Shown here: positions 1-64,000 of the stretch, piece after piece | Numbering within the stretch: position 1 is the stretch's first letter | Layout of the letters: each line of letters starts with the position of its first letter | Assembly: GCA_019352195.1 (NCBI GenBank) | Contig: JACAFG010000005.1 | Location: 92,287-156,286 of the forward strand | Direction: 5' to 3' | DNA: 64,000 nucleotides | Source: Candidatus Saccharimonadota bacterium | GTDB lineage: Bacteria > Patescibacteriota > Saccharimonadia > UBA4664 | Made by a program: the position numbers and the translations under genes | Notes under the pieces: model-generated | Seen by the model: only the letters and a program-made list of their open reading frames with translations | What the model was told of the DNA's origin: nothing | Databases searched by the model: none

Positions 1-1046
1 TGGCGAAGTGCCCGGCCCAAATTATTGGCGTAACGGGCACTAAAGGCAAAGGCACGACCACAATGCTGATTGCTAAAATGTGCGAGGCAGCCGGGCGTAA
101 CGTCTTTGTGGGGGGCAATATTGGCTTACCGCCACTAAGCTTTTTGGATGAGGTAACCGCCGATGATCTCGTAGTGCTCGAATTATCGAGTTTTCAGCTG
201 TTTGACGCGACCGTGTCTCCCCATATCGCCGTATGCCTGATGGTGGTTCCCGAACATCTCAATTGGCATCGGGATTTTGCCGAGTATGCGGCGGCCAAAG
301 GCAATATTTTTGCTCATCAAACTGCCGGCGATTTGGCCGTCTATTACCCGCGTAATGACACCTCAAGCCAGCTGGTGGCCCTGTCGCCCGGGCATCATGT
401 GCCATATCTTGAGGCGCCAGGGGCAATTATTGACGGTGATTATGTCAAAATAGACGATCAAACGATCTGTCGTACCGACGAAATTGGCTTACTGGGACCA
501 CATAATCAGCAAAATATTGCGGCGGCAATCACGGCGGTGTGGGAGCTGTTGGACCACAATACCCAGGCCATTGCTGGGGTCGTACGCGACTTCAAAGGTC
601 TCGAACATCGGCTTGAGCTAGCTGGCGTGTATCAAGGCGTGCGCTATTATGATGATTCGTTTGCCACGACGCCCGAAACGGCGATTGCCGCAATCCAGGC
701 CTTTGCGGGCGAAAAAGTCGTTATTTTGGGCGGTGCAGATAAAGGTGCGTCATATGACGAGCTGGCGGGGGTAGTAGAAGATACCAAAGTAATTCACGCC
801 CTGCTTATTGGCGAACAAGCGCCTCGACTCGCCACAGCCCTCGATAAAGCCGGTTTTTCGCATTACACCGTGGTGAAGTGGCAAGGAATGGACTCGCTCG
901 TTCAAACGGCTTCACATTTAGTAGAGCCCGGCGACGTGGTGCTCCTTAGTCCGGGCTGCGCCAGTTTTGGTTTGTTTACCAACTATAAAGATCGGGGTAA
1001 TCAGTTTATGGCGGCCGTCCACGCATTAATTTCGAAAGAGGTGTAG
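1..1046 (+). CDS. murD: UDP-N-acetylmuramoylalanine--D-glutamate ligase (5' partial; reading frame enters the window at nt 3)
   Basis: Mur-ligase P-loop GVTGTKGKGTTT at nt 30-65. Mur ligase central and C-terminal domain pattern follows. Stop at 1044-1046. Confidence 0.8.
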   Translation, partial: AKCPAQIIGVTGTKGKGTTTMLIAKMCEAAGRNVFVGGNIGLPPLSFLDEVTADDLVVLELSSFQLFDATVSPHIAVCLMVVPEHLNWHRDFAEYAAAKGNIFAHQTAGDLAVYYPRNDTSSQLVALSPGHHVPYLEAPGAIIDGDYVKIDDQTICRTDEIGLLGPHNQQNIAAAITAVWELLDHNTQAIAGVVRDFKGLEHRLELAGVYQGVRYYDDSFATTPETAIAAIQAFAGEKVVILGGADKGASYDELAGVVEDTKVIHALLIGEQAPRLATALDKAGFSHYTVVKWQGMDSLVQTASHLVEPGDVVLLSPGCASFGLFTNYKDRGNQFMAAVHALISKEV

Positions 1047-1047
1047 C

Positions 1048-2334
1048 TTGCAGCACGACATAAGCGAACAAACATTGCCGAGCGGAGCCAAGGGGCTGCT
1101 GGTGAATGTCCCGGGAGCACCGGTTTACAACATCGTGGTGCGGTTTAATTCTGGCTACCAATTTGGTAATTTTGAGCGTTTTGAGCTGCCGCATGTGTTG
1201 GAGCATATGATGGGCTGCGGCTCGGCCGCGTACCCGAAACCAAACGAGTTTAAGGTTGAAGTCACCAAAAACGGCGCCTACCGTAATGCTAATACTTCGT
1301 CGCGCGTAAATGGTTACGTGCTTGAATGCGCAGCCTTTGAGTTGCCTCGTATCTTGGATTTGCTCGAAGAATATCTAGCCCGACCTACTTTTCCAGCCGA
1401 AGCTCTGCCTACCGAACTGAGCAACGTGAGCGAAGAGCTCAGCCGAAATATCACTGACCACGACCGGGCGGTAGGGATTGCGTTGTTGGCAAAAAGCTTT
1501 CCGAAGGATTTTATGGCCTATGAGCCTCGTATTAAGCAGCTTTCACGCATCAGCCGAGACGACGTGACCGCATACTACGCGCAAACTCATACGGCTAAAA
1601 ATGCGCGATTTTATATTGCAGGCGACATCGATGAGGCGCGTCAGGCGAGCTTACTGGAGCGTTTGGAGCAGATATTTAGCCAGTTGCCAGAGGGTAAACG
1701 GTTAGTGTACCGCGATGATCCTGGTACTTCGAGCATAGAGACTATTGTGACACAGCGTAGTATTGAACCTTTGTACTATATCTGCGAAGTTTACGGTGGG
1801 GGAATGACCGATCAGGAGCGACGCGCGTTAAAACTGCTACGCGTCATGTTGTTCGGCGGTTTTGCCTCCCGAGTCTACGGTGAGGCGCGCCGGCGCGGTT
1901 TGGCCTATCACATTGGCGGCGGGGTAAACGCCTCGAGTGATTCGTCGGCATTGTCGTTTAGTGGTAACGTGTCGTGGCCCAACGCGGCCCCGTTGTTTGA
2001 ATTAGCGGTAACTGAGATTCTTAAGCTGCGCGACGAGGGCCCATCCGAGGCTGAAGTGCAAGCCGGAATTGATTTAATTATTGGATCCATGGATCGGTCG
2101 CTCCAAACAGCGGGGGACACGATGGGCTATTATTTGGGGCTCTATGATGCCGAAGAACGTATTGTGATGCTGGCCGAAGAGCAGGCGGCAATTCGGGCCT
2201 TAATGCCGAAGGATGTACAGCACGTGGCGCGCATCGCACGGACTGGGGCGGCTCACGGACTGAGTTTGTTGGGTGACCCTAAGCCCGAAGCCCAGTTGGA
2301 ACTAGAGACTATTGCCGCGCGTCTTTGGAGTTAA
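1048..2334 (+). CDS. M16 (pitrilysin/insulinase) family zinc peptidase
   Basis: Inverted zinc motif HVLEH (HxxEH) near the N-terminus. Length about 428 aa. TTG start directly after the murD stop, with an AAAGAGG RBS. Confidence 0.65.
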   Translation: MQHDISEQTLPSGAKGLLVNVPGAPVYNIVVRFNSGYQFGNFERFELPHVLEHMMGCGSAAYPKPNEFKVEVTKNGAYRNANTSSRVNGYVLECAAFELPRILDLLEEYLARPTFPAEALPTELSNVSEELSRNITDHDRAVGIALLAKSFPKDFMAYEPRIKQLSRISRDDVTAYYAQTHTAKNARFYIAGDIDEARQASLLERLEQIFSQLPEGKRLVYRDDPGTSSIETIVTQRSIEPLYYICEVYGGGMTDQERRALKLLRVMLFGGFASRVYGEARRRGLAYHIGGGVNASSDSSALSFSGNVSWPNAAPLFELAVTEILKLRDEGPSEAEVQAGIDLIIGSMDRSLQTAGDTMGYYLGLYDAEERIVMLAEEQAAIRALMPKDVQHVARIARTGAAHGLSLLGDPKPEAQLELETIAARLWS

Positions 2335-2381
2335 GCATAAGCAAAAAGCACAAAAACCGCTCAAAAGCTTGTAAAAATCAT

Positions 2382-2415
2382 TGACACATGCTCCAATTTA
2401 TGATACTTTGAACTA
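2382..2415 (+). promoter_or_regulatory. candidate sigma70-type promoter (TTGACA ... TATGAT/GATACT) in the intergenic region before the GC-rich island
   Basis: TTGACA at 2382-2387 with A/T-rich -10 candidates 15-18 nt downstream. Confidence 0.3.
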
Positions 2416-2602
2416 TCGCTCTGTTGGTGATTGGAAGATTTGTATAGCGAATACTCGCACTGGCAGCTGGACCTTGAAAAGTTGGACAGTCATGGGTCAT
2501 TAAATGAGGCCTGAATTTTAGGTCTTAAATACTGATCCGCGTTATACAAATCAACACACAATACCAACAGTCCATCCTTTCTACTCTCCCAAGGAGGCGG
2601 TC

Positions 2603-3175
2603 ATGACCGCAGATACAAGTTCCAGCGGTTCGACCGCAGGTTCATCTTCCCGCGAGCCGGAATACTTGCACCATGATGCAGTCGTCACCGTTGACGATTT
2701 CAACAATCTGGTGCGGACCTATCGCCGGCTCGGTGGTCTACTGAATCAACTTCAGGTCAAGGTCGATGGTCTTGCGCAGTCGGCTGCAACGCCTTCAGGC
2801 GAAACCGATGCGGACCGAATCGAGCGGAGTTTCGAAATCCTCAAAACGTCGCCCGAGTTTTTGGCGCGCGTTGGGGCTGCCGGAGACTATCTGGACGATT
2901 CCGCCTACTTCGATTCCGGAGTTTACATCACACGGAAGTTCTACTTGGCCGCGGACGCCTTGAAGGCGAACCCGCTTTTTGCGGGTATGTCGGCTCACGA
3001 GCGTGAAGAGATTGTGGCTGTTGCCCTGATCTCGAACGCCATCGAAGATGACACTGACAGGAACAAGAAGAAGCCCGCACGCTGTGAAGCGGTTGCGGCT
3101 GAAATCCTGGACACCATCGCTTTCAAGCTCCTTCCGGAGTACCTCAAAGCCGCCATCGCCCTCGGGCAAAAATAG
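2603..3175 (+). CDS. hypothetical protein (island-encoded, Ser/Thr-rich N-terminus)
   Basis: ORF with an AAGGAGG RBS 6 nt upstream. Lies in a GC-rich segment. No recognisable motif. Confidence 0.4.
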   Translation: MTADTSSSGSTAGSSSREPEYLHHDAVVTVDDFNNLVRTYRRLGGLLNQLQVKVDGLAQSAATPSGETDADRIERSFEILKTSPEFLARVGAAGDYLDDSAYFDSGVYITRKFYLAADALKANPLFAGMSAHEREEIVAVALISNAIEDDTDRNKKKPARCEAVAAEILDTIAFKLLPEYLKAAIALGQK

Positions 3176-3188
3176 ATAAGGAACGCTC

Positions 3189-4253
3189 ATGGCCCGCGCC
3201 TCTGCAGCCACGGTTGGCACAGTCGTGCCGATCGCCCCTCCCACTGGTACGCCGGCGGGAACGCCGACTGCCACCTACGAACTCCTACCGGTGAGCTTGC
3301 TCGCTGTGATGGCCGAAGAGGCCAACAAGCGTGAAGGTGATCTGGCAGGGCGTCCGGGTCGCGTCGAAACTGCCGTTCGCGGCAAGCGACGCAAGCCACG
3401 CCCGGTGAAAGACGCCCTTCCGGGCCAAATGACCGCGGCAGCTTGGTCTAGCGTCCTGTCGAGCGAGATCAGAAATCGCCGCGGGGACTACACGGTTTCC
3501 GACGCCGAGGCGCTCGAAATGGCCATGGTGGCCGCCCCGTCGATTCTCGGTGTGGCGGGGGACAGATCGGCGCTCGGCCCCACGGGGCCCAATGCGTCGG
3601 ACCGTAGCCCGCGCTTCAAGCAGGCGGTGGAACTCGGCATGGCCACACAGAAGCAACGTAAGAAGCTGCTGAATGGTCTGGAAGCCGACGATCATCCGCC
3701 GAAGTGGAAGTGGCTGTGGACACCGATCATGATGATCGTGTTCGCGGCTTTCCTCTACGCCTGCGCAGTTGCGGCAGGCGCGTCGGAGTTTTGGCGCGAT
3801 GTGATCGCGTTGCCCCTCATCGGAGCTATTGTCTGGTGGTTGGTCAACGTCTACAAGCGCCGCTCTGTCGTCACGCCGGCCGTGCTCTATGCGGCTGCCT
3901 GCGCGTTGGCGATCTTGGTGATCGTGCTGAATGCGATCTTGCATTCCGGGTCTCCAACCACCACCGGACCGTCCGCGCCGGCCGATACCGCCCCCATTTC
4001 GACGGGGGACTACAGCGGCGTCAACGCGGAAGACCTGAACTTGGTTCAGGGGATTCTCGTCCATCTGAGCCAGTGCACGGGGAAGTCCGTCAACCCCAGC
4101 TGCAAGATCTGGCTCCCGAGCGACTCCACGACCGGGGCGCTCGTACTCAAGCCGCTCAAGGGAAGCGATGTCGAAGCCTACTGCACGCGGGTGCAGTCGG
4201 CTAGCAGGTCTACCAACGGCGCGATCACGGTACCCGGTTTCTGCACTCCATAG
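3189..4253 (+). CDS. hypothetical membrane protein (3 predicted TM helices, Cys-containing C-terminal ectodomain)
   Basis: AAGGA RBS. Hydrophobic helices (WKWLWTPIMMIVFAAFLYACAVAAG ...). The antisense 730-aa ORF is a GC artefact. Confidence 0.4.
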   Translation: MARASAATVGTVVPIAPPTGTPAGTPTATYELLPVSLLAVMAEEANKREGDLAGRPGRVETAVRGKRRKPRPVKDALPGQMTAAAWSSVLSSEIRNRRGDYTVSDAEALEMAMVAAPSILGVAGDRSALGPTGPNASDRSPRFKQAVELGMATQKQRKKLLNGLEADDHPPKWKWLWTPIMMIVFAAFLYACAVAAGASEFWRDVIALPLIGAIVWWLVNVYKRRSVVTPAVLYAAACALAILVIVLNAILHSGSPTTTGPSAPADTAPISTGDYSGVNAEDLNLVQGILVHLSQCTGKSVNPSCKIWLPSDSTTGALVLKPLKGSDVEAYCTRVQSASRSTNGAITVPGFCTP

Positions 4254-4277
4254 AGCCCAAACTGTGGTGGGGCCCTC

Positions 4278-5369
4278 TTGCACAACGATGCAGTTTTGGC
4301 CGATCTGGAGAAGAGGCTCGCCGGCATGCCGTCGACGCTCGATTCCGGGACGTCTAAGAGCAAGCTCCCGACGTCCGTTCCGCCCACGCGGGCGAGCGCC
4401 GATAACTCCTTCGGGAAGTGGTTGGTGAGGTTGCTCCTGCTCATGGTCGTCGGCGGCATCGTCGCCCTCTTCATGGGCATGACGCCGCAGCCGCAGACCG
4501 CTGCTCCCACCGCCTCGGCCCCGAGGTCGACCGCCCCGGTCGCCGTCCACCACGGTTCGCTGTTGGCCCCGTTCGGCATCACGTCGGGCATCGTCAACGG
4601 CGTGACCGGGCTGACGCCCAAGGCCACGACCCCGGCGAAGCCGGCGGCCAAGCCGAGGGTGGTGACCAAGGCCAAGATCATCATCAAGCGCGCGGCCCCC
4701 AAGCCGATCGCCAAGGTGGTGATCAAGCCGGTGACCAAGCCCCAGGCGTTGGCACCCGCGGCCCGTCCGCAGAGCAACGCCAACACGGTGACCAGCACCG
4801 ACAACCAGACGGCCACCGGCAACTCGGTGGCGACGGTCGTCGCCCAGCCGGCCCCCAAGATGACGCCGGCCCCCGCGCCCGCGAACCAGATCGTCACGGT
4901 TCGCCAGCCGGACCCGTTCAACAAGGTGGTGACCATCGGTCAGCCGAGTCACAAGTCTGACCCGGCCCCCAAGGCCTCCGATCCGGCCCCCAAGGCGGAT
5001 CCCACCCCCAAGGCCGCTCCGGACCCGGTCGTCGTCGTCAAGATCCCGGCCCCCCAGCCGGCACCGGTCGCCAAGAACCCGGCCCCGCAGCCGGCACCGG
5101 GCCCCAAGCCGGCTCCGGTCGCCAAGAACCCGGCTCCGCAGCCGGCACCGGTCGCCCAGAACCCGGCCCCGCAGCCGGCACCGGCCCCCCAGCCGATCGC
5201 CAAGAACGGCAGCGGGGCGCAGACCAACACGCCGGCCGGCGTGACCGATCAGAACACCAAGAGCGCGGTCACTGGGCAGGCCGGCGTCGGCACCGTCGCC
5301 ACCAATTCCGGTGGTAAGGGCGTCACCGACCCGAACCCGACCAACCAGACCGTGACCTTCGGCGGATAG
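4278..5369 (+). CDS. membrane-anchored proline/alanine/lysine-rich repeat protein
   Basis: Single N-terminal TM helix. Then tandem PAPQPAPVAKNPAPQPAP repeats with an actinobacterial-style proline-rich composition. Confidence 0.4.
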   Translation: MHNDAVLADLEKRLAGMPSTLDSGTSKSKLPTSVPPTRASADNSFGKWLVRLLLLMVVGGIVALFMGMTPQPQTAAPTASAPRSTAPVAVHHGSLLAPFGITSGIVNGVTGLTPKATTPAKPAAKPRVVTKAKIIIKRAAPKPIAKVVIKPVTKPQALAPAARPQSNANTVTSTDNQTATGNSVATVVAQPAPKMTPAPAPANQIVTVRQPDPFNKVVTIGQPSHKSDPAPKASDPAPKADPTPKAAPDPVVVVKIPAPQPAPVAKNPAPQPAPGPKPAPVAKNPAPQPAPVAQNPAPQPAPAPQPIAKNGSGAQTNTPAGVTDQNTKSAVTGQAGVGTVATNSGGKGVTDPNPTNQTVTFGG

Positions 5370-5569
5370 TCGGGTCGATCTACTCAGAAAAACCAACTTC
5401 GGTTGGTGCAGTACCTTTTTGCAGTACGTAGTACCGCATTTCCCGCAGTAACCAGCAATACACGCGTGAACGTGCATTACCTTCTTGTTACTACGAGCGC
5501 ACCTCGATTTGTCGCCCCTTGCGATAAATCACCCCGTTATACCCAGAAGTAAACGGTCTGTTACATGAG

Positions 5570-5698
5570 ATCACGATACGGAGCCGCTTGGGCTAATCGT
5601 GATACGCAGCTTGTTGGATACGGAGCCATATGGGCTAATCTAACTAACTGCCACCCGCTAGGGGAGAGATAAGGAGCCGCAAGGGCTAATCTCTCCCC
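5570..5698 (+). repeat. array of three stem-loop units (5570-5603, 5613-5644, 5661-5698). Each has an 18-nt conserved loop A(C/A)GGAGCC-NNNN-GGGCTA and different but self-complementary flanking arms.
   Basis: Unit 1 arms ATCACGAT/ATCGTGAT. Unit 2 arms GTTGGAT/ATCTAAC (a G-U wobble on the + transcript). Unit 3 arms GGGGAGAGAT/ATCTCTCCCC. The cores are near-identical. Confidence 0.6.
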
Positions 5699-5867
5699 GG
5701 CGGAGGACCACTTTATTGGTAATGATCTATGACTGTCCGACTTTAAGAAGCCCACAGCGGTTCTTTTACAACTTGTGACATGGTTCGAATTTCTACATTT
5801 ACCAATGAAAACCAAGGCTTTTAGTCTGGTTTTAAAGCAAATAATAATCCTCACGAAGGAGGCTAAG

Positions 5868-7445
5868 ATGTCCATCAAGACATTTGCTCGTTCTCGTTGG
5901 GGTAAGGTTGCCGCGGCTCTCATCCTCATTGCCGGAATCACGATTCCAGTAACGCAGGTAATGGGCGCCACGGGCACCGATCCTAACTGTCCAAACGACG
6001 GCTACGGCCGTGACTGTAACGATAACTCGCTCATTTATGGTGGCGTTTACACCAAGACTGAGTTCCTTAACCAATTTGACGCTAACAAAGACCGCGTTGG
6101 CCACACTGACCTGCAAGCCATTTATGGCGCCCAGGGTGTGACGCACGCTAACTTTGCCTCGGCCGATACCGTCCCCGGTGTCGTTTACAAAAATGGTGAT
6201 GTTAAAGTTAACGGTGTTACCGTTGCTACCAACACCTGGTCGAGCGGCCGTCAGTACGAGGCTGGATCAATCGCCAAAGACGGCGTTTACTTCCGCCCCG
6301 AACAGGTTGCGTTTATTGCTGACAGCATTCCTGCTTGGATCAACATGAACGGCAAGACGTTTAACTACGCGGTTATCATGTCCTGTGGTAACACGGTTGT
6401 AAGTTCGGCGACGCCCTTTGGCCAGATCTACAAGCGCGTGACTGATGTTACGACAGACCCAACTCACAACTACGCAGCTGACACGAATGCCACTGCTATC
6501 ACCGTTAACCCGGGCGACACGGTTAAATACCAGGTTCGCATCGATAACAACGGTTACGGCGACATGACTAACACGGTTATGACTGACACGTTGCCAACCG
6601 GTGTCGCGCTCTCCAACGGCGGCGATGGCCACCTGGTTGCCAACTTTGGCACCGTTAAGGCCTCGAGCGCGGTTGAAGCCGACATTACCGTTAAGGTGAC
6701 AAAGACAACCGAAGGTTACATCGACAACGAAGCTTGCTTTACCGCCAGCAACGGCCAGTCGGGTTGTGACCACGCGGTTATCCACGTTGTCCCTAAAGCT
6801 ACGCCCACGCCGACTGCTACGCCTACGCCTAGCATGACGCCCACCCCAACACCAAAGCCCACAACGCCAACTCCGACGCCTACGGTCACTCCAACCCCAA
6901 CGCCAACTCCTGTAGAGGAGTTCAGCTGTGGTGGCTTGGCCATTACGCCTAAGAGCGTAGGTTCGCTCGAGTACACCTTTACGATCACTCCCGTCACGAA
7001 GAACGTTACCGTTACTGGTTACATCTACGTGGTAAAGAATGACAAAGGCGTCACGGTAGCTACGCTTACAAGCGGTGCCAATCACAATAGTGTTGGCTAC
7101 ACCTTCCCAAGCGCTGGTAATTACAGCGTAACGGGTCAGGTTGTAACGAACCGTGGTACCACGCCCGTAGTTGAGCTTTGCTCGGCTAATGTGACAGCTG
7201 GCCCAACGGTTACCCCAACTCCTACGCCCACCCCTGGTACACCTACGCCTACCCCAACCCCTTGTACTACGCCTGAAACCGGTACGACTGGTGAAGTTTG
7301 TGGAGCCTCAACTGGCCCTTCAACCTTGCCTGCAACCGGTGGTGCAGCCCTCGGTGGCATTGGCGGCATTGGTGCTATTGGGTACGCCACTCGTGCCTAC
7401 TTGCTCTCTAAGAAGTCACTTATTGACTCTCTGCGCAACAAGTAA
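5868..7445 (+). CDS. LPXTG-anchored cell-surface protein with a Pro/Thr-rich linker
   Basis: GAAGGAGG RBS. N-terminal signal peptide. PT repeats (PTPTATPTPSMTPTPTPKPTTPTPTPT). C-terminal LPATGG followed by a hydrophobic stretch and a KKS tail, the sortase sorting signal. Confidence 0.7.
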   Translation: MSIKTFARSRWGKVAAALILIAGITIPVTQVMGATGTDPNCPNDGYGRDCNDNSLIYGGVYTKTEFLNQFDANKDRVGHTDLQAIYGAQGVTHANFASADTVPGVVYKNGDVKVNGVTVATNTWSSGRQYEAGSIAKDGVYFRPEQVAFIADSIPAWINMNGKTFNYAVIMSCGNTVVSSATPFGQIYKRVTDVTTDPTHNYAADTNATAITVNPGDTVKYQVRIDNNGYGDMTNTVMTDTLPTGVALSNGGDGHLVANFGTVKASSAVEADITVKVTKTTEGYIDNEACFTASNGQSGCDHAVIHVVPKATPTPTATPTPSMTPTPTPKPTTPTPTPTVTPTPTPTPVEEFSCGGLAITPKSVGSLEYTFTITPVTKNVTVTGYIYVVKNDKGVTVATLTSGANHNSVGYTFPSAGNYSVTGQVVTNRGTTPVVELCSANVTAGPTVTPTPTPTPGTPTPTPTPCTTPETGTTGEVCGASTGPSTLPATGGAALGGIGGIGAIGYATRAYLLSKKSLIDSLRNK

Positions 7446-7665
7446 TTGCGGTTTACCAGCGGGGCCTTGGCCCCGTAACGGTAAATTGGCGCCCATCGCT
7501 TTTGGATCGTGATTTTCACGAACCATGTCACTCGTATCAAAGAGGCCCCTCGCGGGCCTCTTTGTCGTGGAATTATTATGGCTTTACAAAGCCACTTATG
7601 CTTGTATAACGAGGTAAAAAAGACTACAGTTATCCATTGATTTACTGAGTTCATAACGGAGAAGA

Positions 7666-8424
7666 ATGATGAAACAAATTTCACGTCTGGTAGCAGCTCT
7701 CGTCCTGGTGGCGCTGGTAAGCCCAGTAACGGCTTTGGCCTCCACGGGCGGACGCGACTGCGACGATAACGCCTTAGTATATTGTGGTGCCTATACCCAA
7801 AGTGAGCTCAACACAAAAATTGCTCAGGGTGATACCAAAAACTCGGCGGCCGATTTGCAGGCCATTTACTCAAGCCGCGGTATGACTACGGCGGCCATTA
7901 ACGCCACCGTTGATGGCACTGTGTCGCAAGATGGCCGCGTGTTTGTGAACGGACACGTGGTGGCGACCGACGCTAAGAGCGACGGGCGCCACAAGCAGCC
8001 AACCGGTTCAGTAGCGGACGGTTCGTTGTGGCTGACGCCGACGCAGGATTCGTTCCTGAGCACATCAATTCAGGCGTTCGTTTATATGAAGAGTGGCGTC
8101 TTTCAGTGGGCCATTCTTAAGTCTTGTGGTAACACGGTGGTAGCCACACCGCCAACGACTCCGACGCCCACCCCGACGGCGACACCAACACCCAAGCCGA
8201 CGCCCACGCTAACTCCCGCGACGACGGTAACGCCGACGCCTACCCCGGTAGCGCCAACTCCTACGCCAACCCCGACCCCAACGCCCACGCCGCTGCCATC
8301 AACTGGTCCCGAAGCGCCGATTGCCGGTGTTATGGGGCTCACGGGCATCGGTTACGCTGCGCGCAGCTACTACGCCAGTCGTAACAAGTTGCGCAACGCC
8401 CTGCGCAAGATTGTGGATAAATAG
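7666..8424 (+). CDS. LPXTG-anchored cell-surface protein, paralog of 5868..7445
   Basis: Shared N-terminal domain (DC(D/N)DN(A/S)L(V/I)Y ... DLQAIY ... SCGNTVV). PT linker. C-terminal LPSTG followed by a hydrophobic stretch and an RNK tail. Confidence 0.7.
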   Translation: MMKQISRLVAALVLVALVSPVTALASTGGRDCDDNALVYCGAYTQSELNTKIAQGDTKNSAADLQAIYSSRGMTTAAINATVDGTVSQDGRVFVNGHVVATDAKSDGRHKQPTGSVADGSLWLTPTQDSFLSTSIQAFVYMKSGVFQWAILKSCGNTVVATPPTTPTPTPTATPTPKPTPTLTPATTVTPTPTPVAPTPTPTPTPTPTPLPSTGPEAPIAGVMGLTGIGYAARSYYASRNKLRNALRKIVDK

Positions 8425-8471
8425 CCAAGATTGGCGTTCGTTTTTCGTTCGGTTTGATAAATAACATCAAA

Positions 8472-8500
8472 AAAAGGCTTAACTGAGCCTTTTTTTGATG
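8472..8500. terminator. bidirectional intrinsic terminator (AAAAAAAGGCT-TAACTG-AGCCTTTTTTT)
   Basis: GC stem flanked by A-run and T-run, downstream of the surface-protein gene. Confidence 0.6.
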
Positions 8501-8537
8501 AGCAGGGAATTTGAAAAGAAACGCTTGTGCTACTAGA

Positions 8538-8590
8538 CAGTGGGTAGGAGAGGGTACTATACTGGTTTCAGTGGGTTCCGGTGGGTGAGA
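8538..8590 (+). promoter_or_regulatory. Pmra promoter region with three direct GTGGGT (MraZ-box-like) repeats
   Basis: GTGGGT at 8540-8545, 8571-8576 and 8581-8586; the last two have 10-bp periodicity. TATACT -10 at 8559-8564, directly upstream of mraZ. Confidence 0.5.
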
Positions 8591-8611
8591 CCAAACCACA
8601 AAGAGGCGCAC

Positions 8612-8977
8612 ATGGATTACTTTCAACACAAACTTGATGACAAAAACCGACTCACGCTACCAGCGGAGCTTCACCAAGAGTTTGTAAGTGGTCTTGTACT
8701 CGCCCAAGGGTTTGACTCAACCATCTTTCTATACCCGCAGCACCTTTGGACAAATGCTGTCGAACGAGCTCTGGCTGGTGAGGTTATTGATGAAGAAAAT
8801 TTTCGTCGCAACCGCCAACTGCGGCGCGGTAAAGTAGCAAGCAAACTCGATGCCAAACAAGGCCGAGTCACGCTGCCACAGCATCTACTGGATTACGCCG
8901 GCATCACCAAAATGGTGAGTGCTACCCGAATTACGACGTCGGCAGGATCATATTGGGCCCTCGAAAGCCAACAGTAG
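8612..8977 (+). CDS. mraZ: transcriptional regulator MraZ
   Basis: MDYFQHKLDDKNRLTLPAEL ... RVTLPQHLLDYAGI duplicated SpoVT/AbrB-like halves. First gene of the dcw cluster. The annotated longer ORF starts at 8540. Confidence 0.7.
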   Translation: MDYFQHKLDDKNRLTLPAELHQEFVSGLVLAQGFDSTIFLYPQHLWTNAVERALAGEVIDEENFRRNRQLRRGKVASKLDAKQGRVTLPQHLLDYAGITKMVSATRITTSAGSYWALESQQ

Positions 8978-9132
8978 CCAAGAATCGTTATTATCCCTGC
9001 TCATTAAAATATCAAAACAAACATTTTAAAGTCAGCTACTCGGCAGTCAGCAGCGGTCCCTTGGGCCCCCGCAACAAATTGAGCCTAGTACCTGTATCGA
9101 AACCAAACTCCACCTCACAACACTCTCTTTTT

Positions 9133-9157
9133 AGGAATTATCACGTTGATAATTCCT
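9133..9157. promoter_or_regulatory. perfect 11-bp inverted repeat AGGAATTATCA-cgt-TGATAATTCCT (operator-like palindrome) between mraZ and rsmH
   Basis: Seen directly in the sequence. The stem is too AT-rich for a terminator. Confidence 0.35.
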
Positions 9158-9253
9158 TACCACCACTTCGTTCCTTAATTGGAACAAACTCCACTCCAAA
9201 AAACAAAAACTGTGCAGAAACAAAACGTTGACTGCCGAATAGGTGACCTTAAA

Positions 9254-10183
9254 ATGAACACCACCCCACACCAACCAGTTTTATTAGACCAAGTTGTACG
9301 GGTCCTCTCACCAAGGGCTCTTGAGTCGTATCTGGACGGGACAGCCGGGTATGGCGGGCACGCAGCCGCTATAATTGATGCGATCGGCCCGAATGGCCGC
9401 GTCATCCTGGTAGATCGTGACGCCAATGCTACGAGAGCATTAGCAACGCGTTGGGGCGACCAGGCAGAGATTATGAACGCGACCTACCTCGAAGCAGCCA
9501 CACGGCTCGCCGAGGACGGGCCGCTCGTTGATATGATTCTGCTTGATCTGGGGGTGTCGTCACCACAGCTTGATAATGCGGAGCGCGGATTTAGTTTTAA
9601 AGCCGATGCCCCGCTCGATATGCGCATGGACCAGTCGGACTCACGGACGGCGGCCGATATCATCAATAAATATGATGAACGTCGGCTTGCCAAAATCCTC
9701 CGAGACTACGGCGAAGAGCCCAAGGCTAATGCCGTGGCACGAGCCATTGTCGGCGCCCGTCCCCTGGCAACAACGTATGATCTGGCCAAAATCGCCAGAC
9801 GTTACGCGGCTCCCATGAAGGACGTGGATAATGCCACGAGGACGTTTCAGGCCGTGCGTATTGCCGTTAATGATGAGCTCGGTCAGCTCGAACAGGCGCT
9901 ACCTATTTTGGTACGACTGCTCGCTCCCGGCGGAAGGATCGCTGTCATCAGCTTCCATTCGCTCGAAGACCGAATCGTCAAACAGTTCTTTGAGACCGAG
10001 TCACGTGATTGTATCTGCCCGCCTAAGCAACCGATCTGTACCTGTGGTCATGTTGCAACGCTGCGGAAACTGACGTTTAAGCCAATCATCGGTGACTCAA
10101 CCGAAATTGCTATCAACCCGCGAGCCAGGAGTGCAAAGCTCCGCGCCGCCGAAAAACAAAACCAAAATAAAAGGAGCGACTAA
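9254..10183 (+). CDS. rsmH: 16S rRNA (cytosine1402-N4)-methyltransferase
   Basis: N-terminus MNTTPHQPVLLDQVV. SAM-MTase motifs (LDGTAGYGGH, DLGVSS). Position after mraZ. Confidence 0.85.
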   Translation: MNTTPHQPVLLDQVVRVLSPRALESYLDGTAGYGGHAAAIIDAIGPNGRVILVDRDANATRALATRWGDQAEIMNATYLEAATRLAEDGPLVDMILLDLGVSSPQLDNAERGFSFKADAPLDMRMDQSDSRTAADIINKYDERRLAKILRDYGEEPKANAVARAIVGARPLATTYDLAKIARRYAAPMKDVDNATRTFQAVRIAVNDELGQLEQALPILVRLLAPGGRIAVISFHSLEDRIVKQFFETESRDCICPPKQPICTCGHVATLRKLTFKPIIGDSTEIAINPRARSAKLRAAEKQNQNKRSD

Positions 10184-10464
10184 ATGTCGATCAAGATCAG
10201 CAACCTCAGTACCAAAGCAGTTTCTGTGAAGGTGAAAGTTCGCAAGAAATAACTTGCCAGCTAGTTTGCTGGGCGGTGTGGCCACAAATATTGGCGCACC
10301 GCCCGCCCGAAAGGGTAGTAGTGTCATTCCAATTCGGCTCAGCCGAAGCCTGTGAAGCTATTAAAAATTGAAACGAATCCTGAACCGAGTTTAGGATGAC
10401 ATTAGTGTCTAGAAAACGTCCGTTAAGAAAACCAAAATAAAACATCAAAAAGGAGGGCATCCTC

Positions 10465-10785
10465 ATGGCTACCGCAACCCTCGTAGCTCGCCGCAATCAA
10501 AACTTATATCGTCAGCCTACCAAGGTAGTAATGGGACCAACGTCGGCGACGTTTGTCGTTATTGCTCTGGTAGCGGTCCTAGCGCTGCTGTATTTAAACC
10601 AAATTACCAAAACCAGTGTGTTTGGTTATAAATCGGCCGCTTTGTCGGTTCAACTTGATCAAATTAAATCGGATGAGCGCGACATGAACGTCGAAGCGGC
10701 GCGACTCACATCAATTCAGGCAGTTCAGCAATCGGCTGCGGCCAAGGCAATGGTTCCGACTACTCAAATTACTTACGCCAAATAG
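10465..10785 (+). CDS. ftsL: cell division protein FtsL-like (septum formation initiator)
   Basis: About 106 aa. Single TM helix then a coiled-coil segment. Lies between rsmH and ftsI. Confidence 0.55.
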   Translation: MATATLVARRNQNLYRQPTKVVMGPTSATFVVIALVAVLALLYLNQITKTSVFGYKSAALSVQLDQIKSDERDMNVEAARLTSIQAVQQSAAAKAMVPTTQITYAK

Positions 10786-10828
10786 AGTAGCGCGAACGAG
10801 TTTTCAACAGATATGGTAAGGTAGGACT

Positions 10829-12601
10829 GTGGCAAGCGTAAGCGACACAATTCAGCAGAAAAGGCGACTCGACCTCATGCGGATGGGACTCGCCTTTTTT
10901 GCGTTGGTATTGCTGGGTAGATTGTTCTATTTGCAGGTTATCAAACATGCTAGCTACGCGCGGCAGGCGAGCAATGAGCATACCCGAAAAGACGCGCTTC
11001 CGGCGACGCGCGGGGAGTTGTTCGTGCACGATGGTTCGGGCGGCATATCGCCGATCGCGCTCAACCAAACGCTTAATGTGCTGTCAGCTGATCCGAGATT
11101 TGTGAAAGACCAACCGGCTACCGCGCAAAAATTGGCCGCTATTACGGGTGGCTCGGCCGCCGCGTACGAAAAAAGCATGGCGAGCGCGACTGAGTATGCC
11201 AAGCTGGCCGATAGGATTCCAAATGATCAGGCAGCGAAAATTAAGGCCTTAGGATTAACTGGAATTTGGCTGGTGGCTCAGGATTACCGGACGTATCCCG
11301 AGGGTTCGCTGGCGGCGCAAACCCTGGGATTTGTGAACGCGGACGGGACGGGGCAGTACGGAATTGAGCAATATCTAAATCCGGAGCTGACCGGAACTCC
11401 GGGGCAACTGTCGGGTAAAACCGATACGAATGGGGTGCCAATTTATACTTCGGGTAATATTGATAAGCAGCCGATTGATGGCAAAAGCTACGTTTTGACC
11501 ATCGATAGAAACGTCCAAGCCGAAGTTGAACAGGCCTTGGCCGATCGAGTCAAAGCCGTAAACGCCAAAAGTGGTAGCGCGGTGGTGCTTGACCCCAATA
11601 CCGGCGCCGTGATTGCTATGGCGACGTACCCAACTTTTGATCCTAACCATTACGCTAACGTCTCCAATTATGGTGTGTTCTTAAATCAGGTGGTTGACGG
11701 TCAGTTTGAGCCTGGTTCGGGTTTGAAAGTATTCACCATGGCAGCCGGGCTCGATCAAGGTAAAGTGACCCCGGACACCACTTATAACGACCCCCATTGT
11801 TACACCATTGACACGCGTCAAGTGTGTGACGCCGCCACCGACCTACCGGGACCCAACAGGAGCATGACGGTGGTACTACGTGACTCGCTTAACACCGGCG
11901 TGATGTTTGTGCTGCGTAGCCTCGGCGGGGACCCGAATAAGTTTACGCTGGCCGGCAAAAAGACGTTATACGATTACTTCACGAATCACTTCGGCTTTGG
12001 TACGAGTACGGGTATTGAGCAGGCCAATGAGGTTCCGGGCATAGTCAATTTGCCGAGCAACGCTGCCGGTAATGACGTCAATTATGCCAACATGAGTTTT
12101 GGCCAGGGAATTGACGTTACCATGATCCAGATGGTGGCAGCCATGGGCGCAATTGCTAACGGCGGTAAATTATGGCAACCGCATTTGGTTGACGCGGTCA
12201 TGAACGACGACGGCACGCAATCAAGGATTGCGCCAAAACTTGAAAAAGACCATGTAATTTCTGCCGCCGCCGATGCGCAACTTAACCAGATGCTGCAAGT
12301 GGTAGCTAAGCATGGCTCAGGTTATATTGCCGATGCCATGAACCCAAATTATTCCATTGCCGGTAAGACGGGTACGGCGCAAATTCCTAAATCTGATGGC
12401 ACGGGTTACATTGACGGGGCCAATATTGGTTCTTTTATTGGTTACGCGCCGGCTACCAATCCAAAATTTGTGTTGATGGTACGTATCAATGAGCCAGATG
12501 TTACCGGCTACGCTGAAACCACGACGGTGCCATTGTTTGGGCAAATTTGCACGTGGCTGTTTAACTACTACGGCATTGCGCCAACTGGGCAAATAAAGTG
12601 A
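10829..12601 (+). CDS. ftsI: penicillin-binding protein 2B / FtsI-type class B transpeptidase
   Basis: N-terminal TM helix. PBP dimerisation and transpeptidase pattern including IAGKTGTAQ (the KTG box). Position in the dcw cluster. Confidence 0.85.
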   Translation: MASVSDTIQQKRRLDLMRMGLAFFALVLLGRLFYLQVIKHASYARQASNEHTRKDALPATRGELFVHDGSGGISPIALNQTLNVLSADPRFVKDQPATAQKLAAITGGSAAAYEKSMASATEYAKLADRIPNDQAAKIKALGLTGIWLVAQDYRTYPEGSLAAQTLGFVNADGTGQYGIEQYLNPELTGTPGQLSGKTDTNGVPIYTSGNIDKQPIDGKSYVLTIDRNVQAEVEQALADRVKAVNAKSGSAVVLDPNTGAVIAMATYPTFDPNHYANVSNYGVFLNQVVDGQFEPGSGLKVFTMAAGLDQGKVTPDTTYNDPHCYTIDTRQVCDAATDLPGPNRSMTVVLRDSLNTGVMFVLRSLGGDPNKFTLAGKKTLYDYFTNHFGFGTSTGIEQANEVPGIVNLPSNAAGNDVNYANMSFGQGIDVTMIQMVAAMGAIANGGKLWQPHLVDAVMNDDGTQSRIAPKLEKDHVISAAADAQLNQMLQVVAKHGSGYIADAMNPNYSIAGKTGTAQIPKSDGTGYIDGANIGSFIGYAPATNPKFVLMVRINEPDVTGYAETTTVPLFGQICTWLFNYYGIAPTGQIK

Positions 12602-12666
12602 CTGGTTAATCGTCTTTTAACGCTTACGCTCTGAGCTCGAATTATGCTACACTAACAGATAAGATT

Positions 12667-13725
12667 ATGGCTTTAATACCAACAATCAATTTCGTCCACG
12701 CGAAAGAAATTACATCGCTGACCCGGATCGGGACGGTGGCAGTATTATCCTTTGGATTATCGATGCTGTTAACACCGGTTTATACCAAGCTGGCCTTCAA
12801 GTACAAGTGGTGGAAACAAGCGCGTACCAACTCGTCAACGAGCGGTGAAGCCACACCCATTGTGCACCAGCTCCAAGCGGCTAAGCATCAGCGACCGTTT
12901 CCAACGATGGCAGGCATTATTACGATCGTAACAGTACTCATTATTACGCTGCTGCTTAACCTCAGCCGCAGTCAAACCTGGCTCCCGTTGTTTGCCTTCA
13001 CCTGCGCTGGGTTAGTCGGCTTGCTCGACGACTATATTAATGTCCGGGGTTCTAACAATCTGGCCGGTGGGTTGCGCGCCAATATAAAGTTGTGGCTCAT
13101 ACTGGGCGTAGCAATGATCGGCGGATTTTATTTTTACTTTAAGCTCGGGTATCACCTTATTCACGTGCCGGCGGTGGGGGACTTTAGTATCGGTTGGCTC
13201 TACATTCCGTTGTTTGTCTTTGTAGTGGTGGCGACTGCTAACGCGGTTAATATCACCGACGGTTTGGACGGTTTAGCCGGCGGACTGCTCACGACTGCCT
13301 TCGGTGTTTACGCGGTTATTGCTTACTTCCAACAAAGCTACGGCCTGGCGGGTTTTTGTGCCACCATTGTGGGCGCTATGCTGACATACACGTGGTTTAA
13401 TATTTTCCCAGCTCGTTTTCTTATGGGGGACAGTGGGGCATTTGCTCTGGGTACGGCACTGGGTGTGGTAGCTATGCTTACCAACACGGTCTTTGTCTTG
13501 CCTATTATCGCCGGCGTATTTGTCATTGAAGCTGGTTCGAGTGTGCTCCAAATTGCCTCTAAGAAAATTCTCCACCGCAAAATCTTTTTGTCGGCCCCGC
13601 TGCATCATCACCTTGAGGCTATAGGTTGGCCGGAAACCAAGGTCACCATGCGGCTATGGGTGGTGGGGCAAGTATTTGGCGCCGTCGGCCTGATCCTGGC
13701 GCTCATCGGAAATAAAATGTTGTGA
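12667..13725 (+). CDS. mraY: phospho-N-acetylmuramoyl-pentapeptide transferase
   Basis: Polytopic membrane protein with the MraY pattern (NAVNITDGLDGLAGG). Follows ftsI directly; no murE or murF lies between them. Confidence 0.9.
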   Translation: MALIPTINFVHAKEITSLTRIGTVAVLSFGLSMLLTPVYTKLAFKYKWWKQARTNSSTSGEATPIVHQLQAAKHQRPFPTMAGIITIVTVLIITLLLNLSRSQTWLPLFAFTCAGLVGLLDDYINVRGSNNLAGGLRANIKLWLILGVAMIGGFYFYFKLGYHLIHVPAVGDFSIGWLYIPLFVFVVVATANAVNITDGLDGLAGGLLTTAFGVYAVIAYFQQSYGLAGFCATIVGAMLTYTWFNIFPARFLMGDSGAFALGTALGVVAMLTNTVFVLPIIAGVFVIEAGSSVLQIASKKILHRKIFLSAPLHHHLEAIGWPETKVTMRLWVVGQVFGAVGLILALIGNKML

Positions 13726-14942
13726 GCGTAGCCAAGACGCAGACCCTGCGAACCCACCATCCGGATTATGTCATTGCACTTATTATTACGATTTTGCTTG
13801 CCATAGGTCTAGTCATGCTTTATTCGGTAAGTCCTATTTTGAGCCAAAAGCTCACGGGTGTAACGGGCCGTAATTACTACTTTATTAATCAGCTGATGTA
13901 TGTCGGCATTGGGATTGTGGCGTGGATTGTGGCTACGGCCATTCCGTACCACGCTTGGCGTAAATACGCGGTATGGCTGCTTGGCGCGTCAATTTTAGCG
14001 ATGCTCGCCCTGGCCGTGCCCGGGCTTGGCCGGAGCGCTTTGGGTGCGACACGGTGGCTAAAAGTGGGCCCGTTTCAGGTGCAACCCGCCGAAATTCTCA
14101 AGCTGTCGCTCATATTGTACTTAGCCGCGTGGTTCGAACGTCGCTCGAGCGAGGTAAAATCGTTCGTTGATGGCGTTATTCCGTTTGTCATTATGGTGGG
14201 TTCGGCCTGCTTTGTGATCGCGGTGCTGCAACGAGATATGGGTACCATGATGGTGCTCGCTTTTGCGGCTATTGGCATGCTGTTTACTGCGGGAGTGAAG
14301 TGGACACACCTTGGTGTCGTACTCGGTACGAGTGCGATTGGGGCGGGATTACTCATTGCGGCTTTTCCGCACCGTTTGAGCCGTCTAGCAGTGTTTCTCA
14401 ATCCCACCGCGGACGCGATGGGCAGCGGCTACCACATCAATCAGGCGCTGATTGCCGTTGGATCTGGTGGGTTTTTTGGCCTGGGGCTCGGGCATAGTAT
14501 CCAGGTGTACGGTTATTTGCCGGAAGCTGCCAATGACTCGATTTTTGCCATTATCGCCGAGGAATTTGGTTTTATTGGATCCCTCGCGGTAATTGTATTA
14601 TTTGGCTTGCTTATTTATCGCGGCTTGCAGGTGGCGCGCTCTGCACCAGACATGTTTGGACGCTTGGTAGCTACCGGCATTACGCTGTGGCTGTTATTTC
14701 AGGCGGCTATTAATATTGGCGCCATGCTGTCACTATTGCCGCTCACTGGAATTCCGTTGCCGTTTATATCTTACGGCGGCACGAGTTTGGTGATTTCGTT
14801 GTTTGGGGCTGGTATTTTACTGAATATATCTAAGTACACCACGCGAGAGGAGGACTATGCGGATCGTAGTCAGCGGGGGCGGGTCGGCGGGGCATATAAC
14901 CCCAACGCTCGCCGTTTGCGAAAAACTCAAATCGCTCGATAG
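13722..14942 (+). CDS. ftsW: SEDS-family lipid II polymerase FtsW
   Basis: Ten-TM FtsW/RodA pattern (SGGFFGLGLGHS, PFISYGGTSL). 3' end overlaps murG. Confidence 0.85.
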   Translation: MSVAKTQTLRTHHPDYVIALIITILLAIGLVMLYSVSPILSQKLTGVTGRNYYFINQLMYVGIGIVAWIVATAIPYHAWRKYAVWLLGASILAMLALAVPGLGRSALGATRWLKVGPFQVQPAEILKLSLILYLAAWFERRSSEVKSFVDGVIPFVIMVGSACFVIAVLQRDMGTMMVLAFAAIGMLFTAGVKWTHLGVVLGTSAIGAGLLIAAFPHRLSRLAVFLNPTADAMGSGYHINQALIAVGSGGFFGLGLGHSIQVYGYLPEAANDSIFAIIAEEFGFIGSLAVIVLFGLLIYRGLQVARSAPDMFGRLVATGITLWLLFQAAINIGAMLSLLPLTGIPLPFISYGGTSLVISLFGAGILLNISKYTTREEDYADRSQRGRVGGAYNPNARRLRKTQIAR

Positions 14943-15984
14943 CAGCCTCGAGTTGCTGTACATCGGTCAGGCCTCGAGCATGGAAGCTCGCATTGTGGCT
15001 GCGGCTAAAATTCCGTTTGCCTCAATTCAAGCCGGTAAGCTGCGGCGGACGAAGAGTCTCCAGGCGGCCATGCTTAATGTCCGCGATATGGCATTGGCGG
15101 TGACTGGGGTAGCACAGGCGACGAAGGTGTTGCGCCAATTCAAACCCGACATTGTCTTTCTCAAAGGCGGCTATGTGTGTTTGCCCGTGGGCGTGGCGGC
15201 AAAATTGCTCAGAATTCCTTATGTTATTCATGAATCGGATATTCATGTCGGGCTTACCAATCGTATTTTGGCTCGTTGGGCAACGACGATTGCCGTCGGT
15301 TTTCCGGTGAAAAATTATCATGATTTTGATCCCGACAAACTGGTTTTTACCGGTAATCCCGTCCGTCATGGGCTGCTTCGGGCCCACCGGCTAGAGGGCT
15401 TGGCGGCGTTTAAGCTTGAAGGGGCGTTACCGGTAATTTTGGTGACGGGCGGGTCGCAGGGAGCGCGCCAGGTGAATGACGTTGTCTTGGATGCTTTGCC
15501 TGAGCTGCTCGAGCGCTATCAGGTAATTCATCAAACAGGCGACGGCGAAATTGGCCGGATTAAGTTTGAATTATCACGTCGAAAACTCAAATATATTAAA
15601 CGCTACCGCCCGGTGGCTTTCCTTATGGCCGAAATGCCGATGGCGCTCGCCGCTGCAGATTTGCTGATAGCGCGAGCGGGCGCGCAAACGATTGCCGAAG
15701 CGGCCGTGCTAGCTAAACCAACCGTACTAATACCGAACTACCAAGCGGCAGCACATCAGCAGGAAAACGCCAAAGTCCTCGCCCGCGCGGGCGCGGCGCG
15801 CGTCTTAAATGGCGCTACGGTGACGCCCGGACAGCTGGTAGGGGAGGTGAGACGCATTTTGGACAATCCGCACGAGCTGGAGCTATTGGGGCAGGGGATT
15901 AAGGCGTTTGGCCGCCCGCACGCCGCGGCAGATTTGGCGAAGCTCATCTTACGGGTGGCAGGGCAGGGGAGAACGCGTGGCTGA
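14857..15984 (+). CDS. murG: UDP-GlcNAc:undecaprenyl-PP-MurNAc-pentapeptide GlcNAc transferase
   Basis: MRIVVSGGGSAGHITP N-terminus (GT28 G-loop). GAGGAGG RBS. Confidence 0.85.
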   Translation: MRIVVSGGGSAGHITPTLAVCEKLKSLDSSLELLYIGQASSMEARIVAAAKIPFASIQAGKLRRTKSLQAAMLNVRDMALAVTGVAQATKVLRQFKPDIVFLKGGYVCLPVGVAAKLLRIPYVIHESDIHVGLTNRILARWATTIAVGFPVKNYHDFDPDKLVFTGNPVRHGLLRAHRLEGLAAFKLEGALPVILVTGGSQGARQVNDVVLDALPELLERYQVIHQTGDGEIGRIKFELSRRKLKYIKRYRPVAFLMAEMPMALAAADLLIARAGAQTIAEAAVLAKPTVLIPNYQAAAHQQENAKVLARAGAARVLNGATVTPGQLVGEVRRILDNPHELELLGQGIKAFGRPHAAADLAKLILRVAGQGRTRG

Positions 15985-16771
15985 TCGGCAAATACGCACA
16001 AATGGTCGGCCGAGCTATGGCCGGCCCGTGCCACCACGCCCGCGCGGCCGAACGCGGCCGTCGTTTAAGCTCGGGCTTATCCCGCGGCGCCTCCTATTGT
16101 TGGCAATTGCGCTGGTGGTCGTGATTTTGGGGCTCAGGCAAGTGTTTAGCATTCGGACTATTACGGTGGTGCCGGCTAACCCTACCACGGCTGCTGAAGC
16201 TAAGCAGATCTTGGGCGCCAGCTGGTCGCTAGGCAATGCGCTGACGTTTAATGGCTCGTCGTTTAGTTCTAAGCTGACGGCCATGGACGCAACGATTAAG
16301 AGTGTCTCCACGACAAGATTATTGCCGTCGGGTCTGCGCGTGGTTGTGACATTCAAGCAGCCCAGCCTGGGCTGGCTGAGTGGCAACGAGGGCCACTTAC
16401 TCGACGTTGATGGTACGGCTATTGGCGTGCTGCCAGCCGGTAATAAATTACCGGTAGTAACGGACGACTCCAACTTGCCGGTCACGGCTGGTCAGGCGGT
16501 GGTAGCGCCACGCTTCGTTAGCTTTGTCACTGGCGTATCCAAACAATTACCGAACACCGGCTTAACTGCGACGAAGTACGAAATTAAGGACACAACCTTT
16601 GATTTGTACGTTACAACCAATAAAGGCTATCAGCTTATTTTGGACACTAGCAGGCCAGTGGGGGATGAGATGGGGGATCTGACCGCTGTGCTTAACAACT
16701 TGAAGCAAACAGGTAAAACCCCAGCGCAATACATTGATCTACGCATTGCCGGACGCGCGTATTATAAGTAA
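15977..16771 (+). CDS. FtsQ/DivIB-like cell division protein (start uncertain; GTG at 15977 overlaps the murG stop)
   Basis: Arg-rich cytoplasmic tail and a single TM helix, then a periplasmic domain. Last gene of the cluster. The annotated longer ORF starts at 15908. Confidence 0.45.
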   Translation: MADRQIRTNGRPSYGRPVPPRPRGRTRPSFKLGLIPRRLLLLAIALVVVILGLRQVFSIRTITVVPANPTTAAEAKQILGASWSLGNALTFNGSSFSSKLTAMDATIKSVSTTRLLPSGLRVVVTFKQPSLGWLSGNEGHLLDVDGTAIGVLPAGNKLPVVTDDSNLPVTAGQAVVAPRFVSFVTGVSKQLPNTGLTATKYEIKDTTFDLYVTTNKGYQLILDTSRPVGDEMGDLTAVLNNLKQTGKTPAQYIDLRIAGRAYYK

Positions 16772-17136
16772 GGCTCAAGCTGAAATTGGAGCTCCGACTT
16801 CCCTGTTTCTAGTTCGGTTTTTGTCTGGCCCATATCCGAACAAAATTATAGAGTGCACCACGGGGAAAATTCCCCGAGTAAATAAGAGCTAGTAGGGGGC
16901 AAAAGTGCGAAAAATGAGAAAATTCAAATTCAGCTTAAAAACCGGCTAGAACGGGCTTTTAGCTCATATGTGGCTTTGGCGTCGCAAAATATACATTGTG
17001 CGACATTGAGTCTATTGATGAGAAGATGACTACTACTACCCCTTTCGTATTCCATAATATCCTTATGCCAAGCCAATAAGCGCATTCTGAGTTATTTTGT
17101 GCAGTGATCTTGCTTCTCGTCGGTCTGTCTTTTGTC

Positions 17137-17189
17137 TTAATAGCCTAAGTCCCCCGCTCTAAATTAGAGCGGGGGACTTAGGCTATTAA
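17137..17189. terminator. perfect ~26-bp-arm palindrome (CTTAATAGCCTAAGTCCCCCGCTCTAA-a-TTAGAGCGGGGGACTTAGGCTATTAAG) between convergent operons
   Basis: Seen directly in the sequence. No flanking T-runs, so it could also be a protein-binding site. Confidence 0.5.
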
Positions 17190-17301
17190 GTTGGCGTGGT
17201 TTGGGGCGAGAGTACTCGGTAACTATGGGACGCGCTTCTACGCGAGCTGGGCGGGCGGTATAAGCCCAAAGTGTAAGACAGGGTTACACGGGGCGCTGGG
17301 G

Positions 17302-20205
17302 TTAGTTCTTCTGGTCAGAGGTAGGGGACTCGGCTGAAGGAGCAGCAACGCTAGCTGCTACCGGCTGCTGTTCCCCACTCTTTTGTTGCATGGCGGCCGC
17401 GATGGCTTCGCGGATGGCGTTGTCGTTCACACGAGGCGCAGGTGGTGCAATTACCCGCTGACTCCCCTGCCCTGCTGGCATGGCGGCAGGTGGGTTCACT
17501 GCTGGCGGTCGATACGCGTAACGCTTTGGTGCTGGCTCCTGGTGGCTGGTGGCGCGCTCCCGGCTGTCCGGTCGGCGCTGCTCCCCTGCTGTCTCGTTGG
17601 TTGGAGCAGGCGGCAAATTGGGGTTTTTGAGCGCAGCCAAGAATTCGCTCTTGGGTGTGTTCGGTGTTTGATCGGCAGAGGTCATATTCGAGGTAATTGG
17701 GTTGGTAGATACGACGTTGTCGACGGCGCGATCGCCCACGGAAGGGCCATCCTCGGTGCGGCTACGGATATCGGCTTCGACGCTAGCACGGTCGGAGGCA
17801 TAAACTGAGCGTGAATTAAGAACGATTTTCTCAAACAAATCGTTCTCGGGGTCGGGACGTCGTAAGGTTGTTGCCGAAAATGGAATAGTTTTCTCGCCGT
17901 TTACGATCATGGAGATGAAAATATTTTGGTTATTGAGGCGGGTAATATCGGTGGCTTCAAAGGTTGGCTCAAAATATTTACCCAAGATAACAGAGTCGCC
18001 TGGGCCAACGCGGAAGCTCACGATGGTACCAACGTTACCAAACACGGCGTCACGCACGGTTTCGGGCATTTGGGCGACGTATTGGTTAGCGACAGTGAGG
18101 TTCAGGCCGTACTTACGAGCTTCGGACAAGATTACAGCAAAACTATCGGTAGCAAAGTTTTGGAATTCGTCGACGTAGAGATAAAAGGGACGGCGATCCT
18201 CGAGGGCCATATCGGCTCGTCCCATGGCCGCAAGTTGGATCTTCGTAACCATAAGCGCGCCTAAAATGGCGGCGTTGTCTTCACCGACCTGACCGCGTGA
18301 GAGGTTAACGATGAGGATCTTGCCTTCATCCATAATTTTACGAAGGTTAAACGCTGACTTCTTTTGGCCGACGATATTACGGATGAGTGGGTTGGCCACA
18401 AAGGCACCCACCTTGTTGAGCACCGGAGCGATGGCTTCGGAGGCAAACTTCTCGTTCCAACTGGCAAATTCTGTTACCCAGAAGTTGCGCACGACCGGAT
18501 CGTCAATTTCTTTGATGACGCGTTTGCGGAAGTCTTTTTCGGTTAGCATGCGCGTGATGTCGAGCATGGTAGCGTCCGGATAGTCCAGCAGGGCTAAAAT
18601 TGTGTAGCGCAAAATGTACTCCAGGCGCGGACCCCAGGAGTTCTCAAACATGCGCTTAAGCACGCCGACGAGCTCGGAACTAATGTGGTTTTTGAGGTTG
18701 ATATCAATTACTTCCATCGGGTTGAAGGCCATTGGATTATCACGGTCGGTGGCGTCAAAATATACCACGTCTTTAATGCGGTCTTCGGGAATATACTTCA
18801 TGACGTCGGTAGCGTAATCACCGTGGGGGTCAATGATAGCAAAGCCTTGGTTTTGATATATGTCCGACAAAGTGAGCAGCTGCAGGAGCATACTCTTACC
18901 GGCGCCGGTTTGGCCAATGATGTACATGTGGCGGCCGCGGTCGCGGCGCTTGATCCCAAACTTGAGCTGGCGACCGCGGAAGTTGGTAAGACCAAACAAG
19001 CTCATGTCGCCCGGTTCGGTAATACCCTCAACCGGCAAACTGGCCGGGGGCTCGGAGGTCTTAGAGGTTGTCCATACCATTGATGGTGTTTCGACTGACT
19101 TGTGAGGCAAATGGTAGAGCGAGGCGAGCTCTTCAATATTGAGGACCTGGCCAGACTCGAGGAATAACCGAGAACGGTACTCGTCGATAAACTCAATTGA
19201 ATTATAGGTTTTACCCTGTCCAAAACCGTTCAAGTTGGTGGTGTTGAATTGCTTAAAGCCGCCAATAAGGGCCTGGAGACGCGACTTAGCCATGGTTTCG
19301 CTGGGACCAAGGTAGGCAATGCGAATTTTCACTTCATAACCGAGTTTGGTAATTTTTTCTTCGACAGCTTTGATCATGGTCTGATCGCCGGTGGAAACTT
19401 CGACTTTTTTGACCTCACCCGGTTTAGCAGTTGCATTTGGCGGCGTTGAGAGGGCCTTCGCGAAGTTGGAGACAATATAAATTGGCAGGCCGAGCAGTAG
19501 TTCCCGGAGTTCCCCCGCTAAACCGCGATCGCTTTTGCCTGCCTTGATGTTATCGATAAATTTCTTACCGCGGTCTTGCCAACTATCGTCAACGGGACGA
19601 GCCAAAATTTGGATCCAGGCTTCCTCGCCTACTCCTTCAAGCTTAGCGAGTACGCCCGTGATGCCGGCCAGCGGGTCGACTTCGAATGAGGCGAAAGTTT
19701 TTACTGGCAGTACGTCGGGCTTGGTGAGTACGAGCTCGGTACCATAAATAGCCCGCCCGCCGGGATCGGTTTTAGTGTAATCTTCGGGATTTTCGGCAAT
19801 CTGGACCGTAGGATACTGCGCGTAAACTTGGCTTTCAACAAAGTCTTTGAGGTGTTTGGGGCACCAAATATAAAACTGGATTGAGTTCTCGCGAGCAACA
19901 ATCTCAAATGAGATGTGCTCTTGGAGTGAGCCTTCACGCAGCAATTCATCTTTGCCGCGCAAAATGCCGTGCAGGGAGGCAAACATTTGTTCGGCCGAGA
20001 GCTCTTTTTTCTCGTTATCTTTGGGCACGTCGATACGCAGCAAAATCGTTTCAATTTCGTTGACCCATTTGATGCGGCGGCGGTTTTGATACGTAAGGTA
20101 CGCGATGACCGCAACCACTACGATCCAAAGTTGGAATTTAAATAGGAGCAGGCCAATAATATCTAAAATGGCAAATAGAGGCGATAAGACACTACCAAAT
20201 GGCAA
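17302..20205 (-). CDS. VirD4/TraG/FtsK-HerA-superfamily P-loop ATPase (type IV secretion coupling-protein-like) with an N-terminal membrane anchor and a Pro/Ala-rich C-terminal tail
   Basis: N-terminal TM helices. Walker A GQTGAGKS. Walker-B-like YLYVDEFQNF. Low-complexity C-terminus. Confidence 0.55.
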   Translation of the reverse strand: MPFGSVLSPLFAILDIIGLLLFKFQLWIVVVAVIAYLTYQNRRRIKWVNEIETILLRIDVPKDNEKKELSAEQMFASLHGILRGKDELLREGSLQEHISFEIVARENSIQFYIWCPKHLKDFVESQVYAQYPTVQIAENPEDYTKTDPGGRAIYGTELVLTKPDVLPVKTFASFEVDPLAGITGVLAKLEGVGEEAWIQILARPVDDSWQDRGKKFIDNIKAGKSDRGLAGELRELLLGLPIYIVSNFAKALSTPPNATAKPGEVKKVEVSTGDQTMIKAVEEKITKLGYEVKIRIAYLGPSETMAKSRLQALIGGFKQFNTTNLNGFGQGKTYNSIEFIDEYRSRLFLESGQVLNIEELASLYHLPHKSVETPSMVWTTSKTSEPPASLPVEGITEPGDMSLFGLTNFRGRQLKFGIKRRDRGRHMYIIGQTGAGKSMLLQLLTLSDIYQNQGFAIIDPHGDYATDVMKYIPEDRIKDVVYFDATDRDNPMAFNPMEVIDINLKNHISSELVGVLKRMFENSWGPRLEYILRYTILALLDYPDATMLDITRMLTEKDFRKRVIKEIDDPVVRNFWVTEFASWNEKFASEAIAPVLNKVGAFVANPLIRNIVGQKKSAFNLRKIMDEGKILIVNLSRGQVGEDNAAILGALMVTKIQLAAMGRADMALEDRRPFYLYVDEFQNFATDSFAVILSEARKYGLNLTVANQYVAQMPETVRDAVFGNVGTIVSFRVGPGDSVILGKYFEPTFEATDITRLNNQNIFISMIVNGEKTIPFSATTLRRPDPENDLFEKIVLNSRSVYASDRASVEADIRSRTEDGPSVGDRAVDNVVSTNPITSNMTSADQTPNTPKSEFLAALKNPNLPPAPTNETAGEQRRPDSRERATSHQEPAPKRYAYRPPAVNPPAAMPAGQGSQRVIAPPAPRVNDNAIREAIAAAMQQKSGEQQPVAASVAAPSAESPTSDQKN

Positions 20206-20208
20206 TTA

Positions 20209-21249
20209 CTATTTCTCCTTAAGGTCGTAGGTAGCTTTCGCAGTCCGGACGAATTGATCTTTTTCCTGAAGATTAAGAATAATGGTGGTGGTTTTGACTT
20301 GGCGCTTCATAAGGACACGGCGGACAATTTCATCCTTGTGCAAGGGCGCAGATTCTTCGCGTAAAACTGAGGCAATAATCTCGGCAACCGTACCAGGCGT
20401 GTAGCCCCACTCGCTGAGCGCGTAAATACCGCGGCCAATAAGAATGAAGCGGCCGTCTTTGATGAGTTCATTGTGAACTGCTTGCACGGTAACGTTACGC
20501 TTGTTGGTACCCAGGCCACGAACGTGGTGGGCGATGTCCGAGAAGTGCAGCGGGCGGCCATGGCGAGCAAGGACGAGATAGGTTTTGTCGCGAATGCTTT
20601 TCGGGTTAACCTCGGGCCAAGCAACCAGTCCCCACTTGCCGTCAAAATAAGCGAGTTGCTTTGATACGCGCATGAGCTGCTCGAGGGTTTCGGGTTCAAG
20701 CTCGGAAGCTAGCTTGGAGCGCAGCTTTACGAGCGTGGTGGGCTTGCCGTAGGCGGTGACCGCGGCTACTACTTCTTCGATGAGCTGGACAATTTGGGAG
20801 CGACCAAAGATTGGGAGCAATCCAACTGCCGCACGAAGGTGATCGTCGTCGTCGATAAGGTCGACACCATGGGACAGTAAGCTCAGGAAGATAATGTAGG
20901 GGGCGTCGGTTTCGGGCGCAGCGAGTATGGCAGTAATATCGCTAATTAGAGCGACGCCACCAAAGTCGCGTACGACGGTGGTAATAACTTCATTGGCTCG
21001 TGATAGCTCGGCAAAGTCAAGGCTGCGGAGTTTGGTTACTGCCGCCTTCTCGATTTGGCGAACGCGTTCACGGGTAATGTTAAAATCGTTGCCGATTTTC
21101 TCGAGAGTTTGGCGTTTGGCCATACCAAAGCCAAACCGGCCAGCAATTATCTGGCGGTCGCGTTCACGGCGAAGCTGCCCCAAGATAGTTTTGGTGGCGT
21201 CGCGGTAGTCGTACTTGGTGCTCGTTGCGGTCGCAGTTTGGTTTGTCAT
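20209..21249 (-). CDS. DNA-binding protein with an N-terminal sigma-70 region 4 HTH and a C-terminal HARE-HTH-like domain
   Basis: IAGRFGFGMAKRQTLEKIGNDFNITRERVRQIEKAAVTKLR is a sigma region 4 signature. HFSDIAHHVRGLG ... DGRFILIGRGIYALSEWGY resembles the HARE-HTH of the RNAP delta subunit. Lies 4 bp upstream of the ATPase gene. Confidence 0.5.
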   Translation of the reverse strand: MTNQTATATSTKYDYRDATKTILGQLRRERDRQIIAGRFGFGMAKRQTLEKIGNDFNITRERVRQIEKAAVTKLRSLDFAELSRANEVITTVVRDFGGVALISDITAILAAPETDAPYIIFLSLLSHGVDLIDDDDHLRAAVGLLPIFGRSQIVQLIEEVVAAVTAYGKPTTLVKLRSKLASELEPETLEQLMRVSKQLAYFDGKWGLVAWPEVNPKSIRDKTYLVLARHGRPLHFSDIAHHVRGLGTNKRNVTVQAVHNELIKDGRFILIGRGIYALSEWGYTPGTVAEIIASVLREESAPLHKDEIVRRVLMKRQVKTTTIILNLQEKDQFVRTAKATYDLKEK

Positions 21250-21256
21250 TGCTTCA

Positions 21257-21285
21257 ATTATAAAATATCGCTAAATTTGTGTCAA
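21257..21285 (-). promoter_or_regulatory. consensus sigma70 promoter on the minus strand (TTGACA-17 nt-TATAAT) whose -10 ends 7 nt before the ATG at 21249 (leaderless transcript predicted)
   Basis: The reverse complement of 21257-21285 reads TTGACACAAATTTAGCGATATTTTATAAT. Confidence 0.55.
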
Positions 21286-21394
21286 CAATCGAGGCAAAGC
21301 GAAGTTATTAGCGCTCGATCTCATACGTAAAGATAATTTTATAACATGTTTACGCATTATGCAATAGCTTTTATATCGGGTATTAGAAAATGGG

Positions 21395-22807
21395 CTAGAA
21401 CCCGGCTAATTGCTTGGTAATGGTGGCATCTAAGTCCGAAATTTTGACGCGAGTTTGCTCCATCGTGTCGCGGTGACGAATGGTAACTTCGTGGTTGTCG
21501 AGCGAATCAAAGTCGATGACCACGCACAACGGCGTGCCAATTTCGTCTTGGCGGCGGTAACGCTTACCAATGTTGCCGTTGTCGTCGTACGCAACACCGT
21601 TAAATGTCGTTTTGAGCTGTCGATACACTTTGGTCGCAAGTTCAACGAGCTCTGGTTTGTTACGAAGTAAAGGCGAGACGGCAATTTTTATTGGTGACAG
21701 CTCCGGCTTGAGTTTGAGTACAACACGAGTATCGTCGCCCGAGGTAGTCTCAACGTGGTAAGCGTCGCTTAGGAAAGCCAAAAACATACGTCCCATTCCA
21801 ACTGAAGTTTCCAAAATCCACGGAATGTACTTTTCGCCAGTCGTCGGTTCGGTATACGACAGATCAACCCCCGAAAACTTAGTGTGTTGTGATAGGTCAT
21901 AATCGGTGCGGTCATGGATACCTTCGAGCTCATCGAAGCCATAGGACGGGAAATTGTATTCGATATCCCAGGCATCGGAGGCATAAAAAACCAGATTTTC
22001 ATGCTGCTTAAAGTTGAGGTTTTCTGGCTTAATACCCATTTTGATATACCAATCAAAGCGCGCCTGCTTAATGCGATCGTAGGCAGCTTTGTTCTCGTGC
22101 GGCTTCACAAAGTATTGAGTATCGGCTTGTTCCATTTCCCGGGTTCGAAAGAGGAAATTGCGCGGGCTAATTTCATTGCGGAAGGCTTTTCCAATCTGGG
22201 CAATGCCGAACGGAATTCGCGCTGGCGTTGTATCAACCACGTTTTTGAAATTGAGGTAAATCCCCTGGCAAGCTTCGCCGGGTAGGTATACGGGGTGGTC
22301 AAAACCGTCGCCGGTAAAGTCGCCCATATTGGTTTTGACTAATAAGTTAAACGCGCGCACTGGGCTAAAGTCCTTTGCGCCACATTTGGGACATTTGAGT
22401 TTGTCCTTGTTTTCGTCAAAGAGTCGCTGCAAATCGGTTTCAGACATTTTTTCGTCAGCCGTAACGCCGATTCTCTCAAGTTCTTTATCGACTCGAATGC
22501 GCGTATTGCAAACTTTGCACTCGGCCAGAGGATCAGAAAATCCGGTGGTGTGACCTGAGGCATCCCAGACCCGAGGCTCTTTAAAAATGGCTGAATCGAG
22601 GCCATAAAAGTCGTCTCGATCGTAAATGTGCTCTTTCCACCAAGCCTTCTTAAGATTATTGAGAAGCTCGACGCCGTAAGGACCAAAATCGTACATTCCT
22701 GCCATACCGCCATAAATCTCGCTACCTTGGTACACAAAACCACGTCGTTTTGCTAGTGCGACAATGTCTTCCATATTAACTTTTGGCTGTTCGTTAGATT
22801 TCGGCAT
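21395..22807 (-). CDS. glyQS: glycine--tRNA ligase, alpha2 homodimeric type
   Basis: About 470 aa. Class II aaRS motifs and the anticodon-binding domain pattern of single-chain GlyRS. Confidence 0.88.
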   Translation of the reverse strand: MPKSNEQPKVNMEDIVALAKRRGFVYQGSEIYGGMAGMYDFGPYGVELLNNLKKAWWKEHIYDRDDFYGLDSAIFKEPRVWDASGHTTGFSDPLAECKVCNTRIRVDKELERIGVTADEKMSETDLQRLFDENKDKLKCPKCGAKDFSPVRAFNLLVKTNMGDFTGDGFDHPVYLPGEACQGIYLNFKNVVDTTPARIPFGIAQIGKAFRNEISPRNFLFRTREMEQADTQYFVKPHENKAAYDRIKQARFDWYIKMGIKPENLNFKQHENLVFYASDAWDIEYNFPSYGFDELEGIHDRTDYDLSQHTKFSGVDLSYTEPTTGEKYIPWILETSVGMGRMFLAFLSDAYHVETTSGDDTRVVLKLKPELSPIKIAVSPLLRNKPELVELATKVYRQLKTTFNGVAYDDNGNIGKRYRRQDEIGTPLCVVIDFDSLDNHEVTIRHRDTMEQTRVKISDLDATITKQLAGF

Positions 22808-23108
22808 GAAATTGAAGATTATCCGGATGTGTTAGCTCATTATAGTCGTCGTCGCTGATTTGGCCAACTGAAGCCAAATACGCCAGATCGGCCACGAAGA
22901 TAGCGCGAATGTCATCATAACGGGGTGATTTCTTGTCCGCCAAAATACGCAAAGTTGCAGTTGAGTCCTTAATAAACTCTTCGAGCTCGTCCTCGTTCAT
23001 CATTTCCCCTTCGGTTTTGTCGGGGTTACTGACGCATCGCGCCGGCGGGTCGACATCGGCGGCCCGATAATCTTCGAGATGCCACGCAAGTTCTGATAAT
23101 GGATTCAT
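22794..23108 (-). CDS. hypothetical acidic protein
   Basis: ORF only; its end overlaps the glyQS start by 14 nt. Confidence 0.3.
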   Translation of the reverse strand: MNPLSELAWHLEDYRAADVDPPARCVSNPDKTEGEMMNEDELEEFIKDSTATLRILADKKSPRYDDIRAIFVADLAYLASVGQISDDDYNELTHPDNLQFHAEI

Positions 23109-23842
23109 AAAGTTGCTCCTAGGGTGCCCGAACGGACGCTGTGGCCGCCGTGGGCGTCATAAAAATCATCGCAGTCGGCCAAACTGCTGGCAGCCATTTC
23201 AGATGCCCCGCCGATACGGGCGATCGTAGCGTATGGATAGTTAAACAGCAAGCGCCACAGTTTTATGGCGGGTTGTGACATCGGTGAAGCGACGGCGCCG
23301 CGGTCATCATCGCAGGTGAGGCCGCCCCGCTCGGCCTCAAACCAGTAACGCGAGTCAGCGTCCGACCGGCCACAGACGAGGCATTGGTCGAGTGACGGCT
23401 GCAGACCCGAAATGGCGAGGAGGCGGAGTTTAAACCATAGCTCGACCAGTGGACCTGACTCCCCTGCTTCGACCGCCCCCAAGGCCATGCGCGTGTGCGC
23501 GTACAGCTCGGGCTGGGGCTCACCAGGCTGGGCAAAGCGGTCCACGAGCGAGGCGATGATAAACGCCAGTCCTAGGCGCTCGTAGTTGGCCGTAAGCTCA
23601 TGCGGATACCACACGAGCCGGGCGGATGTAACTACGTCGAGGTTACGGCCGGTCGCAAGCATCAGCGCTACTTCGCCAAATGGCTCCAGATGACCACCCG
23701 ATTTGCTTTTAACGCGGCGAATACCTTTGGCAACGGCGCTAATCTTGCCATGTTCGGGCGTAATAAAGCGAATAATACGGTCGGCTTCGCCAAAATTGGT
23801 GCGGCTTAGCACGATGCCGGTAGTTTGGTATGTAGCGCCCAC
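23105..23842 (-). CDS. recO: DNA repair protein RecO
   Basis: N-terminal OB fold (GIVLSRTNFGEADRIIRFIT ... GKISAVAKGIRR) and a C-terminal Cys-containing region. GTG start with a TAGGAGGG RBS. Confidence 0.8.
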   Translation of the reverse strand: MGATYQTTGIVLSRTNFGEADRIIRFITPEHGKISAVAKGIRRVKSKSGGHLEPFGEVALMLATGRNLDVVTSARLVWYPHELTANYERLGLAFIIASLVDRFAQPGEPQPELYAHTRMALGAVEAGESGPLVELWFKLRLLAISGLQPSLDQCLVCGRSDADSRYWFEAERGGLTCDDDRGAVASPMSQPAIKLWRLLFNYPYATIARIGGASEMAASSLADCDDFYDAHGGHSVRSGTLGATL

Positions 23843-23896
23843 GCACCCTCCTATCTCAACTTATTATAGCGAGCGGGCGTATAAACGCGAAGCGAC

Positions 23897-23924
23897 CCCG
23901 GTTTCTTGCAAGAAACCGGGGTCG
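23897..23924. terminator. perfect 28-bp palindrome ACCCCGGTTTCTTGCAAGAAACCGGGGT at the boundary between GC-rich island 2 and recO
   Basis: Seen directly. A minus-strand TATAAT -10 for recO lies immediately downstream. Confidence 0.5.
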
Positions 23925-23939
23925 ATCGGACGATGTGGA

Positions 23940-24368
23940 TCAGGCGGAGACGAGCTCCGGAGATGTGACGGGCTCGGTCGTGGCGGTGGTCGGGTCGATC
24001 AGCTGTGGGAAAGCGTTGTCGTCGAACCGAGTGATATAGCGCTTGATGCGCCACGTGGTGGCGACGCCGGGGCGCTCCTCGGTGAAGTCGGTGCCGCCCT
24101 CTTTGAGGGGCAAGACCGTGGTGCCCCAGGCGGCCGCGACGATGGCGGCGAACTCCTTGTCGACGATGATGTAACCGGGGTAGACGGTGTAGTCCCCGAG
24201 GCCGAGGTCGCGCAGGGCCCGGTGACCGGTGCAATCCTGCGGCTGGCATGGGGTGGCCACCGGCAGGCTGGTGAGCTCCGGCTGGCCGAAGGCGGTGCGC
24301 AGCGCGTTGAGGTCGCGGCGCATGCCACGAATGGCGAGAGATGCGGCGGATCTGGTCATGGACAACAT
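23940..24368 (-). CDS. hypothetical protein (GC-rich island 2)
   Basis: ORF in a high-GC segment. The plus-strand RG-rich 282-aa ORF is judged an artefact. No motif recognised. Confidence 0.3.
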   Translation of the reverse strand: MLSMTRSAASLAIRGMRRDLNALRTAFGQPELTSLPVATPCQPQDCTGHRALRDLGLGDYTVYPGYIIVDKEFAAIVAAAWGTTVLPLKEGGTDFTEERPGVATTWRIKRYITRFDDNAFPQLIDPTTATTEPVTSPELVSA

Positions 24369-24456
24369 CCTTCCAACTCGGGGTGGAAATGCGGGCTCGC
24401 AAGTATGAGCTTATGGTTGTTATACGACACTGGTGTCGAAATAACAACCATAACGG

Positions 24457-24882
24457 CTAGGCGGCAGAGGGCGCTCGGTTTTCGTCGAAACCGGGCAGCA
24501 GTCCGTCGTCGAAGTTTTCAACGAACAGACTCACGTCTCGGGGCAGCTTGAAGTGAACTTTGCGGCACTGGGGGCCGTCGGCGCACTTCAACTGCTTGCT
24601 GCCCCAGCTTCGTCGTACCGCGGCAGCGTTACTGGGGTCAAGCGCGATGTCGCTCCGGGTGATGTAGAACTCACCCAAGCCGTCACAGCGCAACGTGCGG
24701 TGCACGGGGCAAATGTCGGCGCCGCGGATCGCGCCTTTGGACATGGTGCGGCGGGGCTTGGCCCCGAGAGCGGCGCGCAGCAGATTGATCTGGGTGAGCG
24801 CTGCGCGGGCGACCGCGGCTTGGTTGATCTGGATCACGCTGGTAACGGGAAGATTGACGTCAGAGGAAGATTTCATCAGCAT
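24457..24882 (-). CDS. hypothetical protein (GC-rich island 2)
   Basis: ORF with an AAAGGG RBS. Several Cys residues. No motif recognised. Confidence 0.3.
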   Translation of the reverse strand: MLMKSSSDVNLPVTSVIQINQAAVARAALTQINLLRAALGAKPRRTMSKGAIRGADICPVHRTLRCDGLGEFYITRSDIALDPSNAAAVRRSWGSKQLKCADGPQCRKVHFKLPRDVSLFVENFDDGLLPGFDENRAPSAA

Positions 24883-25393
24883 GAGCTGACCCTTTCGAGA
24901 TCTGGTCGGGGGAATTCGAACTTGGATTGTTGATACCTGGGTTGCCCTGTTTGGTAAGCCAGGTTTCAGCGCGCACTGAGTTCGGCAAAGGGACTGGCAA
25001 CCAGTTCCGGAATGCCGTCCGCGCTGTCGAAGCGCTTGATGAAACGAATGACGGCAGGCGGGTTGCGGAGCTTGACGCGTAAGCCATGCGACGTCTCGAA
25101 GAACTTCGGCACACGCTTAATCCTGGGAGGACATCAACGAGCGTGTTGTGTACCGCGCAAATGTTTTAGCGCGCAGGAATGCCTGGTCGGGGGGTCTTCA
25201 GTGGACTACCTCCCAGCGCCTGACGCAGGCGGTTGCATGCTTCGAGCATGCCGGCGGTGAGTTCGGCATTAGTACGAGATTTGAACATGACGGGCCCCAA
25301 TTGTGTCGATGTACTGGTTTGGTGGAAAAACAAAACCTGAACTAGTTATACGGTATGTGGGCTAATGAGGCAAGATTTTCTAGTGGCTATGTC

Positions 25394-25801
25394 TTAGGCT
25401 TCGTCTTGAGAAGCTTTGTGGCCGGACGCTTTCAACACTTTCACCGCTTTGGTGACAACTTCGTCGGGAGTATGGTGACTCTTAATGAGATAATCATTGA
25501 CCCCTAAAGCTTTAGCCAGCTCTTGGTTCATATCGACTTCGGCTTGGCCAAGGTTAGTGAGTAAAATAACAGGGATTTGACGCAGTTCTGGCTGCTTCTT
25601 AATTTCCTTAAGCACATGAAAGCCATTGAGTTTTGGCATGAGGATATCGAGGAGAATTAGTTCGGGTTCGAATGTTTCTAAGGCCTTAAGGCAGTCTTCG
25701 CCGTTAGTGGCAATGTGGACTTCGTGACCTTCCAACTCAAATTTTGCCTGATACATTTCTACTAAGATGGCGTCATCTTCGACGAGCAAAATTTTTGCCA
25801 T
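25394..25801 (-). CDS. single-domain response regulator (CheY-like receiver only)
   Basis: MAKILLVEDD ... LLDILMP ... LTN receiver signature with phospho-Asp. No output domain. Confidence 0.8.
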   Translation of the reverse strand: MAKILLVEDDAILVEMYQAKFELEGHEVHIATNGEDCLKALETFEPELILLDILMPKLNGFHVLKEIKKQPELRQIPVILLTNLGQAEVDMNQELAKALGVNDYLIKSHHTPDEVVTKAVKVLKASGHKASQDEA

Positions 25802-25860
25802 GTGTGTGCTCCTTTCCCGTGGGCTGTAATTAGTTTATCAGATAGCGTTGACCCAGTCGC

Positions 25861-28800
25861 CTATTTTAATAGCGGTAATTGTTTAGCAATAGGCAGGGCG
25901 AACTTAAATTTACTGCCTTTCCCCTCTTGGCTGGTTACCCAAATGCGGCCACCGTGATTTTCGACGAGGTTTTTAACGATATATAAGCCGAGTCCGGTAC
26001 CCCCTGCCTGCACGCTCATGGGGTTATATATCCGGCCAAATTTGGTGAATAGACGGTCGAGTTGATTTTTAGTGATACCGACACCGTGGTCGGCTACGGT
26101 CGTTACTAATTCGTCCCCTACTACTTGACAGTCAATTTCTACCTGGGTGCCGGGGGTCGAGTATTTAATGGCGTTATCAACCAAGTTGAGAAGGATTTGG
26201 TGGAGACGAGTTTCGTCGGCCAGGACCAGCGGTAAGCGTTGTCGGCGCTTCAGTTTGATCATGATTTGGCTAGCGGCGCCCTTCGCCCCCAGTTCGGCCA
26301 CGACTTCGCTAATAATGGCTTCAATCGCCACCGGGTTGATGGTGAGCGAAATTTTGCCACTTTCGATGTAGCTGACATCGAGCAAATCTTCGACGAGGTC
26401 GATCATGCGCTGATTGCTTTGGTAAACGCGGCTGAGATAGTGAAATTGCTTGTCGGTAAGCTCGCCAAAGTCGTGTTTTAAGACCATCGACAGGAAGCCT
26501 TTGATGGCGGTTAGGGGCGTCCGCAGTTCGTGCGACACAATCGAGATGAAGTCGCTTTTGATGGCTTCGACTTCGCGGTCTCGTTGAACGTTACGGATGA
26601 GGGCGATGCCTGAGGTAATTTGGCCGGCGTCATCAAAAATTGGTGAATAGCTGATCTCGGTCCATATACGGGTCCCCATGCGAGTTTCAAGCATCTGCTC
26701 GGTTTTAGCGATGGTGTGACCGTCCGTGAGGACCCGTACCAACGGTGATGGCCCCAAAGTGCGGCCTTCGCTGACCACGGCTTTGACGACGCGTTCAAAC
26801 GGCCTGGTAATGGCGTCGGTGATTTCGTGGCCGGTAATTTCGGCAGCCGCTGGGTTGAAACCAACCACCGCGCCGCGTCGGTCGAAAATAACAATCCCTT
26901 CGTCGGTGAAGCGGAAGACGGCTTCCCAGCGTTCGCGGCGAGCGTTGACGTCGTGGTAGAGGGTGGCATTTTCGACGAGAACAGCCAAACGCGTTGCAAC
27001 CAGGCGTAGTAGTTTCGCGTCGTGGTCGCTGTAAGGTTGGCTAGCACGTTCGACAAGGAGGACGCCGAGAGTCTTCGAGTGGTGCACGACGGGCATCGCC
27101 AGGTGGAACAAATTGGATTCGTCGGGCTCGTCGCTGGCAAAACCGCGTCGGCTCACAAAGGCGTGCGCTACCGCGTTCGTCGAATCAAGGCCGAGTGAGT
27201 CTGGTTTTTCGTCGCGGGTGCTTTCTTCACAGACGAGCTGCTGTAAGTTGGGGTCATACAGAAAAATATTCACTTCGTCGGAACGCGTCAGAATAGAAAT
27301 TTTTGACAGATACTTGCGGTAAATGTTTTGGACATTAAAGCCCACAATGCTTGAGAGTTCAGCGAGTCCCGATAGTTCACGTAAGTGGCGCTGAGCTTTA
27401 GCGGCCATCTCGTTGGCTTCGACGGTTTTTTCAACGAGCGGCGTAATGTCTCGTGCGGTGGCGATGGCGCCAGTCGCTCGACCGCCGGTAAATATGGGTC
27501 CAACTGACAGCTGTATATGCTGGCCTGTCGCGGTGTGGGCGTAGGTGGTGTGCCGCTTGCCGCCAAAGACGCTCTCAATGAGTTCGGTGGGATCGCGGTC
27601 GAAGGTGAGGTCGGGGCGCAGGGCTAGTTCGCTAAAAAAACGGTGACCGTGGACTTCACCCTTGAGACTAAACAGGCGCAGCCACTCTTCGTTGCAGTCT
27701 TCGATGAAGCCGTTTTCGTCGAGTATCATGAGGCCATCGAGAATATTGGATTGAATGGCGGCAAGCTTCTCTTTTTCCAGATACATAGGCGTGATGTCGC
27801 GGATACTGACCATGAGGCCATGCGCGCCTGGTATGTCGGTGGCGTAGTCGGTGAAAAGCGCTTCGTAGTAACGGTGATCTTCACCAGCGCGTTCAATGGT
27901 GATACGTCCGGTCTGACCGGCGCGGGCAAGTGCGACAATCGCGCGGGCTTTTTCGATGTTCACCGTAATGCCGCCCGATTCGGCCAGCGTCGTTACTCGC
28001 ATAATTCTACCGACATCTTTTGAAGTCAGGTTGAAGAGTTTGTCGGCTGGTTTATTGCTGTAAGTTAGGCGGTCTTCGTGGTCGAAAATGAGCAGGCCGT
28101 CTTCCATGTGATTGCGCGTTTGTTCGACATCGCGAGCGGCGCTCACGAGACTCGTATGGAGGCGCGCATTGGTGATCGCGGTGGCGGCTTGAGAAGCGAG
28201 GCTACCGCTGAAATGTTCTTCAGCTGGCGTAAACTGGCGTGTGATTTTGCTACACATCGTGAGAGCGGCAATGAGTTCTCCGTCAATCTCTACCGGTGCT
28301 ACAAGCATGCTTCGAATACCTTCGTCGGCAATAATTTTGGACTGATTGAGGAAGTTGCCGTGGCTCGCATCCGTAATACTGACTGGCTTGTGCTCGGCCG
28401 CGAGCTTACTCGTTGTCGGCGAAGTGAGATCAATGGTTACGGCTTTAACATACTCTTTTGATAACCCGAGCGAGTGGTAGATTGTCATGGTATCAGTGCC
28501 ATCGGGACGCATCAGCAGCGAGACGGCGTCGACGTGAAAAAACTTCTTGGCCTGGGCGATGAGCGTGTCGACGATATCATCGAAATTGAGTGAACCGGAA
28601 ATCGCTTGGGTGGTGGTTTGGAGCAGCAACGTTTGGGCAATGCTCGAAGCCACACTCATCTCAAGCGAGAAGCGACCTAGACGCTCTGAGGCGGTATTGA
28701 CGATGGCGGCAATAACGGCGCTGAGTTCCCGGCTTGGTTTGCTGGCACTCCACAAAATAATGGCGCCGCGTATTTCGGGCCGGCCCTTTAATGGAAAGGC

Positions 28801-29121
28801 GGTTACGATTGGAGCGCCGAGTTGGGCGGCAAGGCCGGTTACTTCGGGCAGCTTGCACCAAGCGGCAATGGTGAGCTTACGATCCGGGTACGTAAGCCGG
28901 CCGCGACGGGCCAGCGAGATGGTGTGCTCGTCAGTGACGTCGACGTGACTGCCGGTATAGGTAAATGCGCTTGCAAAGCAGTCCGGTGCAAGTTTAGCGA
29001 TGGCAGTGGTGGTGACATCAAGGACTGTTGTTGGAGAATCGGTCTTACTGAGCTCAAGCAGCGCGTCGGTTACAGCGGCGAGCATATCTGACTGATTCGT
29101 TGCAGGTTCGCTTAAGCTCAT
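25861..29121 (-). CDS. cytoplasmic multi-sensor histidine kinase (GAF, multiple PAS, HisKA, HATPase_c), 1086 aa
   Basis: H-box ISIVSHELRTPLTAIKGF. N-box LHQILLNLVDNAIKYS. G2 GTGLGLYIVKNL. No N-terminal TM helix. PAS-like repeats throughout. Confidence 0.85.
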   Translation of the reverse strand: MSLSEPATNQSDMLAAVTDALLELSKTDSPTTVLDVTTTAIAKLAPDCFASAFTYTGSHVDVTDEHTISLARRGRLTYPDRKLTIAAWCKLPEVTGLAAQLGAPIVTAFPLKGRPEIRGAIILWSASKPSRELSAVIAAIVNTASERLGRFSLEMSVASSIAQTLLLQTTTQAISGSLNFDDIVDTLIAQAKKFFHVDAVSLLMRPDGTDTMTIYHSLGLSKEYVKAVTIDLTSPTTSKLAAEHKPVSITDASHGNFLNQSKIIADEGIRSMLVAPVEIDGELIAALTMCSKITRQFTPAEEHFSGSLASQAATAITNARLHTSLVSAARDVEQTRNHMEDGLLIFDHEDRLTYSNKPADKLFNLTSKDVGRIMRVTTLAESGGITVNIEKARAIVALARAGQTGRITIERAGEDHRYYEALFTDYATDIPGAHGLMVSIRDITPMYLEKEKLAAIQSNILDGLMILDENGFIEDCNEEWLRLFSLKGEVHGHRFFSELALRPDLTFDRDPTELIESVFGGKRHTTYAHTATGQHIQLSVGPIFTGGRATGAIATARDITPLVEKTVEANEMAAKAQRHLRELSGLAELSSIVGFNVQNIYRKYLSKISILTRSDEVNIFLYDPNLQQLVCEESTRDEKPDSLGLDSTNAVAHAFVSRRGFASDEPDESNLFHLAMPVVHHSKTLGVLLVERASQPYSDHDAKLLRLVATRLAVLVENATLYHDVNARRERWEAVFRFTDEGIVIFDRRGAVVGFNPAAAEITGHEITDAITRPFERVVKAVVSEGRTLGPSPLVRVLTDGHTIAKTEQMLETRMGTRIWTEISYSPIFDDAGQITSGIALIRNVQRDREVEAIKSDFISIVSHELRTPLTAIKGFLSMVLKHDFGELTDKQFHYLSRVYQSNQRMIDLVEDLLDVSYIESGKISLTINPVAIEAIISEVVAELGAKGAASQIMIKLKRRQRLPLVLADETRLHQILLNLVDNAIKYSTPGTQVEIDCQVVGDELVTTVADHGVGITKNQLDRLFTKFGRIYNPMSVQAGGTGLGLYIVKNLVENHGGRIWVTSQEGKGSKFKFALPIAKQLPLLK

Positions 29122-29186
29122 CGTTCCACCTTATGAATGTTAGATTAGCACTCGTCGACGTCCGCGCTCAAGCGTAAGAGGGACTG

Positions 29187-29867
29187 TTATGGATTAATCT
29201 TGGCCTGGGCTAAAATAGCTTGATATTCCGTAGCGTAGGCTGGATCTTCATTCACGAAGACCATCGTTTTGTCACGAACTGGGACAGCGATAAGCGTCTT
29301 CGTACGGGGGTCGTTAAAGGTACCAGTAAATTGCATCGCGCTAATACCGGCCACGGTGACGTCTTTTTCAGTCAGCATTTTGCTGGCTAGCAATTTTGTG
29401 GTGTAGTCTGCAGTTTGCTGACGGATCAGCAGTATCTCGGTGGCATACAAGTCGTCAACTCCGTTGGAGGTTCGCAAAATGTCGGGCTGAAGAACCAGGG
29501 TAACCTGGGTAGTGGAGTTGTCTTCGAGGTCGGCGCTAATCATCCAGTTTTTAGGGAAGCTGATGGCAAAGGAGCCAAACGCGGCAGGCGCCGTGTACGT
29601 ACGAAACGGTGATTCATTAGCTAAAATGGCGGCTTTGTCATCGGCTTCTTTTTGGGTGTTGGCGGCGCTTTCGGCGGCGGCTTGTTTGGCTGATGCCAAT
29701 GAAGCCGTAGCGGAGTGGGCTTTACCGACAGCAACCACGCTGGCTAGCCCAAAGCCGAGGGTGCCAATGCCCAGAACAATAATGAGAATAAGACTCAGGT
29801 GCGAGCTGCGCTGTGGTGCGGCCGGCGGGACGCCTGACGAGATAATGATAGGTGGTTCGGTATTCAT
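29187..29867 (-). CDS. membrane-anchored extracytoplasmic hypothetical protein
   Basis: N-terminal TM helix then a soluble domain. Immediately upstream of the kinase on the same strand. Confidence 0.4.
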   Translation of the reverse strand: MNTEPPIIISSGVPPAAPQRSSHLSLILIIVLGIGTLGFGLASVVAVGKAHSATASLASAKQAAAESAANTQKEADDKAAILANESPFRTYTAPAAFGSFAISFPKNWMISADLEDNSTTQVTLVLQPDILRTSNGVDDLYATEILLIRQQTADYTTKLLASKMLTEKDVTVAGISAMQFTGTFNDPRTKTLIAVPVRDKTMVFVNEDPAYATEYQAILAQAKINP

Positions 29868-29903
29868 ACTTAGTGCTTATGCTAACGCTTTGGGGCAAAC
29901 AGT

Positions 29904-30389
29904 TCAAGCGCCGTAGCGGTAACGGAAGGCGTTGCGGGTGGTAATTTCGGCTTGGCGACCGGGAATAGCGAAAATGTAGCTAATCACCGGGGTAGATTGC
30001 TGGATCTCTTGGGCGAGCTTGGCATCAAGTTTGGGCATCAGGCGGTCGATCAGAAAAACGTATATAACCGCAGCTGGCGGCAGCGTAATGCCCCAAAAAT
30101 CGGCCAGATGAATCGTCACCAGCTTACGGTAACGCCACGTAACAATTTTTGAGATCACCACTAACACGGGATTTATTTCGTAGCCAATGCCACGGTAGCC
30201 AGCTTTGGCGGCCGCCCGTAAAAACCGCCCATCCCCAGAGCCTAAATCAACAATGGTCTGTCCGGACGTGAGCTCGGCTAGTTTAAGCAAAGCGGCACTA
30301 TCACGCCGTAAAATAGGAACATACGGCGCGCCGACGAGGGCGCCAATACCAAATGGCAGCAGAATCACCAAGATGATTAGGACGGTCAT
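29904..30389 (-). CDS. small class I SAM-dependent methyltransferase
   Basis: Motif I VDLGSGDGRF and motif II GYEINPVL. Confidence 0.5.
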   Translation of the reverse strand: MTVLIILVILLPFGIGALVGAPYVPILRRDSAALLKLAELTSGQTIVDLGSGDGRFLRAAAKAGYRGIGYEINPVLVVISKIVTWRYRKLVTIHLADFWGITLPPAAVIYVFLIDRLMPKLDAKLAQEIQQSTPVISYIFAIPGRQAEITTRNAFRYRYGA

Positions 30390-30649
30390 GCGAACAAGTT
30401 AGCAGCATCCAGACCATCATCTGGCAGCGTTAAAGCGGCAGGCTTGGCCGGGGCAGAGAATTTTACTTTAATTTTTTCGACCCGGTTTTCAACGCTCGTT
30501 AGGTGTTCCTTGAGTGCTGCGGCTAGTTCCATTCCCCGTTCAAATTTGACGAGGCCTTGATCGAGGTCGACGTCGGTAGATTCAAACCAGCCAGTAATGG
30601 CCTCAAGCTCGGTCATCGCCTCGTCAAATTGAAATTTCTTGTCAGTCAT
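30386..30649 (-). CDS. xseB: exodeoxyribonuclease VII small subunit
   Basis: About 87 aa helical protein. Overlaps the start of the MTase and the end of xseA (operon). Confidence 0.7.
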   Translation of the reverse strand: MTDKKFQFDEAMTELEAITGWFESTDVDLDQGLVKFERGMELAAALKEHLTSVENRVEKIKVKFSAPAKPAALTLPDDGLDAANLFA

Positions 30650-31884
30650 GGCTTGCTAATTACCTCCGTATCGGTGCTGCCTTTGGCCAATTGTACCACG
30701 AGCCGGTCGCCGTTTTTGAGCGTAGCGGCGTCGCGTACGATCGTACTATCGTGACGTACGATCGCGTAGCCACGCTGCAGGGTAGCTTCCGGATTGAAGC
30801 CTTGCAATACGCGCCGTAGGCTCGTGAGCTGCGCTTGTTTTTGCGGCAGTAACTGACGCTCGAAGGTGCTAAGTTTGTACTCCATAGCTTCGGTGCGGGC
30901 ACGAAACTGTTTGGGTTGAGCACTTAGGCGATCAAGCGCGCGCCACAAACTGGTGACCTTGGCATCAAGCTGCTGACGTGGGTAGCGCAGATAGGCCTCA
31001 AGCCGGGTTACGGCGCGGTCAATGCCTAGTTTATGGCGGTCGAGGGCGGCGTCAAGGGCGCTGGATGTACGTCGACTAAGCTCATGAACGCGCGCGGTTA
31101 GCTCGACCCGGTCCGGGACCACCAGGCGCGCGGCGTCGGTTGGGGTCGCGGCGCGTACATCAGCCGCGTAATCGGATAAACTGAAATCGATTTCGTGTCC
31201 GACGCCCACAATAATGGGGGCGCGGCTGGCAGCAACCGCACGCGCTACGGGTTCGGTCGAAAAGGCGGCCAAATCTTCAAGCGAGCCGCCGCCACGAATA
31301 AGGACGACGACGTCGACTGGAGTGCTTGAATTAAAGTATTCAAGCGCTGCTACCACCTGATCGGGCGCGCTCGGTCCTTGCACGGTGACGTCGGCAACGC
31401 GAACATCGAGACCACCCCAGCGGGCGCCTAAAATTTTGATGAAGTCCGCATAGGCGGCACTAGTGGCGGAGGTAATAAGGCCGATGGTTCGTGGATACAT
31501 CGGCAGGGGGCGTTTGCGCGCCGGGTCAAACAGCCCTTCAGCTTCGAGTTTAGCACGCAGCAGCTCCATGGCGCGACGCAACGCGCCCTCCCCTGCTATT
31601 TCGACGGCACGGACAGTGAACGAAAACTTGGAATATTTGGTGATTTTCGGTGAGCCGGTCACCCGCACTTTCATACCGTCTTCGAGCGGCAGTTTGAGCT
31701 GGTGGACTGTCATAAAACAGTTGATAACGTTGGCATCGTCTTTGAGATCAAAAAAGACCCACTTGCCCTGATTGATTTTAAAACTCGAAACTTCGCCCTC
31801 GATGATCACTTGCGGGTAGGCAAAGCTAAGCGTCTCATTGATGATGCCGACAAAGTCGGTAACTGAAATTACTTGAGGCTGCAT
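30646..31884 (-). CDS. xseA: exodeoxyribonuclease VII large subunit
   Basis: N-terminal OB fold then the catalytic core pattern (GVGHEIDFSLSDYAADVRAATPTDAA). Confidence 0.85.
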   Translation of the reverse strand: MQPQVISVTDFVGIINETLSFAYPQVIIEGEVSSFKINQGKWVFFDLKDDANVINCFMTVHQLKLPLEDGMKVRVTGSPKITKYSKFSFTVRAVEIAGEGALRRAMELLRAKLEAEGLFDPARKRPLPMYPRTIGLITSATSAAYADFIKILGARWGGLDVRVADVTVQGPSAPDQVVAALEYFNSSTPVDVVVLIRGGGSLEDLAAFSTEPVARAVAASRAPIIVGVGHEIDFSLSDYAADVRAATPTDAARLVVPDRVELTARVHELSRRTSSALDAALDRHKLGIDRAVTRLEAYLRYPRQQLDAKVTSLWRALDRLSAQPKQFRARTEAMEYKLSTFERQLLPQKQAQLTSLRRVLQGFNPEATLQRGYAIVRHDSTIVRDAATLKNGDRLVVQLAKGSTDTEVISKP

Positions 31885-31916
31885 GGTTGTAGTATAGCGG
31901 ATCGGAGGCAGCTGAT

Positions 31917-32936
31917 TTAGTCGGTTACTGGCAGCAGCGGCGTGAGATATTTTCGGTAATAGATAAAGCCCGGAGGTAGGAAGAGGGCGAGGTTAAGCGC
32001 GCGGTAGCTGAGAGCTGCGCTAAAGGCGAGGCTAAACGGCTCACCAAGCGCGGTGAGAGTACCGACCATGCCCGCCTCATAGACGCCAATACCATTGGTT
32101 ACAAAACTGGCCAGGCTCGCAAGATTGGCAAAGGTGTAGGCGGCAATAATTACGCCGAGGTTTATCCAGTGTCCAAAGCCAATAAAGACGGCTGATACGC
32201 TTAAGACTTCGAAGATATTACCGGCGAGCGCCCACCATAGCAGCCGGGCTTGGTGTCCGTACTGGCTCGTAACTTCGTGGAACGTATTGTAAAACTCATC
32301 AAAAAAGCTACTCACCGTCTGGTGAGTCAGTAAGACGCGTTTTTGACGCAACAGATGGTGCCAAAGCCAATTCGTGAAGTTGACGAACGGCTTCGTGACG
32401 GCTTGCAGGCGCTTTCGATCGGTGCAGATAAATAACACAATGAGCGAAATGGTTAAAATCAGCAGAATGCTGATACTGGTAAACCGGACCGACAAACGGC
32501 TAATATCGCCGTCAAAATAAAGCAGAAGAAAGCCAACCGCCAGAATGGGAATGTAAGATAAGATGGTAAAAATGTAGCGTCCCAGCTGAGACAATGTGGC
32601 TTGGCCGGCTGGGACGTCGTCATGAACGGCGGCTACCAAGAAGGCGGTGCCGGCCACACCGCCTCCCGGCAACGCGGTATTGGCAAAGTTTACCGCTAAG
32701 GAAATTTCAAACAGCTTGCGAAAATTTACCTTTTGACCGCTCATCTGGTAAAACGTTTGGTAAAAGCCGGCGTTGGCCCAGTACGATAATAATTGCGTCA
32801 GGACGAGCAGCGGAATAACGTACCAATGAGCCTGGGTTAGGGCTGTCACGACTTTGCCCAGCTGACCAAAATTGGAGACTGCGATGACGGTGAGCCCAAT
32901 GAGGCCGAGCAAAATAAAGCCGCGTCGCATATTCAT
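31917..32936 (-). CDS. UPF0104/YbhN-type (lysyl-PG-synthase TM-region-like) integral membrane protein
   Basis: Polytopic membrane protein. Start taken at MNMRRGFILLG (32936); the longer annotated ORF (to 33047) runs into a GC-rich hairpin. Confidence 0.5.
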   Translation of the reverse strand: MNMRRGFILLGLIGLTVIAVSNFGQLGKVVTALTQAHWYVIPLLVLTQLLSYWANAGFYQTFYQMSGQKVNFRKLFEISLAVNFANTALPGGGVAGTAFLVAAVHDDVPAGQATLSQLGRYIFTILSYIPILAVGFLLLYFDGDISRLSVRFTSISILLILTISLIVLFICTDRKRLQAVTKPFVNFTNWLWHHLLRQKRVLLTHQTVSSFFDEFYNTFHEVTSQYGHQARLLWWALAGNIFEVLSVSAVFIGFGHWINLGVIIAAYTFANLASLASFVTNGIGVYEAGMVGTLTALGEPFSLAFSAALSYRALNLALFLPPGFIYYRKYLTPLLPVTD

Positions 32937-33165
32937 TGCTGTATTATAGCGCTTAACGTAATACGGGCCACCCGCGCAAGATCTGCGTGGGTGGCCCGGT
33001 GGTCGTAAAACGAGCTGCGGTTCGGTCCTAGCCGAGGTGCAGTGCATCGTTTCGTCCCGTATTTCAGGGAGCGCTGCGAGTGACGAGCTCGCGCACTAGA
33101 TATGGATCATCTCCTTGGTTGTCTTTGACGCAAAATGGATCGGGCGACTTGGTGATTGAGATGGT

Positions 33166-33630
33166 TCAGGCGGCGGTGCTGGCCGCGAATCGGCCGTGGA
33201 AAGTGAGGTAGCGGTTTTGGACGGCCGCGTCGATGTAATCCTGGAGTCGGCCTGGATCCTGCCGGAGTTCCCTGAGTTGGGCGGAACCGATCAGGATGAT
33301 CGGCCACTTGGGCATGGTTTCCGCAATCCGGCCAATCTTGGCTTGCTTGAGACCCTCGCGGCGGACTTCCGTGACTTCGATGTAGAGCTTGAGCCCCGGT
33401 AGGTAGAAATCGGGCGCCATGCAAGTGATCCGCCCACTGGCCAGTCGAATGAAGAACCGGTGTGGCTCGCCTTCGTGCAGATGGCCAAGATCGTCCAGCC
33501 ATTCGGAGACCTCGATTTCTGCTCCTTGGAGCGGGCTTCTGGGGATCCGATTGGGCTCGCGGTGAGGCACGAAGTGCTCGAATGCCTTGGGAGAGCGGTA
33601 CGACTTGATTCGATTACGCTTGCTCATCAC
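33166..33630 (-). CDS. hypothetical protein, possibly PD-(D/E)XK (DUF559-like) nuclease fold (GC-rich island 3)
   Basis: PDFYLPGLKLYIEVTE ... K arrangement resembles a PD ... (D/E)xK. Weak call. Confidence 0.25.
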   Translation of the reverse strand: MMSKRNRIKSYRSPKAFEHFVPHREPNRIPRSPLQGAEIEVSEWLDDLGHLHEGEPHRFFIRLASGRITCMAPDFYLPGLKLYIEVTEVRREGLKQAKIGRIAETMPKWPIILIGSAQLRELRQDPGRLQDYIDAAVQNRYLTFHGRFAASTAA

Positions 33631-33945
33631 ACTGCTACTTTCGGGGACGAGTGGTCCAGGCGGCTTGCTCGGCGACCGGGCGGGGCGCCAGGTGCGACGG
33701 CGTGCCTGTGGGTCGGTGCAGCTTGCGGCCGCGTCGTTGCGGCAGCTGGGTCGGCTTGCGAGACGACCTGCGTGAGACAGGGTTGAACATTTTGATGCCC
33801 CTCCGTCTTTGGGTTATCAAAAAACCGCCTGGTCGGGATGACTAGGCGGTGGTGCGAGCAGGCAGCTTCACATCGATCGGTCGGAAGACGTCACGGCTGG
33901 TGGCTGCATACCTCATAGTCATAACTATAGAAAAATGATAGGACT

Positions 33946-35124
33946 ATGTCAATGAGCTTTGGCAGTTTTGTCATGTACAATGACGATATGACTGCTACGA
34001 CTCACCTCGCAATTCTTGGTCGCCAGCCCGAACTGGGGCTACTCGAACTCGAAAGTTTGCTTGGTGCAGATAATATAACACTTTTTGGTAAAAAAGCAAG
34101 TCTTTTTAGTGGTGACGTGTCCATTAACCGCTTAGGCGGTGTCATCAAAATCGGCGATGTGCTGTATTCTGGGCCGACCATTGATGTGCTTGAAGCGCCC
34201 ATTGATTGGCTAGGGCTGGGCCGCGGAGAACGTAAAACTACGTTTGGCTTAAGTTTTTATGGACCAAGCGTCAATCCGCGCTTAGTTTTGGCCACGGGTC
34301 TTGAACTCAAAAAACGATTACGTCAGGCCGGTCCAGTACGACTGGTCTCGCCTACAACGGGGACGGATCTGACCGCGGCTCAGTTGCATCATAATAATGT
34401 GCTCGGAGAAGGTTTCGAGCTCATGGTGATGGTGAGCGGTAGCCAGATGGTGGTGGCTCGGACGACGGCCGTCCAGGACATTGACGCCTATGCCGCGCGC
34501 GATCACGCCCGTCCGGCCCGCAGCGCGAAAGTTGGCATGTTGCCACCAAAACTAGCCCAAGTATTGCTTAACACAACGTCTGCCCCCGTCATCATTGATC
34601 CGTTTTGCGGTACGGGCGTCGTGTTACAAGAAGCCTTGCTGACGGATCGGAGCGCCTATGGTTCTGATTTAGCGCCCGAAATGGAGGCAGCGACCCGGAC
34701 AAATCTGGAGTGGCTAGCCACCCAAACGTCCACTCCCCTCCCCGCTTGGCAAGTAAATACGGCTGATGCGCGAAAGGCAACCTTACCGACCAGTGAAGCC
34801 GCCGTTGTGAGTGAAGGTTATTTGGGCACCAATCTAACGGCCATGCCTGGCTCAACGCAGCTGGCGGAGCTAGAGGCTGAGATAACCGCTCTCTACCGTG
34901 CCAGCCTACTCAATTGGGCCCGTCAATTGCCGTCGGGAGCCGAGATTGCTTTGTGTCTGCCGAACTGGCGAGTCCAAGGGGGCTGGAAGACTCCAAGTGT
35001 GGTTGACGATCTGTACAAAATCGGATACACTACTAAGGTTTTTAAGCACGTCCCGGGACCCGTGCGTTACGCTCGACCCGATCAAATTGTTGGACGGCAG
35101 TTTTTATTGTTAACGAGGCTCTAA
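33946..35124 (+). CDS. putative SAM-dependent RNA (guanine-N2-type) methyltransferase
   Basis: DPFCGTGVVLQEA motif I typical of RlmL/RsmC/Trm11-type MTases. The start may be at 33988 instead. Confidence 0.5.
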   Translation: MSMSFGSFVMYNDDMTATTHLAILGRQPELGLLELESLLGADNITLFGKKASLFSGDVSINRLGGVIKIGDVLYSGPTIDVLEAPIDWLGLGRGERKTTFGLSFYGPSVNPRLVLATGLELKKRLRQAGPVRLVSPTTGTDLTAAQLHHNNVLGEGFELMVMVSGSQMVVARTTAVQDIDAYAARDHARPARSAKVGMLPPKLAQVLLNTTSAPVIIDPFCGTGVVLQEALLTDRSAYGSDLAPEMEAATRTNLEWLATQTSTPLPAWQVNTADARKATLPTSEAAVVSEGYLGTNLTAMPGSTQLAELEAEITALYRASLLNWARQLPSGAEIALCLPNWRVQGGWKTPSVVDDLYKIGYTTKVFKHVPGPVRYARPDQIVGRQFLLLTRL

Positions 35125-35127
35125 AGC

Positions 35128-35409
35128 ATGTCACATACAAAAGCTGGTGGTTCCACTCGGAACGGCCGCGACTCAGCTGGTAAGCGCTTAGGCGTTAAGA
35201 GCTACGGCGGCGAAGTTATTCGTACGGGCGGCATTATTGTCCGTCAGCGCGGTAGTCGGATTGAAGCTGGCGAAGGCGTTGCTATGGGCGTTGATCAGAC
35301 GCTCTACGCCATGCGCGACGGCGTGGTCGCCTTTACTACGCGTCAAGTTCAGAAGTTTACCGGTACCAAGGTCCGTCGCACTTTTGCGATGGTAGTTGAT
35401 CCTAAGTAG
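35128..35409 (+). CDS. rpmA: 50S ribosomal protein L27
   Basis: [24 protein letters not shown] ... L27 signature. Confidence 0.9.
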
Positions 35410-35428
35410 TTGTAACTTCTTAGTGCAA

Positions 35429-35460
35429 AAACGGGCAGTTGCAAGACTGCCCGTTTTTGT
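35429..35460. terminator. intrinsic terminator AAAAACGGGCAG-TTGCAAGA-CTGCCCGTTTTTG
   Basis: GC stem plus T-run after rpmA. Confidence 0.65.
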
Positions 35461-35472
35461 TATGCTTGGATA

Positions 35473-36045
35473 ATGAACAAAAGCCGAACAATAATTCGAC
35501 GCGTAGTAGCGGAGATTGCCCCTTTTGATGAGCTTGAGCGTCAGCAGATCGCGTCTACCGAGGCCTGGATCGACAGTGTCGAACCGATTTATCGCCACTC
35601 TAATCCAGCTCGGCACTTGGTGAGCTATGTTGTGCCATTTGATCTTACGACTCGATCGGTTTTGTTGTTTTATCATCGTAAATCTGGATTATTACTACCG
35701 CCAGGAGGCCACCTCGAAGACAATGAAACGCCCCTCCAAGCTACCAAGCGCGAAATGGCAGAAGAACTTCATCAAGTGGCCTCGTTTTACGCGTGGGTTG
35801 GCGCGGCGCCGTTATTTTTGACCGCGACGGATACCGTGGGGAGTGCGCCGCATACCGACATTAGTTTGTGGTTTACGGTTTGTCAGACACCCAGTGACGA
35901 TCCGTGGTACGACAAGCGCGAATTTAGCGGTTACCGCTGGGTCCCGCTCAAAAGTCTGATGGCACCTGGTGATAAACTCGACCCCCAGATGCATCGGTTT
36001 GCGCGCAAGCTAAATTCAATTTTGGAACTAGTTGACCCAAAGTAG
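35473..36045 (+). CDS. NUDIX hydrolase
   Basis: Nudix box GGHLEDNETPLQATKREMAEELH. Confidence 0.75.
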   Translation: MNKSRTIIRRVVAEIAPFDELERQQIASTEAWIDSVEPIYRHSNPARHLVSYVVPFDLTTRSVLLFYHRKSGLLLPPGGHLEDNETPLQATKREMAEELHQVASFYAWVGAAPLFLTATDTVGSAPHTDISLWFTVCQTPSDDPWYDKREFSGYRWVPLKSLMAPGDKLDPQMHRFARKLNSILELVDPK

Positions 36046-36052
36046 GTAGGAG

Positions 36053-36448
36053 TTAGTTGGCTTTAGTTGAGACTTGCGGCTTGAGGTGGCGGTGAACATG
36101 GGTAAGGACCTCGGGAATAACCCCGGGCGAGTTGATAAACACATCGGTTAGGCCGAGTTGTTTACTACGGGTGCGAAGGTCGGCAGTTATGAGTGGAGTC
36201 AGCAGAATTATTTTGGAGTGAGCGGTCTCAGGGGTGAGTTGGATAATCTCAATGAGATCATGACCGGGCGTTGGTAAATCGGCGTCCATAATAATGAGTT
36301 CAGGCTGGTGATTGAGACTATGTTGCAGCAGGTCTTGGCCGTCACGGCACAAAATAACCTGGTACGGGTACTCGCTGAGCCGGTTCGAGTAGGCGGCCGC
36401 AAGGCGCGTGTTGGCCATCGCAATAATGACGCGGGGAGATTGTCTCAT
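36053..36448 (-). CDS. receiver-like (pseudo-receiver?) domain protein translationally coupled to pyrG
   Basis: Rossmann-like receiver topology with IIMDADLP retained. The N-terminal acidic pair is replaced by AMAN. Overlaps the pyrG stop by 4 nt. Confidence 0.45.
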   Translation of the reverse strand: MRQSPRVIIAMANTRLAAAYSNRLSEYPYQVILCRDGQDLLQHSLNHQPELIIMDADLPTPGHDLIEIIQLTPETAHSKIILLTPLITADLRTRSKQLGLTDVFINSPGVIPEVLTHVHRHLKPQVSTKAN

Positions 36449-38085
36449 GCTCGTACCTGTGCGGCCGCTTGTTTGAGACTGGCCTGCATAAAACCATTAA
36501 ACAGCGGATGCGCGCGATACGGGCGGCTTTTAAATTCAGGATGGAACTGGCTGGCGACAAAATAGGGATGATCACGTAGCTCAACGACTTCAACGAGCTT
36601 TCCGTCCGGCGACAGGCCAACCAAATTAAGCCCGGCGGCAGTTAGCTGATCGCGGTAGTCATTATTTACTTCCCAACGGTGCCGGTGCCGCTCGGTAATT
36701 TTGGTATTACCGTAGAGCATGGCCGACTTTGAACGTCGCTCGAGGACACAGGGATAATCGCCCAGACGCATGGTGCCACCTTTGGTCTCGACGCCACGCT
36801 GATCGGCCATAAGGTCGATAACCGGGTATGGCGTGTTGGGGTCTACCTCGGTGGTATGGGCACCCGTCAGGCCGCTATTGCGAGCCACTGCAATAACGGC
36901 TGTCTGGAGACCCAAACACAGCCCGAGGTACGGAATACCGTGCTTGATGGCGTATTGGCCCGCAATAATCTTGCCTTCGACGCCGCGGCTGCCAAATCCG
37001 CCGGGCACTACCAAACCGTCGTAACCTGCTAGTAAGTCGGCCGGTTCGGCGCTTTCCAAAGCTTCGGCGTCAATCCAGCTAATCTGCGGCTGGATCGAAT
37101 TGGCCCAGCCGGCGGCTTTGATGGCCTCAAAGACGCTCATATAGGTATCTTCGTTGTCCATATACTTGGCTACTACACCAATGCGCAGAACGCGGTGGTC
37201 GGGATGTTTAATGAGCGATACCAATTTTTCCCAGGCGTCTAGTTTTGCTTTGCGGTCTTTGACACCGAGGTGGCGACAAATATAGTTGGGGATGCCCGAT
37301 TGCTCAAGCAGAAGCGGCACTTCATAAACCGTTTTGGCCGTTGGCATAGGAATAATTGCGTCTTCATCAACGTCACCAAATAAGGCAATTTTGGTTAATA
37401 CGCCTTTGGTGAGCGGCTTTTCGGCGCGCGCCACAACCACGTCGGCTTGAATACCGGCTTCACGTAAATCCCGAATGGCGTTTTGCGCTGGCTTGGTTTT
37501 AAGTTCGTGGGACGCTTCTAGGTACGGGACATACACCAGATGCATTGATAGCGTACTGGCGTGGCCGACGCGGCGGCGAAACTGGCGGATGGCTTCTAAC
37601 GTGGCTTGGGACTCGTAGTCCCCCACTGTGCCGCCAACCTCAACGATGTGAAAATCAAAGCCACGGCCAGCGGTAAGGATTTGATCCTGAATTTCGTTGG
37701 TCACATGGGGAATAATTTGTACGGTTTTACCTAAATATTTGCCGGCGCGCTCATCGGCAATAATTTTAGCGTAAATCCGGCCGTTCATGACGGAGCTGCT
37801 TTGGGTGAGCTCATCATCGAGGAACCGCTCGTAGTGGCCAAGATCCAAATCGGTCTCGGCGCCGTCTTTGGTTACAAAGCATTCACCGTGCTCGGCTGGG
37901 TTGAGCGTACCGGCGTCGGTATTAAAGTAGGGATCGAGTTTTTGGAGGTTAACTTTGAATCCGCGAGCTTTGAGGGTGGTTCCGAGCGAAGCGGCGGTGA
38001 TGCCTTTACCGAGTCCCGAAAGCACTCCGCCGGTCACAAAGATGTACTTCGTGGTAACTTCCGCCACGCGTTCCCCTCTCAACAA
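36445..38085 (-). CDS. pyrG: CTP synthase
   Basis: MTTKYIFVTGGVLSGLGKGITAASLG N-terminus. Glutamine amidotransferase C-terminal domain. Confidence 0.92.
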   Translation of the reverse strand: MLRGERVAEVTTKYIFVTGGVLSGLGKGITAASLGTTLKARGFKVNLQKLDPYFNTDAGTLNPAEHGECFVTKDGAETDLDLGHYERFLDDELTQSSSVMNGRIYAKIIADERAGKYLGKTVQIIPHVTNEIQDQILTAGRGFDFHIVEVGGTVGDYESQATLEAIRQFRRRVGHASTLSMHLVYVPYLEASHELKTKPAQNAIRDLREAGIQADVVVARAEKPLTKGVLTKIALFGDVDEDAIIPMPTAKTVYEVPLLLEQSGIPNYICRHLGVKDRKAKLDAWEKLVSLIKHPDHRVLRIGVVAKYMDNEDTYMSVFEAIKAAGWANSIQPQISWIDAEALESAEPADLLAGYDGLVVPGGFGSRGVEGKIIAGQYAIKHGIPYLGLCLGLQTAVIAVARNSGLTGAHTTEVDPNTPYPVIDLMADQRGVETKGGTMRLGDYPCVLERRSKSAMLYGNTKITERHRHRWEVNNDYRDQLTAAGLNLVGLSPDGKLVEVVELRDHPYFVASQFHPEFKSRPYRAHPLFNGFMQASLKQAAAQVRA

Positions 38086-38225
38086 TTGTATTCAGTATAC
38101 GTGGTTAAGCTTGTGACCCGCAAGCTAAACTGTTGAGGAGCCCCGCCGAAATTATTTGGCGGGGCTCCTGAGTCGGCGTTAGGGGCCGACGAGTTGGGGC
38201 CTGGGCGGACATTGTGACTAAACAG

Positions 38226-38414
38226 TCAGGGGTGCTGATCAACCCGATCTATCCAAGCAAGTCCAGATGGGTCGGTTTCGAGATGACAAGTCGGACAACG
38301 AAACCACACGGGAGCTCGATGCAGGTGTGACGTAAACTGTTCAAGTTGGATCATGCAACGTGGACAAGACCGGGCGGTTTGGGTAGCTGGCAGGTTGAGG
38401 GTTGCGTTGATCAT
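38226..38414 (-). CDS. small zinc-ribbon protein (two CxxC pairs), in a short GC-rich segment
   Basis: CPRC ... CPTC spacing. A perfect hairpin terminator lies at 38131-38162 downstream. Confidence 0.3.
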   Translation of the reverse strand: MINATLNLPATQTARSCPRCMIQLEQFTSHLHRAPVWFRCPTCHLETDPSGLAWIDRVDQHP

Positions 38415-38506
38415 TGGGACCCTTCGGCTCGAGCATTGGGTGGGCTACGATGCATGCTGTTCGAGTGCGGCGGATGAACGACCCCGCAGCTCGTTTTGAT
38501 CTTGAT

Positions 38507-39482
38507 CTATTTTAGCTGGTTGAGGGCGGCGTCGAGCTGCGGATCGCGGTTATTGTTGTAATCATCGGGCGTGAGCTGCACGACGACGTCAGGCGTGATC
38601 CCCTTTTGACCAATGTTGATGCCATTGGGGGTGAACCAGTGAGCTACGGTGACTTTGAGTTCACCACCGCCGGACAGATTCTTGATCTCCTGGGCCCTCG
38701 GGCAGGAATTCGCTGGCAACCGTAACACCGGCGTCGAGGAAGCCGCCCGGATTGTCACGCAGATCCAAAATGATCTTGCTGGCGCCCTGCTGCTTGAGTG
38801 ACGTCGCAGCTTTATCGATGAGCTCTGACGTATCGGAACCGAAGGTGCGAATTTGGATGTAGCCAATCGTACTGGTTTTCATACTCGAGGTGACGCTGGG
38901 CACCGTAATGTTGGCGCGGGTAATTTTGACGTCGAAGGCGGGGGCATTGCCTCGTACAATCGTCAGCGTAACTACTGTACCGGCTGTCCCACGGATCTTG
39001 GTGACGGCGGCATCGACCGTCAGTCCGCTCGTTGAGGTACCGTCGATTTTGGCAATAATATCGCTCGAACGAAGTCCTGCCGCGGCGGCTGGCGTGTCTG
39101 GGACCGGTGAAACGACGGTTAGATAGTTATTTTTGAGCCCAACTTCGGCGCCAATGCCCGATAATTGTCCATTGAGCTGATCGTTGAGGGCTTTGGCATC
39201 GGTGGGGCTCAAATAGACAGTGTACGGATCGCCGGCGGACGACACGAGACCGGCCTTGGCACCTTCAAGGGCTTTCTCGGGGTCAACGTTACCGTCGAAA
39301 TTGCTCCTCAGCATACTGTAAATTTCATTGAGGCTTGAGAAGTCGAGCTTGCTCTGATGTAGCCCCGGCAACGTAATATAATCGCGGGCAATATCACCGG
39401 CGTAGAATGAGGCCACCATAAGTACGAGTACGATGAGGCCGCCGCTTAGTTTGCGAAGGACATCGGGTTTGAGGGTTTTCAT
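38507..39482 (-). pseudogene. ctpA: S41 C-terminal processing peptidase (Ctp) remnant. It has an N-terminal signal/TM and PDZ domain (39482-38661) and a C-terminal tail (38866-38507) in different frames, with the catalytic Ser/Lys segment apparently deleted.
   Basis: Frame A ends ... ILDLRDNPGGFLDAGVTVASEFLPEG at about 38690. Frame B resumes ... LSGGGELKVTVAHWFTPNGINIGQKGITPD. The expected VVLVNxGSASASE ... FGKG block is absent in all frames. Confidence 0.55.
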
Positions 39483-39553
39483 AGGTGGGCCTTTCGGATT
39501 ACCGCCTGTTAAAGCGGCTCAGGGGGAGCCGCTTTAAGGTCGCATATGTAATT

Positions 39554-40630
39554 TTAGTGAATGTAGTTGAAATAGCTCTTGGAATAGGTACCGTAGCGGA
39601 AGTGACCGTAACCGTCATAGTTCATTTCACTCACAATGACGTTGTCGCCTTGAATGGCCTCTACCACCGCAACGTGTCCGTAGGCTCCGGCACTGGTTTG
39701 GGCAATAGCCCCTACCTCTGGCGTACTGTCGACTCGGAAACCGTCGGCGCGGGCATATCCGGCCCAAGTGTTGGCATTGCCCCACCCGGTAGGAACGGCG
39801 CGACCCATGGAGGCACGACGCCATCCGGCCCAGGAGACACACTCGCGGTTGAGGCCCCAAGCCCCACCATAGCCGTAGGCATCTTGCGGAGCACTACACC
39901 AGGCGCTTGGATAGCCGCCATTGCCGTGGCCGTTGTCGCAGGCACCGCCCGACCCGCTCGAGGCACCGGGGATGGAGCCGCCGAAGCTGCGTGAGTTGGC
40001 GGCTAGGATGGCAGCCTGCTGCGCTTTGAGCGAAGCAATTTGCGAGTTGCTCTGCTTTACTTGCGCATTAGCGGCGTTAACGTTTTGCGCAGCGGTGGCC
40101 AGGAGCTGGTTGGCCTCAGCTTGGTTTGCGGCTAGTTGTTGGTTTTGGGTGTTTTCGTTGTCCAAAATAGCCGTAACTTGAGTTTTTTGGTCGGCCAGCT
40201 TAGCTTGAGTCGCCAATATGTCGGCCATGGCTGACTGAATTTTATTCTTAATGCTGTCCTGATACTGCTGTTGGTTGAAGTAGTCGCTTAAATTATTGCT
40301 GGAAGCAATCATTTCGATAGGTGTAATCGATGAATCAAGATACATGCTCTTGAGGTTATCGCCCAACGCGACTTTTTCGCTACTCAGTTTGGCCTCGTTA
40401 GAAGCAATATTTGCGGTCACCTGATTATACTGGGCTTGATTGAGGTTGATCTGAGCCTGCAGTGCGTTCATTTGGGCTTGCAGCTGCTGCACGCGAGCCT
40501 GGTAATCGTTGGCCTGCGCCGAGTACTGGTTGGCGGTGGCCTGTTGTTGACTGGCCTGAACTTTGAGCGCGGCGATTTGCTGGTCGAACTGATCAGCTAA
40601 GGCTGCACTCGAAAACAAAGAACAGACCAC
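39554..40630 (-). CDS. coiled-coil + CHAP-domain peptidoglycan hydrolase (PcsB/CwlO-like). The N-terminus is unresolved: the signal peptide extends upstream of the first canonical start.
   Basis: About 200 aa Q/A-rich coiled coil. C-terminal CHAP domain (CVSWAGWRR ... GHVAVVE ... MNYDGYGHFRY). The in-frame upstream sequence KFTNLSQTVIRAIAAVVVCSLFSSAALA looks like the signal peptide but contains no ATG/GTG/TTG before the TAG. Confidence 0.7.
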   Translation of the reverse strand: MVCSLFSSAALADQFDQQIAALKVQASQQQATANQYSAQANDYQARVQQLQAQMNALQAQINLNQAQYNQVTANIASNEAKLSSEKVALGDNLKSMYLDSSITPIEMIASSNNLSDYFNQQQYQDSIKNKIQSAMADILATQAKLADQKTQVTAILDNENTQNQQLAANQAEANQLLATAAQNVNAANAQVKQSNSQIASLKAQQAAILAANSRSFGGSIPGASSGSGGACDNGHGNGGYPSAWCSAPQDAYGYGGAWGLNRECVSWAGWRRASMGRAVPTGWGNANTWAGYARADGFRVDSTPEVGAIAQTSAGAYGHVAVVEAIQGDNVIVSEMNYDGYGHFRYGTYSKSYFNYIH

Positions 40631-40893
40631 AACCGCAGCAATGGCGCGGATGACGGTCTGTGATAGATTGGTGAACTTAGTACGGATAGTCTTGCCCCTC
40701 CAAGCACTTTCAATGATATAGCATATGTTCTATCTGTCAAACTGGTTGTGCTATTGACCTTATTCACAAGAAATGGGCCTATTTAATAGCTGAGTTTTAG
40801 ATGAATACATTACGAGAGGTTTTATCTGGTGGCAACTCCGAACACTGTATTTTGGCATGGAATGAGCTGAGGATGTTCGTTTGTTCGGCTGGA

Positions 40894-41808
40894 CTAGAGT
40901 TTGAGATATCGGCTCATAGCTAAAATTGATGAGACGGCGCCAATAATAATTCCGAGCAGCAGTTCACCGCCTAAGATCACAAACGGATAGGATTGGAAGA
41001 AGCTGATGGTAGAACCAAAGTCGATATAACTAGCCACCTTGGGCGCACTACTCAAGAGAACTAGATACGAGAAGGTTACGGCAACGATGGCCGCGATAAT
41101 TCCGTAAAGGGCCGCCTCAAAAATAAACGGTCCGCGAATAAACCATTTGGTGGCACCGACAAGCTTCATGATTTCGATTTCATCGCGCCGGGTAAAAATG
41201 GCCATTCTGATGGTGTTGAAAATGATCAGTGTCGAAATGACGACAAAGACAATACTGGCTGCTAAGCCCGCAGTTTTGAAGAAGTTAGCAAAGTGAACAA
41301 TACGGTCGATGGTTTCTTTGCGGCCGCCCGTGTAGCTTGGTGGGGCGGTGGGATCGAGCAGACTTTGGTTGGCCTGCTGACTCACGACTGCTTCGATAGC
41401 GTCGAGATGTTTGGGATCGATGGCTTTTACCTCAATTGAAGACGGCAAAACATTGCCAGCTGTATCGAGCGCCTGGATGAGCGATGGCTTATCTTTGTTT
41501 TGGTTCTTATAGTTAGCAACTGCCTGATCAGGGCTGACATACATGAGGCTCGCGACGTTACCGCTGCTTTTGAGGGCGGCTTCGAAAGCAGCCACCTGAT
41601 CGGGCGTCGTGTTATTGTTGAGGAAAATCGAGACGTCAATTTTATCGGTCACCCCTTTGATGGTAGCGGTAAGGGCGAGGCTTGAGATAAACGACACAAT
41701 GACGATGATAAGGGTCACCGTCATAACGGCGGTAGCAGCAGTTGAGAGCCAGGCGTTACGCAGAAAGTTGCGGATGCCGCCGTGAAGTATTCGCCAAAAT
41801 TGCAGCAT
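40894..41808 (-). CDS. ftsX: cell division ABC transporter permease FtsX
   Basis: Four-TM FtsX topology with a large extracytoplasmic loop. Overlaps the ftsE stop. Confidence 0.85.
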   Translation of the reverse strand: MLQFWRILHGGIRNFLRNAWLSTAATAVMTVTLIIVIVSFISSLALTATIKGVTDKIDVSIFLNNNTTPDQVAAFEAALKSSGNVASLMYVSPDQAVANYKNQNKDKPSLIQALDTAGNVLPSSIEVKAIDPKHLDAIEAVVSQQANQSLLDPTAPPSYTGGRKETIDRIVHFANFFKTAGLAASIVFVVISTLIIFNTIRMAIFTRRDEIEIMKLVGATKWFIRGPFIFEAALYGIIAAIVAVTFSYLVLLSSAPKVASYIDFGSTISFFQSYPFVILGGELLLGIIIGAVSSILAMSRYLKL

Positions 41809-42551
41809 TAGTTTTGTGCCTCAACCCCAGTGGCAATGCCCTTGGTAGCGCCCTTGAGGGTCGTTGGGTTTTCTAAGGTGTAGCGTCCCTGTTCATCATC
41901 GCGGATGATGCGGCCGCGGTTGATCGTGATAACACGTCGTTTGAGGGCGTTTACAATTTCTTTGTTGTGCGTAGTGAGCAGCACGGTGGTACCAAAACGG
42001 TTAATTTTGAGCAAAAGCTCGATAATTTGCCAGGCATTGCCGGGGTCGAGGTTACCGGTTGGTTCGTCGGCGATAAGAATTTTGGGCTGGCGAATGAGCG
42101 CCCGGGCAATGGCGACACGCTGACGCTCACCACCTGACAGTTCGTGCGGGTACATGTTTTGCTTGGCCGATAGGCCAACGAGGGTGAGCATCTTGGGTAC
42201 AGCGCGCTTAATTTCGCGCTGGCGGGCCCCCGAAACTTCGAGCGCAAAGGCGACATTTTCACCTACGCGGCGGTTGGGTAGGAGTTTAAAATCTTGAAAC
42301 ACCACCCCAATGCGACGGCGCACGAGCGGCACGTCTTTCGCGGTAATCGTGTCGTAATCAAGTCCACCGACAATGATTTTGCCTGAACTATGCGTTTCTT
42401 CGCGCGTCAGAAGCTTGATGAGCGTACTCTTGCCGGCGCCACTGGAACCCACAATAGTCACAAATTCTTTAGGCTCAATATGAAGATTGAGACCCGATAA
42501 CGCCGTTTGGCCGTTCGGATATACTTTGGTAACTCGATCGAATAGAATCAT
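41808..42551 (-). CDS. ftsE: cell division ABC transporter ATP-binding protein FtsE
   Basis: Walker A GSSGAGKST. ABC signature LSGGERQRVAIARAL. Walker B ILIADEPT. About 247 aa. Confidence 0.9.
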   Translation of the reverse strand: MILFDRVTKVYPNGQTALSGLNLHIEPKEFVTIVGSSGAGKSTLIKLLTREETHSSGKIIVGGLDYDTITAKDVPLVRRRIGVVFQDFKLLPNRRVGENVAFALEVSGARQREIKRAVPKMLTLVGLSAKQNMYPHELSGGERQRVAIARALIRQPKILIADEPTGNLDPGNAWQIIELLLKINRFGTTVLLTTHNKEIVNALKRRVITINRGRIIRDDEQGRYTLENPTTLKGATKGIATGVEAQN

Positions 42552-42606
42552 TACCGTCTCATCTTATCATAGAGTGAACTTGGTTGTGGTTAGGATAGGC
42601 GGTACA

Positions 42607-42645
42607 TGATTGAGGACGATCCTGGTGACAAGATCGTCCTCAATT
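42607..42645. promoter_or_regulatory. perfect 13-bp inverted repeat ATTGAGGACGATC-(10 nt)-GATCGTCCTCAAT at the junction between the ftsE upstream region and GC-rich island 5
   Basis: Seen directly. Lies about 60 bp upstream of the ftsE start codon. Confidence 0.4.
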
Positions 42646-43040
42646 GTCGTGAGAGACGGGCGATGATTTTGCGGCTTATTTCATTAGCCGCGGGGTGGCC
42701 TCAACTGGCTGGGACGGGCCCGGTTGGGCGGCGGACCGATGCTGGCCATGGCTTCGAGGGCACGGTTACCTCGATGGTTGCGTTGGGCGCCGGTGTGTCG
42801 AGTAATCGATTTCCGGCCGGCTCGGCCAAATAAGGTAGGCCGTCGGAGTTCTGGCCGGCGATGCCGGCGAAGGTCAGATGACGCAAGAAGCTGCCGACTT
42901 CGACGGCGAACTGGCTGGCGGTCGTGTCAGTCCCCTCGTCCCCAATTGCTACCAGAAACTTCGTCCGGCATTTGCGGCAGCGCCGATCGACTGATGGCAC
43001 ACGTATGCCGCACGCCCCACACGTGTAGGGACCGCCAACA

Positions 43041-43156
43041 CGAAATTAAGCGCGCTGTGCCCAAGATGCTCACCCTCGTTGGCCTATCGGCCAAGCAAAA
43101 CATGTACCCGCACGAACTGTCAGGTGGTGAGCGTCAGCGTGTCGCCATTGCCCGGG
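43041..43156 (+). repeat. 116-bp inverted duplicate (115/116 identical) of an internal ftsE segment (42101-42216, encoding EIKRAVPKMLTLVGLSAKQNMYPHELSGGERQRVAIAR)
   Basis: Direct sequence comparison. The single difference is a synonymous T/C (GTA vs GTG, Val). Confidence 0.85.
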
Positions 43157-43200
43157 GCAATTATTATCCCAAACATGTCATACTAGTTAAAGGTAGCCCA

Positions 43201-43569
43201 ATGAGCGAATACCCAAACCATATACGAGCGCAGTTTGATGAGGCGGTAACGTCGAGTCCCGACGCGCTGCTGTGTATTCTCAACCCGGCGGGCCAGCTGC
43301 TCGCGGTCTCGCCTTCAGTCGAGCCGATTCATGGCTATCTCCCGTCTGAAGTGGTTGGGACTAACTTTTCCATCTACTTTGATGCCGATGACGTAAATCA
43401 TCTAAGGTTAGTTATCCAAGATTGTATTCTAACCGGGCAATCCATCGAAGCAAGCCGCCGCGTTAAGCACAAAACTGGCGCCTACCGGCGAATGCGTGGG
43501 GCTGCCACCAAACTTGAGGATGATGCTACAGGTGATGCCTATATTCTCTCAATTGCTCGGCCGGTTTAG
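43201..43569 (+). CDS. small stand-alone PAS-domain protein
   Basis: About 122 aa. A PAS-like fold is inferred from ... LCILNPAGQLLAVSPSVEPIHGYLPSEVVGTNFSIYFDADD ... The ORF track fuses it to upstream junk (42724..). Confidence 0.45.
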   Translation: MSEYPNHIRAQFDEAVTSSPDALLCILNPAGQLLAVSPSVEPIHGYLPSEVVGTNFSIYFDADDVNHLRLVIQDCILTGQSIEASRRVKHKTGAYRRMRGAATKLEDDATGDAYILSIARPV

Positions 43570-43682
43570 CTGGCGTTCGCAGCAAAAAACTACGCGAACT
43601 ACCCGGCCAAGTGGTACAAATAAGCATAATTGTCAGCAAAAAGTAACATTATTAGCCATATTGCAGTTATCAGGTACAAATT

Positions 43683-43713
43683 CATTGACACAAATGTCAA
43701 TGTGTCCTAACAT
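43683..43713 (+). promoter_or_regulatory. promoter with a palindromic operator: CATTGACA-caaa-TGTCAATG overlapping a TTGACA -35; TAACAT -10 lies 17 nt downstream
   Basis: Lies in a locally AT-rich spacer inside the GC-rich island, 75 nt upstream of the TasA-like gene. Confidence 0.45.
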
Positions 43714-43787
43714 ATCTTGGTGTCGTCTATCCAGGCGATCGTTCCACCACGTGTTCGAGGAATCGAGCACGCGACAAAAGGAGTCCC

Positions 43788-44462
43788 ATGTCCAGTTCCA
43801 AGCCCAGCGTGAACCCCGATGCCAAGCCCAAGCGGAAGCGTCGCGGTCTCGTAGCCCTCTTCTGTTCCGTCTTGCTCTGCGGCGGCCTCTTCGTGTTCCT
43901 CGGTTAGGCCAGCACCGGTGCCTACTTCAGCGACACCAAGGCCGGCACCGTCTCCGGTACCGTCGGATCCATCAAGATCACGGGTACCGGCGGCTCGGGC
44001 GCCGACAATCTCTCGGTCAGCTTCGATCGGCTGCTGCCGGGTGAGAACCAGTCGGTGACGACGTCATGGACGAACACCGGCCTCAACAAAGAAGACGTCT
44101 TCGTGGTGTTCTCGAACCCTGACGCGCTGCACGCGCTGAACAACCTCGGGACCTACGGTGAGGTCCACATCGTGGGCAACAACGGACCGGTCTTCGACAG
44201 CGCCAACCTCAACGACAATTCGGCGTCATGTGTCACGTTCTCGCCGTCGGGATGTTGGCCGGTCGCCAAGAGCTACAAGATCGGCACCAACATCACCCCC
44301 GGAGGCACCGGATCCTGGACGTTCACCTTCGGGTACGCCTCCAAGCTGTCGACTCAGTCCGCCGCCGGCGGTGGCGATTGGAACTCCTACCCCTTGGGTG
44401 GGCCGACCAACTCCGGTCTTCCGTACCAGCTGGTCGCGGTCCAGCCGGGCCAGACCCCGTAG
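43788..44462 (+). pseudogene. TasA/camelysin-family secreted protein with a SipW-cognate-class signal peptide, interrupted by a single in-frame TAG at 43905-43907
   Basis: AAAGGAG RBS. MSSSKPSVNPDAKPKRKRRGLVALFCSVLLCGGLFVFLG-TAG-ASTGAYFSDTKAGTVSG ... (the AxFSD(T)E motif). Same frame throughout. Confidence 0.6.
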
Positions 44463-44520
44463 TACCACTTAGGTGGCGCGGGCAACGTCTGTCCGCGCCA
44501 CCTAGGTCCTACCACAAGGA

Positions 44521-45042
44521 GTGGACATAGTGCCAAAATGGCTCAGTATCACCGTCAGTGCCCTCGTCTTTGCTGCCATGGTGGTAGTAAGCCTGTCGCT
44601 TCTGATGTCACACCACCTCTATGTGGTGCGCACGGGCTCAATGGGAAACACCTACCCGCCCAAGACGCTCGTCGTCGTCAAGGTTGGTGAGTACCATGTG
44701 GGACAAGTTATCTCGTTCCGCGAGCATGGCGATATCACCACCCACCGCCTCCTCGGCTTCAACGCCGACGGTACGCTCATCACCAAAGGCGACGCCAACG
44801 ACACTCCCGATCCCTGGACTCTCCACCGCTCCGACATTATCGGTGGCGTCACTGGCTCGGTTCGCGGCCTCGGCTACTGGTTCATCTATGCGAAGAACCC
44901 CTACGGCCTCGGCTCCATGGTTTGCTTAGTCCTCGCGATCTGGCTGTCCATCAAACTTTACCGCGAGATGACTCCTGAGACCGACGCAGAGTCCGACCCG
45001 CCCGACAATTCGCTCGAGGATCTCATCCTGAGCTCCTCCTGA
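44521..45042 (+). CDS. sipW: SipW-type (archaeal/ER-type, S26B) signal peptidase I
   Basis: N-terminal TM helix. VVRTGSMGNTYPPKTLVVV, then VGQVISFREHGDITTHRL and ITKGDANDTPDPW, compared from memory with B. subtilis SipW (SGSSMEP ... VTHRVIEV ... ITKGDNN ... D.W). C-terminal TM helix. GTG start with an AAGGAG RBS. Confidence 0.75.
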   Translation: MDIVPKWLSITVSALVFAAMVVVSLSLLMSHHLYVVRTGSMGNTYPPKTLVVVKVGEYHVGQVISFREHGDITTHRLLGFNADGTLITKGDANDTPDPWTLHRSDIIGGVTGSVRGLGYWFIYAKNPYGLGSMVCLVLAIWLSIKLYREMTPETDAESDPPDNSLEDLILSSS

Positions 45043-45105
45043 CCACCAGCCCTCGTCCGCAACTAGTTTTGCGCGGACGGGGGCTTCGTCTATTTTGCAG
45101 TTAGG

Positions 45106-45795
45106 CTACCACAACCAAAGTAAAATGTCTGCACCCCCAGAAGGAGTGCAGGCATTTGATTTTCGGACCTGACAAGACCAGTCGGTCATGCAGATATGCG
45201 GCACGCCAGCGATAATCGCACGCTTGGGGTTACCAGCCGCCGTCCACTCGTCGTGGGTGATGAGGATGGAAACGCTGCCCGCCTGGGCATTACAATCTGG
45301 AACTTCCCAGACGGGGGCGCTTACCTTGGCAATGACAAACCCATCGAGAAAGCGTCGCACCGGCGCGTAGCCGGAAGCGGCCCAGTCAACTCGTTGGATG
45401 TAGTGGTACTGATCGACGCCCGGCGAGCTGAAGAACACCTCGGCCGTCGATGTCATGTACCGCAGCACGTCGCTGTCGGGAATCCATCTCACTGTGTGAA
45501 TCGTCGGGTTACCCCAAGCCACCCGTTGGGCGTGGGACATATATGTCGCATGGCCACCGACCACCCGGTAGGCCCGTGCGTTCCACGAGTAGCGGACGTA
45601 GGATCCGGACGGCGTTGCAGCTTTGACAGTCTGAGCAAAGACAACTGACACAGTGGCAGGGCTGGCAGCCACGGGTGTGGCCGCCGAAGCCGTGCCAACC
45701 GTAGCAAAAACCACGATGCCCAGTGCGAGGATGAGACTGCTCGCCAACGTGACGAGGCGGTTCCTCCAGGGTATGGGAGTACGAACAGAAGACAT
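45106..45795 (-). CDS. secreted hypothetical protein (signal peptide; Cys/Trp-rich)
   Basis: N-terminal signal peptide MSSVRTPIPWRNRLVTLASSLILALGIVVFATVGTASA. No motif recognised. Confidence 0.4.
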   Translation of the reverse strand: MSSVRTPIPWRNRLVTLASSLILALGIVVFATVGTASAATPVAASPATVSVVFAQTVKAATPSGSYVRYSWNARAYRVVGGHATYMSHAQRVAWGNPTIHTVRWIPDSDVLRYMTSTAEVFFSSPGVDQYHYIQRVDWAASGYAPVRRFLDGFVIAKVSAPVWEVPDCNAQAGSVSILITHDEWTAAGNPKRAIIAGVPHICMTDWSCQVRKSNACTPSGGADILLWLW

Positions 45796-45834
45796 GATTG
45801 CCTTTCTTGAGGCAGTCGGGAACCTCCATTCCGT

Positions 45835-46840
45835 TTTGAATCAGGACACTCTCCCGCAAACTGACACCATGAAGAAAGCACCCAAACTGTCGGATGCGGA
45901 GCGGTCAGAAATTGGCACACTTTTAAGTAAAAAAGTATTTACTTCGGGACATTGCCCGGGTATTGGGGCGCAGCCCCAATACCGTGTCCGACGAGATTAA
46001 GCGCAATAGTGTGTGGGATCGGTATGAGGTCGAGTCGGCGAAACGCAAAAGCTACTATGTGCGTAAATATGCCAAGTATCAGGGCAAGAAGATTCAGGAA
46101 AATATGGATCTGCGGTGGTACATCATCGTGCGGCTTCAGGCGCATTGGAACCCAGATGAAATTGCTGGAGCCATAAGCAGCTGTTTTACGCCTCCAAAAC
46201 TGCCATTTACGACTGGCTACGTTCCGAATGGGGCCAGCGTTACTGCCAGTTTCTGGACTCACAGCGACATCGCCCGCGCAAGCGCCAGAAGAAGGCGGTT
46301 CGTCCCATGATTACAGATAGGGTGAGCATTGTAGAACGGCCTTTGGGCGCCACAAATCGCACCCGGTATGGCCACTGGGAGGGTGACACGGTTGTGTCCG
46401 GAAAACGCACCGGTAGCACGGCGGCGTTGGTGGTGACCGTGGAGCGCAAAACACGGCTCGTGGCCGCGAGAACAATACCCGACTTGAGGCCGGCGAGCTT
46501 TAATAGCGCCATCCAGGACGTCCAGACTGGCGTAACAAAGATGCGCAGTCTGAGTTTAGACAACGGCATTGAGAACCGTTGGCACGGCCAGCTGAGCGTC
46601 CCAGCTTACTTGTGTGCTCCGTACTCCAGTTGGCAAAAAGGCAGTGTAGAAAATGCTAACAAAATGATACGGCGGTACCTGCCCAAGGGCCTGGATCTAG
46701 TCACCGTGACACCGACTCGCTTACAAGATATTATTTAGATAATTAGCAACAAACCCAGGAGGATCCTGGGGTATAAATCGGCCACACAAGTGGCCACAGA
46801 GAAAGGAATATTACGAGAGCAAGTGTCCTGATTGGGGGCT
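45835..46840 (+). mobile_element. IS30-family insertion sequence remnant (~1.0 kb) with imperfect terminal inverted repeats sharing AATCAGGACACT
   Basis: IR core at 45839-45850 and its reverse complement at 46822-46833. A transposase ORF lies between them. Confidence 0.65.
45869..46738 (+). pseudogene. IS30-family DDE transposase, split across three frames
   Basis: HTH segment LGRSPNTVSDEIKRN. WNPDEIAG. TAIYDWL ... HWEGDTV ... ERKTR ... DNGIEN ... SWQKGSVENANKMIRRYLPKG. Frame change at the A6 run near 45925-45935 and a second change near 46165-46175. Confidence 0.7.
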
Positions 46841-47174
46841 GAATGCAGCTTTTTTCGGGTGATATTGCAGCAACTACGTCGGCGTAGTCACTACGACTTA
46901 CAACCATGTCTTCTCCTCGGGCTAGGGACGGATTTGACGACACTTTGTCGTCAATGGGAACTGGGACGAGCGGGACTCTGTCTGGTGTCGGGGCACGTTG
47001 GGTGGACCCATTCTGCCGGGATGATGGGCGGCAGGCCGAGCACGTCGCGCAGGGGGCGGTCGATTCCTGTCCAGTCGGACAGTTTGGGACGGGACATGAA
47101 GACTCCAAGAGGTCGAAGGACGGCGATCAACGTGGAACTAGCGATATTATGAAATAACATATTAATAATTACAA

Positions 47175-48272
47175 CTAATCGTCGCTACCGGAGCCTATTT
47201 GGCCGTTGAGATAAGCTTCAATAAACAAATCGAGATTGCCGTCTAAGACGCCGGCGGCATCATTCGTTTCGGCCCCGGTGCGGACATCTTTGACCTTAGT
47301 GTAGGGATGGAGCACATAATTGCGGATTTGTTGGCCCCACTCGGCGGCTTTATCGGCACCGCGCAATTGGCCAAGTTCGGCGGCCTGTTCCGCTTCGAGG
47401 CGCGCCGCTAAACGGGCTTTCAGCACGGCCATGGCTTTGTCTTTGTTTTGTAGCTGTGAGCGCTCGTTTTGAATCGCCACCACCGTATTGGTCGGTATGT
47501 GGGTGATGCGGACAGCTGAATCAGTCGTGTTAACGCTTTGGCCGCCTTTGCCGCTCGAGCGATACACATCGATCCGCAAGTCTTTGGGGTCGAGTTCGAT
47601 ATCGGCGGTGCTGCGGTCGAGTTGAGGTAGTACCTCAACCAGCGCAAATGAAGTTTGGCGTAAATCGGCCGAATTAAATGGGCTTTGGCGAACTAGACGA
47701 TGAACGCCGGCTTCGCCTTTGAGTTTGCCAAAGGCAAACGGCCCGGAGATTTCAATAGTGGCGCTCTTAATTCCCGCTTCCTCACCAGGCGAGGTTGATA
47801 GAATTTCGGCGCTAAAATTCTGCGAGGTCGCCCATCGCACGTACATGCGTTGGAGCATTTCGGTCCAGTCTTGCGCGTCGGTACCGCCGGTACCGGCATG
47901 GAGCTCGATAATGGCGCCGGTCCGATCATGCGGGCCTGATAGCTTGAGCTCAAATTCGCGTGCTTCATAGTCGGTTTTGAGGCGCGAGTAGGTAGCTTCG
48001 GCGGTTTCGGCGTAGCCCGGGATATCGGTGACGCCAAATAATTCATCACTGACTTGGCTTTCGAGCGAGCGCCAACTTTCGACATGTTTCGTGAGTTCGG
48101 CGAGGCGCTGCGAAGTTTTAGCCGCGGCTTGAGGATCATTCCAAAAATCGGGCGCTTGGGTGGCCGCGCTGAGCTTGGCGATCTCGGTAGCGTCGGCAGG
48201 TATACCAAGTTTAGCGATGGCGGATTGAATTCGCTCCAACAGATCAGTGTAGCGGTGAATAAGGTCTTGCAT
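47175..48272 (-). CDS. prfB: peptide chain release factor 2 (uninterrupted ORF; no programmed +1 frameshift site)
   Basis: SPF tripeptide motif and GGQ (SSGKGGQSVNTTDSAVRITH). 365 aa in one frame. Confidence 0.88.
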   Translation of the reverse strand: MQDLIHRYTDLLERIQSAIAKLGIPADATEIAKLSAATQAPDFWNDPQAAAKTSQRLAELTKHVESWRSLESQVSDELFGVTDIPGYAETAEATYSRLKTDYEAREFELKLSGPHDRTGAIIELHAGTGGTDAQDWTEMLQRMYVRWATSQNFSAEILSTSPGEEAGIKSATIEISGPFAFGKLKGEAGVHRLVRQSPFNSADLRQTSFALVEVLPQLDRSTADIELDPKDLRIDVYRSSGKGGQSVNTTDSAVRITHIPTNTVVAIQNERSQLQNKDKAMAVLKARLAARLEAEQAAELGQLRGADKAAEWGQQIRNYVLHPYTKVKDVRTGAETNDAAGVLDGNLDLFIEAYLNGQIGSGSDD

Positions 48273-48289
48273 ACCTCTATTATACGGCT

Positions 48290-50620
48290 TTAGTTGCCAG
48301 GTGGGGTATTGCGACCGCTGGGGTTGGGCGTTGATGACGGGCTAGCCGCGTTAGCCGCGTCTTTGAGCAGTTGCTTAATACTATTGCCGAGGCTTGTCGC
48401 GGGCGACGGGGACGGAGACGGCGACGGGCTGGCCGTGGGAGCGGATGAGTTGCAGTGGTTGGTAGGTACTTTGTCCGTCGGGAAGACTTCGGCCGTGACT
48501 GCGGTGTCCCATGGATTGGCGAGTCCCCCACCGCTCGTGCAAACATTCGCTACGGTTACGCCAGCTGGGACGCTAAAAGTTTGGGGCGCGCCCGAACCAA
48601 CCACGGATTCCATGTAGTCGTGCCAAATGGGGGCGGCACCGGTGATACCGTCGACGTTTTGCATCGGAGTGTTATTGCTATTGCCGGCCCAAACGGCTGT
48701 GACAATGCCGGGTGTATAGCCAACGGTCCAGTTGTCGCGGAAGTCATTGGTAGTTCCGGTTTTGGCCGCCGCCGGAATTTCCACGCCGGTCGTTACATTG
48801 GTTAGGCGCAGTGGTGAGTTAAAGGGAAACTCTGGCTGGCGCGCGTGATTATCGCTCAAAATGTTCGTCATCATATAGGCATAGCGGGCATCAATGGCGT
48901 TGGGCGTGGCAGCAACCGCAGGTTTGGTTATGTTATTGCCGTAACGGTCGGCCACTTTCAGGGCGTAACGAGACGGGACTTTGGTCCCCCCGTTCGCAAT
49001 CGTGCCGTAAGCGGTAGCCATGTCGAGCGGTGTGACCTCACCTGCTCCAAGTACCAGGCTTAAACCATACTGGTTGGGACTCCCCAGGGTGGTAATGCCC
49101 ATCGCGGAGGCGGTTTTGAGGGTGCCAGGAATGCCGGCAAACTGCAGGGTTTTGACAGCCGGAATATTGAGCGAGTTATCCAACGCGGTTCGAACCGTAA
49201 CGGTGCCGTGGAAGCGCAAATCGTAGTTTTCGGGAATGTAGGTAGTGCCATCACCATTAGGCAGCACCATCGGCGCATCTAAAATAGTGGTGGCGCCGTT
49301 CCAGCCTTTGGCAAAGGCGGTGAGATAGGCAAAGGGTTTGAAACTAGAGCCTGGCTGTCGTAGTCCGTAGGCGGCAACGTTATATGCGCCCCAGCCAGGT
49401 GCGTTGTAATTGGCGCTGCCGACCATGGCCAAAATATCGCCGCTACCCGGCTCCATTGAAACTAAAGCGCCGTTGGTCAGATTGTGGGAGCCGAGTTTGC
49501 TGATCTGGGCGCTCACAATGCCTTCGGCTGTTTGCTCGTCTTTGAGGTCTAAGGTAGTGGTGACGGTGAGTCCGCCTTGTTTGACGGCTGTGTCACCGTA
49601 TTGTTTGGTGAGTTGATCAAGAACGTAAAATACAAACCAAGGCGCTTTGATGTCGTAGTTTTGGGCGTAAAACACAATTGGCTCTGCCTTGGCGGAAGCG
49701 GCCTGCTCGCGGGTAATTTGGCCGAGCGTCAGCATGCGGTCCAAAACAAAGTCGCGGCGTTGGGTGGCGGCGGTAAGGTCGACATTGGGATCGAGGCGGC
49801 TCGGCCCCAGTGGCAAGCCGGCTAGAAGCGCACTTTGTGACAAGCTCAGTTTGCTGGCGGGAGTATGAAAATAGGTTTGGGCAGCGGCTTCAATACCGTT
49901 GGCACCTTCGCCGTAGTAGGTTTCGTTAAGATACATCTCGAGGATTTGGTTTTTGCTATATCGCTGCTCTAGATTGGTCGCTAAAACGATTTCTTTAAAT
50001 TTGCGCGTAAACGATTTGTCACTTGATAGCAACGAGTTTTTGATGAGCTGCTGCGTGAGCGTTGAGCCGCCCTGAACTTCGCCGTGCTGGGTAACGTCAA
50101 CGAGGGCAGCGCGCGCCATACCGCGCCACGAGAAACCTGGCTCGCTGTAAAAATTGGGATCTTCGGCCGCTAGCGTGGCATTACGTAAGTTCATTGGTAG
50201 TGTACCCAGCGGATCAATGATAATGTGCTGTGCGCCGTAAGCCTCGTACAACACCTGTCCGTTGCGATCCAAAATGGTCGTACCAACCTGTTTTTTGGCC
50301 ATGAGCGCAGCCGGGCTCGACAGGTCGGTGGCGTAGAAGGCGTAGGTTGAGGCGGCGACGGTGAGACCGGCAATGGTGGCAGTAAGAATACCGGCCGCAA
50401 TAATTGCTAGATAAATCGCTCGGGCACGGTGATTCCAAAAGAAACGGTACAGACGACGCAGGAAGCGCTGCAAATCGGCTCCGGCCGCCGCCCCAAAGTC
50501 GCTGGCGGCTTTCCAGTCGTAGGCGGAGTCAATGCGTGGGGTCGGCAAACCAAGCGACAGCGTTTCGTAGAACGGCTGCTGCTGACGTTTTCGTAGTTTT
50601 TGTCGCTTGGATTTGGCCAT
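48290..50620 (-). CDS. class A penicillin-binding protein (glycosyltransferase GT51 + transpeptidase)
   Basis: N-terminal TM helix. GT51 motifs (AAEDPNFYSEPGFSW, GGSTLTQQL). Transpeptidase domain. Ser/Pro-rich C-terminal tail. Confidence 0.85.
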   Translation of the reverse strand: MAKSKRQKLRKRQQQPFYETLSLGLPTPRIDSAYDWKAASDFGAAAGADLQRFLRRLYRFFWNHRARAIYLAIIAAGILTATIAGLTVAASTYAFYATDLSSPAALMAKKQVGTTILDRNGQVLYEAYGAQHIIIDPLGTLPMNLRNATLAAEDPNFYSEPGFSWRGMARAALVDVTQHGEVQGGSTLTQQLIKNSLLSSDKSFTRKFKEIVLATNLEQRYSKNQILEMYLNETYYGEGANGIEAAAQTYFHTPASKLSLSQSALLAGLPLGPSRLDPNVDLTAATQRRDFVLDRMLTLGQITREQAASAKAEPIVFYAQNYDIKAPWFVFYVLDQLTKQYGDTAVKQGGLTVTTTLDLKDEQTAEGIVSAQISKLGSHNLTNGALVSMEPGSGDILAMVGSANYNAPGWGAYNVAAYGLRQPGSSFKPFAYLTAFAKGWNGATTILDAPMVLPNGDGTTYIPENYDLRFHGTVTVRTALDNSLNIPAVKTLQFAGIPGTLKTASAMGITTLGSPNQYGLSLVLGAGEVTPLDMATAYGTIANGGTKVPSRYALKVADRYGNNITKPAVAATPNAIDARYAYMMTNILSDNHARQPEFPFNSPLRLTNVTTGVEIPAAAKTGTTNDFRDNWTVGYTPGIVTAVWAGNSNNTPMQNVDGITGAAPIWHDYMESVVGSGAPQTFSVPAGVTVANVCTSGGGLANPWDTAVTAEVFPTDKVPTNHCNSSAPTASPSPSPSPSPATSLGNSIKQLLKDAANAASPSSTPNPSGRNTPPGN

Positions 50621-50736
50621 GAGGTATCCACGCTATGCCAGTGGCAAAGCACATTATCTGATAATTGTCACAATAGACAACCATTGTAGCTGGTGACTGG
50701 ACGATCTTACAAGAGCTGATGTCATAACTGAGAAAT

Positions 50737-53049
50737 TTATGAAGCGCGTGGTTTGGTAATCCGTTTACGCTTGGATCGTGCTGGTGCGGCGGTGAGCATG
50801 TCTTTGGCGACGGCCGCGGTGATGCTGGTGGGATCGGTGCCTTTGGGGATTTTGGCATTTTTGGTGCCATCAGTAATGTAGGGACCAAATCGGCCATTAA
50901 GCACTTGGATGCCGCCGTCAAAGGTGGCAATGTGCTTTTCGGCGTCGGCCTGTTTTTTGGTAGCAATCAGCTCTAGGGCTCGCTCCAGGGTGATAGTAAA
51001 GGGATCGTCAGGCTTAATTGAGACGTACGTCTTGCCAAACTGAACGTAGGGACCAAAGCGTCCGAGGTTGGCTTTAATGTCTTCACCATCAGGAGTTTGT
51101 CCCAGTGTGCGCGGCAGTTTGAACATTTCCAGCGCCTCGTCGAGGGTAACCTGGTCGATCTTCTTCCCGTTGGGCATGGGTGCAAACTTGGGCTTTTCGT
51201 CGTCTTCGGCGAGACCAATTTGGAGCATGGGGCCGAACCGACCCATGCGGGCGATGACGGGTTTACCGCTTTTGGGATCGGTGCCAATTTCGCGTGCGCC
51301 CGAAGCCGCCATGCGGTCAACGTCAGCGGCAGCCAAGACCGTCTCGTGAAATGGGCCGTAAAACTCGGCGATCATTTTGTTCCACGGCTGATGACCATCA
51401 GCAATTTCGTCGAACTCTTCTTCGACTTTTTTGGTGAATCCTGGGTCGACGACACCGCTAAAGTGAGCGACTAAAAAGTCATTTACGAGCATGCCGATGG
51501 CCGTTGGGAAAAGTTTGCCCTTATCGGCGCCATAATTTTCAGTGGTATCGATTTCCTTAACCGTGCCTTGTTCGAGGACAAATTGCTTAACGGGCCGCTG
51601 AGCGCCTTCGAGGTCGCCTTTTTCGATGTACTCGCGGTCTTGGATGGTAGAAATGGTCGGTGCGTAGGTCGATGGGCGACCAATGCCCATTTCTTCCAGC
51701 GCTTTGACGAGGCTGGCTTCGGTGTAGCGTGGCTTAGGACGAGTGTAGGTTTGCACGGCACGCATAATTTCAAGATCAAGGACGTCGCCTTTGGCAAGCG
51801 GCGGTAAAATCCCCTCTTCCTCGGTTTCTTCGTCGCTTTCTTGGGCCAAATAGAGTTTAAGGAAGCCGTCAAACTTAATCTGCTCGCCTTTGGCGATCAA
51901 CAGCTCAGAGCGTGTCGAAATGGCTATTTCGCCGGTGGTACGCTCAAGCTGGGCGTCGGCCATTTGAGACGCCACGGTACGTTTCCAAATGAGCTCATAT
52001 AAACGCTGCTCATTGCGCTCGCCACTAATGGTTGAGCGGGCAAATTGAGTCGGTCGAATGGCTTCGTGGGCCTCTTGGGCGCCGGCTGATTTGGTCGTAA
52101 ATTGGCGAAGCTGGTGGTAGCGGGCCCCAAATTCTTTGGTTATTTCGGCTTTGGAGGCTTCTATCGCTAGATCACTCAAGTGCACTGAGTCGGTACGCAT
52201 GTAGGTAATATGACCCTGCTCGTAGAGCCGTTGAGCCCCGCTCATGGTTTGGCGAACGCTAAAACTGAGTTTACGCGCCGCTTCTTGCTGCAACGTTGAA
52301 GTGGTAAACGGCGCGGCTGGTTTACGTGACGCGGGCTTGGTTTCGAGGCTTGAAACGCTAAATTTGGCACCGATGCAGTCGGTAACAAACTTGTGGGCAT
52401 CGTCGCTTTGGGCGAACTTCTGCGGCAGTTCTGCTTTAACCTTGCCGTCGCTGGCGCTAAATTCGGCGGAGATTTTGTAGCTGGCGCTGCCGGCAAAGTT
52501 TTCAATTTCGCGCTCGCGCTCAACAATAATTCGCACCGCGACACTTTGGACGCGGCCAGCGCTGAGGCCGGTTTGGATTTTGCGCCACAAAACTGGCGAA
52601 ATTTCGTAGCCAACGAGGCGATCGAGTACCCGCCTGGCTTGTTGGGCATCAACTAGATTTTGATCGACAAAGCGCGGGTTGGCGATGGCTTTTTTGATGG
52701 CAGTTTCGGTAATTTCGTGAAAGACAATGCGCTTGGTGGTTTTGGGATCGAGGCCGAGCGCTTGGCACAAATGCCAGCTAATAGCCTCCCCTTCGCGGTC
52801 TTCATCGGATGCTAGATAAACTTGGTCGGTGGCTTTGACGAGTTTCTTTAGTTCAGCAATGCGCTTCTTCTTGTCAGGGCTGACCTCGTAATCGGGCTCA
52901 AATTTGTGCTCAATATCAATGCCCATGCCGCTTTTGGGCAAGTCACGGACATGACCAAAGGAGGCCTCGACGATATAATCGGCGCCTAAAAATTTGCTGA
53001 TGGTTTTGCCCTTGGCCGGGCTCTCGACAATAACTAAAGATTTGCTCAT
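50737..53049 (-). CDS. topA: DNA topoisomerase I
   Basis: TOPRIM N-terminus MSKSLVIVESPAKGKTISKFLG. Type IA core. C-terminal zinc-ribbon-like and basic tail. Confidence 0.92.
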   Translation of the reverse strand: MSKSLVIVESPAKGKTISKFLGADYIVEASFGHVRDLPKSGMGIDIEHKFEPDYEVSPDKKKRIAELKKLVKATDQVYLASDEDREGEAISWHLCQALGLDPKTTKRIVFHEITETAIKKAIANPRFVDQNLVDAQQARRVLDRLVGYEISPVLWRKIQTGLSAGRVQSVAVRIIVEREREIENFAGSASYKISAEFSASDGKVKAELPQKFAQSDDAHKFVTDCIGAKFSVSSLETKPASRKPAAPFTTSTLQQEAARKLSFSVRQTMSGAQRLYEQGHITYMRTDSVHLSDLAIEASKAEITKEFGARYHQLRQFTTKSAGAQEAHEAIRPTQFARSTISGERNEQRLYELIWKRTVASQMADAQLERTTGEIAISTRSELLIAKGEQIKFDGFLKLYLAQESDEETEEEGILPPLAKGDVLDLEIMRAVQTYTRPKPRYTEASLVKALEEMGIGRPSTYAPTISTIQDREYIEKGDLEGAQRPVKQFVLEQGTVKEIDTTENYGADKGKLFPTAIGMLVNDFLVAHFSGVVDPGFTKKVEEEFDEIADGHQPWNKMIAEFYGPFHETVLAAADVDRMAASGAREIGTDPKSGKPVIARMGRFGPMLQIGLAEDDEKPKFAPMPNGKKIDQVTLDEALEMFKLPRTLGQTPDGEDIKANLGRFGPYVQFGKTYVSIKPDDPFTITLERALELIATKKQADAEKHIATFDGGIQVLNGRFGPYITDGTKNAKIPKGTDPTSITAAVAKDMLTAAPARSKRKRITKPRAS

Positions 53050-53204
53050 ATGGATGCAACCATAACAGCTCAGTCAAGTTTTAGGCTAGTCCTATGCATG
53101 TGGACAACTAGATTTGGGGAAGCAAAATGCTCCCGTGTCTTCTATATATGACAATGGCCCGCTCGATCCCGGTTAGGATCGAGCGGGCCACGGCGAACAG
53201 GTGG

Positions 53205-53477
53205 TCAGAACTGGGCCGGGGGCTCGGAAGTTTTGACTTTGAGGGCGTCGAGCTTCCGGGAGATTTCTTGCTGTTGGAGGTACAGGAGCTTGTTTTGCTC
53301 CGAGAGGCACCACAAGATGGTTCCTCCGATGGCGATGATAATGCCGCCAAGCATGGTAAATTGCGCGGTCAAGCCGGCACCACTCGTCGAGTCCACTAGG
53401 CCCAGGACAAAGATGCCGACGCCCAGTAGCGCGAAGAGGTTACCCATCCTTTTGATTCGGTCGAGATGATCAGTCAT
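53205..53477 (-). CDS. small two-TM membrane protein (GC-rich island 6)
   Basis: ORF with two hydrophobic helices and a C-terminal coiled segment. A perfect hairpin (53155-53195) lies downstream. Confidence 0.3.
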   Translation of the reverse strand: MTDHLDRIKRMGNLFALLGVGIFVLGLVDSTSGAGLTAQFTMLGGIIIAIGGTILWCLSEQNKLLYLQQQEISRKLDALKVKTSEPPAQF

Positions 53478-53499
53478 GGCAATGCTCCTGTCGGTGGCT

Positions 53500-54207
53500 T
53501 CAGCCCACGTTGGAATGATCGTCGATGAAGTTCGCCGACGCGGCTTTGCGCTGGGCGGTCACTATGGGCGTGAGCGTGCCAACCAAAAACGAGACGGTGG
53601 TGGCCGTGGGCAACTCGACACCCAGTTGGCGCGCGTAGTTGGCCGGGTTACTTCCGAGTATGATGCGCGCGCCGGACTGGCGGATGGTTTCGAGCAGCGC
53701 ATCGAGCGTTGAGCGCTCTAAGACGTTGGTGACAACATCGAAGGTAGCCGCGCTGACATCGTCGCCACGGTAGCCGACTGCGATGGGTCCGCTGTGGCGG
53801 TCGAGCGCCTCATGGACGAGCTTTATGACATGGTCGACGACGCTCTTTTTGAACTGGTGGATGATTCTCGGTCGGCTGGCAAACAAGTAGTTTTCCAGAC
53901 TGGCGCAGAGGTGGGCCAACTGGATGCGCTCGTACGCCGATTTGGCCGGATCGATCTGAAACGGCGCTTGGTCGTAACGCCGCAACTGGAGTAACCCGTG
54001 CGAGTTGAGATCTGCGTGGTCGTCGCTGGTTTCGATCTCCCAGCAGACGGTTTGAACCATGAGAGGTCTGCGGAGAGACCGCGGCACTTGATAGGCCAAG
54101 GCGGACCGGAGGTTGAACAATCCGGCGGCAAGGGCCTCACCGGAGGTGAGGCACTGCTCGACTTCGGTGATAAGCCGCGTGAGGATGGGAGCGTTCACTA
54201 AGGTCAT
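53500..54207 (-). CDS. hypothetical protein (GC-rich island 6)
   Basis: 235-aa ORF with no recognisable motif. Co-directional with the small membrane protein, 23 bp apart. Confidence 0.3.
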   Translation of the reverse strand: MTLVNAPILTRLITEVEQCLTSGEALAAGLFNLRSALAYQVPRSLRRPLMVQTVCWEIETSDDHADLNSHGLLQLRRYDQAPFQIDPAKSAYERIQLAHLCASLENYLFASRPRIIHQFKKSVVDHVIKLVHEALDRHSGPIAVGYRGDDVSAATFDVVTNVLERSTLDALLETIRQSGARIILGSNPANYARQLGVELPTATTVSFLVGTLTPIVTAQRKAASANFIDDHSNVG

Positions 54208-54519
54208 TTCAAATTTCTTTCGCTCGGGTACTCAGATGAGCACGGGTCGGGTAAAGTATTTATACCATCGGAGCCTACAACAAGCAATAGACAGACTCGT
54301 TTAAACATGCTACAATAGTTTCAATTGTTGATCGTGAACCGCTTTGATCCGCTGAAAGTGAATCGTTCATGACGGCGATTCATAACACGATCCGTTGCCT
54401 GGCGCGCCAAGCGTCAGCAGACATCATTCCACCAGCGAGCCGTAACTGGCTTGCCCGAGGCAGAAAATCCTTAGTGGACTGTATCCAGGTGACAGGTTCT
54501 AACAACTTAAGGAGTCCCT

Positions 54520-55740
54520 TTGTACGGAAACCAATCTAACGGCGGCCGCAGTGGCGGTAATCGTGTCTATTCTTCACGAAATCACCGTCAGCCCCAAGTA
54601 AAATCAATCGACCCCGCGCGCTTTATTAAAGCCGCTACGGCCATCAAAGAAGTCGAAGTTTACGACTCTAAAAATACCTTTGCCGACTTTGGCTTTTCGC
54701 CTCGTTTGGCGCAAAACATCATTTCGCAAGGCTACGTTACGCCAACCCCGATTCAAGATGGTGGTATCCCGGTCGTTATGTCGGGTCGCGACCTCATCGG
54801 ACTTGCCAACACCGGAACCGGTAAAACGGCGGCTTTCTTGCTGCCAATCATGCACCGCATGCTTAACGGTGAGGCTACTCGCACGCTCATCATGGTGCCT
54901 ACCCGCGAACTCGCGGTTCAAATTGAGGAAGAATTCCGCAAATTTGGCGCCGGTTTACCGTTGCGCTCAGCACTCGTTGTTGGTGGCGCGTCAATTGGTA
55001 AGCAGCTGGCGCAAATTGGTCGTCAGCCCCAGTTTATTATTGGTACCCCGGGACGACTAAAAGACTTGATCGAAAACTACGGTCTGAAGTTTGACGGTTT
55101 TAGCACGCTTGTGCTCGACGAAGCCGACCGCATGCTCGACATGGGCTTCATCCGCGACATTCGTTCGATTCTCGATCACTTCCCGCCCAATCGCCACACT
55201 TTGTTCTTGTCGGCTACCATCACGCCGGAAATCCAAGGTCTAACCTCAACCATCCTCAACAACCCTGAAACGATCAGTGTGCGTAAGGGTGAGACGAGCG
55301 ATCACGTGAACCAAGACGTTATTTACGTGGACGGCAAAGAAGCCAAGGAAGATAAATTGGCAGAACTGCTCAAAGACCCCGCTTTTACGAAAGTCTTGGT
55401 CTTTGGAGATACTAAGTGGGGCGTCCAGAAGCTGGCTGACCGTTTGGAGCAGCGCGGCTTTAAGGTTGCCGCAATCCACGGTAACAAGAGCCAACCACAG
55501 CGCCAGCGCGCACTCAACGACTTTAAGGCTGATCGCGTCCAAGCGCTGATTGCTACTGACGTGGCGGCTCGTGGTTTGGACATCCCGCAGGTTTCGCACG
55601 TGATCAACTTTGATCCGCCGAAGATCTACGAAGACTACGTTCACCGCATCGGCCGTACCGGCCGTGCCGGTCACCATGGTCACGCGCTCACGTTTGTGCC
55701 AACCCAGCGCAACGCGAGCCCAGTTCCCTACCGCCGTTAG
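54520..55740 (+). CDS. DEAD-box ATP-dependent RNA helicase
   Basis: Q-motif and motif I ANTGTGKTAAF. DEAD (VLDEADRMLDMGF). SAT. Motif VI HRIGRTGRAG. TG-extended TACAAT promoter and a long structured 5' UTR (54330-54519). Confidence 0.88.
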   Translation: MYGNQSNGGRSGGNRVYSSRNHRQPQVKSIDPARFIKAATAIKEVEVYDSKNTFADFGFSPRLAQNIISQGYVTPTPIQDGGIPVVMSGRDLIGLANTGTGKTAAFLLPIMHRMLNGEATRTLIMVPTRELAVQIEEEFRKFGAGLPLRSALVVGGASIGKQLAQIGRQPQFIIGTPGRLKDLIENYGLKFDGFSTLVLDEADRMLDMGFIRDIRSILDHFPPNRHTLFLSATITPEIQGLTSTILNNPETISVRKGETSDHVNQDVIYVDGKEAKEDKLAELLKDPAFTKVLVFGDTKWGVQKLADRLEQRGFKVAAIHGNKSQPQRQRALNDFKADRVQALIATDVAARGLDIPQVSHVINFDPPKIYEDYVHRIGRTGRAGHHGHALTFVPTQRNASPVPYRR

Positions 55741-55796
55741 TTCGTTGCGGTAACAAAAAAGAACCCCTTAGGGGGTTCTTTTTTGGTTGGCATGAG

Positions 55797-56195
55797 TTAT
55801 GATCGGCGACTCGAGCGTAAAATGCCGACGAGCAAGGCACTAATTACGGCTACCGTGATGATGGCGGCTACGGCCGGTAAATCAAAGTAGTTGGTGCCAA
55901 TCGGCTGGGCATAGTTAAACAGAGAAGCAAATGGCCTCGTAAAACCGTTGGTGGTGCTGTAAATGAAGTTTGTCAGCGCAGTGGAGTCGGAAACCCCGAG
56001 CAAGGCCATGACAAACCGGATAGCCAGCAGGGCTACGACTAAGGTGGCGATCCAACCAATGATGAGCTCTAGAGCTCCTAGGGGTCGGTCGCGCTCATCG
56101 GTTGCGACTTCCCGGTATGAAGCGGTAGGGGTTAACGTTTCGTGAAAGTTAGTTTTGCGTTCGTCGTCAGGGACGACATAAGTTCGGCGTGCCAT
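55797..56195 (-). CDS. small integral membrane protein (two TM helices)
   Basis: ORF with hydrophobic helices and an N-terminal charged region. Confidence 0.3.
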   Translation of the reverse strand: MARRTYVVPDDERKTNFHETLTPTASYREVATDERDRPLGALELIIGWIATLVVALLAIRFVMALLGVSDSTALTNFIYSTTNGFTRPFASLFNYAQPIGTNYFDLPAVAAIITVAVISALLVGILRSSRRS

Positions 56196-56294
56196 AAGTC
56201 TCTCCTCTTATGTTTTGCATCATGAACTTTGAGCACAGGTGATGCATTGGTCAAAATGACGATAAACTAAATTTGAACTGGAGTTGCCTAGTTA

Positions 56295-56335
56295 AAAAGG
56301 CGAAACGCCTCCGGACAGTTCGTCCGGAGGCGTTT
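56295..56335. terminator. strong hairpin AAACGCCTCCGGAC-agtt-CGTCCGGAGGCGTTT followed (minus strand) by a T-run
   Basis: 15-bp perfect stem, downstream of the minus-strand gene 56380..56856. Confidence 0.6.
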
Positions 56336-56379
56336 GTGGCAGGTCGCCAAAGACATCCCTTACGCTCGGGGCGCAGGGA

Positions 56380-56856
56380 TTAGTGGGCTGTGGACGTGGC
56401 GCCGATAACGAAGCGGTTGGCGCCTTCGAGCTTGATCTTGTGCCGGCGGCAGAAGGCCAAAACGTCGCGCCGCATGACGGCGTAGACTCGTTCGAAAACA
56501 TCCTCGTCGATGGGGACCGCACTTCCCAGATATTCGCAAGATGCTTGGCGACCATTGATCGTCCAGCTGCACCATTTGGAAAAGTCAGTGCTCCACTCGA
56601 TCGAGGAGAGCTTTGGGTCGCGGAACTTGATGCGCCAGTTCACCTGGCTAGGACTGTAGAAGTTTTCCAGTGACACATTGACCGTGATGCTCGAGCGCCG
56701 ACCATTATCAGTCAGCGTTGAGCTTCGATACTCTCGCGTCCCTGCTTGTTCGAACAGGTCAGTCAGAAACTGGCTTTCGTGGGTAGCGCTGTCGAGGTAA
56801 TACAAAACACCGACGATGGCGGCGCGCTGCATTTGGGCGAGCAGTGAGGCTTCCAT
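56380..56856 (-). CDS. hypothetical protein (moderately GC-rich, island-like)
   Basis: 158-aa ORF ending at a strong terminator. No motif recognised. Confidence 0.3.
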   Translation of the reverse strand: MEASLLAQMQRAAIVGVLYYLDSATHESQFLTDLFEQAGTREYRSSTLTDNGRRSSITVNVSLENFYSPSQVNWRIKFRDPKLSSIEWSTDFSKWCSWTINGRQASCEYLGSAVPIDEDVFERVYAVMRRDVLAFCRRHKIKLEGANRFVIGATSTAH

Positions 56857-56935
56857 GGTTTGAACTCATTTCTATGTCGAAAAGCAATTTGGGCAATATG
56901 AGCGGTATTATATCATTAAATGGCTAAATTAGCAA

Positions 56936-59380
56936 CTAATTGGGTGTGGGTGTCTGAGGTAGGTTGAGCTGGGCGACGTCGAGCTTGATGGCAGTGCCTG
57001 GGCCCGCTTCCCCGCGCAGAATTTGGCTAGCCACGGCGTCTTCAACCGTGCGTTGAACCATCCGACGCATGGGGCGCGCACCGAGGCGGGGGTCGTAACC
57101 GGCGTGCACCAAGGCGGTCACGGCCGCGTCGGTGAGCTCTACCGTCACTTTTTGCGGGGCGAGGGTCTTATTAACTTCCGTAATGAGGATGGCCACGACT
57201 TGGCCAAGTTCGGGCTCGTTGAGGGGGCGGAACAGGACGATCTCATCAAAGCGGTTCAGGAGCTCGGGCTTGAAACTACCGCCCGAAATGAGCTGCTCGA
57301 CAAATTGCTTCTCGAAGGTTTCCAGCGCCTCCCCGGCTTCAATATGAGATCTAATTTCGTCGGCACCGGCATTGGAGGTGGCAATGATGATGGCGTCTTT
57401 AAATGAGGCCGATTTGTTTTGACTGTCGGTGAGGTTGCCCTCATCAAGCAGCTGCAGCAATAAGTTCAGAATAGCCGGATTGGCTTTTTCGATTTCATCA
57501 AATAGCACCACACTAAAAGGTTGCTGCTTGATCCGGGGTAAGAGCCCGCTGGGGTTTTCGCTGGGTCCGGCCAGTAAACGGGCAATGTCAGACGGCTGCT
57601 GATATTCACTCATATCCAGTCGAATCATATGGTCTTCGGCGCCAAAGTACAGCGCGGCGAGACTTTTGGCGAGCTCGGTTTTACCAACACCCGTTGGTCC
57701 TAGGAACAAAAACGAACCAATGGGCCGTTTGGGGTTAGCCACGCCCGCCCGGGCACGGCGCAGGGCCGCCGCGACGACACTGACCGCGCGCGTTTGGTTG
57801 ATCATGCGTTCGTGGATGTGATCTTCTAAATGCAGTAATACATCAGCTTCAGCGGCATCGGCCGCTTGGACTTTGACGCCGTATTGGCTCTCAATGGCAC
57901 GGTCGATGCTACCGGCGGTAATGAACTGACCGTCGGCAAAGTTAAAACTACTCTCAAGGAGTTTGAGGCTGCGCCCGGGATTGGCTTCATCGGTATTGTA
58001 GCGTCCGCTCATAATGTAGGCTTGGCGCAGTGCCTGCCAGGTGGTAAACGAACGTCCGCCCTCCAAATTGAGCGCGCGGTCGGCGAGCAAGCGCATCACG
58101 TCAGTTTGGCTAGGTTCTGTCAGCACGATGGGCGTTAACATGCCAGCCAGCGCTACGTTAGTGCTGCGCAGACGTTGCCAGTCGCCGGGTGACAGGGTGA
58201 GCACCAGTTTGAAGCGGCGTGACTGCACAATCGGTAGTAACAGCTGACTTAGATTTACGGCGCCGCTGCCCTGGCCAAAGAAGAGCTGGGCTTCATCTAA
58301 CGCTACAACGATGTTACCGGCGCCGATGGCTTCGCTGAAACAGCCGAGGACGATGCGCTCGATGTCGCCGGCGCCTTCGACGCGCGATAAAATACTGGCT
58401 GCGCTGAGGCTCACCACCTGGTGGTGACGCAGGCTGCCGCTGGCTTCGCCGCGGAGGAGTCGGTCGGCTAAACCAAACAGTAAGGCGGTTTTGCCGATGC
58501 CCGTCTCCCCGACGAGTACGACGCTGGAGGTGCCGCTGTCGAGGCTGGCAATAAGGGCGTCGAGTTGGGCGGTGCGTTCTTGCTGGACAAAATTACCACC
58601 AGCAGCTTCAATTTGCTTACTCATATTGTCGGCAAAACCGTTCAGGATCGGCGTGTAGCCGGAGGCCCAATCACGCGCGATGCCCCCATAAATTGGCTTA
58701 TGCGAAGCCAAATATTTTTCTAGGCGCGCCAGCCAGCCGACGCCCTCAACGAGTTCTGAGGTGTCGATTTTAGTGGCGGTGAGCAGGCTGGTAACGGCCG
58801 GATTGAGATTGATAAGGGCGACGACGATGGCTCCCACGCTCAAATACGGGTCTTCGGCACTGCTAGCGATCGCAGCAGCTTGGTTCATGAGGTCATTTTC
58901 GGTCGGTTTGAGGCCGACGAGGGCGCCGGCAATGAGCTCACTCGGCAGGCCAAAGCGTGAGGTGAGAAAGCGGGCTTGCCAGCTAGGAGCCACCAGGGCC
59001 CATAAACCGGCAGCATCAAGGTTTGACTGGTAGCCGGCCAATAGTTCGGACGGGAGCAGGCGCTCGAGGGCGGTAGTGGTACCTAGCGTCGCCGGTGTGG
59101 CCTGCAGAACGGCTTTGGTGAGCCAGGTAGCTAAGCTGATAAGTACCAACCCCACGCCTAAACTGACGCTGGCGTGAGGGAGCTTAACGACCATAGCGGC
59201 TACGCCGCCGATAATCAGGAGCCAGCTCAAGAGCGTTAGTGCCAGGACGAGGGGCTTCGGAAGACGTCGGCCGAGACGAGCGGAGGCAATTAGGGGCGAA
59301 CGGGAGTTGAAGCGGTAATTATTCATTTGCTGATCCCCACGAAAATGAGGATGACTCCGGCGACGGGTACGAACGGCCAA
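56936..59380 (-). CDS. ClpA/ClpB-family double AAA+ ATPase with an N-terminal membrane anchor
   Basis: N-terminal TM helix. AAA-1 Walker A VLVGETGIGKTAL. AAA-2 FLGPTGVGKTELAKSLA with a sensor/arginine-finger region. No obvious middle coiled-coil domain. Confidence 0.7.
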   Translation of the reverse strand: MAVRTRRRSHPHFRGDQQMNNYRFNSRSPLIASARLGRRLPKPLVLALTLLSWLLIIGGVAAMVVKLPHASVSLGVGLVLISLATWLTKAVLQATPATLGTTTALERLLPSELLAGYQSNLDAAGLWALVAPSWQARFLTSRFGLPSELIAGALVGLKPTENDLMNQAAAIASSAEDPYLSVGAIVVALINLNPAVTSLLTATKIDTSELVEGVGWLARLEKYLASHKPIYGGIARDWASGYTPILNGFADNMSKQIEAAGGNFVQQERTAQLDALIASLDSGTSSVVLVGETGIGKTALLFGLADRLLRGEASGSLRHHQVVSLSAASILSRVEGAGDIERIVLGCFSEAIGAGNIVVALDEAQLFFGQGSGAVNLSQLLLPIVQSRRFKLVLTLSPGDWQRLRSTNVALAGMLTPIVLTEPSQTDVMRLLADRALNLEGGRSFTTWQALRQAYIMSGRYNTDEANPGRSLKLLESSFNFADGQFITAGSIDRAIESQYGVKVQAADAAEADVLLHLEDHIHERMINQTRAVSVVAAALRRARAGVANPKRPIGSFLFLGPTGVGKTELAKSLAALYFGAEDHMIRLDMSEYQQPSDIARLLAGPSENPSGLLPRIKQQPFSVVLFDEIEKANPAILNLLLQLLDEGNLTDSQNKSASFKDAIIIATSNAGADEIRSHIEAGEALETFEKQFVEQLISGGSFKPELLNRFDEIVLFRPLNEPELGQVVAILITEVNKTLAPQKVTVELTDAAVTALVHAGYDPRLGARPMRRMVQRTVEDAVASQILRGEAGPGTAIKLDVAQLNLPQTPTPN

Positions 59381-59691
59381 GCAAGTATGAGGATTCCTCC
59401 CCCAAGGCCAATTCCGAGCATGGCAACGAAGGCTGCGAGCAAGGCCAGGAGCCGTACGGCGAGGCCGACAAAGCGCGACACGGTATTATCGACACTGGCT
59501 CGCAGGCGTTGGCTCATCGAACCGGAGCTACTCGTAACAATGCGCCGCCACGGCGCGAACAAGGTTTGCAACAAGAGCCCAACCGAGAAGTTTTGTGACA
59601 ACCGCACGAGGCGTGCACGGATACCGGTGGCCACACTAGACCACCCGCGGGTATACCACCAGCTGAGCCAACTCACAAAAAGCATAAGCAA
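59323..59691 (-). CDS. small polytopic membrane protein overlapping the start of the Clp-like gene
   Basis: ORF with 3 hydrophobic helices. Ends 58 nt inside the downstream gene (possible translational coupling). Confidence 0.3.
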   Translation of the reverse strand: MLMLFVSWLSWWYTRGWSSVATGIRARLVRLSQNFSVGLLLQTLFAPWRRIVTSSSGSMSQRLRASVDNTVSRFVGLAVRLLALLAAFVAMLGIGLGGGILILAWPFVPVAGVILIFVGISK

Positions 59692-59748
59692 ATTGTACCA
59701 CTCTTAAGGGCGTGATGCCGTACTCAAACCGCTCGGCTTGACGTGAGA

Positions 59749-59777
59749 GTATTGACATATATGTAATTATAGGTTAT
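59749..59777 (+). promoter_or_regulatory. sigma70 promoter TTGACA-17 nt-TATACT
   Basis: Seen in the sequence upstream of the Apf-like gene. Confidence 0.5.
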
Positions 59778-59820
59778 ACTGTTTCGCGTCCTTGAAAAAC
59801 GGCCTGTTACAGGGTCTTTT

Positions 59821-60498
59821 TTGATGGACGTGCAGGTAAACAAAGGTATATGTGCCACACCCTCCGTGGCCATCATGCGTAACATCTCGACGCTAGCAGC
59901 CGCTCTTGTGCTGTTAGCCACCCAGGTTAACGTTCCGTTTCGTACGAACGTTGCCGACGCAGCTTCGGCTCCGGCCACCGCTACGACAGTTTACGAGGTG
60001 AGCTTACAAACCAACACGCCCGACGCGGTTGTTGTGTCTGGTCCTAAAATGCCCGATTACAACACCGAGGTCCTTGTGCCGTTGCATGCTGCTCAGGCTC
60101 AGGAGGTCGCTGCCGCTCAGGCTGCTGCCGCCGCTGCTCAAGCTGCCAAAGCTCGTGCCAAGGCCCAATCGGTCACAAAGATCGCTGTTGCAGCTCCGTT
60201 TGTAACAGGTTCACACACCGATTGGATGGCCGCCGCCGGTATCGCTCCGAGCGATTACGCTTATGTCGATTATATCGTTGACCACGAAAGTGGTTGGGGT
60301 ACGACTAAAGCTAACTATTCCGGTTCTGGCGCCTATGGTTTAGGTCAGGCCCTGCCCGCCAGTAAAATGGCGACGTATGGTTCCGACTATTTGACCAACC
60401 CGGTTACTCAGTTGAAGTGGGCCAATGTCTACGCCGTGGGCCATTATGGTTCATGGGCCAACGCATACGCTCACTGGTTGAACCGCCATAGCTGGTAA
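59821..60498 (+). CDS. secreted protein with an Apf/YocH-type C-terminal lysozyme-like domain (aggregation-promoting-factor-like)
   Basis: Signal peptide (MRNISTLAAALVLLATQ; the real start may be 59875). Ala-rich linker. C-terminal DHESGWGTTKANYSGSGAYGLGQ ... GHYGSWANAYAHWLNRHSW, which resembles Lactobacillus Apf. Confidence 0.55.
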   Translation: MMDVQVNKGICATPSVAIMRNISTLAAALVLLATQVNVPFRTNVADAASAPATATTVYEVSLQTNTPDAVVVSGPKMPDYNTEVLVPLHAAQAQEVAAAQAAAAAAQAAKARAKAQSVTKIAVAAPFVTGSHTDWMAAAGIAPSDYAYVDYIVDHESGWGTTKANYSGSGAYGLGQALPASKMATYGSDYLTNPVTQLKWANVYAVGHYGSWANAYAHWLNRHSW

Positions 60499-60510
60499 AA
60501 CAGCGAATCA

Positions 60511-60537
60511 AAAAACCGCCTTCGGGCGGTTTTTTGG
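60511..60537. terminator. bidirectional intrinsic terminator AAAAAACCGCC-TTCG-GGCGGTTTTTT
   Basis: Perfect stem with a TTCG tetraloop. Lies between convergent genes. Confidence 0.7.
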
Positions 60538-60540
60538 AGT

Positions 60541-61188
60541 CTAGGGGCGGTCGATGAGCTTTATGCCAGCCTCGGCCGCCAGCAGTGGTGCAAGCTGGAT
60601 GAGCTGGTTATCAGTCACGCTGACGCCGCGCAGGCCGTCGAGACCCCGGATAGTGCTAAGGTTGCAACTATTGAAGCTAGTTTTATAGAGGTGAGCGCGA
60701 TCTAAAGCAGTGCGGTCGAGCAGACAGTCTTCAAAGCGGACATCGTTTAAATTCGCGCCCTGAAAGCTCGCTTCTGATAAATCGCAGTTGGTAAAACTCA
60801 CGCGCGACAAACTGGCGGCGCTAAAGTTGGCCATATTGAGTTTAAGGTCGGTAAAACTAGTGTCCTTGATGGTACTGCTCGACATAATGACGGCCGAAGC
60901 GAGGCCGCCAGCAAAGCTGACTCTGATAAAGGATGAGCTATCAAAACTGGTGCCAAATAGATGACAACGCGTAAACTGCGTGTCCGAGATATCAGCCGAT
61001 TTGATGACGCAGGCAGTTAATTCGCATTCAATGATGCGGCTCAGGGCAATACTAGCTCGCTCAAGTGAGAGGTTGGCGAGGGTCCCCGTTTGGATAGACG
61101 CTCCCTCCACTGGCTGATGGAGCTGGTTTAGTGGCGTCGGTTCAAGCTGGGTGGGCAGTTTCGGGGCCTGAACGATTGCATGCATCAT
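60541..61188 (-). CDS. pentapeptide-repeat protein (Qnr/MfpA-like)
   Basis: Continuous A(D/N)LXX pentapeptide repeats over about 180 aa (for example ANLSLERASIALSRIIECELTACVIKSADISDTQFTRCHLFGTSFDSSSF ...). Length about 215 aa, typical of DNA-mimic PRPs. Confidence 0.65.
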   Translation of the reverse strand: MMHAIVQAPKLPTQLEPTPLNQLHQPVEGASIQTGTLANLSLERASIALSRIIECELTACVIKSADISDTQFTRCHLFGTSFDSSSFIRVSFAGGLASAVIMSSSTIKDTSFTDLKLNMANFSAASLSRVSFTNCDLSEASFQGANLNDVRFEDCLLDRTALDRAHLYKTSFNSCNLSTIRGLDGLRGVSVTDNQLIQLAPLLAAEAGIKLIDRP

Positions 61189-61521
61189 ACATGAGAGTAT
61201 ATATCAGCGGACACTTTGAGGATCCGAGATTATAGCACAAGTGCAATAAATATACGTTGCGTCATTTAACCAAAGACATTAATTTTTACAGATGTTACTT
61301 GGAGGCGGCTGAGAGCAGGGTATCTGGGTTGCCCGTAGCTGTGTAAAACTGTGATAGCTGCTGGATTTGGGTTTGGGCACGGTCATTGAACGCGTTCAGT
61401 CCATAGAAGTACGCGCACATGAGCGTGAGAATGATAACTATTTTTGCCATTGGCCCTAAGTGATATCAATAAGCAGACGGTTATGCAAGCTTAAAAGGCT
61501 TCATAGAGGGCTAAGTTGAAA

Positions 61522-62484
61522 CTAAACGGCGGCTGGAAGCTGGGCCTGGGCGAGAATCGTGCGAACTTCGGCAGGCGTTGTTGCGTCCATGAGTTGGGCG
61601 CGGAGCTCGGCTGCGTTGGGCCAACCAGCAACGTAGATTTTGAAGAACTTTTTTAACACCTGAAAGTGCTTCGTACTACCCCATTGTTCGTAAAGCTCAA
61701 CATGCCGCAGTAACACGGCAATCCGCTCTTCGGGCGTACGCTCGATGTGTTCGCTCGAAAAAACGTCGATGTCATGAAAAATGCCGCGCCCAATCATGAC
61801 GGCGTCGACGCCGGTTTGAGTAGCTAATTGTTCACCCTGGGCGCGGCTTAAGACATCACCGTTGCCAATAATGACGGTATGCGGCGCGAGCTGATCGCGC
61901 AATTTGACGACTTTAGAGATTTCGTCCCAATGGGCTGGTACTTTGCTCATTTCGCGCACGGTCCGGCCGTGGATGGTCAGAGCCGCCAGATTTTGTTGCA
62001 GGAGCCAGCCGGTCCATTCCTCGGTGATAATAGCGTTTAAGCCGACGCGGGTTTTGACGCTGACCGGTAAACCGGGCGCGCCGCGTTTAACGGCGGCGAT
62101 AATTTCGCCGGCTAGCTCGTAGTTGCCAATAAGGCCGCCGCAGCAGCCTCTGGCCACAATCCCCCGTTCAGGACAACCCATATTGATATCGATGCCGGCA
62201 AAGTTACCCGAGGCGGCAATTTCGCGCGCGGTGAGCTCGTACTTTTCGGGATCATTGCCCCAAATTTGGGCAATGAGGTTAGCTGACTCGCCCGGAAACA
62301 CACGCAAACGTTCTAACGTGCGTTCACGCCCCGCCGACTGAAGGCCGTCAATACTTACAAATTCGGTCATGAATACGTCGGGCGGCGCGACTTCTGCGAC
62401 TAACTGACGAAAGACCACGTCAGTAACGTCGTCCATGGGAGCCAAGACAAAAAAAGGCCGCTTAAGCTGTTGCCAAAAGTTCAT
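61522..62484 (-). CDS. dusB: tRNA-dihydrouridine synthase
   Basis: TIM-barrel Dus motifs (LAPMDDVTD, GIDINMGCP, catalytic Cys in RGCCGG). Confidence 0.85.
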   Translation of the reverse strand: MNFWQQLKRPFFVLAPMDDVTDVVFRQLVAEVAPPDVFMTEFVSIDGLQSAGRERTLERLRVFPGESANLIAQIWGNDPEKYELTAREIAASGNFAGIDINMGCPERGIVARGCCGGLIGNYELAGEIIAAVKRGAPGLPVSVKTRVGLNAIITEEWTGWLLQQNLAALTIHGRTVREMSKVPAHWDEISKVVKLRDQLAPHTVIIGNGDVLSRAQGEQLATQTGVDAVMIGRGIFHDIDVFSSEHIERTPEERIAVLLRHVELYEQWGSTKHFQVLKKFFKIYVAGWPNAAELRAQLMDATTPAEVRTILAQAQLPAAV

Positions 62485-62643
62485 TTTAGTATTGTAACAT
62501 CTATTTAGCTATTTGGGCACGGTCGGCTTGTTGGCGCCTAGCGGTTGATCCTTGAGGCCAAATAAATGGGGCTGGTAAAGCTAGGTAATATTCCAGGAGA
62601 GTTAGGTGTTTGGAAGGTTAGTTGATTAATTTGCATAAAGTGT

Positions 62644-62672
62644 GTTGACATTATTAACAATATGTGCTAGTA
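62644..62672 (+). promoter_or_regulatory. near-consensus sigma70 promoter TTGACA-17 nt-(TGc)TAGTAT
   Basis: TTGACA at 62644-62649. TAGTAT at 62667-62672 with an upstream TG. Confidence 0.55.
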
Positions 62673-62679
62673 TTTAGGG

Positions 62680-62907
62680 CGTGTTCCGCTTAAAGCGGGA
62701 TCGAACCAAACAAATATACCACTCATCTGCCTACAATAAGTAATGGAATGCACCCTCCTTTCGTTACTTGTAGGCGGATTAGTCCCTTCAAACCCGTTGT
62801 TCTTCACTGTAACATCGCACAAAACAGCTTCGCGCTGCGGTTGAAGGGTGTAACAAAATCCCCACCGGTTGTAACCACCTACAACTGTCGTGGGGATTTT
62901 GTTTTGG
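62680..62907 (+). ncRNA. candidate orphan structured small RNA (~230 nt) bounded by the promoter above and an intrinsic terminator (stem AAAATCCCCA/TGGGGATTTT at 62855-62900, then GTTTTGG)
   Basis: No plausible ORF or RBS. Internal long-range complementarity (CCTACAATAAGTAA/TTACTTGTAGG; GTCCCTTCAAAC/GTTGAAGGG). A nested GTTGTA/TACAAC hairpin sits inside the terminator loop. The next gene is on the opposite strand. Confidence 0.3.
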
Positions 62908-63225
62908 TAACTCCACTGTCAATACACTGGCAAAATTCCGATATAACCACATAATTCTGCGCCGGAATACTCTGGGTAGCCCCGGTATCGCCCTACCGTC
63001 GTCTAACCCGCTAAAGTCAAGACCGCGTTGTCGCGGCGCAATCACCGGAGTGAGGCGGATGAGGCCTCGGAACGTGTCGATGTAGTCGTAGCCGGGGGCG
63101 GACCTGAATTCAAAGATACCAACAGGATTGAACATTTCGCCGTTGTCGCGCAATTTACGTCGTTTGGCGGCACGCCTTATTTCGGATTCCGACGAGACCA
63201 GGTGGTATACTTCGTGGCTGTTCAT
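62788..63225 (-). CDS. hypothetical protein; its 3' third overlaps the structured region and may be a spurious extension
   Basis: ORF downstream of pth on the same strand. Weak RBS. No motif. Confidence 0.2.
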   Translation of the reverse strand: MNSHEVYHLVSSESEIRRAAKRRKLRDNGEMFNPVGIFEFRSAPGYDYIDTFRGLIRLTPVIAPRQRGLDFSGLDDGRAIPGLPRVFRRRIMWLYRNFASVLTVELPKQNPHDSCRWLQPVGILLHPSTAARSCFVRCYSEEQRV

Positions 63226-63319
63226 GGCAGACTCGATTCTTCTGCGCGAGGAGGCTCATCGAGCTCTTTGGGCCTCGCATAGACAAAAATACTATACACT
63301 CTAGTAGATGTTAAGTTAA

Positions 63320-63931
63320 CTAAAGCAGCAAGGTGGTGTCTTCTATGAGCTCGATTTCGCGGAGTTTGGCGACAAGGACGTCGGCAGCGCGTCGGATAAC
63401 CGTGGGCAGCGCGGCTTGTTCGTCGGTGCTAAATGGTTTGAGAACATACACTTCGCTGGGTTCGACCGCGCGGTCGTTAAGGCTAATACCCATACGTACG
63501 TGGACAAATTGATTACCGATAGCGGCCGTGATGGAGCGAATCCCCTGCTGACCAGAAGTGGCGCCGTGTCTGATACGGAGTTTGCCAAAATCGACGTCGA
63601 CATCATCATAAATTACCCAAACGTCGTCTAATTTGACGCGGTACTTTTGCATCAGTCGCTGCACGGCGTCCCCGCTGAGATTCATCATAGTTTGAGGTTT
63701 AGCCAAAATAAGTTCAACTTCAGCTAGCTCGGCCTTAATGATTTCGGCCTTAGATTTGTCGTCGGAGGTCCACTTGGAGATTTTTAAGCCTTGATTTGAA
63801 TAGGCTTCGGCGGCCGCAATGGAGGTTCGCAGCTGCTCGGCGAGCTCGTCGATGACCATAAAACCTATGTTATGGCGCGTATTGGCGTAGCGTTTGCCAA
63901 CATTACCGAGACCAACGATTAGTTTGGTCAC
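63320..63931 (-). CDS. pth: peptidyl-tRNA hydrolase
   Basis: MTKLIVGLGNVGKRYANTRHNIGFMVID N-terminal Pth signature. Confidence 0.9.
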   Translation of the reverse strand: MTKLIVGLGNVGKRYANTRHNIGFMVIDELAEQLRTSIAAAEAYSNQGLKISKWTSDDKSKAEIIKAELAEVELILAKPQTMMNLSGDAVQRLMQKYRVKLDDVWVIYDDVDVDFGKLRIRHGATSGQQGIRSITAAIGNQFVHVRMGISLNDRAVEPSEVYVLKPFSTDEQAALPTVIRRAADVLVAKLREIELIEDTTLLL

Positions 63932-64000
63932 CGGCCCGTCCCCTTGCCGCCGGGACGCGGTCCGGTGGATTTAGAACGGAAGTTAAGGCTAATCGGCGTA

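What the first reader, a model, noticed from the sequence alone, without database searches (positions are those of the whole stretch)
62644..62907. Orphan promoter-to-terminator unit without an ORF: candidate structured small RNA
A near-consensus TG-extended promoter (TTGACA-17-TAGTAT) is followed about 230 nt later by a canonical intrinsic terminator (a 10-bp G/C-containing stem then GUUUUGG). Between them there is no credible ORF or RBS. Extensive local and long-range complementarity is visible, and the next gene is on the opposite strand. I could not match it to tRNA, tmRNA, RNase P RNA, 6S or SRP RNA motifs by eye.
Basis: seen in the sequence. Interest (0 to 1): 0.6.

Follow-up and report, generated by a model that had tools for sequence, protein, structure and literature searches.

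The report
New conserved small RNA in Saccharibacteria
The flagged stretch is a real, independently transcribed, roughly 225-nt structured non-coding RNA gene that is conserved in many uncultured Saccharibacteria, matches no described RNA family, and displays an unchanging loop that looks like the ribosome's anti-Shine-Dalgarno sequence.

Summary
Window 62645-62907 (+) holds a near-consensus extended -10 promoter, about 228 nt without a conserved ORF, and a strong intrinsic terminator. The window comes from a Saccharibacteria (Ca. Saccharimonadia, CPR) genome.

I found 52 homologues: 14 MAG loci and 38 metagenome contigs. All have the same promoter, the same terminator and the same fold. That fold is a 5' hairpin, a CA-rich linker, a long hairpin P2 with the invariant loop AUGCACCCUCCUUU, a three-way junction P3 with invariant strands, and a terminator capped by an ACCACC loop.

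- **Covariation is strong.** 96% of cells are paired, against 35-46% in slid controls. 27 of 45 pairs show compensatory changes.
- **The RNA strand is +.** Helices hold 150 G·U cells against 18 A·C cells.
- **No known family matches.** Rfam 15, tRNA and tmRNA scans are all negative.
- **The overlapping minus-strand ORF is not a gene.** It has no homologue anywhere.

The gene always lies convergent with pth and back-to-back with dprA-dus. It persists where dprA has been lost, as in this window.

Function is inferred. The most likely role is a trans-acting regulator that pairs its anti-SD-like loop with ribosome-binding sites. The best in-window site is the recO start, but it is only weakly conserved. 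A protein-binding role is a serious rival.

The parts
62631..62639 (-). Conserved TTGCATAAA block 8 nt upstream of the -35. Read on the minus strand it is the dprA start (ATG CAA at 62636-62631). In this window only a 32-codon relic ORF remains (62538-62636).
   Evidence: The block is conserved in about 38 of 41 homologues. tblastn places residue 1 of DprA at this position in about 40 loci. The L001 ORF 3131-3976 is DprA by Pfam. The window relic has no Pfam hit.
62645..62650 (+). -35 hexamer TTGACA.
   Evidence: It is identical in 40 of 41 homologues that have upstream DNA.
62665..62673 (+). Extended -10, TGC TAGTAT, after a 17-nt spacer.
   Evidence: TGnTAnnnT with a 17-nt spacer is present in 40 of 41 homologues.
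62680..62907 (+). Inferred transcript of about 228 nt. The 5' end is inferred from the -10 position and the 3' end from the terminator U run.
   Evidence: CM hit at 62678-62914, 184 bits, E = 9e-51, the only hit in the window. Fold z = -8.5. The ends are inferred, not mapped.
62682..62702 (+). P1, a 5' hairpin. Its sequence varies but the hairpin is always present.
   Evidence: Every full-length homologue folds a local hairpin here with a different sequence. MFE fold.
62703..62720 (+). Unpaired CA-rich linker with ACCA-type repeats. Consensus: AAGAACCACACCAACAUACC.
62721..62783 (+). P2, a long bipartite hairpin of 13 + 9 pairs.
   Evidence: Helices 1 and 2. 12 of 22 pairs have changes on both sides, and 95% of cells are paired.
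62748..62761 (+). Invariant P2 apical loop AUGCACCCUCCUUU. It contains CCUCCUUU, the canonical anti-Shine-Dalgarno core.
   Evidence: It is invariant in the 15 sequences found without any sequence pattern, and in all 44 aligned. SD-type motifs AAGGAGG occur upstream of window genes.
62784..62848 (+). P3 three-way junction. The closing helix CCCUUC/GAAGGG is nearly invariant. Two inner hairpins covary. The junction strands ACCCG, UCGCACAAAAC and GGUUGAAGGGUG are invariant.
   Evidence: Helices 3-5. Invariant columns.
62852..62907 (+). Intrinsic terminator: a long hairpin plus U run, with the conserved apical hexaloop ACCACC at 62874-62879. An A-tract on the 5' side makes it a plausible two-way terminator, also serving pth.
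   Evidence: Helix 6: 9 of 11 pairs have compensatory changes. ACCACC is the loop in 34 of 44 homologues. pth ends 40-130 nt away on the other strand in many loci. Two-way use is inferred.
62788..63225 (-). Mechanical ORF of 145 aa overlapping the RNA's 3' part. It is not a gene.
   Evidence: No Pfam hit. No tblastn hit in any relative. No homologue among 5.8e9 proteins.

Best explanation
This is a stand-alone gene for a structured non-coding RNA of about 225 nt. It represents a new family found in soil and rhizosphere Saccharibacteria (Ca. Saccharimonadia).

Shown here:
- It has its own near-consensus extended -10 promoter and a strong intrinsic terminator.
- It has no conserved ORF.
- Its fold is conserved and covarying: P1 hairpin, CA-rich linker, long hairpin P2, three-way junction P3, terminator.
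- It is present once in the window.
- Its genomic position is fixed: convergent with pth and back-to-back with dprA-dus.
- It persists in genomes that have lost dprA or gained a gene next to it.

Inferred mechanism: it acts in trans as a base-pairing regulator. The long P2 stem displays an invariant 14-nt loop, AUGCACCCUCCUUU, which contains the anti-Shine-Dalgarno core CCUCCUUU. A second C-rich loop, ACCACC, caps the terminator. These loops would pair with G-rich ribosome-binding sites (GGAGG and flanks), occlude them, and lower translation of Shine-Dalgarno-led genes.

My confidence that it is a genuine conserved RNA gene is about 0.95. My confidence in this particular mechanism is about 0.35. 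The confidence figure given for this explanation (0.4) refers to gene plus mechanism together.
For: Gene status:
- Promoter and terminator are present.
- The promoter is kept in 40 of 41 homologues.
- There are 52 homologues with CM E-values from 1e-26 to 1e-67, and exactly one hit in the window.

Structure:
- 96.3% of cells are paired, against 35-46% when partners are slid.
- 27 of 45 pairs have compensatory changes, against 8-11 when slid.
- 0 of 500 shuffles reach the observed values.
- Strand: 150 G·U against 18 A·C cells. Fold z is -8.5 on + and -4.6 on -.

Non-coding:
- The ORF from the invariant AUG runs from 6 to more than 60 codons in shifting frames.
- ORF145 has no homologue.

Trans action:
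- The RNA is retained without dprA in the window, L004, L083 and L163.
- Most loci have no co-oriented downstream gene.

Seed-like loop:
- The stems of P2 vary and covary while its loop never changes.
- Window genes with leaders use AAGGAGG-type SDs.
- The best duplex for the loop anywhere in the 64 kb, on either strand, is the recO start region UAGGAGGGUGCGUG. It gives -25.8 kcal/mol, about 6.5 sd below the mean of 42,648 windows, and covers the SD and the GUG start.
- The same site is present in two relatives.
Against: - No transcript data exist for this RNA.
- The recO site is absent in two further relatives, one of which (L175) belongs to a genome that carries the RNA. So recO is at best a lineage-specific target.
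- An anti-SD-like loop will score well on any SD, so the top hit is less surprising than its z-score suggests.
- Matches to the loop's complement in the window are not enriched: 6 found against 14.6 expected at up to 3 mismatches.
- No recurrent target appeared in 211 kb of flanking DNA of relatives.
- The near-invariant P3 junction (sequence-constrained helix and strands) is more than a base-pairing sRNA needs. It points to a protein, a ligand or a tertiary fold.
- The 16S 3' end of these organisms was not available, so 'anti-SD-like' rests on SD motifs and textbook knowledge.
Confidence: 0.4

Rival explanations
1. It is a protein-binding RNA: either a sequestering RNA or the RNA part of a ribonucleoprotein. 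The invariant P3 junction and the repeated C-rich single-stranded motifs (CACCCUCC, ACCACC, ACCA repeats) would be protein contact sites. One specific version is that the P2 loop imitates the 3' tail of 16S rRNA (...CACCUCCUUU) and titrates a factor that binds that tail, such as a KH-domain protein like Era, or a maturation or hibernation factor.
For: - The P3 closing helix and junction strands are invariant without covariation. This is a sequence constraint, not only a pairing constraint.
- C-rich motifs recur in unpaired places.
- The promoter is near-consensus and conserved, as for housekeeping RNAs.
- No conserved mRNA target was found.
- The loop differs from the canonical 16S tail by only one extra C and the flanks (sequence; the 16S tail is from textbook knowledge).
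Against: - No candidate protein is linked by gene neighbourhood. The neighbours are pth, dprA, dus and sometimes a methyltransferase.
- There is no array of many repeated identical sites as in CsrB-type sponges.
- There is no match to 6S, Y RNA, SRP or other known protein-bound RNAs.
Confidence: 0.25
2. It is a local, strand-opposed module for the pth - dprA - dus gene row. These three genes all lie on the other strand. The strong promoter and two-way terminator would insulate pth from dprA-dus. The RNA would then act as a cis-antisense transcript, or by promoter competition, on dprA, whose start codon sits 8 nt from the -35.
For: - The position is fixed between pth and dprA in nearly all homologues, down to Pth identity of about 35-40%.
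- The dprA start codon is at a constant distance from the -35.
- The terminator has an A-tract and a U-tract.
Against: - The RNA is kept, with all invariant loops, in genomes where dprA is deleted: the window, L004, L083 and L163.
- A pure antisense or interference role does not need a covarying fold with a G·U strand bias, or invariant loops.
- The RNA overlaps no coding sequence.
Confidence: 0.1
3. It is a cis-regulatory leader (riboswitch-like) for a downstream gene. The P3 junction would be a ligand pocket and the terminator the expression platform.
For: - In one subclade an RMKL-like (UPF0020) methyltransferase gene starts 12-50 nt after the terminator on the same strand. The members are L001, L003, L006, L082/L108, L109, L131 and L161/L168; L140 and L149 are cut by contig ends, and in L011 the gene sits about 650 nt away.
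- The junction with invariant unpaired strands looks aptamer-like.
Against: - Most homologues, including the window and the most divergent ones, have no co-oriented downstream gene. pth converges instead.
- No conserved anti-terminator pairing was found.
- The only conserved alternative pairing (P2 loop with the 3' strand of P3) costs +6 to +31 kcal/mol.
- No riboswitch or T-box model matches.
Confidence: 0.07
4. It is not a functional RNA. The conservation would reflect DNA-level signals only (divergent promoters, a shared terminator) or a small protein (MHPP...).
For: - Promoter and terminator blocks are among the conserved parts.
- An invariant AUG opens an ORF in every homologue.
Against: - Compensatory changes occur in five of six helices and G·U is strand-biased.
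- Invariant blocks lie in the middle of the transcript, far from the promoter and terminator.
- ORF length runs from 6 to more than 60 codons with frame changes, and no SD precedes the AUG, which sits in a hairpin loop.
Confidence: 0.03

Closest known systems
RoxS/RsaE of Firmicutes, and the C-rich hairpins of S. aureus RNAIII (from my own knowledge, not tested by experiment here)
   Same: It is an independently transcribed sRNA with an intrinsic terminator. Conserved C-rich unpaired motifs are displayed in loops and pair with G-rich Shine-Dalgarno regions to block translation. The seed is far more conserved than the stems.
   Different: There is no sequence or model similarity (no Rfam hit). 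This RNA is about twice as long, has a sequence-invariant three-way junction, and comes from a different phylum. Its targets and any chaperone are unknown.
6C RNA of Actinobacteria (from my own knowledge)
   Same: It is conserved across a whole lineage and has C-rich loops on stable hairpins that are thought to pair with G-rich targets.
   Different: 6C is about 60-80 nt with two hairpins whose loops carry at least 6 C. Here the loops are CACCCUCC and ACCACC on a roughly 225-nt multi-domain RNA. There is no Rfam match.
csRNAs of Streptococcus, the CiaR-controlled sRNAs (from my own knowledge)
   Same: There is an unpaired stretch complementary to the SD plus nucleotides around the start codon. 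There is a link to competence and recombination genes: csRNAs act on comC, while this RNA sits next to dprA and its best in-window match is recO.
   Different: csRNAs are 90-150 nt with the seed between two hairpins, and they are driven by a CiaR direct repeat. Here the seed is a hairpin loop and the promoter is a plain consensus one. There is no model match. The recO pairing is conserved only in close relatives.
Housekeeping structured RNAs: 6S, SRP RNA, tmRNA, RNase P RNA, Y RNA
   Same: It shares their size range, a strong conserved promoter, a single copy, and lineage-wide conservation with covariation.
   Different: None of their defining architectures is present. The 5' and 3' ends do not pair. 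There is no central bubble, no GNRA-capped domain IV, no tRNA-like domain and no tag ORF. There are no Rfam or ARAGORN hits.

Membership tests
Any described RNA family (Rfam 15, 4227 models) | A score at or near the family's gathering threshold. | tested here: not met
   There are 0 hits at gathering thresholds in the whole window. At E up to 10 on 62400-63400, only two miRNA models appear, at 15-16 bits. On 13 homologous loci, no family hits the element consistently.
tRNA / tmRNA | A cloverleaf or tRNA-like domain, with a tag-peptide ORF for tmRNA. | tested here: not met
   ARAGORN finds nothing in the window.
6S RNA | 5' and 3' ends paired into a long closing stem, a large central bubble, and a terminal stem-loop. 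| tested here: not met
   The conserved structure is a chain of local domains (P1, P2, P3, terminator). The ends do not pair in the covariation-supported fold. There is no 6S model hit.
Bacterial trans-encoded small RNA (generic kind) | Its own promoter. | tested here: met
   TTGACA-17-TGnTAnnnT is present in the window and in 40 of 41 homologues. This is sequence evidence only; the transcription start is not mapped.
Bacterial trans-encoded small RNA (generic kind) | An intrinsic terminator ending the unit, with no co-transcribed downstream gene. | tested here: met
   There is a covarying hairpin plus U run. pth converges from the other strand in the window and in most loci. The exception is a subclade with a methyltransferase gene directly downstream.
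Bacterial trans-encoded small RNA (generic kind) | No conserved reading frame. | tested here: met
Bacterial trans-encoded small RNA (generic kind) | A conserved single-stranded seed with conserved mRNA targets. | tested here: inconclusive
   An invariant exposed loop is present. The only strong candidate target, the recO start region, is kept in 2 of 4 relatives examined. Whole genomes were not available for target prediction.
Bacterial trans-encoded small RNA (generic kind) | A detectable transcript of the predicted size. | not testable with these tools
   There is no expression data. The one TM7x transcriptome paper consulted states that there are no validated small RNAs in that organism (10.1101/2022.03.25.485537).
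RoxS/RsaE, 6C, csRNA (C-rich or anti-SD seed sRNAs) | Homology to the family model. | tested here: not met
   There are no hits even at E up to 10. The resemblance is functional and architectural only.
Riboswitch / T-box leader | A co-oriented downstream gene in most representatives, and mutually exclusive terminator and anti-terminator pairings. | tested here: not met
   A downstream co-oriented gene is present only in one subclade. The alternative pairing is unfavourable by 6-31 kcal/mol. No riboswitch or T-box model hits.

The most novel reading that the evidence does not exclude
The RNA is an abundant, class-wide 'free anti-Shine-Dalgarno' RNA. By presenting the same CCUCCUUU sequence as the 16S rRNA tail on a rigid stem, it would compete with ribosomes for SD-led mRNAs, or titrate a factor that recognises the 16S tail. 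That would shift translation between SD-led and leaderless mRNAs. Both types seem common in this genome: about 20 of 45 long ORFs have a -10 box at leaderless distance and about 21 have an SD (rough count). The invariant three-way junction would then be the control point, a protein or ligand site, for a global translation switch in a bacterium with very few regulators.
Probability: 0.1. Interest if true: 0.85.

Novelty: new variant of a known kind. Interest (0 to 1): 0.6.

Why it matters
Saccharibacteria and other CPR/Patescibacteria have tiny genomes and few recognisable regulators. According to the TM7x transcriptome preprint consulted, that organism has no validated small RNAs (10.1101/2022.03.25.485537).

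A roughly 225-nt RNA that is conserved across lineages whose Pth proteins have diverged to about 35-40% identity is likely to do something central. It has a consensus promoter, strong covariation and long invariant blocks. It gives a concrete, testable entry point into post-transcriptional control in these epibionts, some of which can now be cultured and transformed.

If the anti-SD-like loop works as proposed, the RNA would also bear on how a genome that mixes leaderless and SD-led genes balances the two. At the least, it is a well-supported new RNA family that genome annotation currently misses, leaving spurious ORFs such as the 145-aa one here.

Tried and rejected
- **Known RNA families.** Rfam at gathering and at permissive thresholds, on the window and on 13 homologous loci, gave nothing. 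ARAGORN gave nothing.
- **Repeat or mobile element.** There is no second copy in the window and no match in IMG/VR viral contigs.
- **Coding on the minus strand (ORF145).** Rejected.
- **Coding on the plus strand from the invariant AUG (MHPP...).** Rejected, because lengths and frames are not conserved.
- **Upstream TTGCATAAA as an UP element or operator.** It is instead explained as the dprA start codon region on the other strand.
- **Conformational switch in which the P2 loop pairs with the SD-like 3' strand of P3 (GAAGGGUG or GGAGGGUG).** It is complementary in all clades but costs +6 to +31 kcal/mol against the conserved fold. Both partners are invariant, so covariation cannot test it. Rejected as an equilibrium switch.
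- **Pseudoknots or long-range pairs.** A covariation scan found none beyond the six helices and the two apical hairpins.
- **recO as a conserved target.** It is present in the window and two relatives but absent in two others, so support is weak.
- **Recurrent targets in the flanks of relatives.** None was found.
- **16S rRNA 3' end, or the 530 region, of these organisms.** I looked for them to compare with the loop or its complement, but no rRNA is in any sequence held.
- **Literature.** Searches for Saccharibacteria or Patescibacteria sRNAs and for the loop sequence found nothing relevant.
- **Metagenome pattern hits.** 53 of the 91 hits were chance matches to the short pattern. They were discarded after nhmmer and CM screening.

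Full report
**What is in the sequence.**
Between dus (61522-62484, minus strand; Pfam Dus, E = 2.5e-45) and pth (63320-63931, minus strand; Pfam Pept_tRNA_hydro, E = 9.7e-50) lies 835 nt without a recognisable gene. On the plus strand there is TTGACA (62645-62650), a 17-nt spacer ending in TGC, and TAGTAT (62668-62673).

The strict pattern TTGACA-N14-TGNTANNNT has 7 matches at up to 1 mismatch in the 64 kb, against 0.61 expected. This site is one of two exact matches.

About 180 nt further on, a hairpin spans 62852-62903. Its outer stem is 14 bp, with an inner 6-bp stem and an ACCACC loop. It runs into a U stretch.

The 228 nt from 62680 to 62907 fold to -88.1 kcal/mol, z = -8.5 against dinucleotide shuffles. 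The opposite strand gives z = -4.6.

**Where the window comes from.**
Relatives of the Dus protein in one-genome-per-species contigs are almost all metagenome-assembled genomes labelled Saccharibacteria, Saccharimonadia or Patescibacteria. The RecO protein of the window is 100% identical to an NCBI entry from 'Candidatus Saccharibacteria bacterium'.

**Conservation.**
A single-sequence nhmmer search of the 80 Dus loci found the element in 14 of them, always on the strand opposite to dus. In this pattern-free set the promoter hexamers, the block AUGCACCCUCCU and several other blocks are already invariant.

A motif search of metagenome contigs gave 91 loci. Profile and covariance-model screening kept 38 of them as full homologues and discarded 53 as chance matches to the short pattern. 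The invariance of the two pattern blocks in those 38 is partly by construction.

The covariance model (R1, 246 positions) scores homologues at 99-241 bits and finds exactly one copy in the window. Nothing was found in viral contigs.

**Structure.**
RNAalifold and the model-based alignment of 44 sequences agree on six helices. On that alignment:
- 96.3% of cells form standard pairs, against 35-46% when the 3' partners are slid by 1-3 columns.
- 27 of 45 pairs have changes on both sides, against 8-11 when slid.
- No shuffle out of 500 reaches the observed values on any measure.

Helices contain 150 G·U cells but only 18 A·C cells, so selection acts on the plus-strand RNA.

The anatomy, in window coordinates:
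- **P1** (about 62682-62702): a hairpin present in every full-length homologue with a different sequence.
- **Linker** (62703-62720): unpaired and CA-rich.
- **P2** (62721-62783): 22 pairs with many compensatory changes, capped by the invariant loop AUGCACCCUCCUUU (62748-62761).
- **P3** (62784-62848): a three-way junction. Its closing helix CCCUUC/GAAGGG and its junction strands (ACCCG, UCGCACAAAAC, GGUUGAAGGGUG) hardly vary. Its two inner hairpins covary.
- **Terminator** (62852-62907): 9 of 11 pairs covary, and the apical loop is ACCACC in 34 of 44 sequences.

A covariation scan found no further long-range pairs.

**Not coding.**
The ORF opened by the invariant AUG in the P2 loop ends after 6 to more than 60 codons, in different frames in different homologues. 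It has no SD.

- It has no Pfam hit.
- It has no tblastn match in any relative.
- It has no space in loci where pth ends 25-70 nt from the RNA.
- It has no homologue among 5.8 billion proteins.

**Not a known RNA.**
Rfam 15 gives no hit at gathering thresholds in the whole window. At E up to 10 it gives only two meaningless miRNA matches on the region, and nothing consistent on 13 homologous loci. ARAGORN finds no tRNA or tmRNA. The conserved fold has none of the defining layouts of 6S, SRP, RNase P or tmRNA.

Literature searches found no described Saccharibacteria sRNA. A TM7x transcriptome preprint states that the organism has 'no currently validated small RNAs'.

**Genomic setting.**
The RNA gene is embedded, in the opposite orientation, in a row of same-strand genes pth - dprA - dus.

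pth converges on the RNA's terminator. In many loci, including the most divergent ones, it ends 40-130 nt away. The terminator has an A-tract before and a U-tract after the stem, so it may stop both transcripts. This is inferred.

On the other side, the conserved block TTGCATAAA lies 8 nt upstream of the -35. It is the reverse complement of the dprA start (ATG CAA). Residue 1 of DprA maps to that position in about 40 loci.

In the window, dprA has been deleted and only a 32-codon relic (62538-62636) remains. L004, L083 and L163 have also lost it, yet they keep the RNA intact. In one subclade an RMKL-like methyltransferase gene has been placed 12-50 nt after the terminator on the RNA's strand. 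So the RNA is retained through gain and loss of its neighbours. That argues for a function of its own rather than a purely local one.

**How it probably works.**
The pattern in P2 is that of a seed displayed for base pairing: the stems vary freely under pairing constraint, while the 14-nt loop never changes.

The loop contains CCUCCUUU. This is the core of the canonical anti-Shine-Dalgarno sequence (textbook knowledge; the 16S gene of these organisms was not in any sequence I hold). Genes in the window that have leaders use AAGGAGG-type SDs. A second C-rich loop (ACCACC) and a CA-rich linker are also exposed.

This is the design of C-rich-loop regulators such as RoxS/RsaE, RNAIII hairpins, 6C and the streptococcal csRNAs (my own knowledge). 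Those RNAs occlude ribosome-binding sites.

I scanned both strands of the window with the loop. The best duplex apart from the RNA's own antisense is the recO start region, UAGGAGGGUGCGUG at 23853-23840 on the minus strand. It has 12 contiguous pairs covering the SD and the GUG start, at -25.8 kcal/mol. The mean is -6.5 and the sd 3.0 over 42,648 windows.

The same GGAGGGUGCGUG is present in two relatives with 79% and 73% RecO identity. It is absent in two others, one of which carries the RNA. No recurrent site appeared in the flanks of relatives.

The pairing model is therefore plausible but not demonstrated. I put it at about 0.35.

**Rivals.**
- **Protein or ligand binding (about 0.25).** The sequence-invariant P3 junction is not needed for a simple pairing RNA. 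A version worth testing is that the loop mimics the 16S tail.
- **Local role (about 0.1).** This would be insulation, antisense action or promoter competition with dprA. The fixed position fits it, but retention after dprA loss and the strand-specific fold do not.
- **Riboswitch-like leader for the methyltransferase (about 0.07).** This fits one subclade only. The only conserved alternative pairing, the P2 loop with the SD-like 3' strand of P3, costs 6-31 kcal/mol.
- **DNA-only signals or a peptide.** These are essentially excluded.

**Verdict.**
It is a new, well-supported structured sRNA family of Saccharibacteria, of a known general kind (promoter-to-terminator sRNA with a C-rich seed loop). 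It has no relation to any described family and an unusually constrained three-way junction. Function remains inferred.

Noticed in passing
window 62538-62639 (-): This is a relic of dprA. The start codon and second codon (ATG CAA) sit 8 nt from the sRNA's -35, as in about 40 relatives with a full dprA. Here only a 32-codon ORF (MQINQLTF...) remains before dus. Where the dprA promoter lies in relatives is unresolved. It must overlap the sRNA promoter or gene, or dprA is read through from pth.
   Followed up: partly
window 62908-63319: This is a 412-nt spacer between the sRNA terminator and the pth stop. It has no nucleotide or protein similarity to any relative, whereas in many relatives this gap is only 40-130 nt. 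It carries promoter-like sites on the minus strand (63319-63286) and the spurious ORF145. Its origin is unknown.
   Followed up: partly
window 23840-23870 (-): The recO start region has TATAAT, then UAGGAGGGUGCGUG with a GUG start only 4 nt after the SD. It is 12 bp complementary to the sRNA's P2 loop. The site is conserved in L172 and L173 but not in L174 or L175.
   Followed up: partly
window, many gene starts (e.g. dus 62484, 21249, 31884, 48272, 61188): Many genes have a TAnnnT box 5-9 nt upstream of the start codon and no SD, which suggests leaderless mRNAs. In a rough count of 45 long ORFs, 20 have such a box, against about 8 expected by chance, and 21 have an SD-like motif.
   Followed up: partly
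L001 1816-2838 (-), and the same position in L003, L006, L082/L108, L109, L131, L140, L149, L161/L168: An RMKL-like (UPF0020) methyltransferase gene starts 12-50 nt after the sRNA terminator on the same strand, with no room for a promoter of its own. It may depend on terminator read-through.
   Followed up: partly
window 42101-42229 and 43028-43156: These are 129-nt inverted repeats, 97% complementary and 798 nt apart. One arm lies in an ABC-transporter ATPase gene (41808-42551, -). The other lies in an ORF (42724-43569, +) that combines an ABC_tran fragment with PAS domains. This looks like an inverted partial gene duplication.
   Followed up: partly
window 17136-17190: This is a perfect 27-nt palindrome with a 1-nt centre (CTTAATAGCCTAAGTCCCCCGCTCTAA / TTAGAGCGGGGGACTTAGGCTATTAAG), just before the long gene at 17302-20205 (-).
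   Followed up: no
window 2381-2602 (+): This is the only other exact match to TTGACA-N14-TGnTAnnnT in the window. It lies about 190 nt upstream of an ORF with a good SD (2603-3175, no Pfam hit). It could be a long leader or another small RNA.
   Followed up: no
window 4690-5240 and 6790-8290: These are stretches of short tandem and dispersed repeats encoding Pro/Ala/Lys-rich and Thr/Pro-rich segments, probably in surface proteins.
   Followed up: no
L060 3239-3290 (-): This is the one homologue without the TTGACA/TGnTAnnnT promoter. The upstream DNA is unrelated GC-rich sequence, and dprA is N-terminally truncated there. It may be a rearrangement or an assembly join.
   Followed up: no
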